From assembly GCA_029012525.1 (NCBI GenBank), contig JAQXMG010000046.1, positions 1 through 7,703 of the forward strand: a stretch of DNA of 7,703 nt, written 5' to 3'. This document shows positions 1 through 7,703 of this stretch, in pieces. The notes beneath the pieces were generated by a model that was not told where the DNA came from, made no database searches, and was given only the letters and a program-made list of their open reading frames with translations. The stretch comes from a bacterium. GTDB lineage: Bacteria; Bacillota_I; Bacilli_A; RF39; UBA660. Numbering within the stretch: position 1 is the stretch's first letter; every line of letters begins with the position of its first letter. Position numbers and translations under genes: made by a program.

Positions 1-267
1 GAAGATATAATTGATTTTCATTATAAATTTGAACGTATTCATCCTTTTGGAGATGGTAATGGTCGTGTTGGTAGAATTATTATGTTTAAAGAGTGCTTAA
101 AAAATAATATTATGCCTTTTATAGTATTAGATGATGATAAACTATATTATATGAGAGGCTTAAAAGAATATGAAAATGATAAAATGTATTTAATTGATAC
201 TATTAAGCATGAACAAGATTTATATAAACAAATTTGTGAGAAACTATTAGTTTTTGAAATAGAATAA
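1..267 (+). CDS. Fic/DOC (Fido) family protein, C-terminal fragment; 5' end lies outside the window
   Basis: Frame 1 is open from base 1 to the TAA at 265-267. The translation EDIIDFHYKFERIHPFGDGNGRVGRIIMFKE... carries the canonical Fic active-site motif HxFx(D/E)GNGRxxR as HPFGDGNGRVGR (nt 40-75). Confidence 0.85.
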   Translation, partial: EDIIDFHYKFERIHPFGDGNGRVGRIIMFKECLKNNIMPFIVLDDDKLYYMRGLKEYENDKMYLIDTIKHEQDLYKQICEKLLVFEIE

Positions 268-333
268 AAGTAAAAACGTGTAAAATATGTTAATATTTTC
301 TATAAGAGGTGATGTTATATAAAATGTATATTA

Positions 334-875
334 ATGAATAAAAATACCTTAGTATTAGAGGTGGAATATGACTTGGCTAATGGTGTATTTTCTGAAATTT
401 ACAAAGTTTATAATATTGATTATGCTCCATATATATTAAAAAGTTTTTATATAGAAAATGATGTAAATGATATATCTTTTAGAACAAATCTTTCAGAATG
501 GTTTAAAGGAAGAAGTATTCCAAGATAAATATAACTGCTCCAAGCGAATTATTAGATAAAGCAAATGCTTTATCACTTTCAGACCAATATTGGATAAAAC
601 CATATAATCTAGATGTAAAATATGATGATATTAACTTTTTTGATGACGATTTTGAGTATAGTGAATTTTTAGAGGCATCATTATCTAAAAATAGTAAAGT
701 TATAACGAATGAAAAATCATTAAAAAAAACTTCAAATAATACAACTGATGGTATGTTAAAGAAAGCATGGATTATTGAAAATGGAACAAGATATCTTCTT
801 AAAGGAGGATATAAAAATGAATTATTACAACCATTTAATGAAGTTTTAGCAAGTGAAATATGTCGTCGTTTATGA
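334..875 (+). pseudogene. HipA-like Ser/Thr kinase toxin gene, degraded: frameshift near 523-530, and the kinase core is missing after 875
   Basis: The frame-1 ORF 334-528 ends ...LSEWFKGRSIPR*. The reading continues in frame 3 from ~528 as NITAPSELLDKANALSLSDQYWIKPYNLDVKYDDINFFDD...TTDGMLKKAWIIENGTRYLLKGGYKNELLQPFNEVLASEICRRL* (TGA at 873-875). The blocks W..GRSIP, LSLxDQYWIK, TxDGxLxKxWxxxxGxxYLxKG and NExxAS match my memory of Firmicute HipA-like N-terminal and central regions. The catalytic C-terminal half is absent. Frame-1 residues 876-~1030 might be a remnant C-terminal tail. Confidence 0.55.
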
Positions 876-1030
876 TTTAAAAAGAATTGATATTAATAAG
901 TTAGATGGAATTGTAGAATGGTTTGATGAATTACTTCATAAATATCAACATTTAACTAAATTTTCTGATACGAGAATTAATAAATTATGTATTCTATTAA
1001 ATAGGCAAATAAACAAATTAAAAAAATTAA

Positions 1031-1059
1031 TTGTATTTTTTTATAAAATTTTATATAAT
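1031..1059 (+). promoter_or_regulatory. Candidate sigma-70-type promoter of the DGR target gene
   Basis: TTGTAT (1031-1036), a 17-nt spacer, then a perfect TATAAT (1054-1059), about 34 nt upstream of the ATG at 1093. Such matches arise by chance in AT-rich DNA. Confidence 0.35.
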
Positions 1060-1092
1060 TTATTTATAATAAAGAGAGGAGTTAAAGAAAAA

Positions 1093-2955
1093 ATGAAAAA
1101 TTTAAAAGATAATATAAGAAATAAATATATAGTAGCATCACTATTTGTAATAGGACTTATATTAATGGTAATTGGAGTATCATATGCCATGTATACATTT
1201 ACAGGTACAGGTACAACAGAAAACGTAATAACAACAGGACAAATAACCGTAGCATTTGCAGAACAAAATAATATCTTAATACAAAATAGATATCCAGAAA
1301 CAGATGCAGTAGGACTAGCAAGTACAGATCCTAATAGTCAAATGACATTTACAGTATCAAGTAATATTTCAGGAGATGCAACAGTAAATTATGCAATAGG
1401 TTTAACTGATATAGTTGAAGGAGCAACATTAAAACAAGACCATATAAAAATTTACTTAACAAAAAATGGAAGTGTTGCAAATGACTTTACAGAAAATAAA
1501 GGAAAGACAATTAAAAGTATATCAAGATATAGTATAACAAACTATCTAGATAGCCATGTAATAGCACAAGGGTCTGTAACTGGTACTCAAACTGATACAT
1601 ATACATTAAAAGCATGGATAGATGAAAACTATGATTTACCAACAACAGATACATCAAGTGGTAACGTACATAGTAATACAACAACAACTGAAACATTTAG
1701 TTTTAAATTAAAAGCAATAGGTTCAGATGATGTATTAGTATTTGTAAAACCAGAAGTATTAGTATGTGATGAAATGCCAGAAGAAACAACAAGTGCAAAT
1801 GTACCAAGTTTAGCAAAAAATATGATACCAGTATGCTATAATAGTACAAAAAATGTATGGTTAAAAGCAGATAGTACAAATACAGATTCAGATTATAGAT
1901 GGTATTCATATAGTGGAAAGTCTTGGGCTAATGCAGTAACAGTAAGTGAAACAAATAGAGAAACATATTTAGATGCAGAGGTTGGAACAGTAATTCCAAT
2001 GGAAGTAATAAACACAATGTTAGTATGGATACCAAGATTTAGTGCAACAGGTGATACAGCAAATTATAATGGAGGAACAATAGATAGTCCTGGAGCATTT
2101 AATATAACATTTGTAAATAAAGATACAGCGGCACATGATGCTTTTGCATTTGGAACAGATTCATTATCAGGATTTTGGATAGGAAAATTTGAAAATTCAA
2201 GTAATGTATCATGTGAACCAGCAAGTAGTTCTGACGTAGGAGCAGGATGCAATCTAACATCAATAAGACCAAAAGTATTACCAAATGCAACAATTTGGAG
2301 AGGAGCAAATGTATCAACATTCTTTGGTGATATTCAAAAAATGGCTGATAGTGGAAACCAATATGGATTTGATAAAACAATTGATACAACCCTAGATACC
2401 CATATGTTAAAAAATAATGAATGGGGTGCAGTAGCATACCTAACACAAAGTATCTATGGTAGATGTAGTTCATTAACAAGTTGCAGTGAAGTAGGAATAA
2501 ATAATAATTCAAGTTATATAACAGGATATGGAGCACCTGCTGGAAGTGCATCTACTGTAACAAATGGAGCATATAATACAGACTTAGGAAAAGATGCATC
2601 GACAACAGGAAATATTTATGGTGTATATGATATGAGTGGTGGAGCATATGAATACGTAATGGGTAATTACAATAATACAGCAGATGGTTCTCAATTTACA
2701 ACATTACCAAATACAAAATATTATAATGTATATACAACAGAAAGTGCATATACAACAGCAGGATTACAACATGCGTTAACGGAGACGAAAAAATGGTATG
2801 GCGATTCCGCGTACTTCGTTAATTCTAACCGTCCGTGGGTCCTTCGTGGAGGCAACGATAGTAATCCTGGCCTTGCAGGTGTTTTCTACTTCCACGCCTC
2901 CGGTGGCCGCAGCGATCCGTATTGTGGTTCTCGTCTTTCAGTCACAATTAACTAA
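1093..2955 (+). CDS. DGR target (variable) protein: N-terminal signal-anchor, beta-rich middle region, C-terminal FGE-sulfatase/C-type-lectin-like domain ending in the VR
   Basis: AGAGGAG (1075-1081) lies 11 nt before the ATG at 1093. The N-terminus MKNLKDNIRNKYIVASLFVIGLILMVIGVSYAMYTF has a basic stretch followed by a hydrophobic helix. The C-terminal half carries FGE/CLec-type blocks GFWIGKFE, NEWGAVAYL, GVYDMSGGAYEYVMGNY and WVLRGG...GSRLSV. The ORF-track start at 853 is only a stop-free read-through of the upstream remnant. Confidence 0.85.
   Translation: MKNLKDNIRNKYIVASLFVIGLILMVIGVSYAMYTFTGTGTTENVITTGQITVAFAEQNNILIQNRYPETDAVGLASTDPNSQMTFTVSSNISGDATVNYAIGLTDIVEGATLKQDHIKIYLTKNGSVANDFTENKGKTIKSISRYSITNYLDSHVIAQGSVTGTQTDTYTLKAWIDENYDLPTTDTSSGNVHSNTTTTETFSFKLKAIGSDDVLVFVKPEVLVCDEMPEETTSANVPSLAKNMIPVCYNSTKNVWLKADSTNTDSDYRWYSYSGKSWANAVTVSETNRETYLDAEVGTVIPMEVINTMLVWIPRFSATGDTANYNGGTIDSPGAFNITFVNKDTAAHDAFAFGTDSLSGFWIGKFENSSNVSCEPASSSDVGAGCNLTSIRPKVLPNATIWRGANVSTFFGDIQKMADSGNQYGFDKTIDTTLDTHMLKNNEWGAVAYLTQSIYGRCSSLTSCSEVGINNNSSYITGYGAPAGSASTVTNGAYNTDLGKDASTTGNIYGVYDMSGGAYEYVMGNYNNTADGSQFTTLPNTKYYNVYTTESAYTTAGLQHALTETKKWYGDSAYFVNSNRPWVLRGGNDSNPGLAGVFYFHASGGRSDPYCGSRLSVTIN
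2800..2944 (+). repeat. DGR variable region (VR), the last ~48 codons of the target gene
   Basis: It aligns without gaps to 3777-3921 (offset +977). Across 2801-2944 there are 25 mismatches, 22 of them where the TR base is A (9 A>C, 7 A>G, 6 A>T). By hand count the VR is 54% GC, against ~41% for the TR and roughly 25% for the window. An invariant 20-bp 3' block (2925-2944) could serve as an IMH-like element. Confidence 0.9.
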
Positions 2956-2983
2956 TTGTTAAATTTATTTAACAATTAGTTAA
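2948..2983. promoter_or_regulatory. Perfect inverted repeat (hairpin/cruciform) 3 nt downstream of the VR; candidate DGR target-recognition element
   Basis: TTAACTAATTGTTAAAT (2948-2964) is the exact reverse complement of ATTTAACAATTAGTTAA (2967-2983), with a 2-nt centre. It overlaps the TAA stop (2953-2955). No equivalent repeat follows the TR. Confidence 0.7.
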
Positions 2984-3056
2984 AGTCCTAAAAAACCCAC
3001 TAATACGAAGAAAGGAAATAAATTATTTTAAAGTAATATAAGAAATAGGAAGAAAC

Positions 3057-3094
3057 TTTTCCATATTTCAAACTGGATTTTGAAATATGGAAAA
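3057..3094. repeat. 16-bp perfect inverted repeat (stem-loop) in the target-gene 3' region
   Basis: TTTTCCATATTTCAAA (3057-3072) pairs with TTTGAAATATGGAAAA (3079-3094), with the loop CTGGAT. Confidence 0.6.
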
Positions 3095-3129
3095 AGAAGA
3101 TTAAAGAAAAAATAAAAGAGGTAGGTAGT

Positions 3130-3171
3130 CCCAGCAAAATTAAACTGATTTTAATTTTGCTGGGGTTTTTT
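3130..3171 (+). terminator. Rho-independent terminator of the target gene
   Basis: The stem is CCCAGCAAAATTAAA (3130-3144) paired with TTTAATTTTGCTGGG (3150-3164), with the loop CTGAT. It is followed by G and TTTTTT (3166-3171). Confidence 0.8.
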
Positions 3172-3264
3172 GTATATTTGTAAAATATAAAGTCATAAAT
3201 ATTTTAAAGTCAAAAAGTCATATTTATTATGCAATTTTTGTTATTAAATTTTTAGTTAAACTCG

Positions 3265-3301
3265 TTGACGTGTGTGTGTGTGTGTGTATGTGTATTATAC
3301 T
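3265..3301 (+). promoter_or_regulatory. Candidate promoter for the MutS-I-like/TR/avd/RT transcription unit; its spacer is the (GT)9 tract
   Basis: The -35-like TTGACG is at 3265-3270. The -10-like hexamers are TATTAT (3293-3298, spacer 22 nt) and TATACT (3296-3301, spacer 25 nt). The site lies between the terminator (3171) and the RBS/ATG at 3310/3326. Confidence 0.35.
3270..3287. repeat. (GT)9 dinucleotide microsatellite, followed by the degenerate ATGTGT
   Basis: GTGTGTGTGTGTGTGTGT can be read directly at 3270-3287. It is compositionally anomalous in this AT-rich window. Confidence 0.95.
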
Positions 3302-3325
3302 ATTTACATAGGAAGTGAATAGTAT

Positions 3326-3739
3326 ATGATAAAGTTAAGTGATTATGTTAAAGAAGTAATTGATAAAAATATTGATAAAGTCGTAATGGTAAAGTATGGT
3401 AATTTTTATAGATGCTCTTATAATGATGCATTAATTATGTCATATTTATTTAATTATAAAATTACAAATAGAAATACTGTTGGTTTTCCAATTAATACAC
3501 TAAATAATGTTTTAGATAAATTAAAAGATAATAAGATAAGCTGTGTAGTAGTATATGAAATAAATAATGTAATAAGTTATGTTATTATAGATAATAAATA
3601 TATGGAAGTATTAGATAAAGCAATAAAATATGATAATGTGAAAGAGGCAGTAAAAGTAATTAGTGAATTATCTTATGAAATATTAAATAGAGATATTAGA
3701 AAATTACATAAAATAATGTTATTTTTAAGAAATTTATAA
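3326..3739 (+). CDS. Small DGR accessory protein resembling MutS N-terminal mismatch-binding domain I (MutS-like, 137 aa)
   Basis: The RBS AGGAAGTGA (3310-3318) lies before the ATG at 3326. KVVMVKYGNFYRCSYNDALIMSYLFNYKITNRNTVGFPINTLNNVLDKLKDNKISCVVV parallels E. coli MutS [33 protein letters not shown]...[25 protein letters not shown]. Conserved blocks are G-F-Y, Y-DA, (L/I)T-R, G(I/F)P and the hydrophobic strand. The comparison was made from memory. Confidence 0.6.
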   Translation: MIKLSDYVKEVIDKNIDKVVMVKYGNFYRCSYNDALIMSYLFNYKITNRNTVGFPINTLNNVLDKLKDNKISCVVVYEINNVISYVIIDNKYMEVLDKAIKYDNVKEAVKVISELSYEILNRDIRKLHKIMLFLRNL

Positions 3740-3776
3740 TGGTATCAACTTTAGTTGGTATAGGGATAAAGCTACA

Positions 3777-3921
3777 AGTGATAACGCGAACTTCGTTAAT
3801 TCTAACAATCCGTGGTTCCTTCGTGGAGGCAACTATAGTAATACTGGCAATGCAGGTGTTTTCAACTTCAACAACAACAATGGCAACAGCAATACGAATT
3901 ATGGTTCTCGTCTTTCAGTCA
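3777..3921 (+). ncRNA. DGR template repeat (TR), the non-coding RNA template for mutagenic cDNA
   Basis: It is homologous to VR 2800-2944. Read in the VR-equivalent frame (pos mod 3 = 0) it gives DNANFVNSNNPWFLRGGNYSNTGNAGVFNFNNNNGNSNTNYGSRLSVST* with 16 AAY (Asn) codons. It contains 43 adenines, of which 22 differ in the VR. Confidence 0.9.
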
Positions 3922-4097
3922 GTACTTAGTAAAATTGTTATACAAGACTGATGTAAATAGTTTAAGGACTATTAAAGGTTATTATAAGTACAAGTTTTAT
4001 TCCTTATCTTACAAAGATAAAATAAATTACTATGATAGTTTTAGGTGAGTAATGTTTTTTATGAAAATTCTAAAACTATTAAGAAGGAGAATTAATT

Positions 4098-4439
4098 ATG
4101 TTAAATAATTTAATAATATATAAGGTACATCTTGATTTAATGGAATATGCATATAAATTACTTGTTAAGTATCCAAAATATGAAAAAAACGGAATAGTAA
4201 GTGAAATAAAAGAAAATCTATATGATATATTAAAAAATATTATTTATTATAATAATAAAAAGAATAAAATTTCATTAAATAATATATTAATTGATTTAAA
4301 TATGCTTTTAGTATTAATTAGAATATCATATAAAATGAAATATATAACTAATAAAAACTATATGGCATTTGCAAGAAAAATAAATAACATAAGTAAACTA
4401 TGTCATGGATTAATAAATAGTGTTAACAATCAAAAATAG
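4098..4439 (+). CDS. avd: Avd (accessory variability determinant), four-helix-bundle protein
   Basis: The RBS AAGGAG (4084-4089) lies before the ATG at 4098. The protein is 113 aa and basic. The pattern ...YKLLVKYPKYEKNGIVSEIKENLYDIL...IDLNMLLVLIRISYKMKYITNKNYMAFARKINNISKLCHGLI matches the Avd / 23S-rRNA-IVS four-helix-bundle family. It sits immediately upstream of the RT and overlaps it. Confidence 0.8.
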   Translation: MLNNLIIYKVHLDLMEYAYKLLVKYPKYEKNGIVSEIKENLYDILKNIIYYNNKKNKISLNNILIDLNMLLVLIRISYKMKYITNKNYMAFARKINNISKLCHGLINSVNNQK

Positions 4440-5442
4440 TTTTTATAGTAATATTACATTTGATAAGTTTTTAAAAGCATATTATAAATCAATTAAGGGT
4501 AAAGGTTTAAAATGTGAAATACTTGAATTTTATTATAATTTAGAAAATAATTTAATTACATTAGTGGATGAAATAAGTTCTTTTAAATATAAAAGTAGTC
4601 CATATAGAGAATTTATTATATATGAACCAAAGATGCGAATTATAAGAAGTTTACCATTTAGAGATAGAGTAGTAGAAACATGGTATGTAGAAAATATAAT
4701 AAAACCATATTTTGTACCAAGATTTATTTATGATAATTATGCATGTTTAGAAAATAAAGGGACACATAAAGCAGTAAAAAGACTTCAACATTTTATGAGA
4801 AGTATGAGGGAGAAATATGGAAAATATTATGTTGTTAAGTTTGATATAAGACATTTTTTTGATAGTATAGATAAAGATATATTATTTAGTATATTAAAAA
4901 GATATATAACTGATAAATATGTATTATTATTTACATATAATATAATTTATAGTAATAATAAATGCGGGTTACCTATTGGAAATTACTCAAGTCAGTACTT
5001 CGCAAATATTTATATGAATGAATTAGATCATTATATAAAGGATGTTCTTCATAAAGCGTGCTACGCACGTTTTATGGATGATTTTGTCGTTTTGGTTGAA
5101 AATAAAGTAGAAGCGAGAGAATTTTTTGATTTAGTAGAAATATTTGTAAATAATAAACTTAATTTAGGACTTAATAAAAAGAGTTGTTATTATCCAAGTA
5201 GGTTAGGAATTGACTTTTGTGGATATATTATTCATGAAGATTATATACTTGTTAGAAAAAGATGTATTAAAAAGATAAAAGGAAAAATAAAAGTATGGAA
5301 TAAATTATATGATAAAGGTGTTCTTGATAATAAAAAGTTTATTTTATCTTTTAATTCATTTTTAGGACATATAAGTCATGCGAATACTTATAATTTAAAA
5401 TGTAAAGTTATTAGTGAAATTGATTATTTAAATATAAAATAA
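4420..5442 (+). CDS. DGR-type reverse transcriptase
   Basis: The GTG at 4420 is the first possible start after the in-frame TAA at 4414-4416, and it overlaps avd by 20 nt. RT motifs are present: IIYEPKMRIIRSLPFRDRVV (motifs 1-2), VKFDIRHFFDSI (motif 3), LPIGNYSSQYFANIYMNELDH (the DGR-diagnostic IGxxxSQ motif 4) and ARFMDDFVVL (the YxDD catalytic box). The 340-aa length is typical of a DGR RT. No intron maturase or endonuclease domains are present. Confidence 0.93.
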   Translation: MLTIKNSFYSNITFDKFLKAYYKSIKGKGLKCEILEFYYNLENNLITLVDEISSFKYKSSPYREFIIYEPKMRIIRSLPFRDRVVETWYVENIIKPYFVPRFIYDNYACLENKGTHKAVKRLQHFMRSMREKYGKYYVVKFDIRHFFDSIDKDILFSILKRYITDKYVLLFTYNIIYSNNKCGLPIGNYSSQYFANIYMNELDHYIKDVLHKACYARFMDDFVVLVENKVEAREFFDLVEIFVNNKLNLGLNKKSCYYPSRLGIDFCGYIIHEDYILVRKRCIKKIKGKIKVWNKLYDKGVLDNKKFILSFNSFLGHISHANTYNLKCKVISEIDYLNIK

Positions 5443-5520
5443 TAATGTACAAAAAATGTAATAAAAAATGTAATATAAAAAAGAATTAAATTTAAATAAC
5501 ATAAATTTAAGTAAAATAAG

Positions 5521-5563
5521 TTTTTTTCGAAAAAATTTCGATTTTTTTTCGATTTTTTTTCGA
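5521..5563. repeat. Four TCGA cores spaced exactly 11 bp apart and separated by T/A tracts; the first lies in the palindrome TTTTTTCGAAAAAA
   Basis: TCGA occurs at 5527-5530, 5538-5541, 5549-5552 and 5560-5563. The intervening runs are mostly T7-8. Confidence 0.7.
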
Positions 5564-5567
5564 CTTG

Positions 5568-5677
5568 CAATTTGCTTTGTCAAGTGTTATATTTGGTATA
5601 GTAGTGCTAATTATTGTAAAATGGCAATATTGTTATAGTATACTTAAGAAATTTGGTGATTTTTGCTAAATTTTTTT
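5568..5677 (+). repeat. Direct repeat copy A (~110 bp), upstream of the Fic gene; contains two TGnTATAGT extended -10-like motifs and a hairpin followed by a T-run
   Basis: It aligns to 6601-6709 with about 8 differences in ~110 positions. TGGTATAGT is at 5594-5602 and TGTTATAGT at 5631-5639. The stem is AAATTTGG (5649-5656) paired with CTAAATTT (5666-5673), followed by a T-run to 5679. Confidence 0.8.
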
Positions 5678-5747
5678 TTGGTAAAATTAAACAATATAAG
5701 ATGTTTTATGATATAATTCATATATATAAAGTTTAGGAGGTATCAAT

Positions 5748-6560
5748 ATGGATGATATTACTTATGATAAAGTTGTTGATGAAAAAAATTCTAAAATAAA
5801 ACAGTTATATTGGAATATAGCATTTGGATTACAAGAAGTTGATGGTTTAAAACCTTCAAAATATATGGTGCAGTTATCAAAAGAACATATTGAAGGTAAA
5901 AAAACATATAAACAAGTACAAGATGAAATTACATCATATTATGTCAAAAATTCAAATAATTATGATGATGACGAAGAAGAAGCAGATGAAGTATCAACTG
6001 CTATTTATGAAATATTAAGTGATGGTGCATTTCGTTTTGATTATTTAACTTATAAAAATTATCATAAAAGATTATTTAAATATTTAAGCAATGAAAAGTA
6101 TGATGCTGGAAATTTTAGGACTTACAATTTTACTAAAGATGAACCAGTATTAAATGGGGATAGTGTAGATTATCAATCTTATGATTTAATTGAAGAAACT
6201 TTAAAGTATGATTTTTCTGAAGAAAAAGAAGTTGATTATATTAATATGAATAAAGAGCAAATAGTTGATCGAATATCAGAATTTACATCAAGGATTTGGC
6301 AAATTCATCCATTTAGGGAAGGAAATACTAGAACAACTGCAGTATTTATTCAAAAATATTTGTTAAGTATGGGATTTAAAGTTAATAATGATTTATTTAA
6401 AGATAATTCACTATATTTTAGAAATGCTTTAGTTAGAGCAAATTATACAAATTATGTTATAGGTGTAAGGGCTGACAAAATTTATTTAAATAAGTTTTTT
6501 GAAAATTTGTTATTAAATAAAAAGAATAAATTGGATAATGATGATTTAAGGATTAATTAA
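5748..6560 (+). CDS. Fic-family protein with a VbhA-like N-terminal domain and a non-canonical active-site motif
   Basis: The RBS AGGAGG (5735-5740) lies before the ATG at 5748. The Fic core is IHPFREGNTRTTAVF, against the consensus HxFx(D/E)GNGRxxR. The N-terminal NIAFGLQEVDGLKPSKYMVQLSKEHIEGKKTYKQVQDEI parallels VbhA NALASQRLEGLEPDPQVVAQMERVVVGELETSDVIKDL. The C-terminal block is YFRNALVRANY. Confidence 0.8.
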   Translation: MDDITYDKVVDEKNSKIKQLYWNIAFGLQEVDGLKPSKYMVQLSKEHIEGKKTYKQVQDEITSYYVKNSNNYDDDEEEADEVSTAIYEILSDGAFRFDYLTYKNYHKRLFKYLSNEKYDAGNFRTYNFTKDEPVLNGDSVDYQSYDLIEETLKYDFSEEKEVDYINMNKEQIVDRISEFTSRIWQIHPFREGNTRTTAVFIQKYLLSMGFKVNNDLFKDNSLYFRNALVRANYTNYVIGVRADKIYLNKFFENLLLNKKNKLDNDDLRIN

Positions 6561-6600
6561 TATAATAAATTTATTATTTTTTTCCTATTTTTTCACCTTT

Positions 6601-6709
6601 CAATTTGTTTTGTCAAGTGTTATATTTGGCATAGTAGTGCTAATTATTGTAAAACGCTAATATTGTTATAGTATATTTAAGAAATTTGGTATTTTTGCCA
6701 AATTTTTTT
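6601..6709 (+). repeat. Direct repeat copy B, downstream of the Fic gene; followed by an RBS and only a 4-codon ORF
   Basis: It is ~93% identical to 5568-5677. The hairpin is AAATTTGG (6682-6689) paired with CCAAATTT (6698-6705), followed by a T-run to 6709. AGGAGG (6730-6735) then precedes ATG TAT AAG ATA TAA (6743-6757). Confidence 0.8.
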
Positions 6710-6802
6710 GTTTGTTTAAAATAAAGGTTAGGAGGTTAAAAAATGTATAAGATATAAAATTATTGTTTTTGGCAGCATTTTTGTAATACAATTATCTATT
6801 TT

Positions 6803-6867
6803 TGTTATAACAGATGTTTTAACAAATGTTATAACGATTGTTATATTTTTAACCATTTGTTATAAAG
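6803..6867. repeat. Iteron-like array: four degenerate 12-bp tandem units built on the palindromic core TGTTATAACA, plus a fifth copy
   Basis: The units are TGTTATAACAGA (6803), TGTTTTAACAAA (6815), TGTTATAACGAT (6827) and TGTTATATTTTT (6839). After a 7-bp gap comes TGTTATAAAG (6858-6867). Confidence 0.75.
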
Positions 6868-6966
6868 AAAATTTAGAAAAAATAGTAAAATTGTTAGACC
6901 AAAAGTATGACATATATAAATGTGTATGACATTTGAATTTTTCTAAAACCCTTTATTTTAAGGCTA

Positions 6967-6985
6967 AACTACCCACTGGGTAGTT
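6967..6985. repeat. GC-rich 9-bp-arm palindrome AACTACCCA-C-TGGGTAGTT
   Basis: This can be read directly. The arm 6967-6975 is the reverse complement of 6977-6985. The palindrome is flanked by the inverted 9-mers GTGTATGAC (6922-6930) and GACATACAC (7016-7024, matching 8 of 9). Confidence 0.75.
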
Positions 6986-7058
6986 GTTTGTCAGACGCAT
7001 TTATCCTGCTAAAAAGACATACACGTAAAGTTATACAAATTAGGAAAGGAGAAAGTAA

Positions 7059-7232
7059 ATGAATAAAGAAGATTTAGTATTTTATCAAGTTAGAATTAAT
7101 AAAAAATTATTAAAAATTTTTAAAGAAATAATTAAAAAAACTAAAATGTCACAACAAGATTTTTTTGATAGTGCTATAAAAGAATTTATTGTTAAAAATA
7201 TTGATGTTGTTGCAAAAATTGAAGATAAATAA
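7059..7232 (+). CDS. Small ribbon-helix-helix (CopG/Arc-like) DNA-binding protein, 57 aa; not in the supplied ORF track
   Basis: The RBS AGGAAAGGAG (7042-7051) lies 7 nt before the ATG at 7059, and the stop is TAA at 7230-7232. The translation is MNKEDLVFYQVRINKKLLKIFKEIIKKTKMSQQDFFDSAIKEFIVKNIDVVAKIEDK. It fits the RHH pattern of an N-terminal beta-strand (VFYQVRI), helix A, then helix B (SQQDFFDSAIKEFI). Confidence 0.6.
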   Translation: MNKEDLVFYQVRINKKLLKIFKEIIKKTKMSQQDFFDSAIKEFIVKNIDVVAKIEDK

Positions 7233-7308
7233 TAAAAGGAAGTGAAGTTTATAAGTTTTATTTTTAATAAAATAAGTAATTTATCCATAAATTTAAGTGA
7301 GGTTAATT

Positions 7309-7485
7309 ATGGATAAGTATAAAATAAATTTTATTTTTAATAATGAAAAAGATATAAATGATATCTTAATAAATGTTTTAAATAAAGAATTAAAAAAATA
7401 TGTTCAGATGATTTGTAAAAATTATAAAAGAGAGGTAACATCATCATGTACTTATTTATATCTAGAAGGAGGTAAGAATTGTTAG
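7309..7485 (+). CDS. Small hypothetical protein (58 aa) translationally coupled to the recombinase gene
   Basis: GTGAGG (7297-7302) lies 6 nt before the ATG at 7309, which I prefer over the track's GTG at 7297. The TAG stop at 7483-7485 overlaps the recombinase start. I recognise no family. Confidence 0.4.
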   Translation: MDKYKINFIFNNEKDINDILINVLNKELKKYVQMICKNYKREVTSSCTYLYLEGGKNC

Positions 7486-7703
7486 AGAGTATAAATAAGA
7501 TATATAATGTTGGTATTTATATAAGATTATCTCGTGAAGATGATGATAAAGTAATGATGAGCGAGAGTATTACAAATCAAAAGAGTTTATTACTTCAATA
7601 TGTAAAAGAAAATAATTTAAGAGTTTATGATATTTATATTGATGATGGATATAGCGGAACTAATTTTGATAGACCTGATTTCAATAGGTTATTAAATGAT
7701 ATT
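7479..7703 (+). CDS. Large serine recombinase (resolvase/invertase catalytic domain), N-terminal fragment running off the window
   Basis: The strong RBS AAGGAGG (7466-7472) lies 6 nt before the TTG at 7479. The translation LLESINKIYNVGIYIRLSREDDDKVMMSESITNQKSLLLQYVKENNLRVYDIYIDDGYSGTNFDRPDFNRLLNDI carries the serine-recombinase signature Y-x-R-x-S (catalytic Ser in IRLSRED), the Q block, and D-G-x-SG-x-x-x-x-RP. The frame is open to base 7703. Confidence 0.85.
   Translation, partial: MLESINKIYNVGIYIRLSREDDDKVMMSESITNQKSLLLQYVKENNLRVYDIYIDDGYSGTNFDRPDFNRLLNDI

Follow-up and report, generated by a model that had tools for sequence, protein, structure and literature searches.

A predicted diversity-generating retroelement with a MutS-like accessory gene in an uncultured, very AT-rich gut bacterium

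Introduction

The prototype diversity-generating retroelement (DGR) is that of BPP-1, ordered mtd-avd-TR-brt, where information flows in an adenine-specific manner from a template repeat (TR) to a variable repeat (VR) that occupies the 3′-terminal part of its target gene. Other cassettes carry a MutS-like (MSL) gene. These have been termed Architecture D, which includes the Legionella DGR (Wu et al., 2018, PMC5758913), and Msl is also present in the Bfr, Bth and Bun DGRs of Bacteroides (bioRxiv 10.1101/2024.11.15.621889). Wu et al. (2018) give about 15% of DGRs as having more than one target in the cassette. The DGRs of Legionella and Treponema diversify surface proteins or lipoproteins.

We have analyzed a stretch of 7,703 nucleotides (the window), which covers the host-genome sequence around the element to 7.7 kb. 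The host is an uncultured, very AT-rich gut bacterium. A complete DGR had been proposed here from the sequence alone (the original prediction), and its adenine-specific TR/VR pair, Avd, DGR-clade reverse transcriptase (RT) and MutS-like ORF were each borne out by an independent test. Judged from sequence, the window very probably holds a complete DGR that would diversify the C-terminal 40-odd residues of a predicted secreted or membrane-anchored surface protein. It is a well-supported further case of a known DGR type and not a novel type, because an MSL gene, remote targets and varied gene orders have already been published (Wu et al., 2018).

All components lie on the + strand in the order target-MSL-TR-avd-RT. 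As in BPP-1 there is adenine-specific TR-to-VR flow, with the VR at the 3′ end of the target. Unlike BPP-1 there is an extra MSL gene, and in this order the spacer RNA separates TR from avd, where in BPP-1 it separates TR from RT. The original prediction had stressed this departure from BPP-1. The difference in order holds, but an order that includes a MutS-like gene is no new departure, given Architecture D and the Bacteroides DGRs.

Results

Adenine-Specific Differences between the Repeats

2800-2944, + strand: VR, the last 48 codons but three of the target gene, matching 3777-3921 without gaps
3777-3921, + strand: TR, non-coding donor with 44 adenines and 16 AAY codons in the VR frame

Ungapped alignment of VR and TR gives 26 differences, of which 23 fall at TR adenines, although A makes up only 44 of the 145 bases (hypergeometric P = 9.6e-12). 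An even spread over the four TR bases was looked for and is contradicted, the count being 23 A against 3 T. The earlier tally of 25 differences between 2801-2944 and 3778-3921, comprising 22 at TR-A (A>C 9, A>G 7, A>T 6) and 3 at TR-T, with one further A>G at 2800/3777, was reproduced exactly. Recounting also returned the 43 adenines in 144 nt (44 in 145 nt), 22 of them differing in the VR, and the 16 AAY codons. TR adenines are distributed 21/19/3 over codon positions 1/2/3 of the VR frame, and changes at A alone cannot reach a stop codon from any TR codon, as had been claimed. From 41 mutable adenines the reachable diversity would be about 10^24.7 variants at the DNA level and about 10^23 at the protein level, all free of stop codons. 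The VR is indeed a GC island, at 54% compared with 24.4% for the whole window.

The pair was found independently by a repeat finder (family D2). The 5′ edge of the repeat is soft; homology in the window is solid from 2803/3780, and extends about 9 nt further upstream in close relatives. Beyond 2944/3921 VR and TR fully diverge.

[quoted passage not shown]

2925-2944, + strand: TGGTTCTCGTCTTTCAGTCA, the IMH-like 3′ terminus of the VR, which has the same sequence as TR positions 3902-3921
2948-2983, + strand: perfect 16-bp inverted repeat with 4-nt loop TTTA, 3 nt past the VR and overlapping the target stop codon
3127-3167, + strand: intrinsic terminator, 18-bp stem then T-run, closing the target-gene transcription unit
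3264-3299, + strand: TTGACG-(GT)n-TATTATACT stretch, 27 nt 5′ of the MSL start, with the GT tract at 3270-3293

Within the IMH-like end A3917 and A3921 are constant in 6/6 VR alleles, and the last variable TR adenine is 3901. The inverted repeat folds as DNA with −13.7 kcal/mol (z = −5.1; 0/200 shuffles equally good). It is found 3′ of VRs and is missing 3′ of the TR; it is kept after 3/3 paralogous VRs, and is not obvious in more distant relatives. We regard it as a candidate target-recognition hairpin or cruciform. BPP-1 likewise has an invariant end and a VR-only downstream inverted repeat, but its stem is short and GC-rich whereas that found here is AT-rich. A second difference is that in the window IMH and IMH* share one 20-nt sequence, so that donor and recipient can be distinguished only downstream of them. 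The recipient may be marked by the invariant 20-nt end together with the hairpin.

The terminator is also present in L024 and L038. Gene order, strand and terminator suggest that a transcript beginning 3′ of it would span MSL, TR, avd and RT. The 3264-3299 stretch is a possible promoter, read from sequence, whose hexamer spacing would be set by the GT tract. This tract has 12 copies (TRF) and is length-polymorphic. TTGACG and TATTAT are separated by 22 nt in the window and by 20 nt in two contigs of 99.7-99.8% identity (L043, L044); in L024-type contigs the spacing is also 20 nt, and uninterrupted. A consensus promoter scan offers 3203-3230 and 3303-3330 as alternative candidates.

Avd and the Reverse Transcriptase

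4098-4439, + strand: avd (accessory variability determinant), 113 aa, pI 9.7
4420-5442, + strand: DGR RT, 340 aa, GTG start overlapping the avd stop, Pfam RVT_1 match

The prediction of an Avd-like ORF beside a DGR-type RT with a diagnostic motif and FMDD box is confirmed. The avd product matches Pfam bAvd with E 3.2e-15 (57 bits against a cut-off of 40, above the gathering score) and the PHROG family 'Avd protein of DGR' with E 6.4e-19; the match to NCBIfam DivGenRetAVD (E 4.3e-15) is under that model's cut-off. The RT contains GLPIGNYSSQYFANIY and FMDD, and matches PHROG 1423 with E 2e-100. Its best match in the PDB is Bordetella bRT (8ub7; E 6.8e-45, 158 bits, residues 12-326). By alignment K28, F65, R73, I75, D142, I186, G187, Q192, D220 and D221 correspond to bRT K29, F66, R74, I76, D138, I181, G182, Q187, D215 and D216, and these ten residues are invariant in 12 clade members. 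The locus thus resembles BPP-1 in full-length RT homology, in its catalytic and template- and dNTP-contacting residues, and in having an Avd partner.

Could the RT instead be part of a different retroelement or of a defence system (group II intron, retron, Abi/UG/DRT) that merely adjoins the repeat? Its top NCBIfam match is group_II_RT_mat, at 100 bits far under the 300-bit cut-off, many PADLOC DRT and retron models match with E 1e-12 to 1e-25, and there is no DGR-RT model among the NCBIfam or PADLOC matches listed. We looked for clustering with such RTs, yet in the search that gave bRT 158 bits the group II intron, retron and defence (Drt) enzymes reached at most 57 bits (E 1e-14 for group II intron and retron). 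The protein has neither a maturase nor an endonuclease extension, avd overlaps its start, and a scan of the window with Rfam detects neither a group II intron nor a retron RNA. Moreover, homologous RTs occur at at least 20 loci, each beside an A-biased TR/VR pair. An origin in another system is thus extremely improbable, and we treat the enzyme as a DGR RT.

Structure of the DGR RNA

3763-3773, + strand: 5′ strand of a long-range duplex, GGGAUAAAGCU, pairing 11/11 with 3993-4003 and bracketing the TR
3922-3928, + strand: candidate P0 5′ strand GUACUUA, directly after the last TR/VR-homologous base, pairing with 3985-3991 (read from sequence)
3956-3973, + strand: P1 hairpin 3′ of the TR, with a stem of 5 bp here and 7 bp in relatives, 8-nt conserved loop UUUAAGGA at 3961-3968
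3985-4003, + strand: P0 3′ strand UAAGUAC (3985-3991), unpaired A (3992) and duplex 3′ strand AGUUUUAUUCC (3993-4003)

Covariation shows that the TR-containing RNA folds with the long-range duplex bracketing the TR and P1 in the downstream spacer. Across 12 lineages 97% of cells in the duplex are paired, with compensatory changes in 8/11 pairs. In nine relatives with an independently mapped TR start, the counterpart of its 5′ strand lies between a 1-nt overlap with that start and 34 nt upstream. For P1, 14 distinct sequences show changes on both sides in 7/7 pairs; 92% of cells are paired compared with 41-46% when the partner is slid, and the covariation score is 0.98 compared with 0.14-0.22. 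P0-like complementary pairs of other sequence occur in L003/L006 (TATGGTATA/TATACCATA), L012/L013 (CTTTTATATA/TATATAAAAG) and L001 (CTATGATA/TATCATAG), and also in L004/L010.

The order of elements in the spacer matches that of the Bordetella DGR RNA map (Handa et al., 2024), and BPP-1 also has a structured TR RNA with an upstream-downstream duplex and a spacer stem-loop. We infer that A3992 might be the priming nucleotide. By homology with Bordetella, including the conserved contacts to template and incoming nucleotide, an RT-Avd complex would bind the TR RNA, copy the TR from its 3′ end and misincorporate opposite adenines.

Variation among Strains and Remote Targets

The original prediction had proposed a population test, in which VR heterogeneity should lie at TR adenines. 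Six VR alleles from related contigs are variable at 41/45 TR-A positions compared with 11/97 other positions. Scored against the TR, 127/268 cells differ at TR-A (47%) and 11/581 elsewhere (1.9%). The TR is nearly invariant among strains that are about 6% divergent overall, with internal changes at two positions; the strain differences are CCTT versus CAAT at 3819-3820, plus the 5′ edge, and nothing else. The substitution pattern and allele diversity are consistent with a homing step in which A-mutagenized cDNA would replace VR 2800-2924.

VRs matching the TR are also found in paralogues elsewhere. That of P0002 (L036/L037, beside gyrA and ezrA) has 18/18 mismatches at TR-A, and that of P0005 (L038-L040) has 22/25. 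The contigs come from the same metagenomes as cassette contigs and have the same 25% GC; they belong to strains about 94% identical to the window and not to the window's own assembly. Co-occurrence and sequence match, rather than one assembled genome, suggest that remote targets and cassette share a genome. Since the same TR matches the VRs of two unlinked paralogues in close strains, the element would work in trans on several targets. This resembles multi-target DGRs, with one TR and several paralogous targets (predicted surface proteins), where every target has a VR allele, an IMH-like end and a hairpin of its own. Unlike the situation in multi-target cassettes, the extra targets are unlinked, on other contigs among housekeeping genes.

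These comparisons bear on the idea that 3777-3921 is simply a segmental duplication, a decaying non-coding copy of the gene 3′ end drifting toward A and T, with the RT unrelated. In so AT-rich a genome a neutral copy would lose G and C, and the downstream copy has the lower GC content (41%). However, drift predicts about equal A and T, contrary to the observed bias and to the six A>T differences. It is also the supposed decaying copy that is conserved across strains and the coding copy that varies, and this rules out an ordinary duplication. The unlinked paralogues show the same A-specific pattern against the same template, covarying helices flank the copy, and Avd and a DGR-clade RT adjoin it. 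The probability of such an origin is negligible.

Is the DGR still active, or is it a fossil with recognisable parts that no longer diversifies in this lineage, its VR differences being relics of past activity? One VR allele is common to contigs from four different metagenomes (L023, L024, L034, L035), and turnover is thus not fast everywhere. Three VR/TR differences in the window are at TR-T, in L024-type contigs the VR lacks 3 nt that are present in its own TR, one TR codon has changed from AAT to CTT with loss of a diversifiable site, and the spacing of the hexamers upstream of MSL is non-optimal. Further, the catalytic box is FMDD where the majority of clade members have YMDD. Against this, active RTs such as that of LINE-1 (FADD) can have Phe as the first residue of the YxDD box. 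Non-A differences and VR/TR indels are both documented for accepted DGRs. The four ORFs and the RNA helices are all intact, and there is full conservation of the catalytic and template-contacting residues. L041 and L042 encode an MSL protein identical to that of the window, yet their VRs differ from its VR at many TR-A positions, indicating that homing was recent relative to the background divergence of about 5%. We therefore consider loss of activity unlikely, and favor a DGR that still diversifies its target.

The Target Protein and the Cellular Context

1093-2955, + strand: target (variable protein) gene, 620 aa, ATG at 1093 after the ribosome-binding site GAGAGGAG

A hydrophobic helix, anchor or signal, lies at the N-terminus of the target protein; its N-terminal domains are rich in beta structure, and the VR falls in its C-terminal region. 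In the AF2 model residues 11-34 form a helix, residues 45-310 form beta domains predicted with confidence, and the C-terminal half has pLDDT <50. The nearest homologue, P0001, has 621 aa. There are more than 3776 homologues, none with a precomputed Pfam domain, sharing the hypervariable C-terminus WYxDxAxFVxSxxPWFxRGG..AGVFxF..GSRLSVTIN. Variable proteins of the FGE-sulfatase/C-type-lectin fold, such as Treponema denticola TvpA, similarly have a C-terminal VR and a scaffold W..RGG...G.F.F....GSR/GFR with Asn-coded variable positions between. There are also weak Pfam FGE-sulfatase matches (E 0.018 for the target; 10/43 homologues, best E 9e-4), all of them below threshold. As the model of the C-terminal half is unreliable, membership of this fold is unproven and the fold of the VR domain is unconfirmed. 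Separately, the N-terminal part weakly resembles camelysin/TasA-type domains.

A DGR might instead be carried by a phage for tropism switching, in the manner of BPP-1, rather than diversify a cellular surface protein. IMG/VR contains near-identical contigs, the gene for a large serine recombinase begins at 7479, and Fic and toxin-antitoxin-like genes surround the cassette. Yet no phage structural genes are called in the 14 kb around the cassette in L034/L035, and there is no match among 50,697 phage records. The target has its N-terminal membrane or signal helix, paralogues with matching VRs lie among gyrA, ezrA, transketolase and ribosomal protein genes, and the nearest RT relatives are on bacterial MAG contigs, not viral contigs. 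The context thus looks cellular, unlike that of BPP-1, and a phage-borne element is quite unlikely. A further difference from BPP-1 is that the target bears no sequence relation to Mtd.

The MutS-Like Protein

3326-3739, + strand: MSL gene, 137 aa, MutS domain I with a long helix behind it at the C-terminus

The MutS-like ORF named in the original prediction matches Pfam MutS_I with E 3.9e-7 (30.7 bits against a cut-off of 20.6, above the gathering score). Its AF2 model has pLDDT 79, and the best 50 Foldseek matches in the PDB are all of the MutS family, with listed alignments of 66-96 columns; the best has E 8.2e-4 and rmsd 1.7 Å over 71 columns. Of the MutS domains the protein has domain I, and the ATPase and clamp domains are absent. 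Its GNFYRC aligns with MutS GDFYEL, so that the mismatch-wedging Phe is kept and the Glu is not; the Phe is kept in 127/128 homologues.

Genes of the MSL family adjoin related DGRs in L001, L006, L012 and L019, their position and strand vary among members of this RT clade, and P0174 and P0246 are RT-MSL fusion proteins. In Bacteroides ovatus, deletion of host MutS raises retrohoming about 5- to 10-fold (bioRxiv 10.1101/2024.11.15.621889). MSL most likely binds the mismatch-dense cDNA:VR heteroduplex, which would shield it from reversion by host mismatch repair.

Like other MSL-containing DGRs (Wu et al., 2018; Bacteroides), the cassette combines a small protein of MutS domain I only with avd, and lacks HRDC. 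Here MSL lies between target and TR, in a 24% GC uncultured Bacillota-like MAG. Its 137 aa fall inside the reported range of 112-283 aa, whereas with a pI of 9.1 it lies toward the top of the reported values (7.2 ± 1.7).

An adenine-specific donor and recipient

We have compared the VR (2800-2944), which comprises codons 570-617 of the 620-codon target gene (1093-2955, forward strand), with the TR (3777-3921). A base-by-base recount gave an alignment free of gaps. The 144 positions from 2801 to 2944 contain 25 differences, 22 lying at TR adenines (A>C 9, A>G 7, A>T 6) and three at TR thymines, and there is one further A>G at position 2800/3777. In total 23 of the 26 differences fall on TR adenines, which number 44 in the 145 positions (hypergeometric P = 9.6e-12). 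Read in the frame of the target gene, the TR contains 16 AAY codons. The original prediction had given the same 25 differences with 22 at A, and the same 16 AAY codons, so that every number was reproduced. The TR adenines are distributed 21/19/3 over codon positions 1/2/3 of the VR frame, and none of the codons reaches a stop by adenine-only changes. The GC content is 54% in the VR, 41% in the TR and 24.4% in the window. A 70-amino acid ORF lies over the TR (3739-3951) in a frame that differs from that of the VR, and the TR is a non-coding donor. This ORF was rejected as a gene; it contains a 1-nt indel in contigs of the type of L024, a close relative.

Four contigs from IMG/VR and JGI (L023, L024, L034 and L035) are ~94% identical to the window over the full length. 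Comparing the window with L024, the TR has two internal differences, at 3819-3820 (CCTT vs CAAT), and the VR has dozens of differing positions. Adenine-biased differences were also found for five further VR alleles. When six alleles were pooled (window, L024, L036, L038, L041 and L042), 41 of 45 TR-adenine positions were variable, and 11 of the 97 remaining positions; counted by cell, 47% were changed at TR-A positions vs 1.9% elsewhere, in what is a between-sample comparison. Heterogeneity of the VR at TR adenines in related populations had been anticipated in the original prediction, and in these six alleles, compared between samples, the variation is concentrated at TR-A with a near-constant TR. 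The downstream copy might instead be a pseudocopy drifting to AT, but this is excluded because the copy that is conserved across strains is the non-coding one. One VR allele is common to four contigs from four different metagenomes, which disfavors a very high current activity.

Paralogues of the target carry VRs of the same kind. P0002 (84% identical to the target) adjoins gyrA, ylbD/E and ezrA, and P0005 (78% identical) has transketolase and ribosomal protein genes in its vicinity. Their contigs have a GC content of 25%, like the cassette contigs, and come from the same JGI metagenomes. Against the L024-type TR, all 18 mismatches in the C-terminal VR of P0002 are at TR adenines, as are 22 of the 25 in that of P0005. 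A further paralogue, P0010, is 58% identical and is found in the window's own MAG. VRs served by the window TR can be sought with the pattern TCTCGTCTTTCAGTYACAATTAACTAATT. Scans of metagenome contigs for the exact VR 3′ flank and for a TR/VR pattern in which the A sites were set to N gave no match, and the VR 3′ flank and TR/VR patterns in viral contigs returned no contig beyond two already known.

Some irregularities were observed on comparison with L024. The TR change at 3819-3820 (L024 4485-4486) converts a diversifiable Asn codon into a fixed Leu codon, and the CCTT form is also present in several VR alleles. A change of two adjacent adenines is of the kind that DGR mutagenesis makes, and this, together with the occurrence of CCTT in VR alleles, could mean that a VR converted the TR, or that the TR was itself a target of homing. 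Relative to its TR, the L024-type VR lacks 3 nt (L024 ~3570-3580, equivalent to window 2907-2909), an in-frame deletion of one codon opposite an AAC-rich stretch; similar VR/TR irregularities have been illustrated for other DGRs (Wu et al., 2018; PMC5758913). The divergence of the window from L024 is a mosaic. The target-gene part (1900-2800) differs by 12-23 per 100 nt, and the MSL protein (mosaic region 3400-3740) is 76% identical, with 33 non-synonymous vs 16 synonymous codon changes. Avd shows 100% and the RT 97.6% identity to L024, with hardly any difference in the intergenic regions.

The 3′ end of the VR

The last variable adenine of the TR is 3901. The final 20 nt, TGGTTCTCGTCTTTCAGTCA, are the same in the TR and in all the VRs, including two adenines that are never changed, and beyond this end the flanks of TR and VR are unrelated. 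In these alignments the 20-nt end behaves as an IMH (the element at the VR 3′ end that bounds mutagenesis) that is identical to its TR counterpart IMH*. DGRs in which IMH and IMH* are the same have been mentioned by Wu et al. (2018; PMC5758913). Two elements follow the VR:

2948-2983, forward strand: inverted repeat, perfect 16 bp with a 4-nt loop (DNA fold z = -5.1)
3127-3167, forward strand: true terminator, downstream of the 2948-2983 hairpin

The inverted repeat begins 3 nt past the VR and overlaps the stop codon of the target. The hairpin is found after every VR of three paralogues and not after the TR. More distant relatives show no obvious counterpart. In a minority of DGRs, inverted repeats follow the IMH and not the IMH*. 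Those of Bordetella and Legionella are GC-rich, whereas that of the window is AT-rich. The 150-230 nt 3′ of the target stop (window 2956-3126; L036 7933-8085; L038 7909-8140) are conserved at 92-99% among the three paralogues vs 89-92% for the coding sequence; for L036 alone the values are 98-99% vs 89-92%. Since the conservation of this stretch is paralogue-wide, the hairpin may be conserved for its function, or else because the paralogues were recently duplicated or underwent gene conversion. The conserved stretch contains a second hairpin, at 3056-3095.

Conserved helices in the DGR RNA

Two helices around the TR covary when its flanks are compared with those at the loci of related RTs:

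3956-3973, forward strand: P1 hairpin, with a conserved 8-nt loop UUUAAGGA and covariation
3763-3773 with 3993-4003, forward strand: long-range duplex, in which GGGAUAAAGCU, 3 nt 5′ of the TR, pairs with AGUUUUAUUCC downstream

In P1, both-sided changes occur in all seven pairs across 14 distinct sequences. The cells are paired in 92% of cases vs 41-46% with the partner slid, and the covariation score was reached by none of 500 shuffles. The long-range duplex has 11/11 or 10/11 of its upstream complement in nine loci with an independently mapped TR start, where the position of the upstream strand ranges from an overlap of 1 nt with the TR start to 34 nt upstream; in a few loci this strand was itself found by complementarity. 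Overall 97% of cells pair, with compensatory changes in 8 of the 11 pairs (12 lineages). The same types of element, a duplex bracketing the TR and a spacer stem-loop, are found in the Bordetella DGR RNA. In the Bordetella RNP, sequences flanking the TR on its two sides form a duplex and the spacer contains stem-loops, and such RNA elements have been predicted in 207 of 278 Avd-containing DGRs (Handa et al., 2024).

A further complementarity, P0, is a sequence observation only. GUACUUA (3922-3928), immediately after the last homologous base, is complementary to UAAGUAC (3985-3991), and the 3′ strand is directly followed by the unpaired A3992. By position, and by analogy with the Bordetella system, P0 and A3992 would correspond to the template:primer duplex and the priming adenosine. 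P0-like complementary pairs of other sequence were seen in relatives by inspection; a shuffle test of duplex energy is underpowered in such AT-rich sequence.

Other pairings did not survive comparison. A pseudoknot between the loop and downstream sequence (AAGGA/UCCUU) was dropped, being unsupported in the loci L003, L009 and L010; in the sequences compared, pairing with GGGA 5′ of the TR, as part of the long-range duplex, accounts better for the UUCC motif. The pairing of TCAGTC (3915-3920) with GACTGA (3946-3951) in the MFE fold is not conserved in relatives. As a probe of viral contigs the spacer RNA motif TTTAAGGA..AAG..WTTCCYT was noisy, with an RT homologue in two of the 120 matches listed, neither of them in the expected position.

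The RT and Avd

The RT (4420-5442, forward strand) has 340 amino acids. [quoted passage not shown] It contains the motifs PIGNYSSQ and FMDD, the first residue of the latter being F here and Y in most clade members. The bRT residues K29, F66, R74, I76, I181, G182 and Q187, for which contacts to the template base, the 5′ phosphate and the incoming nucleotide have been described (Handa et al., 2024), correspond to K28, F65, R73, I75, I186, G187 and Q192, and the catalytic D138, D215 and D216 correspond to D142, D220 and D221. All ten of these aligned residues are invariant in twelve RTs of the clade. NCBIfam and PADLOC returned no DGR-RT model for this protein, and their matches (group II, DRT and retron) were all sub-threshold. 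A search of all Rfam families with E up to 1, including intron and retron RNA, found no match in the window.

Related RTs, 41-54% identical, come from MAGs of gut Bacilli and Clostridia. Their loci are mostly arranged target-TR-avd-RT, and each has an A-biased TR/VR pair. An RT-profile scan of viral contigs gave relatives of no more than 38% identity, bar two near-identical contigs already known, and these distant relatives were found without the spacer RNA motif. Because the viral-contig relatives are distant and lack the motif, the sequences place the RT clade mainly in bacterial MAGs.

Avd is present in about 74% of DGRs. The ORF at 4098-4439 (forward strand) matches Pfam bAvd with 57 bits (cut-off 40) and the PHROG family "Avd protein of DGR" with E = 6.4e-19; its score against the NCBIfam equivalog is under the cut-off. 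A phmmer search of the PDB gave spurious coiled-coil matches only, which were set aside. The original prediction of an Avd-like ORF followed by a DGR-type RT is thus borne out, by the Pfam and PHROG matches for the one, and for the other by bRT as far the best match, with motifs and contact residues retained. The pI of this Avd is 9.7, and values of 9.5 ± 0.7 have been reported in DGRs (Wu et al., 2018; PMC5758913).

A stand-alone MutS domain I

The ORF at 3326-3739 (forward strand) had been described as MutS-like, and we can now be more specific. Its 137-amino acid product (PUC23_02490), here termed MSL, scores 30.7 bits against Pfam MutS_I (threshold 20.6). An AF2 model (pLDDT 79) was compared with the PDB using Foldseek, and all of the best 50 matches belong to the MutS family. 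The alignments listed cover 66-96 columns, the best rmsd being 1.7 Å over 71 columns, and for the model this span is consistent with domain I only. The domain is followed by a long C-terminal helix in the model. The proteins of four ENA and Logan contigs (L041-L044) are identical to that of the window.

The MSL segment GNFYRC aligns with the mismatch-recognition segment GDFYEL of MutS, keeping the wedge Phe and replacing the Glu by Arg. In an alignment of 129 homologues, obtained by a profile search of the whole library, 127 of 128 have the Phe, and at the Glu position R, N, H, K and E all occur. The search returned 672 cluster representatives, almost all of 110-150 amino acids. A functional MutS was considered and rejected, since the connector, core, clamp and ABC ATPase domains are absent and the Glu is not conserved; judged by its domain content, MSL is not a repair-competent MutS.

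The family was named MSL by Wu et al. (2018; PMC5758913), who defined an "Architecture D", and Msl has been noted in three Bacteroides DGRs (bioRxiv 10.1101/2024.11.15.621889). The protein of the window is likewise small, a stand-alone MutS domain I encoded in a cassette with avd and without HRDC; no HRDC match was found among the window ORFs scanned. Two DGR-type RTs, P0174 (489 amino acids) and P0246 (507 amino acids), with the motifs GLPIGNxxSQ and YMDD, carry an MSL domain at the C terminus, and these natural fusions, which join the function of MSL to the RT in one polypeptide, independently tie the family to DGR RTs. MutS_I-domain ORFs also adjoin related cassettes, at L001 2491-2892, L006 1131-1475, L012 7755-7994 (reverse strand) and L019 9319-9498 (reverse strand). 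In L001 the ORF is placed between the TR and avd, and in L012 and L019 it is on the opposite strand. These varied placements indicate that MSL is a recurrent accessory of the RT clade that is positionally free.

A length-polymorphic tract upstream of MSL

The intergenic region preceding MSL contains one further element:

3270-3293, forward strand: (GT)n tract, between TTGACG and TATTAT/TATACT hexamers, 27 nt 5′ of the MSL start

Its length changes by one GT unit from the window to contigs of 99.7-99.8% identity. The tract also occurs in L041, L043, L044 and L024, and it is uninterrupted in L024-type contigs. The hexamer spacings seen are 20-22 nt, all non-optimal. Given the strong terminator upstream, the intergenic region would be the sole entry for transcription of MSL-TR-avd-RT, and the tract may act as a slipped-strand switch for the DGR operon at a putative promoter. 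The fuller proposal, in which slippage switches MSL-TR-avd-RT to give phase-variable hypermutation while MSL acts as a decoy that shields the heteroduplex from MutS, we regard as improbable; if it were true, hypermutation of a surface protein would itself be phase-variable.

The target protein

The target has an N-terminal hydrophobic helix, and AF2 predicts confident β domains over residues 45-310; the pLDDT of the C-terminal half is below 50, which makes the model unreliable there. Foldseek matches to the C-terminal part (Pgp3 and adhesins, TM ~0.1) were discarded as meaningless. A C-type-lectin/FGE fold would be expected for the C-terminal domain that bears the VR; Pfam FGE-sulfatase matched with E = 0.018, below threshold, and weakly in 10 of 43 homologues. 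Neither the target nor its family profile matched PDB sequences. More than 3,776 family members were found in the search, from MAGs of gut Bacilli and Clostridia, none with a precomputed Pfam domain. Those inspected share a C-terminal scaffold and are variable where the window TR encodes Asn. Across the family the C termini have the look of DGR diversification. This suggests a widespread class of DGR target in these MAGs; such variable surface proteins would form a major class, as yet without a name, in these uncultured bacteria.

A complete and probably recently active DGR

To our knowledge, DGRs are the only natural systems of targeted hypermutation in prokaryotes, and they are being adapted for directed evolution. 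We are highly confident that the window contains a complete DGR. The sequence comparisons establish a donor and recipient that differ specifically at adenines, with varied alleles, a stable template and several recipients; they also reveal an intact Avd and DGR-type RT, a structured TR RNA and a hairpin that follows VRs but not the TR. The element has very probably been active recently. It is of known type, with Avd and MSL, cellular, and with several targets.

By homology, a complex of RT and Avd would bind the folded TR RNA and prime on it. The TR would be copied with misincorporation opposite A, and the cDNA would replace the VR upstream of the IMH-like end. More tentatively, transcription of MSL-TR-avd-RT may start in the 3170-3325 intergenic region, and MSL may bind the mismatch-rich heteroduplex and protect it from host MutS. 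In Bacteroides ovatus, retrohoming goes up 5- to 10-fold when host MutS is lost (bioRxiv 10.1101/2024.11.15.621889).

The window DGR introduces no new principle, yet as an example it is unusually clean, compact and well delimited, with all its parts within 4.4 kb. It offers a readable TR, natural VR alleles, targets in trans, helices defined by covariation and an MSL gene. The putative co-transcription of MSL with the TR, together with the length-polymorphic (GT)n tract, makes it a possible test bed for the role of MSL and for DGR regulation, and these two leads bear on both DGR regulation and mismatch repair.

Surroundings of the cassette

Just 3′ of the RT there is an 11-nt tandem repeat, TTTCGATTTTT, with 2.5 copies at 5536-5563 and about three more in L024. 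A direct repeat of 152 nt, 82% identical, occurs at 5531-5682 and 6564-6715. The first copy lies ahead of the Fic gene at 5748, the second ahead of no more than a 4-codon ORF at 6743; the pair resembles a promoter or leader region that was duplicated. The Fic protein (5748-6560) matches the PADLOC candidate PDC-S72 with E = 3e-84. The window also contains the 3′ end of another Fic gene (1-267), a small ORF of RHH-like type at 7059-7232 and, at 7479-7703, the first part of a large serine recombinase gene; in relatives a SocA_Panacea gene lies near the cassette. By gene content the surroundings resemble a mobile or defence island. Phage and plasmid collections gave no megablast match to the window as a whole. 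The stretch 334-874, which separates the Fic fragment from the target gene, contains short ORFs in shifting frames; four small genes are called there in L034 and L035, and the stretch looks like a decayed gene.

Follow-up and report, generated by a model that had tools for sequence, protein, structure and literature searches.

The Haemophilus influenzae hifA/hifB promoter, reportedly described by van Ham et al. in 1993, carries a (TA)n spacer between its -35 and -10 elements. Slippage of the hif (TA)n tract occurs in 2-bp steps and leaves transcription off, intermediate or full. In Neisseria meningitidis, homopolymer repeats in the promoter spacers of porA, opc and fetA act as a volume control on transcription. 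Promoters of the sigma-A/sigma-70 type work best with a spacer of 17 +/- 1 bp and lose activity steeply beyond 19-20 bp. MerR-family promoters have spacers of 19-20 bp, with a dyad operator inside the spacer and a MerR gene nearby.

Repeats in promoter spacers are an established phase-variation device (PMC2628566, PMC3053259, PMC11868660). Two of these reports describe, with reference to Persson et al. 2002, poly-TA tracts in the promoters of Vmm and related lipoproteins of Mycoplasma mycoides, in which dinucleotide indels produce ON-OFF switching (PMC2628566, PMC3053259). The switching is described there as high-frequency and reversible, with tracts of 10-16 units that vary between loci and strains (PMC2628566, PMC3053259).

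The field has yet to explain how chromosomal DGRs are held largely silent and by what they are activated. DGRs that encode a MutS-like accessory protein (MSL) correspond to architecture D of Wu et al. 2018 (PMC5758913), a paper in which promoters are not mentioned. Msl-encoding DGRs of Bacteroides are described in a recent preprint as tightly regulated with low avd, TR and rt transcripts, and their control as at least partly transcriptional by an unknown mechanism (bioRxiv 10.1101/2024.11.15.621889). A term search of that preprint found no repeat-containing promoter or phase variation, and a literature search returned no account of a DGR controlled by a repeat.

The window, meaning the whole 7,703-nt stretch of DNA analysed here, contains a complete DGR as judged from sequence and Pfam, with a VR-bearing target, MSL, TR, avd and RT. 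A GT microsatellite lies just upstream of MSL, and our preferred reading, to which we assign a probability of roughly 0.6, is that it belongs to a spacer-repeat promoter of the phase-variable type that gates this DGR. The features are as follows.

853..2955, + strand: DGR target gene from the list of open reading frames, with the VR at its C-terminus
2803-2955, + strand: VR; the VR/TR repeat is family D2, and haplotypes vary among related contigs
3127-3167, + strand: intrinsic terminator of the target gene from the terminator scan, an 18-pair stem followed by a T run
3174..3222, + strand: direct repeats (Tandem Repeats Finder), period about 25 nt, with AAAGTCA three times
3265..3270, + strand: -35-like hexamer TTGACG from the sequence; every lineage has TTGACG, TTGACA or TTGATA at the 5' tract edge
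3270..3293, + strand: (GT)9-AT-(GT)2 microsatellite from the sequence; Tandem Repeats Finder gives period 2 and 12 copies
3293..3298, + strand: -10-like hexamer TATTAT; the conserved 3' tract edge reads TATTATACT or TATATT
3296-3301, + strand: alternative -10 TATACT from the sequence
3310..3318, + strand: RBS AGGAAGTGA of the MSL gene from the sequence; the purine-rich block before the ATG is kept in relatives
3326..3739, + strand: MSL (MutS-like) accessory gene, 137 aa; Pfam MutS_I, E 3.9e-7, above the curated cut-off
3780..3932, + strand: TR, 81% identical to VR
4098..4439, + strand: avd; Pfam bAvd, E 3.2e-15, above the curated cut-off
4420..5442, + strand: DGR reverse transcriptase, overlapping avd; Pfam RVT_1, E 2.9e-19, above the curated cut-off

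The differences between VR and TR inside the repeat fall at TR adenines, which together with RT, Avd and a MutS-like gene is the composition of an MSL-type DGR. The true start of the target gene is probably the ATG at 1093. The terminator, graded strong, separates this gene from the downstream operon, and a scan of 2700-4500 found no terminator-like site between MSL and avd. The direct repeats at 3174-3222 are confined to the window-type flank, being absent from the flanks of L028/L043, L024, L026 and L035, and possibly represent a regulator site or an UP-like region upstream of the promoter. Rfam and tRNA scans of the window gave no match, so no known RNA element accounts for the region. A Fic gene lies downstream of the DGR in the window, and in relatives a large serine recombinase comes next.

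The tract consists of (GT)9 at 3270-3287, then AT, then (GT)2 ending at 3293, and it fills the space between the hexamers, 22 nt to TATTAT and 25 nt to TATACT. The positions and spacer lengths that the initial annotation gave for TTGACG, (GT)9, TATTAT and TATACT were all confirmed in the sequence. The G+C content around the tract is 18-30%, and an 18-nt GT run appeared in 0 of 200 dinucleotide-preserving shuffles of the window. The layout of TTGACG, 22-nt GT tract and TATTAT is promoter-like, placed 27 nt upstream of the MSL ATG, and the elements follow in the order terminator, -35, tract, -10, RBS and ATG. Transcription is predicted to start at about 3305-3306, which would give MSL a leader of about 20 nt. 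An extended -10 acting alone as the promoter was rejected, as TGn stands in register only in the lineages with odd spacers and not in the window; TG before the -10 was absent from every window match in the promoter scan.

The tract and its hexamers had initially been described as the only promoter-like sequence in this interval, which does not hold. A consensus scan found further matches of normal spacing on the + strand at 3203-3230 (TTTAAA-16-TATTAT) and 3303-3330 (TTTACA-16-TATGAT), and L035 has TTGTTA-18-TATAAT just upstream of its tract. Such sites favour a reading in which the promoter is elsewhere, for example at 3203-3230, or in which read-through from the target gene transcribes the operon, leaving the tract as junk or as a (GU)n element in the 5' UTR. 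We consider this quite improbable. Promoter-consensus matches occur at chance level in this AT-rich window (16 found against 16.3 expected), the alternative sites are not conserved between lineages, and a strong terminator stands ahead of the module. Of the promoter-like sites in the window, the TTGACG/TATTAT pair alone is retained in diverged relatives.

These relatives are metagenome contigs recovered by exact-protein look-ups and homology searches. The arrangement TTGAYR-(TG/GT)n-TATTAT(ACT)/TATATT, followed by an RBS and an ATG, is found again before MSL in several lineages, with MSL identities to the window of 73% (L024/L025), 47% (L026) and 37% (L035); L028 also carries the module, with a different upstream flank. 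Upstream of the -35, the module-bearing lineages share no alignable sequence. A hairpin followed by a T run precedes the module in L024 as it does in the window, and a similar hairpin was seen by eye in L035, where the terminator scan did not flag it. L035 is a Bacilli MAG locus with the order target, TR, hairpin, promoter, MSL, avd and RT, and the TR lies upstream of the promoter in the L035-type elements. This difference in gene order implies that the module is tied to the MSL start and not to the TR; it also means that a switch in L035-type elements would gate MSL, avd and RT and leave the TR out. As a phylogenetic footprint, the recurrence makes a good case for a single functional promoter composed of the repeat and both hexamers. 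A neutral repeat with consensus hexamers at its edges would not persist to 37% MSL identity. Since the same elements also carry normal promoters (TTGACA-17-TATATT, -TATAAT and -TACAAT), their hosts appear to use ordinary spacing.

Other MSL-type DGRs, namely L036-L040 from Clostridia MAGs and L027, have no GT tract upstream of MSL. Pattern scans with exact flanks and a variable gap gave 0 matches in metagenome_contigs or genome_contigs, and the window family is absent from both collections. The looser pattern TTGAYR(TG)6...TATTATAC matched only unrelated sequences in metagenome_contigs, which bear microsatellites, have 32-49% G+C and are probably eukaryotic; in viral_contigs it matched only two contigs that were already known. 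The L035-type pattern gave 0 matches in viral_contigs, and a blastn search against phages with the intergenic region, MSL and TR found no match.

The linkage of the tract to the start codon of MSL and not to the TR, which holds even with the gene order of L035, could also mean that the neighbouring MutS-domain-I-like protein has the tract as its cis target or otherwise influences it. One possibility is autoregulation, with MSL binding to slipped GT loops in its own promoter; another is an interference with mismatch repair that would raise slippage only as long as the operon is on. Either variant would produce self-limiting bursts of DGR activity. The GNFYR motif of MSL is aligned by profile to the mismatch-binding motif GDFYE of MutS, and host MutS antagonises retrohoming in Bacteroides according to the preprint on those elements (bioRxiv 10.1101/2024.11.15.621889). 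A coupling of this kind nevertheless seems highly unlikely: it is purely inferential, MSL matches solved MutS structures weakly (E 0.026), and the MSL-type DGRs L036-L040 and L027 do without the tract. The same low odds apply to a feedback loop in which the MSL of an ON operon, by binding slipped GT loops or blunting mismatch repair, would shield the DGR heteroduplex and at the same time destabilise the promoter repeat. If such a loop were real, cells would leave the ON state fast, and diversification would come in self-limiting bursts in a subpopulation.

The preferred reading of a repeat-controlled promoter depends on variation in repeat number, and the alleles of the window lineage are the following.

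(GT)11, 20-nt spacer: L002, L005-L011, L014, L016 and L028
(GT)8-AT-(GT)2, 20-nt spacer: L001, L003 and L004
(GT)9-AT-(GT)2, 22-nt spacer: window
(GT)12, perfect, 22-nt spacer: L045

The spacer is thus 20 nt in 14 contigs, which come from different samples, and 22 nt in 2. Comparison of L003 (1,040 nt) and L004 (571 nt) with the window gives 0 mismatches and one 2-nt gap, equal to one GT unit. The GT count, which the initial annotation had proposed to compare in related genomes, is therefore not invariant, and it is the sole difference between otherwise identical contigs. The 20-nt length spans the MSL-A and MSL-B clades as well as perfect and interrupted tracts, and its persistence could mean that this length is the functional state. 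The idea of a phase-variable switch from which the analysis started has held up in one respect and not in another: the hexamers are kept with the tract before diverged MSL genes, but the predicted ON spacers of 16-18 nt are found in none of the 16 contigs of the window lineage. Two short contigs, L045 and L046, end in or at the tract, which is compatible with heterogeneity and equally with low coverage.

At least five VR haplotypes occur among carriers of the 20- and 22-nt alleles (window, L001, L002, L006 and the L005 group), and they differ at 23-30 TR-adenine sites and at 7-10 others, most of which lie in the 5' flank. As the VR has been diversified in these carriers, the DGR works without a fixed ON allele, and spacers of 20-22 nt are not strictly off over evolutionary time. 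Such diversity could come from a weak basal promoter, or from rare transient ON cells that would not show in the consensus sequences of the assemblies. It also fits a spacer of about 20 nt that is functional through supercoiling or Z-DNA, or through an activator.

The latter possibility leads to a reading in which an alternating purine-pyrimidine tract of about 20-21 bp is itself the working state and slippage is tolerated noise. The spacer could possibly be a supercoiling-sensitive B-Z or bubble element, a spacer of unusual flexibility, or the site of a MerR-like activator that realigns the hexamers. In its favour, 14 of the 16 contigs of the window lineage have exactly 20 nt, L024/L025, L026 and L035 have 21 nt, and the VR is diversified in carriers of 20-22-nt alleles. 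Torque drives B-Z and bubble transitions in TG repeats, the Z form requiring high torsional stress (PMC8053131), and the 18-24 bp of alternating GT seen here is the kind of sequence from which Z-DNA can form. We nonetheless regard a fixed working length as unlikely. A GT-to-AT interruption is tolerated within the tract, the tract is not a dyad, no gene for a MerR-like or other regulator was found among the window ORFs scanned, and the hosts have ordinary 17-nt promoters. The L035-type family, with spacers of 17, 19, 21, at least 23 and 25 nt, is the evidence on which a conserved length of 20-21 nt, suggested by the first five lineages, was dropped as the main reading; the window lineage is the reason to retain it as a rival.

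To that family belongs L049, a contig from another Hadza sample than L035. The MSL proteins of the two are 100% identical, and over 809 nt the DNA shows 0 mismatches and one 4-nt gap, corresponding to (GT)8 in L049 and (GT)10 in L035. The spacer is accordingly 17 nt in L049 and 21 nt in L035, as read from DNA. The 17-nt allele, TTGACA-17-TATATT, has 11 of 12 consensus matches with TGn in register and is the top promoter on its contig, and the promoter scan that ranked it so made no call on the 21-nt (GT)10 allele of L035. The k-mer coverage of the contig with the 17-nt allele is about 1.5, and a two-unit PCR stutter artefact is an unlikely explanation of it.

Protein records extend this range. 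Gene callers often start MSL ORFs at an in-frame GTG within the repeat, and as a consequence database MSL proteins carry spurious "MCVCV" N-termini that incidentally record the tract. Two ORFs run through the whole of it: P0075 (…YLTRVCVCVL…) corresponds to TTGACA-C(GT)9 with a 19-nt spacer, and P0073 (…YLTCVCVCVCVL…) to TTGACA-(TG)12T with a 25-nt spacer. The N-terminal classes are lower bounds on tract length, and by this measure 11 proteins starting MCVCVCVL have spacers of at least 23 nt and 11 starting MCVCVL have at least 17 nt; a further 7 start MCVL and 11 start ML. Reading the classes as exact lengths was rejected, as in L049 and L050 the caller had passed over a longer GTG start. Identical MSL cores occur with different N-terminal classes in several groups. 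The L035-type family thus includes both optimal and non-optimal spacers, set against 20 and 22 nt only in the window lineage, and across all elements not seen to be dead the spacers are 17, 19, 20, 21, 22, at least 23 and 25 nt. By comparison of these sequences, the GT tract is the most mutable site.

The fate of the tract differs in DGRs that have lost their function. All three dead DGRs (L043, L044 and L050/L051) keep only 11-nt remnants of it. In L043 and L044, TR, avd and RT are missing and unrelated genes come after a truncated MSL, and the RT of L050/L051 lacks residues of about 182-284 of the L035 RT, including the YVDD motif. The dead loci have no more than about 5.5 units and the other loci at least 8, several of the latter being short contigs without a checkable RT. 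In this small sample, the pattern fits a tract that is kept while the DGR works and decays afterwards. Such a specific collapse in dead DGRs would not be expected of a neutral repeat.

On the preferred reading, the tract would be the spacer of a sigma-70/sigma-A-type promoter with TTGACG (3265-3270) as -35 and TATTAT (3293-3298) as -10, which lies just past the target-gene terminator and would drive an MSL-TR-avd-RT operon. Slipped-strand mispairing in a dinucleotide spacer would change the spacing in 2-bp steps, and repeat number would set how much Avd and RT is made, along with TR RNA in the window, and thereby the rate of mutagenic retrohoming. The spacings accessible to the window family would be …16, 18, 20, 22…, and those of L024, L026 and L035 …17, 19, 21, 23… with TGn in register. 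Given an optimum at 17 +/- 1 bp, different repeat numbers are expected to give different expression, and as the window lineage has only 20 and 22 nt, both above this optimum, the 22-nt allele of the window is predicted to be low or off, as is the 20-nt allele that dominates the lineage. The ON state, at 18 or 16 nt, would be reached from 20 nt by the loss of one or two GT units and from 22 nt by the loss of two or three. Because tract length differs between otherwise identical strains, it is probably a random dial on the frequency of hypermutation, and the outcome would be a setting that is stochastic, heritable and reversible. Comparison between lineages supports the combination of a promoter and a hypervariable repeat well; that expression depends on repeat number, that the changes are reversible within a clone and that they have any adaptive value is inferred.

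A slippage-controlled promoter, if real, would offer a simple, regulator-free answer to the question of DGR silence for one family of DGRs in gut Bacilli. A small, heritable and reversible fraction of cells would hypermutate while the rest stay stable, which would amount to bet-hedging stacked on bet-hedging. The stretch that holds both the VR (2803-2955) and the repeat (3270-3293) measures about 500 bp, short enough for one amplicon or read to connect repeat length with VR haplotype in existing metagenomes.

One close likeness is to hif, where a dinucleotide microsatellite also lies between -35 and -10 and changes in 2-bp steps. The hif repeat is TA, is shared by two divergent promoters that overlap, and governs a surface structure, whereas the window has GT, a single promoter and retroelement mutagenesis genes, and the alleles of its lineage lie 2-5 bp above the optimum. 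Vmm shares with the window a low-G+C, Bacilli-related host and a dinucleotide repeat in the promoter. Its repeat is again TA, its products are surface lipoproteins and its switching has been shown experimentally, whereas that of the GT tract is predicted from sequence. The Neisseria tracts are mononucleotide and move in 1-bp steps, whereas the window lineage has even steps only and could arrive at 16 or 18 nt, never at 17. The resemblance to MerR-type promoters lies in consensus-like hexamers with an over-long spacer; it ends with a spacer that is a non-palindromic GT repeat of variable length (17-25 nt) and with no regulator domain among the window ORFs scanned. In its genes the locus is like the architecture D and Bacteroides Msl DGRs, with a target that carries a C-terminal VR, MSL, TR, avd and RT, and with adenine-specific mutagenesis. 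The type of switch proposed here is therefore a familiar one; what would be new is its (GT)n repeat and the control that it exerts over a DGR.

In all three of the decayed DGR loci compared, an 11-nt remnant is all that separates the -35-like and -10-like hexamers between which the GT tract lies in the window:

L043:867-890, decayed DGR locus, 11-nt remnant
L044, about 1310-1340, decayed DGR locus, 11-nt remnant
L050, about 420-450, decayed DGR locus, 11-nt remnant

Two of these loci carry no TR, avd or RT after the MutS-like accessory gene (MSL), and in the third the catalytic region of the RT is deleted. In L043, the -10 is mutated as well, to TATCCT.

Two short assembly contigs, L045 (L045:1-25) and L046 (L046:1-13), start exactly at or within the GT tract. 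These contig starts would fit an assembly graph broken by within-sample heterogeneity in tract length, but low coverage explains them equally well. Further upstream in the window, 45-90 nt 5' of the -35, AAAGTCA recurs three times in direct repeats of about 25-nt period (window 3174-3222). This array is restricted to the window-type flank and is a possible regulator site.

Among the contigs of the window lineage, the MSL coding sequence (window 3394-3721) shows about 20% nucleotide divergence between the group formed by the window and L001-L004 and the group L005-L016, while the intergenic region upstream of MSL is almost unchanged and Avd is 100% identical between the same groups. From this pattern of divergence, it looks as though the MSL gene has undergone cassette-style recombination.

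In the family headed by L035, a Bacilli MAG locus, many MSL ORFs are called from an in-frame GTG within the GT tract (L035:4917-5363; database proteins P0015-P0081), and the proteins therefore carry the spurious N-termini MCVL, MCVCVL and MCVCVCVL, which give a lower bound on tract length. The TR of this DGR type (L035:4535-4662) is located between the target gene and a hairpin which precedes the repeat promoter. With this arrangement, the TR must be transcribed apart from MSL-avd-RT; transcription that continues past the end of the target gene may be what covers it. In the window, the mechanical ORF start of the target gene is GTG 853 (853-1095), and the true start is likely ATG 1093, which is preceded by agagaggag. 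Translated from there, the product has 620 aa and begins with a hydrophobic stretch; its length is close to the 621 aa and 611 aa called in relatives.

The window also contains two copies of a 152-nt element, 82% identical to each other:

5531-5682, copy 1, upstream of the Fic gene (5748-6560)
6564-6715, copy 2, preceding a small ORF near 6744

The element has promoter-like hexamers inside and a hairpin with a T run at its end, and had no match in Rfam; a leader or a small RNA is a possible identity for it.

A second microsatellite, unlike the GT tract, adjoins a related DGR of MSL type in the Clostridia MAG L038. This (AG)12 tract (L038 3586-3609) lies within a 25-codon leader ORF (L038:3554-3631) which has its own RBS and encodes MIKRARTIDTV(RE)6RATL*, with the DGR target gene (L038 3766-4896) following just 3' of it.

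What the first reader, a model, noticed from the sequence alone, without database searches (positions are those of the whole stretch)
3326..3739. Stand-alone MutS domain-I-like protein encoded inside the DGR, between the target gene and the TR
The 137-aa ORF aligns by eye to the mismatch-recognition domain (domain I) of MutS. GNFYRCSYNDA corresponds to [16 protein letters not shown] to SLTKR, VGFP to AGIP, and a terminal hydrophobic strand to ESVAI. It lacks every other MutS domain (connector, clamp, ATPase).

The mismatch-stacking Phe of the MutS F-x-E motif is retained (F in GNFY), but the Glu is replaced by Arg. I recall that large DGR surveys list a MutS-like (MSL) accessory ORF class with unknown function, and this appears to be one.

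Adenine-mutagenised cDNA integrating at the VR must create multi-mismatch heteroduplexes. A mismatch-binding module in the cassette could shield them from host mismatch repair, or bias resolution toward the cDNA strand. That mechanistic link has not been tested.
Basis: partly seen in the sequence, partly recalled or inferred. Interest (0 to 1): 0.78.

Follow-up and report, generated by a model that had tools for sequence, protein, structure and literature searches.

The report
MutS-like accessory gene of a DGR
The 137-residue ORF really is a stand-alone copy of the mismatch-recognition domain of the DNA repair protein MutS, sitting inside a diversity-generating retroelement; this "MSL" accessory gene class was described in 2017, so this is a new member of a known class whose function is still untested.

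Summary
ORF 3326-3739 (+) matches Pfam MutS_I above the curated cut-off (E 3.9e-7). A very confident AlphaFold model (pLDDT 97.8) finds only MutS/MSH6/MSH3 domain I among its top 50 hits in the PDB.

The ORF lies between the VR (2801-2944) and the TR (3778-3921) of a genuine DGR. Of 25 TR/VR mismatches, 22 fall at TR adenines. bAvd and an RT with the IGxxxSQ motif follow on the same strand.

The family has about 657 representatives at 50% identity, almost all 110-150 aa. The MutS wedge Phe is invariant (133/133). The MutS Glu position is variable, with Glu in 8/133 and Arg here. A C-terminal helical hairpin is added to the domain.

All 13 intact relatives with enough flanking DNA sit within about 1.1 kb of a DGR RT. 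A few are fused to the RT C-terminus.

This is the MSL class of Wu et al. 2017 (PMC5758913), also noted in Bacteroides DGRs. I found no functional test of it. My favoured mechanism is inferred: a mismatch or kink binder that cannot license repair and protects cDNA-derived mismatches from host mismatch repair.

A side finding is a conserved, length-polymorphic TTGACR-(TG)~10 promoter-like tract upstream of MSL.

The parts
853..2955 (+). DGR target (variable protein) gene, 700 aa. It has an N-terminal membrane anchor and a C-terminal C-type-lectin/FGE-sulfatase-like region that carries the VR.
   Evidence: ORF. Weak FGE-sulfatase match at residues 582-639. The VR is at its 3' end.
2801..2944 (+). 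Variable region (VR)
   Evidence: 144-nt repeat of the TR with 25 mismatches, 22 at TR adenines.
2948..2983 (+). Perfect 16-bp hairpin with a 4-nt loop, starting 4 nt after the end of VR/TR homology. It is placed like the hairpin/cruciform target-site element that, from my own knowledge, the Bordetella phage DGR carries just downstream of its VR.
   Evidence: DNA fold -12.6 kcal/mol, z = -6.6, 0 of 200 shuffles as good. Identical in L014.
3127..3176 (+). Intrinsic terminator-like hairpin plus T-run. It separates the target gene from the MSL-TR-avd-RT unit.
   Evidence: 18-pair stem followed by a T-run; 2 such sites found against 0.2 expected.
3265..3301 (+). Promoter-like element: TTGACG, then a (GT)9-AT-(GT)2 tract, then TATTAT/TATACT, upstream of the MSL ribosome-binding site.
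   Evidence: Sequence. The same TTGACR-(TG)~10-TATAAT-like layout precedes distant MSL genes in L003, L013/14, L015-17, L019 and L026. L028 and L029 have a TG tract before a -10-like box, but the excerpt read did not reach a TTGACR. The tract is the only difference among three otherwise identical 320-nt stretches. It differs by 2 nt between the window and L014.
3326..3739 (+). MSL (MutS-like) accessory gene, 137 aa. Residues 1-91 form the MutS domain I fold with invariant F27. Residues 92-136 form a helical hairpin.
   Evidence: dN/dS 0.45 against the L014 allele.
3778..3921 (+). Template region (TR), 43 adenines in 144 nt, with AAC-rich codons when read in the target frame.
4098..4439 (+). 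bAvd accessory variability determinant, 113 aa.
   Evidence: Pfam bAvd PF22296, E 3e-15. NCBIfam DivGenRetAVD, E 4e-15, which is below that model's curated cut-off.
4420..5442 (+). DGR reverse transcriptase, 340 aa, overlapping the end of avd. It carries the IGNYSSQ motif; IGxxxSQ is, from my own knowledge, a signature of DGR RTs.
   Evidence: RVT_1, E 3e-19. Sequence.

Best explanation
Identity (confidence about 0.95): the ORF encodes an MSL (MutS-like) accessory protein of a diversity-generating retroelement. It appears to be expressed as the first gene of an MSL-TR-avd-RT unit.

Mechanism (inferred; the confidence figure below refers to this part): MSL keeps the DNA-kinking, base-stacking Phe wedge of MutS domain I. 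It has lost everything that turns mismatch recognition into repair: the Glu of the F-x-E motif, and the connector, lever, clamp and ATPase domains. From established knowledge, the connector and ATPase domains are where MutL docks and where the sliding clamp forms.

I propose that MSL travels with the Avd-RT-cDNA particle, held there by its extra C-terminal helical hairpin. It would bind the mismatch-dense heteroduplex that forms when adenine-mutagenised cDNA pairs with the VR. Because it cannot license repair, it would act as a non-productive cap. It would compete with host MutS (mismatch repair and heteroduplex rejection), so that the cDNA-borne changes survive until replication fixes them.

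Shown here: the fold, the residue pattern, the domain loss, the operon linkage and the RT fusions. Inferred: DNA or mismatch binding, the substrate, and antagonism of MutS.
For: Fold and motif.

Residue conservation: F27 is invariant in 133/133 family members. G25, Y28, D34, Y44, F54 and P55 are conserved at 91% or more. The MutS Glu38 position is variable (R33, N22, H17, K13, E only 8). The best PDB sequence and fold matches are the mismatch-contacting subunits MutS, MSH6 and MSH3; MSH2 is not among those listed.

Charge: pI is 9.1 and the family median is 8.4.

Linkage: 13 of 13 distinct intact homologues with enough flank lie within about 1.1 kb of an RT on the same strand. Eleven of these RTs matched my IGxxxSQ...YxDD pattern. 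The window RT and its 98%-identical L013/L014 copy carry IGNYSSQ but FMDD, so that pattern missed them. Gene order is MSL-(TR)-avd-RT, often with overlapping stop and start codons, avd-RT-MSL in L020, or MSL directly after the RT in L004 and L006/7.

Fusions: MSL is fused to the RT C-terminus in P0065, P0140 and P0143.

Selection: dN/dS is 0.45, so the gene is under purifying selection.

Literature: deleting host mutS raises retrohoming 5-10-fold in the Msl-less B. ovatus DGR, with all-or-nothing reversal (bioRxiv 10.1101/2024.11.15.621889). Suppressing MMR was built into an E. coli DGR system (10.64898/2026.07.21.739853). MSL and HRDC accessory genes do not co-occur (PMC5758913).
Against: No binding or genetic data exist for any MSL.

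From general knowledge, the clamp domains of the MutS dimer contribute much of its grip on DNA. A lone domain I may therefore bind weakly unless Avd, the RT or oligomerisation helps.

In RT fusions the stoichiometry is one MSL per RT. That cannot cap the 20 or more mismatches of one cDNA, and it fits a role at the polymerase better.

The three Msl-bearing Bacteroides DGRs were the low-activity ones, although that study attributed this to low transcription.

Whether the host of this contig has mutS/mutL is unknown. Related reduced-genome lineages differ: RF39 keeps mutSL, RFN20 often lacks it, and Mycoplasmatales lack it.
Confidence: 0.4

Rival explanations
1. MSL is a cofactor of the reverse transcriptase itself. 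It would sit next to the thumb and contact the nascent TR-RNA:cDNA hybrid from the minor groove. It would stabilise the A:N mispairs just made, so that the RT extends instead of stalling or dissociating. That would raise cDNA yield, cDNA length or adenine-mutagenesis efficiency.
For: Natural RT-MSL fusions place MSL directly after the RT C-terminus (P0065 residues 355-483, P0140 residues 380-497). Wu et al. also saw MutS_I-like C-terminal RT extensions. MSL, avd and RT are tightly packed and often overlap, which suggests stoichiometric co-expression. The Phe wedge is invariant.
Against: Most DGRs lack MSL (16 of 372 carry it in PMC5758913). From my own knowledge of published biochemistry, the Bordetella phage RT-Avd pair performs adenine-specific mutagenic cDNA synthesis without any MSL. 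MutS domain I is known to read DNA:DNA duplexes; recognition of an A-form RNA:DNA hybrid is unproven.
Confidence: 0.25
2. MSL recognises a DNA structure rather than mismatches. Candidates are the hairpin/cruciform next to the VR, a branched or D-loop integration intermediate, or slipped (TG)n DNA in its own promoter. Its role would then be target-site selection, cDNA integration or autoregulation.
For: A perfect 16-bp hairpin lies 4 nt after the VR. From general knowledge, MutS-family proteins bind kinked and branched DNA. The loss of the discriminating Glu and its replacement by basic or polar residues argues for less mismatch-specific binding. MSL is mutually exclusive with HRDC, another nucleic-acid-binding accessory domain. 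A conserved (TG)~10 tract sits just upstream of MSL in many loci.
Against: Nothing links MSL to these structures beyond proximity. MSL-bearing DGRs with other gene orders (L020, L022, L024) show no (TG)n tract. Hairpins after the VR are, from my own knowledge, also reported for DGRs without MSL.
Confidence: 0.15
3. MSL is a decaying or selfish passenger: a MutS fragment captured by a DGR lineage, with no role in retrohoming.
For: Truncated copies occur next to orphan target genes. There is a 53-aa stub in L005, L009 and L011, and altered C-termini in L001 and L002. The MSL segment is a recombination patch in an otherwise near-identical element.
Against: The family has about 657 representatives with strongly conserved core residues. 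dN/dS is 0.45. The AF2 model is very confident. Adjacency to RT and avd persists across 30-45% sequence identity and across phyla, Bacilli and Bacteroidota. Independent fusions to the RT exist. The truncated copies are found only where TR, avd and RT are also gone, as expected if MSL is kept only while the DGR works.
Confidence: 0.05

Closest known systems
MSL / Msl (MutS-like) accessory proteins of DGRs (Wu et al. 2017, NAR, PMC5758913, 'Architecture D'; Msl of the Bacteroides Bfr, Bth and Bun DGRs, bioRxiv 10.1101/2024.11.15.621889)
   Same: It is a small stand-alone protein with MutS_I similarity, encoded inside the DGR cassette. It co-occurs with avd and has no HRDC partner. Its size of 137 aa lies within the published 112-283 aa range. 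Relatives occur in Bacteroidota as well (L004, Muribaculaceae).
   Different: Nothing essential differs. This copy comes from a very AT-rich (22-25% GC) uncultured gut bacterium or element. It is more basic (pI 9.1) than the published average (7.2 +/- 1.7). I could not align it directly with the 16 published MSL sequences.
Domain I (mismatch-recognition domain, Pfam PF01624) of MutS, MSH6 and MSH3
   Same: It has the same fold. It shares the G-x-F-Y motif with the stacking Phe, the D-A motif and the G-[FI]-P motif. A conserved basic residue lies four positions before the Phe (K23, aligned with MutS R32).
   Different: The Glu of F-x-E is not conserved (Arg here). The roughly 9-residue MutS loop (RGASAGEPI) is missing. 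There are no connector, lever, clamp or ATPase domains. An extra 45-residue helical hairpin is present. It cannot dimerise through ATPase domains or recruit MutL in the way MutS does.
HRDC accessory proteins of DGRs
   Same: Both are small nucleic-acid-binding domains borrowed from DNA repair or recombination enzymes and placed in a DGR cassette. HRDC is mutually exclusive with MSL, which suggests an analogous step.
   Different: The fold is unrelated. About half of HRDC-bearing DGRs lack avd, whereas MSL always comes with avd.
Stand-alone 'MutS domain I' proteins in phage metagenomes (BFVD A0A8S5PL02, 74 aa; A0A8S5PPT8, 153 aa; A0A8S5L9N2, 84 aa)
   Same: They are small proteins with the same fold (Foldseek E 5e-6 to 2e-4).
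   Different: Their genomic context was not examined here, so they may or may not be DGR-linked. The MSL query itself matched no PHROG family.

Membership tests
MutS domain I superfamily (Pfam PF01624) | Profile HMM score above the curated gathering threshold | tested here: met
   30.7 bits against a cut-off of 20.6, E 3.9e-7. 112 of 123 family members also match.
MutS domain I superfamily (Pfam PF01624) | Three-dimensional fold of MutS domain I | tested here: met
   AF2 pLDDT 97.8. The Foldseek top 50 PDB hits are all domain I of MutS, MSH6 or MSH3, best E 8e-6.
MutS domain I superfamily (Pfam PF01624) | Mismatch-stacking Phe of the F-x-E motif | tested here: met
   F27 aligns with E. coli MutS F36. 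It is invariant in 133/133 relatives.
MutS domain I superfamily (Pfam PF01624) | Glu of the F-x-E motif (mismatch discrimination and authorisation of repair) | tested here: not met
   R29 aligns with E38. Only 8 of 133 relatives have Glu at this position.
Canonical MutS/MSH mismatch-repair protein | Connector, lever, clamp and ABC ATPase domains (MutS_II to MutS_V) | tested here: not met
   The protein is 137 aa. The only other Pfam hit is a sub-threshold Bacillus_HBL match. Residues 92-136 are a two-helix hairpin.
DGR MSL accessory class (Wu et al. 2017) | Small protein (112-283 aa) with MutS similarity | tested here: met
   137 aa with a MutS_I match. The criteria come from PMC5758913.
DGR MSL accessory class (Wu et al. 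2017) | Encoded within a DGR cassette, together with avd and without HRDC | tested here: met
   The ORF lies between VR and TR, with bAvd and RT immediately downstream. No HRDC domain was found in the eight window ORFs scanned.
DGR MSL accessory class (Wu et al. 2017) | Direct sequence homology to the 16 published MSL proteins (e.g. the Legionella DGR MSL) | not tested
There is indirect support only: both sets hit MutS_I, and the family includes a Bacteroidota member (L004).
Diversity-generating retroelement | TR/VR pair differing almost only at TR adenines | tested here: met
   144 nt, 25 mismatches, 22 at TR A; the other three are at TR T.
Diversity-generating retroelement | RT of DGR type ([LIV]GxxxSQ motif) plus Avd | tested here: met
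   IGNYSSQ in the 340-aa RT. RVT_1 E 3e-19 and bAvd E 3e-15.

The most novel reading that the evidence does not exclude
MSL is a natural, element-encoded antagonist of host mismatch repair: a 'decoy' MutS head that caps cDNA-derived mismatches. In this lineage the whole MSL-TR-avd-RT unit would also be switched or tuned by a hypermutable (TG)~10 tract in the promoter spacer. Hypermutation of the target gene would then itself be under phase-variable or supercoiling-sensitive control.
Probability: 0.25. Interest if true: 0.7.

Novelty: new member of a known kind. Interest (0 to 1): 0.4.

Why it matters
How mutagenised cDNA replaces the VR, and how dozens of clustered mismatches escape the host's repair system, are open questions for DGRs. 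Recent work shows that host MutS cuts retrohoming 5-10-fold in a DGR that lacks Msl.

A DGR-encoded MutS head that keeps the wedge residue but has lost every repair-signalling part is the obvious candidate for a built-in countermeasure. It could also be a useful part for DGR-based directed-evolution tools, which at present rely on mutS deletion or on dominant-negative MutL.

This window adds no new class. The family-wide picture gives concrete mutants and controls for such a test: the invariant Phe, the lost Glu, the added helical hairpin, the strict linkage to RT and avd, and the RT fusions.

Tried and rejected
- Single-sequence phmmer of the ORF against PDB sequences found nothing relevant. 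Only the family profile reached MSH6 and MutS.
- PHROGs and NCBIfam have no model for this protein. This explains its 'hypothetical protein' label in NCBI.
- Rfam found no known RNA family anywhere in the window at E <= 1.
- The search for related loci with the broad alignment A3 failed because no stretch was conserved enough. With the narrower A4 it returned only a few loci per collection, so the context survey rests on about 14 distinct loci rather than hundreds.
- I considered that MSL might travel with the target gene rather than with the RT, because L001, L002, L005, L009 and L011 have target plus MSL but no RT. I rejected this. In all of those loci MSL is truncated or altered and the promoter tract has decayed, so they are DGR remnants.
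- I considered that the 76% identity of MSL between otherwise 98-100% identical elements meant rapid adaptive evolution. I rejected this too. Synonymous divergence is equally raised (dS 0.31-0.37 against 0.02 in the RT) and dN/dS is 0.45, so it is an imported recombination patch.
- The sigma-70 scanner does not call the TTGACG...TATTAT element, because the spacer (20-23 nt) exceeds its 16-18 nt rule.
- A viral-collection scan for the TTGACR(TG)n motif returned only the two contigs already in hand.
- I could not determine the host taxon or its mutS/mutL status.

Full report
**What is in the window.** All relevant genes are on the + strand.
- A 700-aa target gene (853-2955) ends in a 144-nt VR (2801-2944).
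- The VR is repeated as a TR at 3778-3921. The two copies differ at 25 positions, 22 of them TR adenines (A to C 9, A to G 7, A to T 6). In the target frame the TR is rich in AAC codons.
- Downstream lie a bAvd gene (4098-4439, PF22296, E 3e-15) and an overlapping RT (4420-5442, RVT_1, E 3e-19). The RT carries IGNYSSQ, which from my own knowledge is the [LIV]GxxxSQ signature of DGR RTs.
- A perfect 16-bp hairpin starts 4 nt after the VR (2948-2983, z = -6.6).
- A strong terminator-like hairpin follows at 3127-3176.

This is a complete, probably active or recently active DGR. The ORF in question (3326-3739, 137 aa) sits between the VR and the TR.

**Checking the observation.** The ORF matches Pfam MutS_I above the curated threshold (30.7 bits against 20.6, E 3.9e-7).

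A profile of 123 family members searched against PDB sequences returns MSH6 and then MutS. That alignment puts G25-N26-F27-Y28-R29 on E. coli MutS G34-D35-F36-Y37-E38, KITN on SLTK, GFP on GIP and ISCVVV on ESVAIC.

An AlphaFold2 model built with that alignment is very confident (pLDDT 97.8, pTM 0.87). In Foldseek against the PDB, the top 50 hits are all domain I of MutS, MSH6 or MSH3 (best E 8e-6).

**Anatomy of the family.** An exhaustive HMM search of 1.84 billion cluster representatives found 657 relatives at E <= 1e-3. Almost all of the best 150 are stand-alone proteins of 110-150 aa that match over their whole length.

Across 133 aligned relatives:
- F27 is invariant.
- G25, Y28, D34, Y44, F54, P55 and Y92 are conserved at 91% or more.
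- The position of the MutS Glu is free: R 33, N 22, H 17, K 13, and E only 8.

The roughly 9-residue MutS loop after SLTK is absent. Residues 92-136 form a two-helix hairpin that is conserved across the family and has no counterpart in the matched part of MutS.

The protein is basic, with pI 9.1. It has no connector, lever, clamp or ATPase domain. It is therefore a member of the MutS domain I superfamily but not a MutS protein.

**Genomic linkage.** I examined every intact homologue for which enough flanking DNA could be fetched. These were the window, L003, L004, L006/7, L013/14, L015/16, L020, L022, L024, L026, L027, L028 and L029.

In 13 of 13 distinct loci an RT lies within about 1.1 kb on the same strand. 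Eleven of those RTs matched my IGxxxSQ...YxDD pattern. The window RT and its 98%-identical copy in L013/14 have IGNYSSQ but FMDD, so the pattern missed them. The order is usually MSL-(TR)-avd-RT with overlapping stop and start codons. In L020 it is avd-RT-MSL, and in L004 and L006/7 MSL directly follows the RT. L019 has bAvd adjacent, but its contig ends before an RT could be confirmed.

Three representatives (P0065, P0140, P0143) are RT-MSL fusions, with MSL after the RT C-terminus.

Six loci carry a target-gene homologue plus a damaged MSL and, where flank exists, no RT. The damage is a 53-aa stub in L005, L008, L009 and L011, and altered C-termini in L001 and L002. L008's contig ends about 150 nt after the stub. 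In the other five no RT was found in the flanking DNA available: 6-8 kb on both sides in L005 and L011, and downstream only in L001, L002 and L009. I read these as decayed DGRs.

The neighbouring genes are ordinary chromosomal genes of low-GC gut Bacilli and Tenericutes-like bacteria, and in one case a Muribaculaceae bacterium.

**Is the gene under selection?** Two IMG/VR contigs (L013, L014) carry the same element at 98-100% identity, except for patches in the target gene and a sharp patch covering MSL codons 26-137 (81-84% nucleotide identity).

Synonymous divergence in that patch is 0.37, against 0.02 in the RT, and dN/dS is 0.45. The patch is therefore an imported allele (recombination), and the gene evolves under purifying selection.

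**Comparison with the literature.** The class is already known. Wu et al. 2017 (PMC5758913) defined MSL (MutS-like) accessory genes in 16 of 372 DGRs. They are 112-283 aa, always occur with avd and never with HRDC, and one is in the Legionella DGR. That paper also noted MutS_I-like C-terminal extensions on three RTs.

A guilt-by-association survey found PF01624 linked to DGRs (PMC10053308). [quoted passage not shown] It also shows that deleting host mutS raises retrohoming 5-10-fold in the Msl-less Bov DGR, with an all-or-nothing pattern. Msl itself was not tested, and the Msl-bearing elements were transcriptionally quiet.

Engineering papers remove or poison MMR to boost DGR output. I found no functional test of MSL.

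**Most likely mechanism.**
- Shown: a MutS head with an invariant wedge Phe and no repair-signalling parts, an added helical hairpin, obligate linkage to avd and RT, and occasional fusion to the RT.
- Established knowledge, from my own reading rather than checked here: the Phe is needed for mismatch binding, and the Glu serves discrimination and authorisation of repair. The E38A, E38Q and E38T mutant-DNA crystal structures appear among my Foldseek hits (1wbb, 1wbd, 1wb9). MutL recruitment needs the connector and ATPase domains.
- Inference: MSL binds kinked or mismatched duplex made by the DGR but cannot start repair. It would then protect cDNA-derived mismatches from MutS-dependent reversal or heteroduplex rejection. 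I put this at about 0.4.

The main rival (about 0.25) is a role at the polymerase on the RNA:cDNA hybrid. The RT fusions and their 1:1 stoichiometry favour it. A structure-recognition or regulatory role gets about 0.15, and a functionless passenger about 0.05. The remainder is something not yet imagined.

**Side finding.** Directly upstream of MSL lies TTGACG-(GT)9AT(GT)2-TATTATACT (3265-3301).
- The same layout, TTGACR then about ten TG repeats then a TATAAT-like box, precedes MSL genes that are only 30-45% identical in L003, L015-17, L019 and L026, and also in L013/14. L028 and L029 show a TG tract before a -10-like box, but the excerpts read did not reach a -35 box.
- The -35 to -10 distance is 20-23 nt, which is too long for a standard sigma-70 promoter. 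The tract does always supply a TGn extended -10.
- Three contigs encoding the identical MSL protein are 100% identical over 320 nt except inside this tract.
- The window and L014 differ there by one 2-nt unit.
- The remnant loci have shortened or degraded tracts.

This looks like a hypermutable, possibly phase-variable or supercoiling-sensitive, control point for the DGR operon. Assembly error at dinucleotide repeats cannot be excluded without the raw reads.

**Verdict.** Its function remains open. The interest is moderate.

Noticed in passing
window 3265-3301; also L003 7948-7985, L013 1511-1545, L015 1265-1300, L016 167-200, L017 1013-1050, L019 5953-5990, L026 about 3340-3380: A conserved TTGACR-(TG)~10-TATAAT-like promoter-like element lies just upstream of MSL in DGRs whose MSL proteins are only 30-45% identical. 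L028 and L029 have a TG tract before a -10-like box, but no -35 box was seen in the excerpt read. The -35/-10 spacing is 20-23 nt. The TG tract is the only variable site among otherwise identical contigs and differs in 2-nt steps. It may be a phase-variable or Z-DNA/supercoil-sensitive switch for the DGR operon.
   Followed up: partly
window 2948-2983: A perfect 16-bp hairpin with a 4-nt loop starts 4 nt after the VR and includes the target gene's stop codon (z = -6.6). It is placed like the hairpin/cruciform target-site element that, from my own knowledge, has been described for the Bordetella phage DGR.
   Followed up: partly
window 3400-3735 versus L014 4070-4405: The MSL coding region is a sharply bounded divergent patch (81-84% identity, dS 0.37) in an element that is otherwise 98-100% identical (avd 100%, RT 98%, Fic 100% at protein level). 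This points to allele exchange by recombination. Similar patches occur in the target gene at 1901-2300 and 2601-2800.
   Followed up: yes
L005 7977-8138, L009 1421-1579, L011 6001-6162, L008 6001-6159; L001 913-1284; L002 1369-1650: These are DGR remnants. Homologues of the target gene are followed by a truncated MSL (a 53-aa stub ending at the GF of the GFP motif, or an altered C-terminus). Unrelated genes follow, with no TR, avd or RT in the flanking DNA available. L008's contig ends just after the stub, and L001, L002 and L009 have little or no upstream sequence. Homology to the window stops at about 3704-3720.
   Followed up: partly
P0065 (489 aa), P0140 (507 aa), P0143 (266-aa fragment): These are natural fusions of a DGR-type RT (IGNMTSQ or IGNLSSQ, YMDD) with a full MSL domain, including the helical hairpin, at the RT C-terminus.
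   Followed up: partly
window 5560-5680 and 6595-6715: A roughly 120-nt direct repeat (82-88% identical) follows the RT gene and also follows the Fic gene. It contains a TTGCAA-17 nt-TATATT promoter-like element with a TGn extension and conserved leader sequence. It looks like a duplicated promoter/leader placed before Fic (5748-6560) and before the next small ORF.
   Followed up: partly
window 5748-6560 and 7059-7232: A Fic/DOC-family gene (Pfam E 6e-11; phrog_12747 E 4e-38) and a small ribbon-helix-helix-like ORF lie downstream of the RT. Near-identical copies of the whole region are filed as viral contigs in IMG/VR (L013, L014), so the DGR may ride on a mobile element or prophage.
   Followed up: no
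window 2802/3779, 2839/3816, 2857/3834: Three of the 25 VR/TR differences are at TR thymines (T to C once, T to G twice) rather than adenines. They may be ordinary drift in the TR or the VR since the last homing event.
   Followed up: no
window 3739-3951: The 70-aa ORF that starts on the MSL stop codon is just the TR read in another frame. It mirrors the 54-aa ORF over the VR at 2798-2962 and is very probably not a gene.
   Followed up: no
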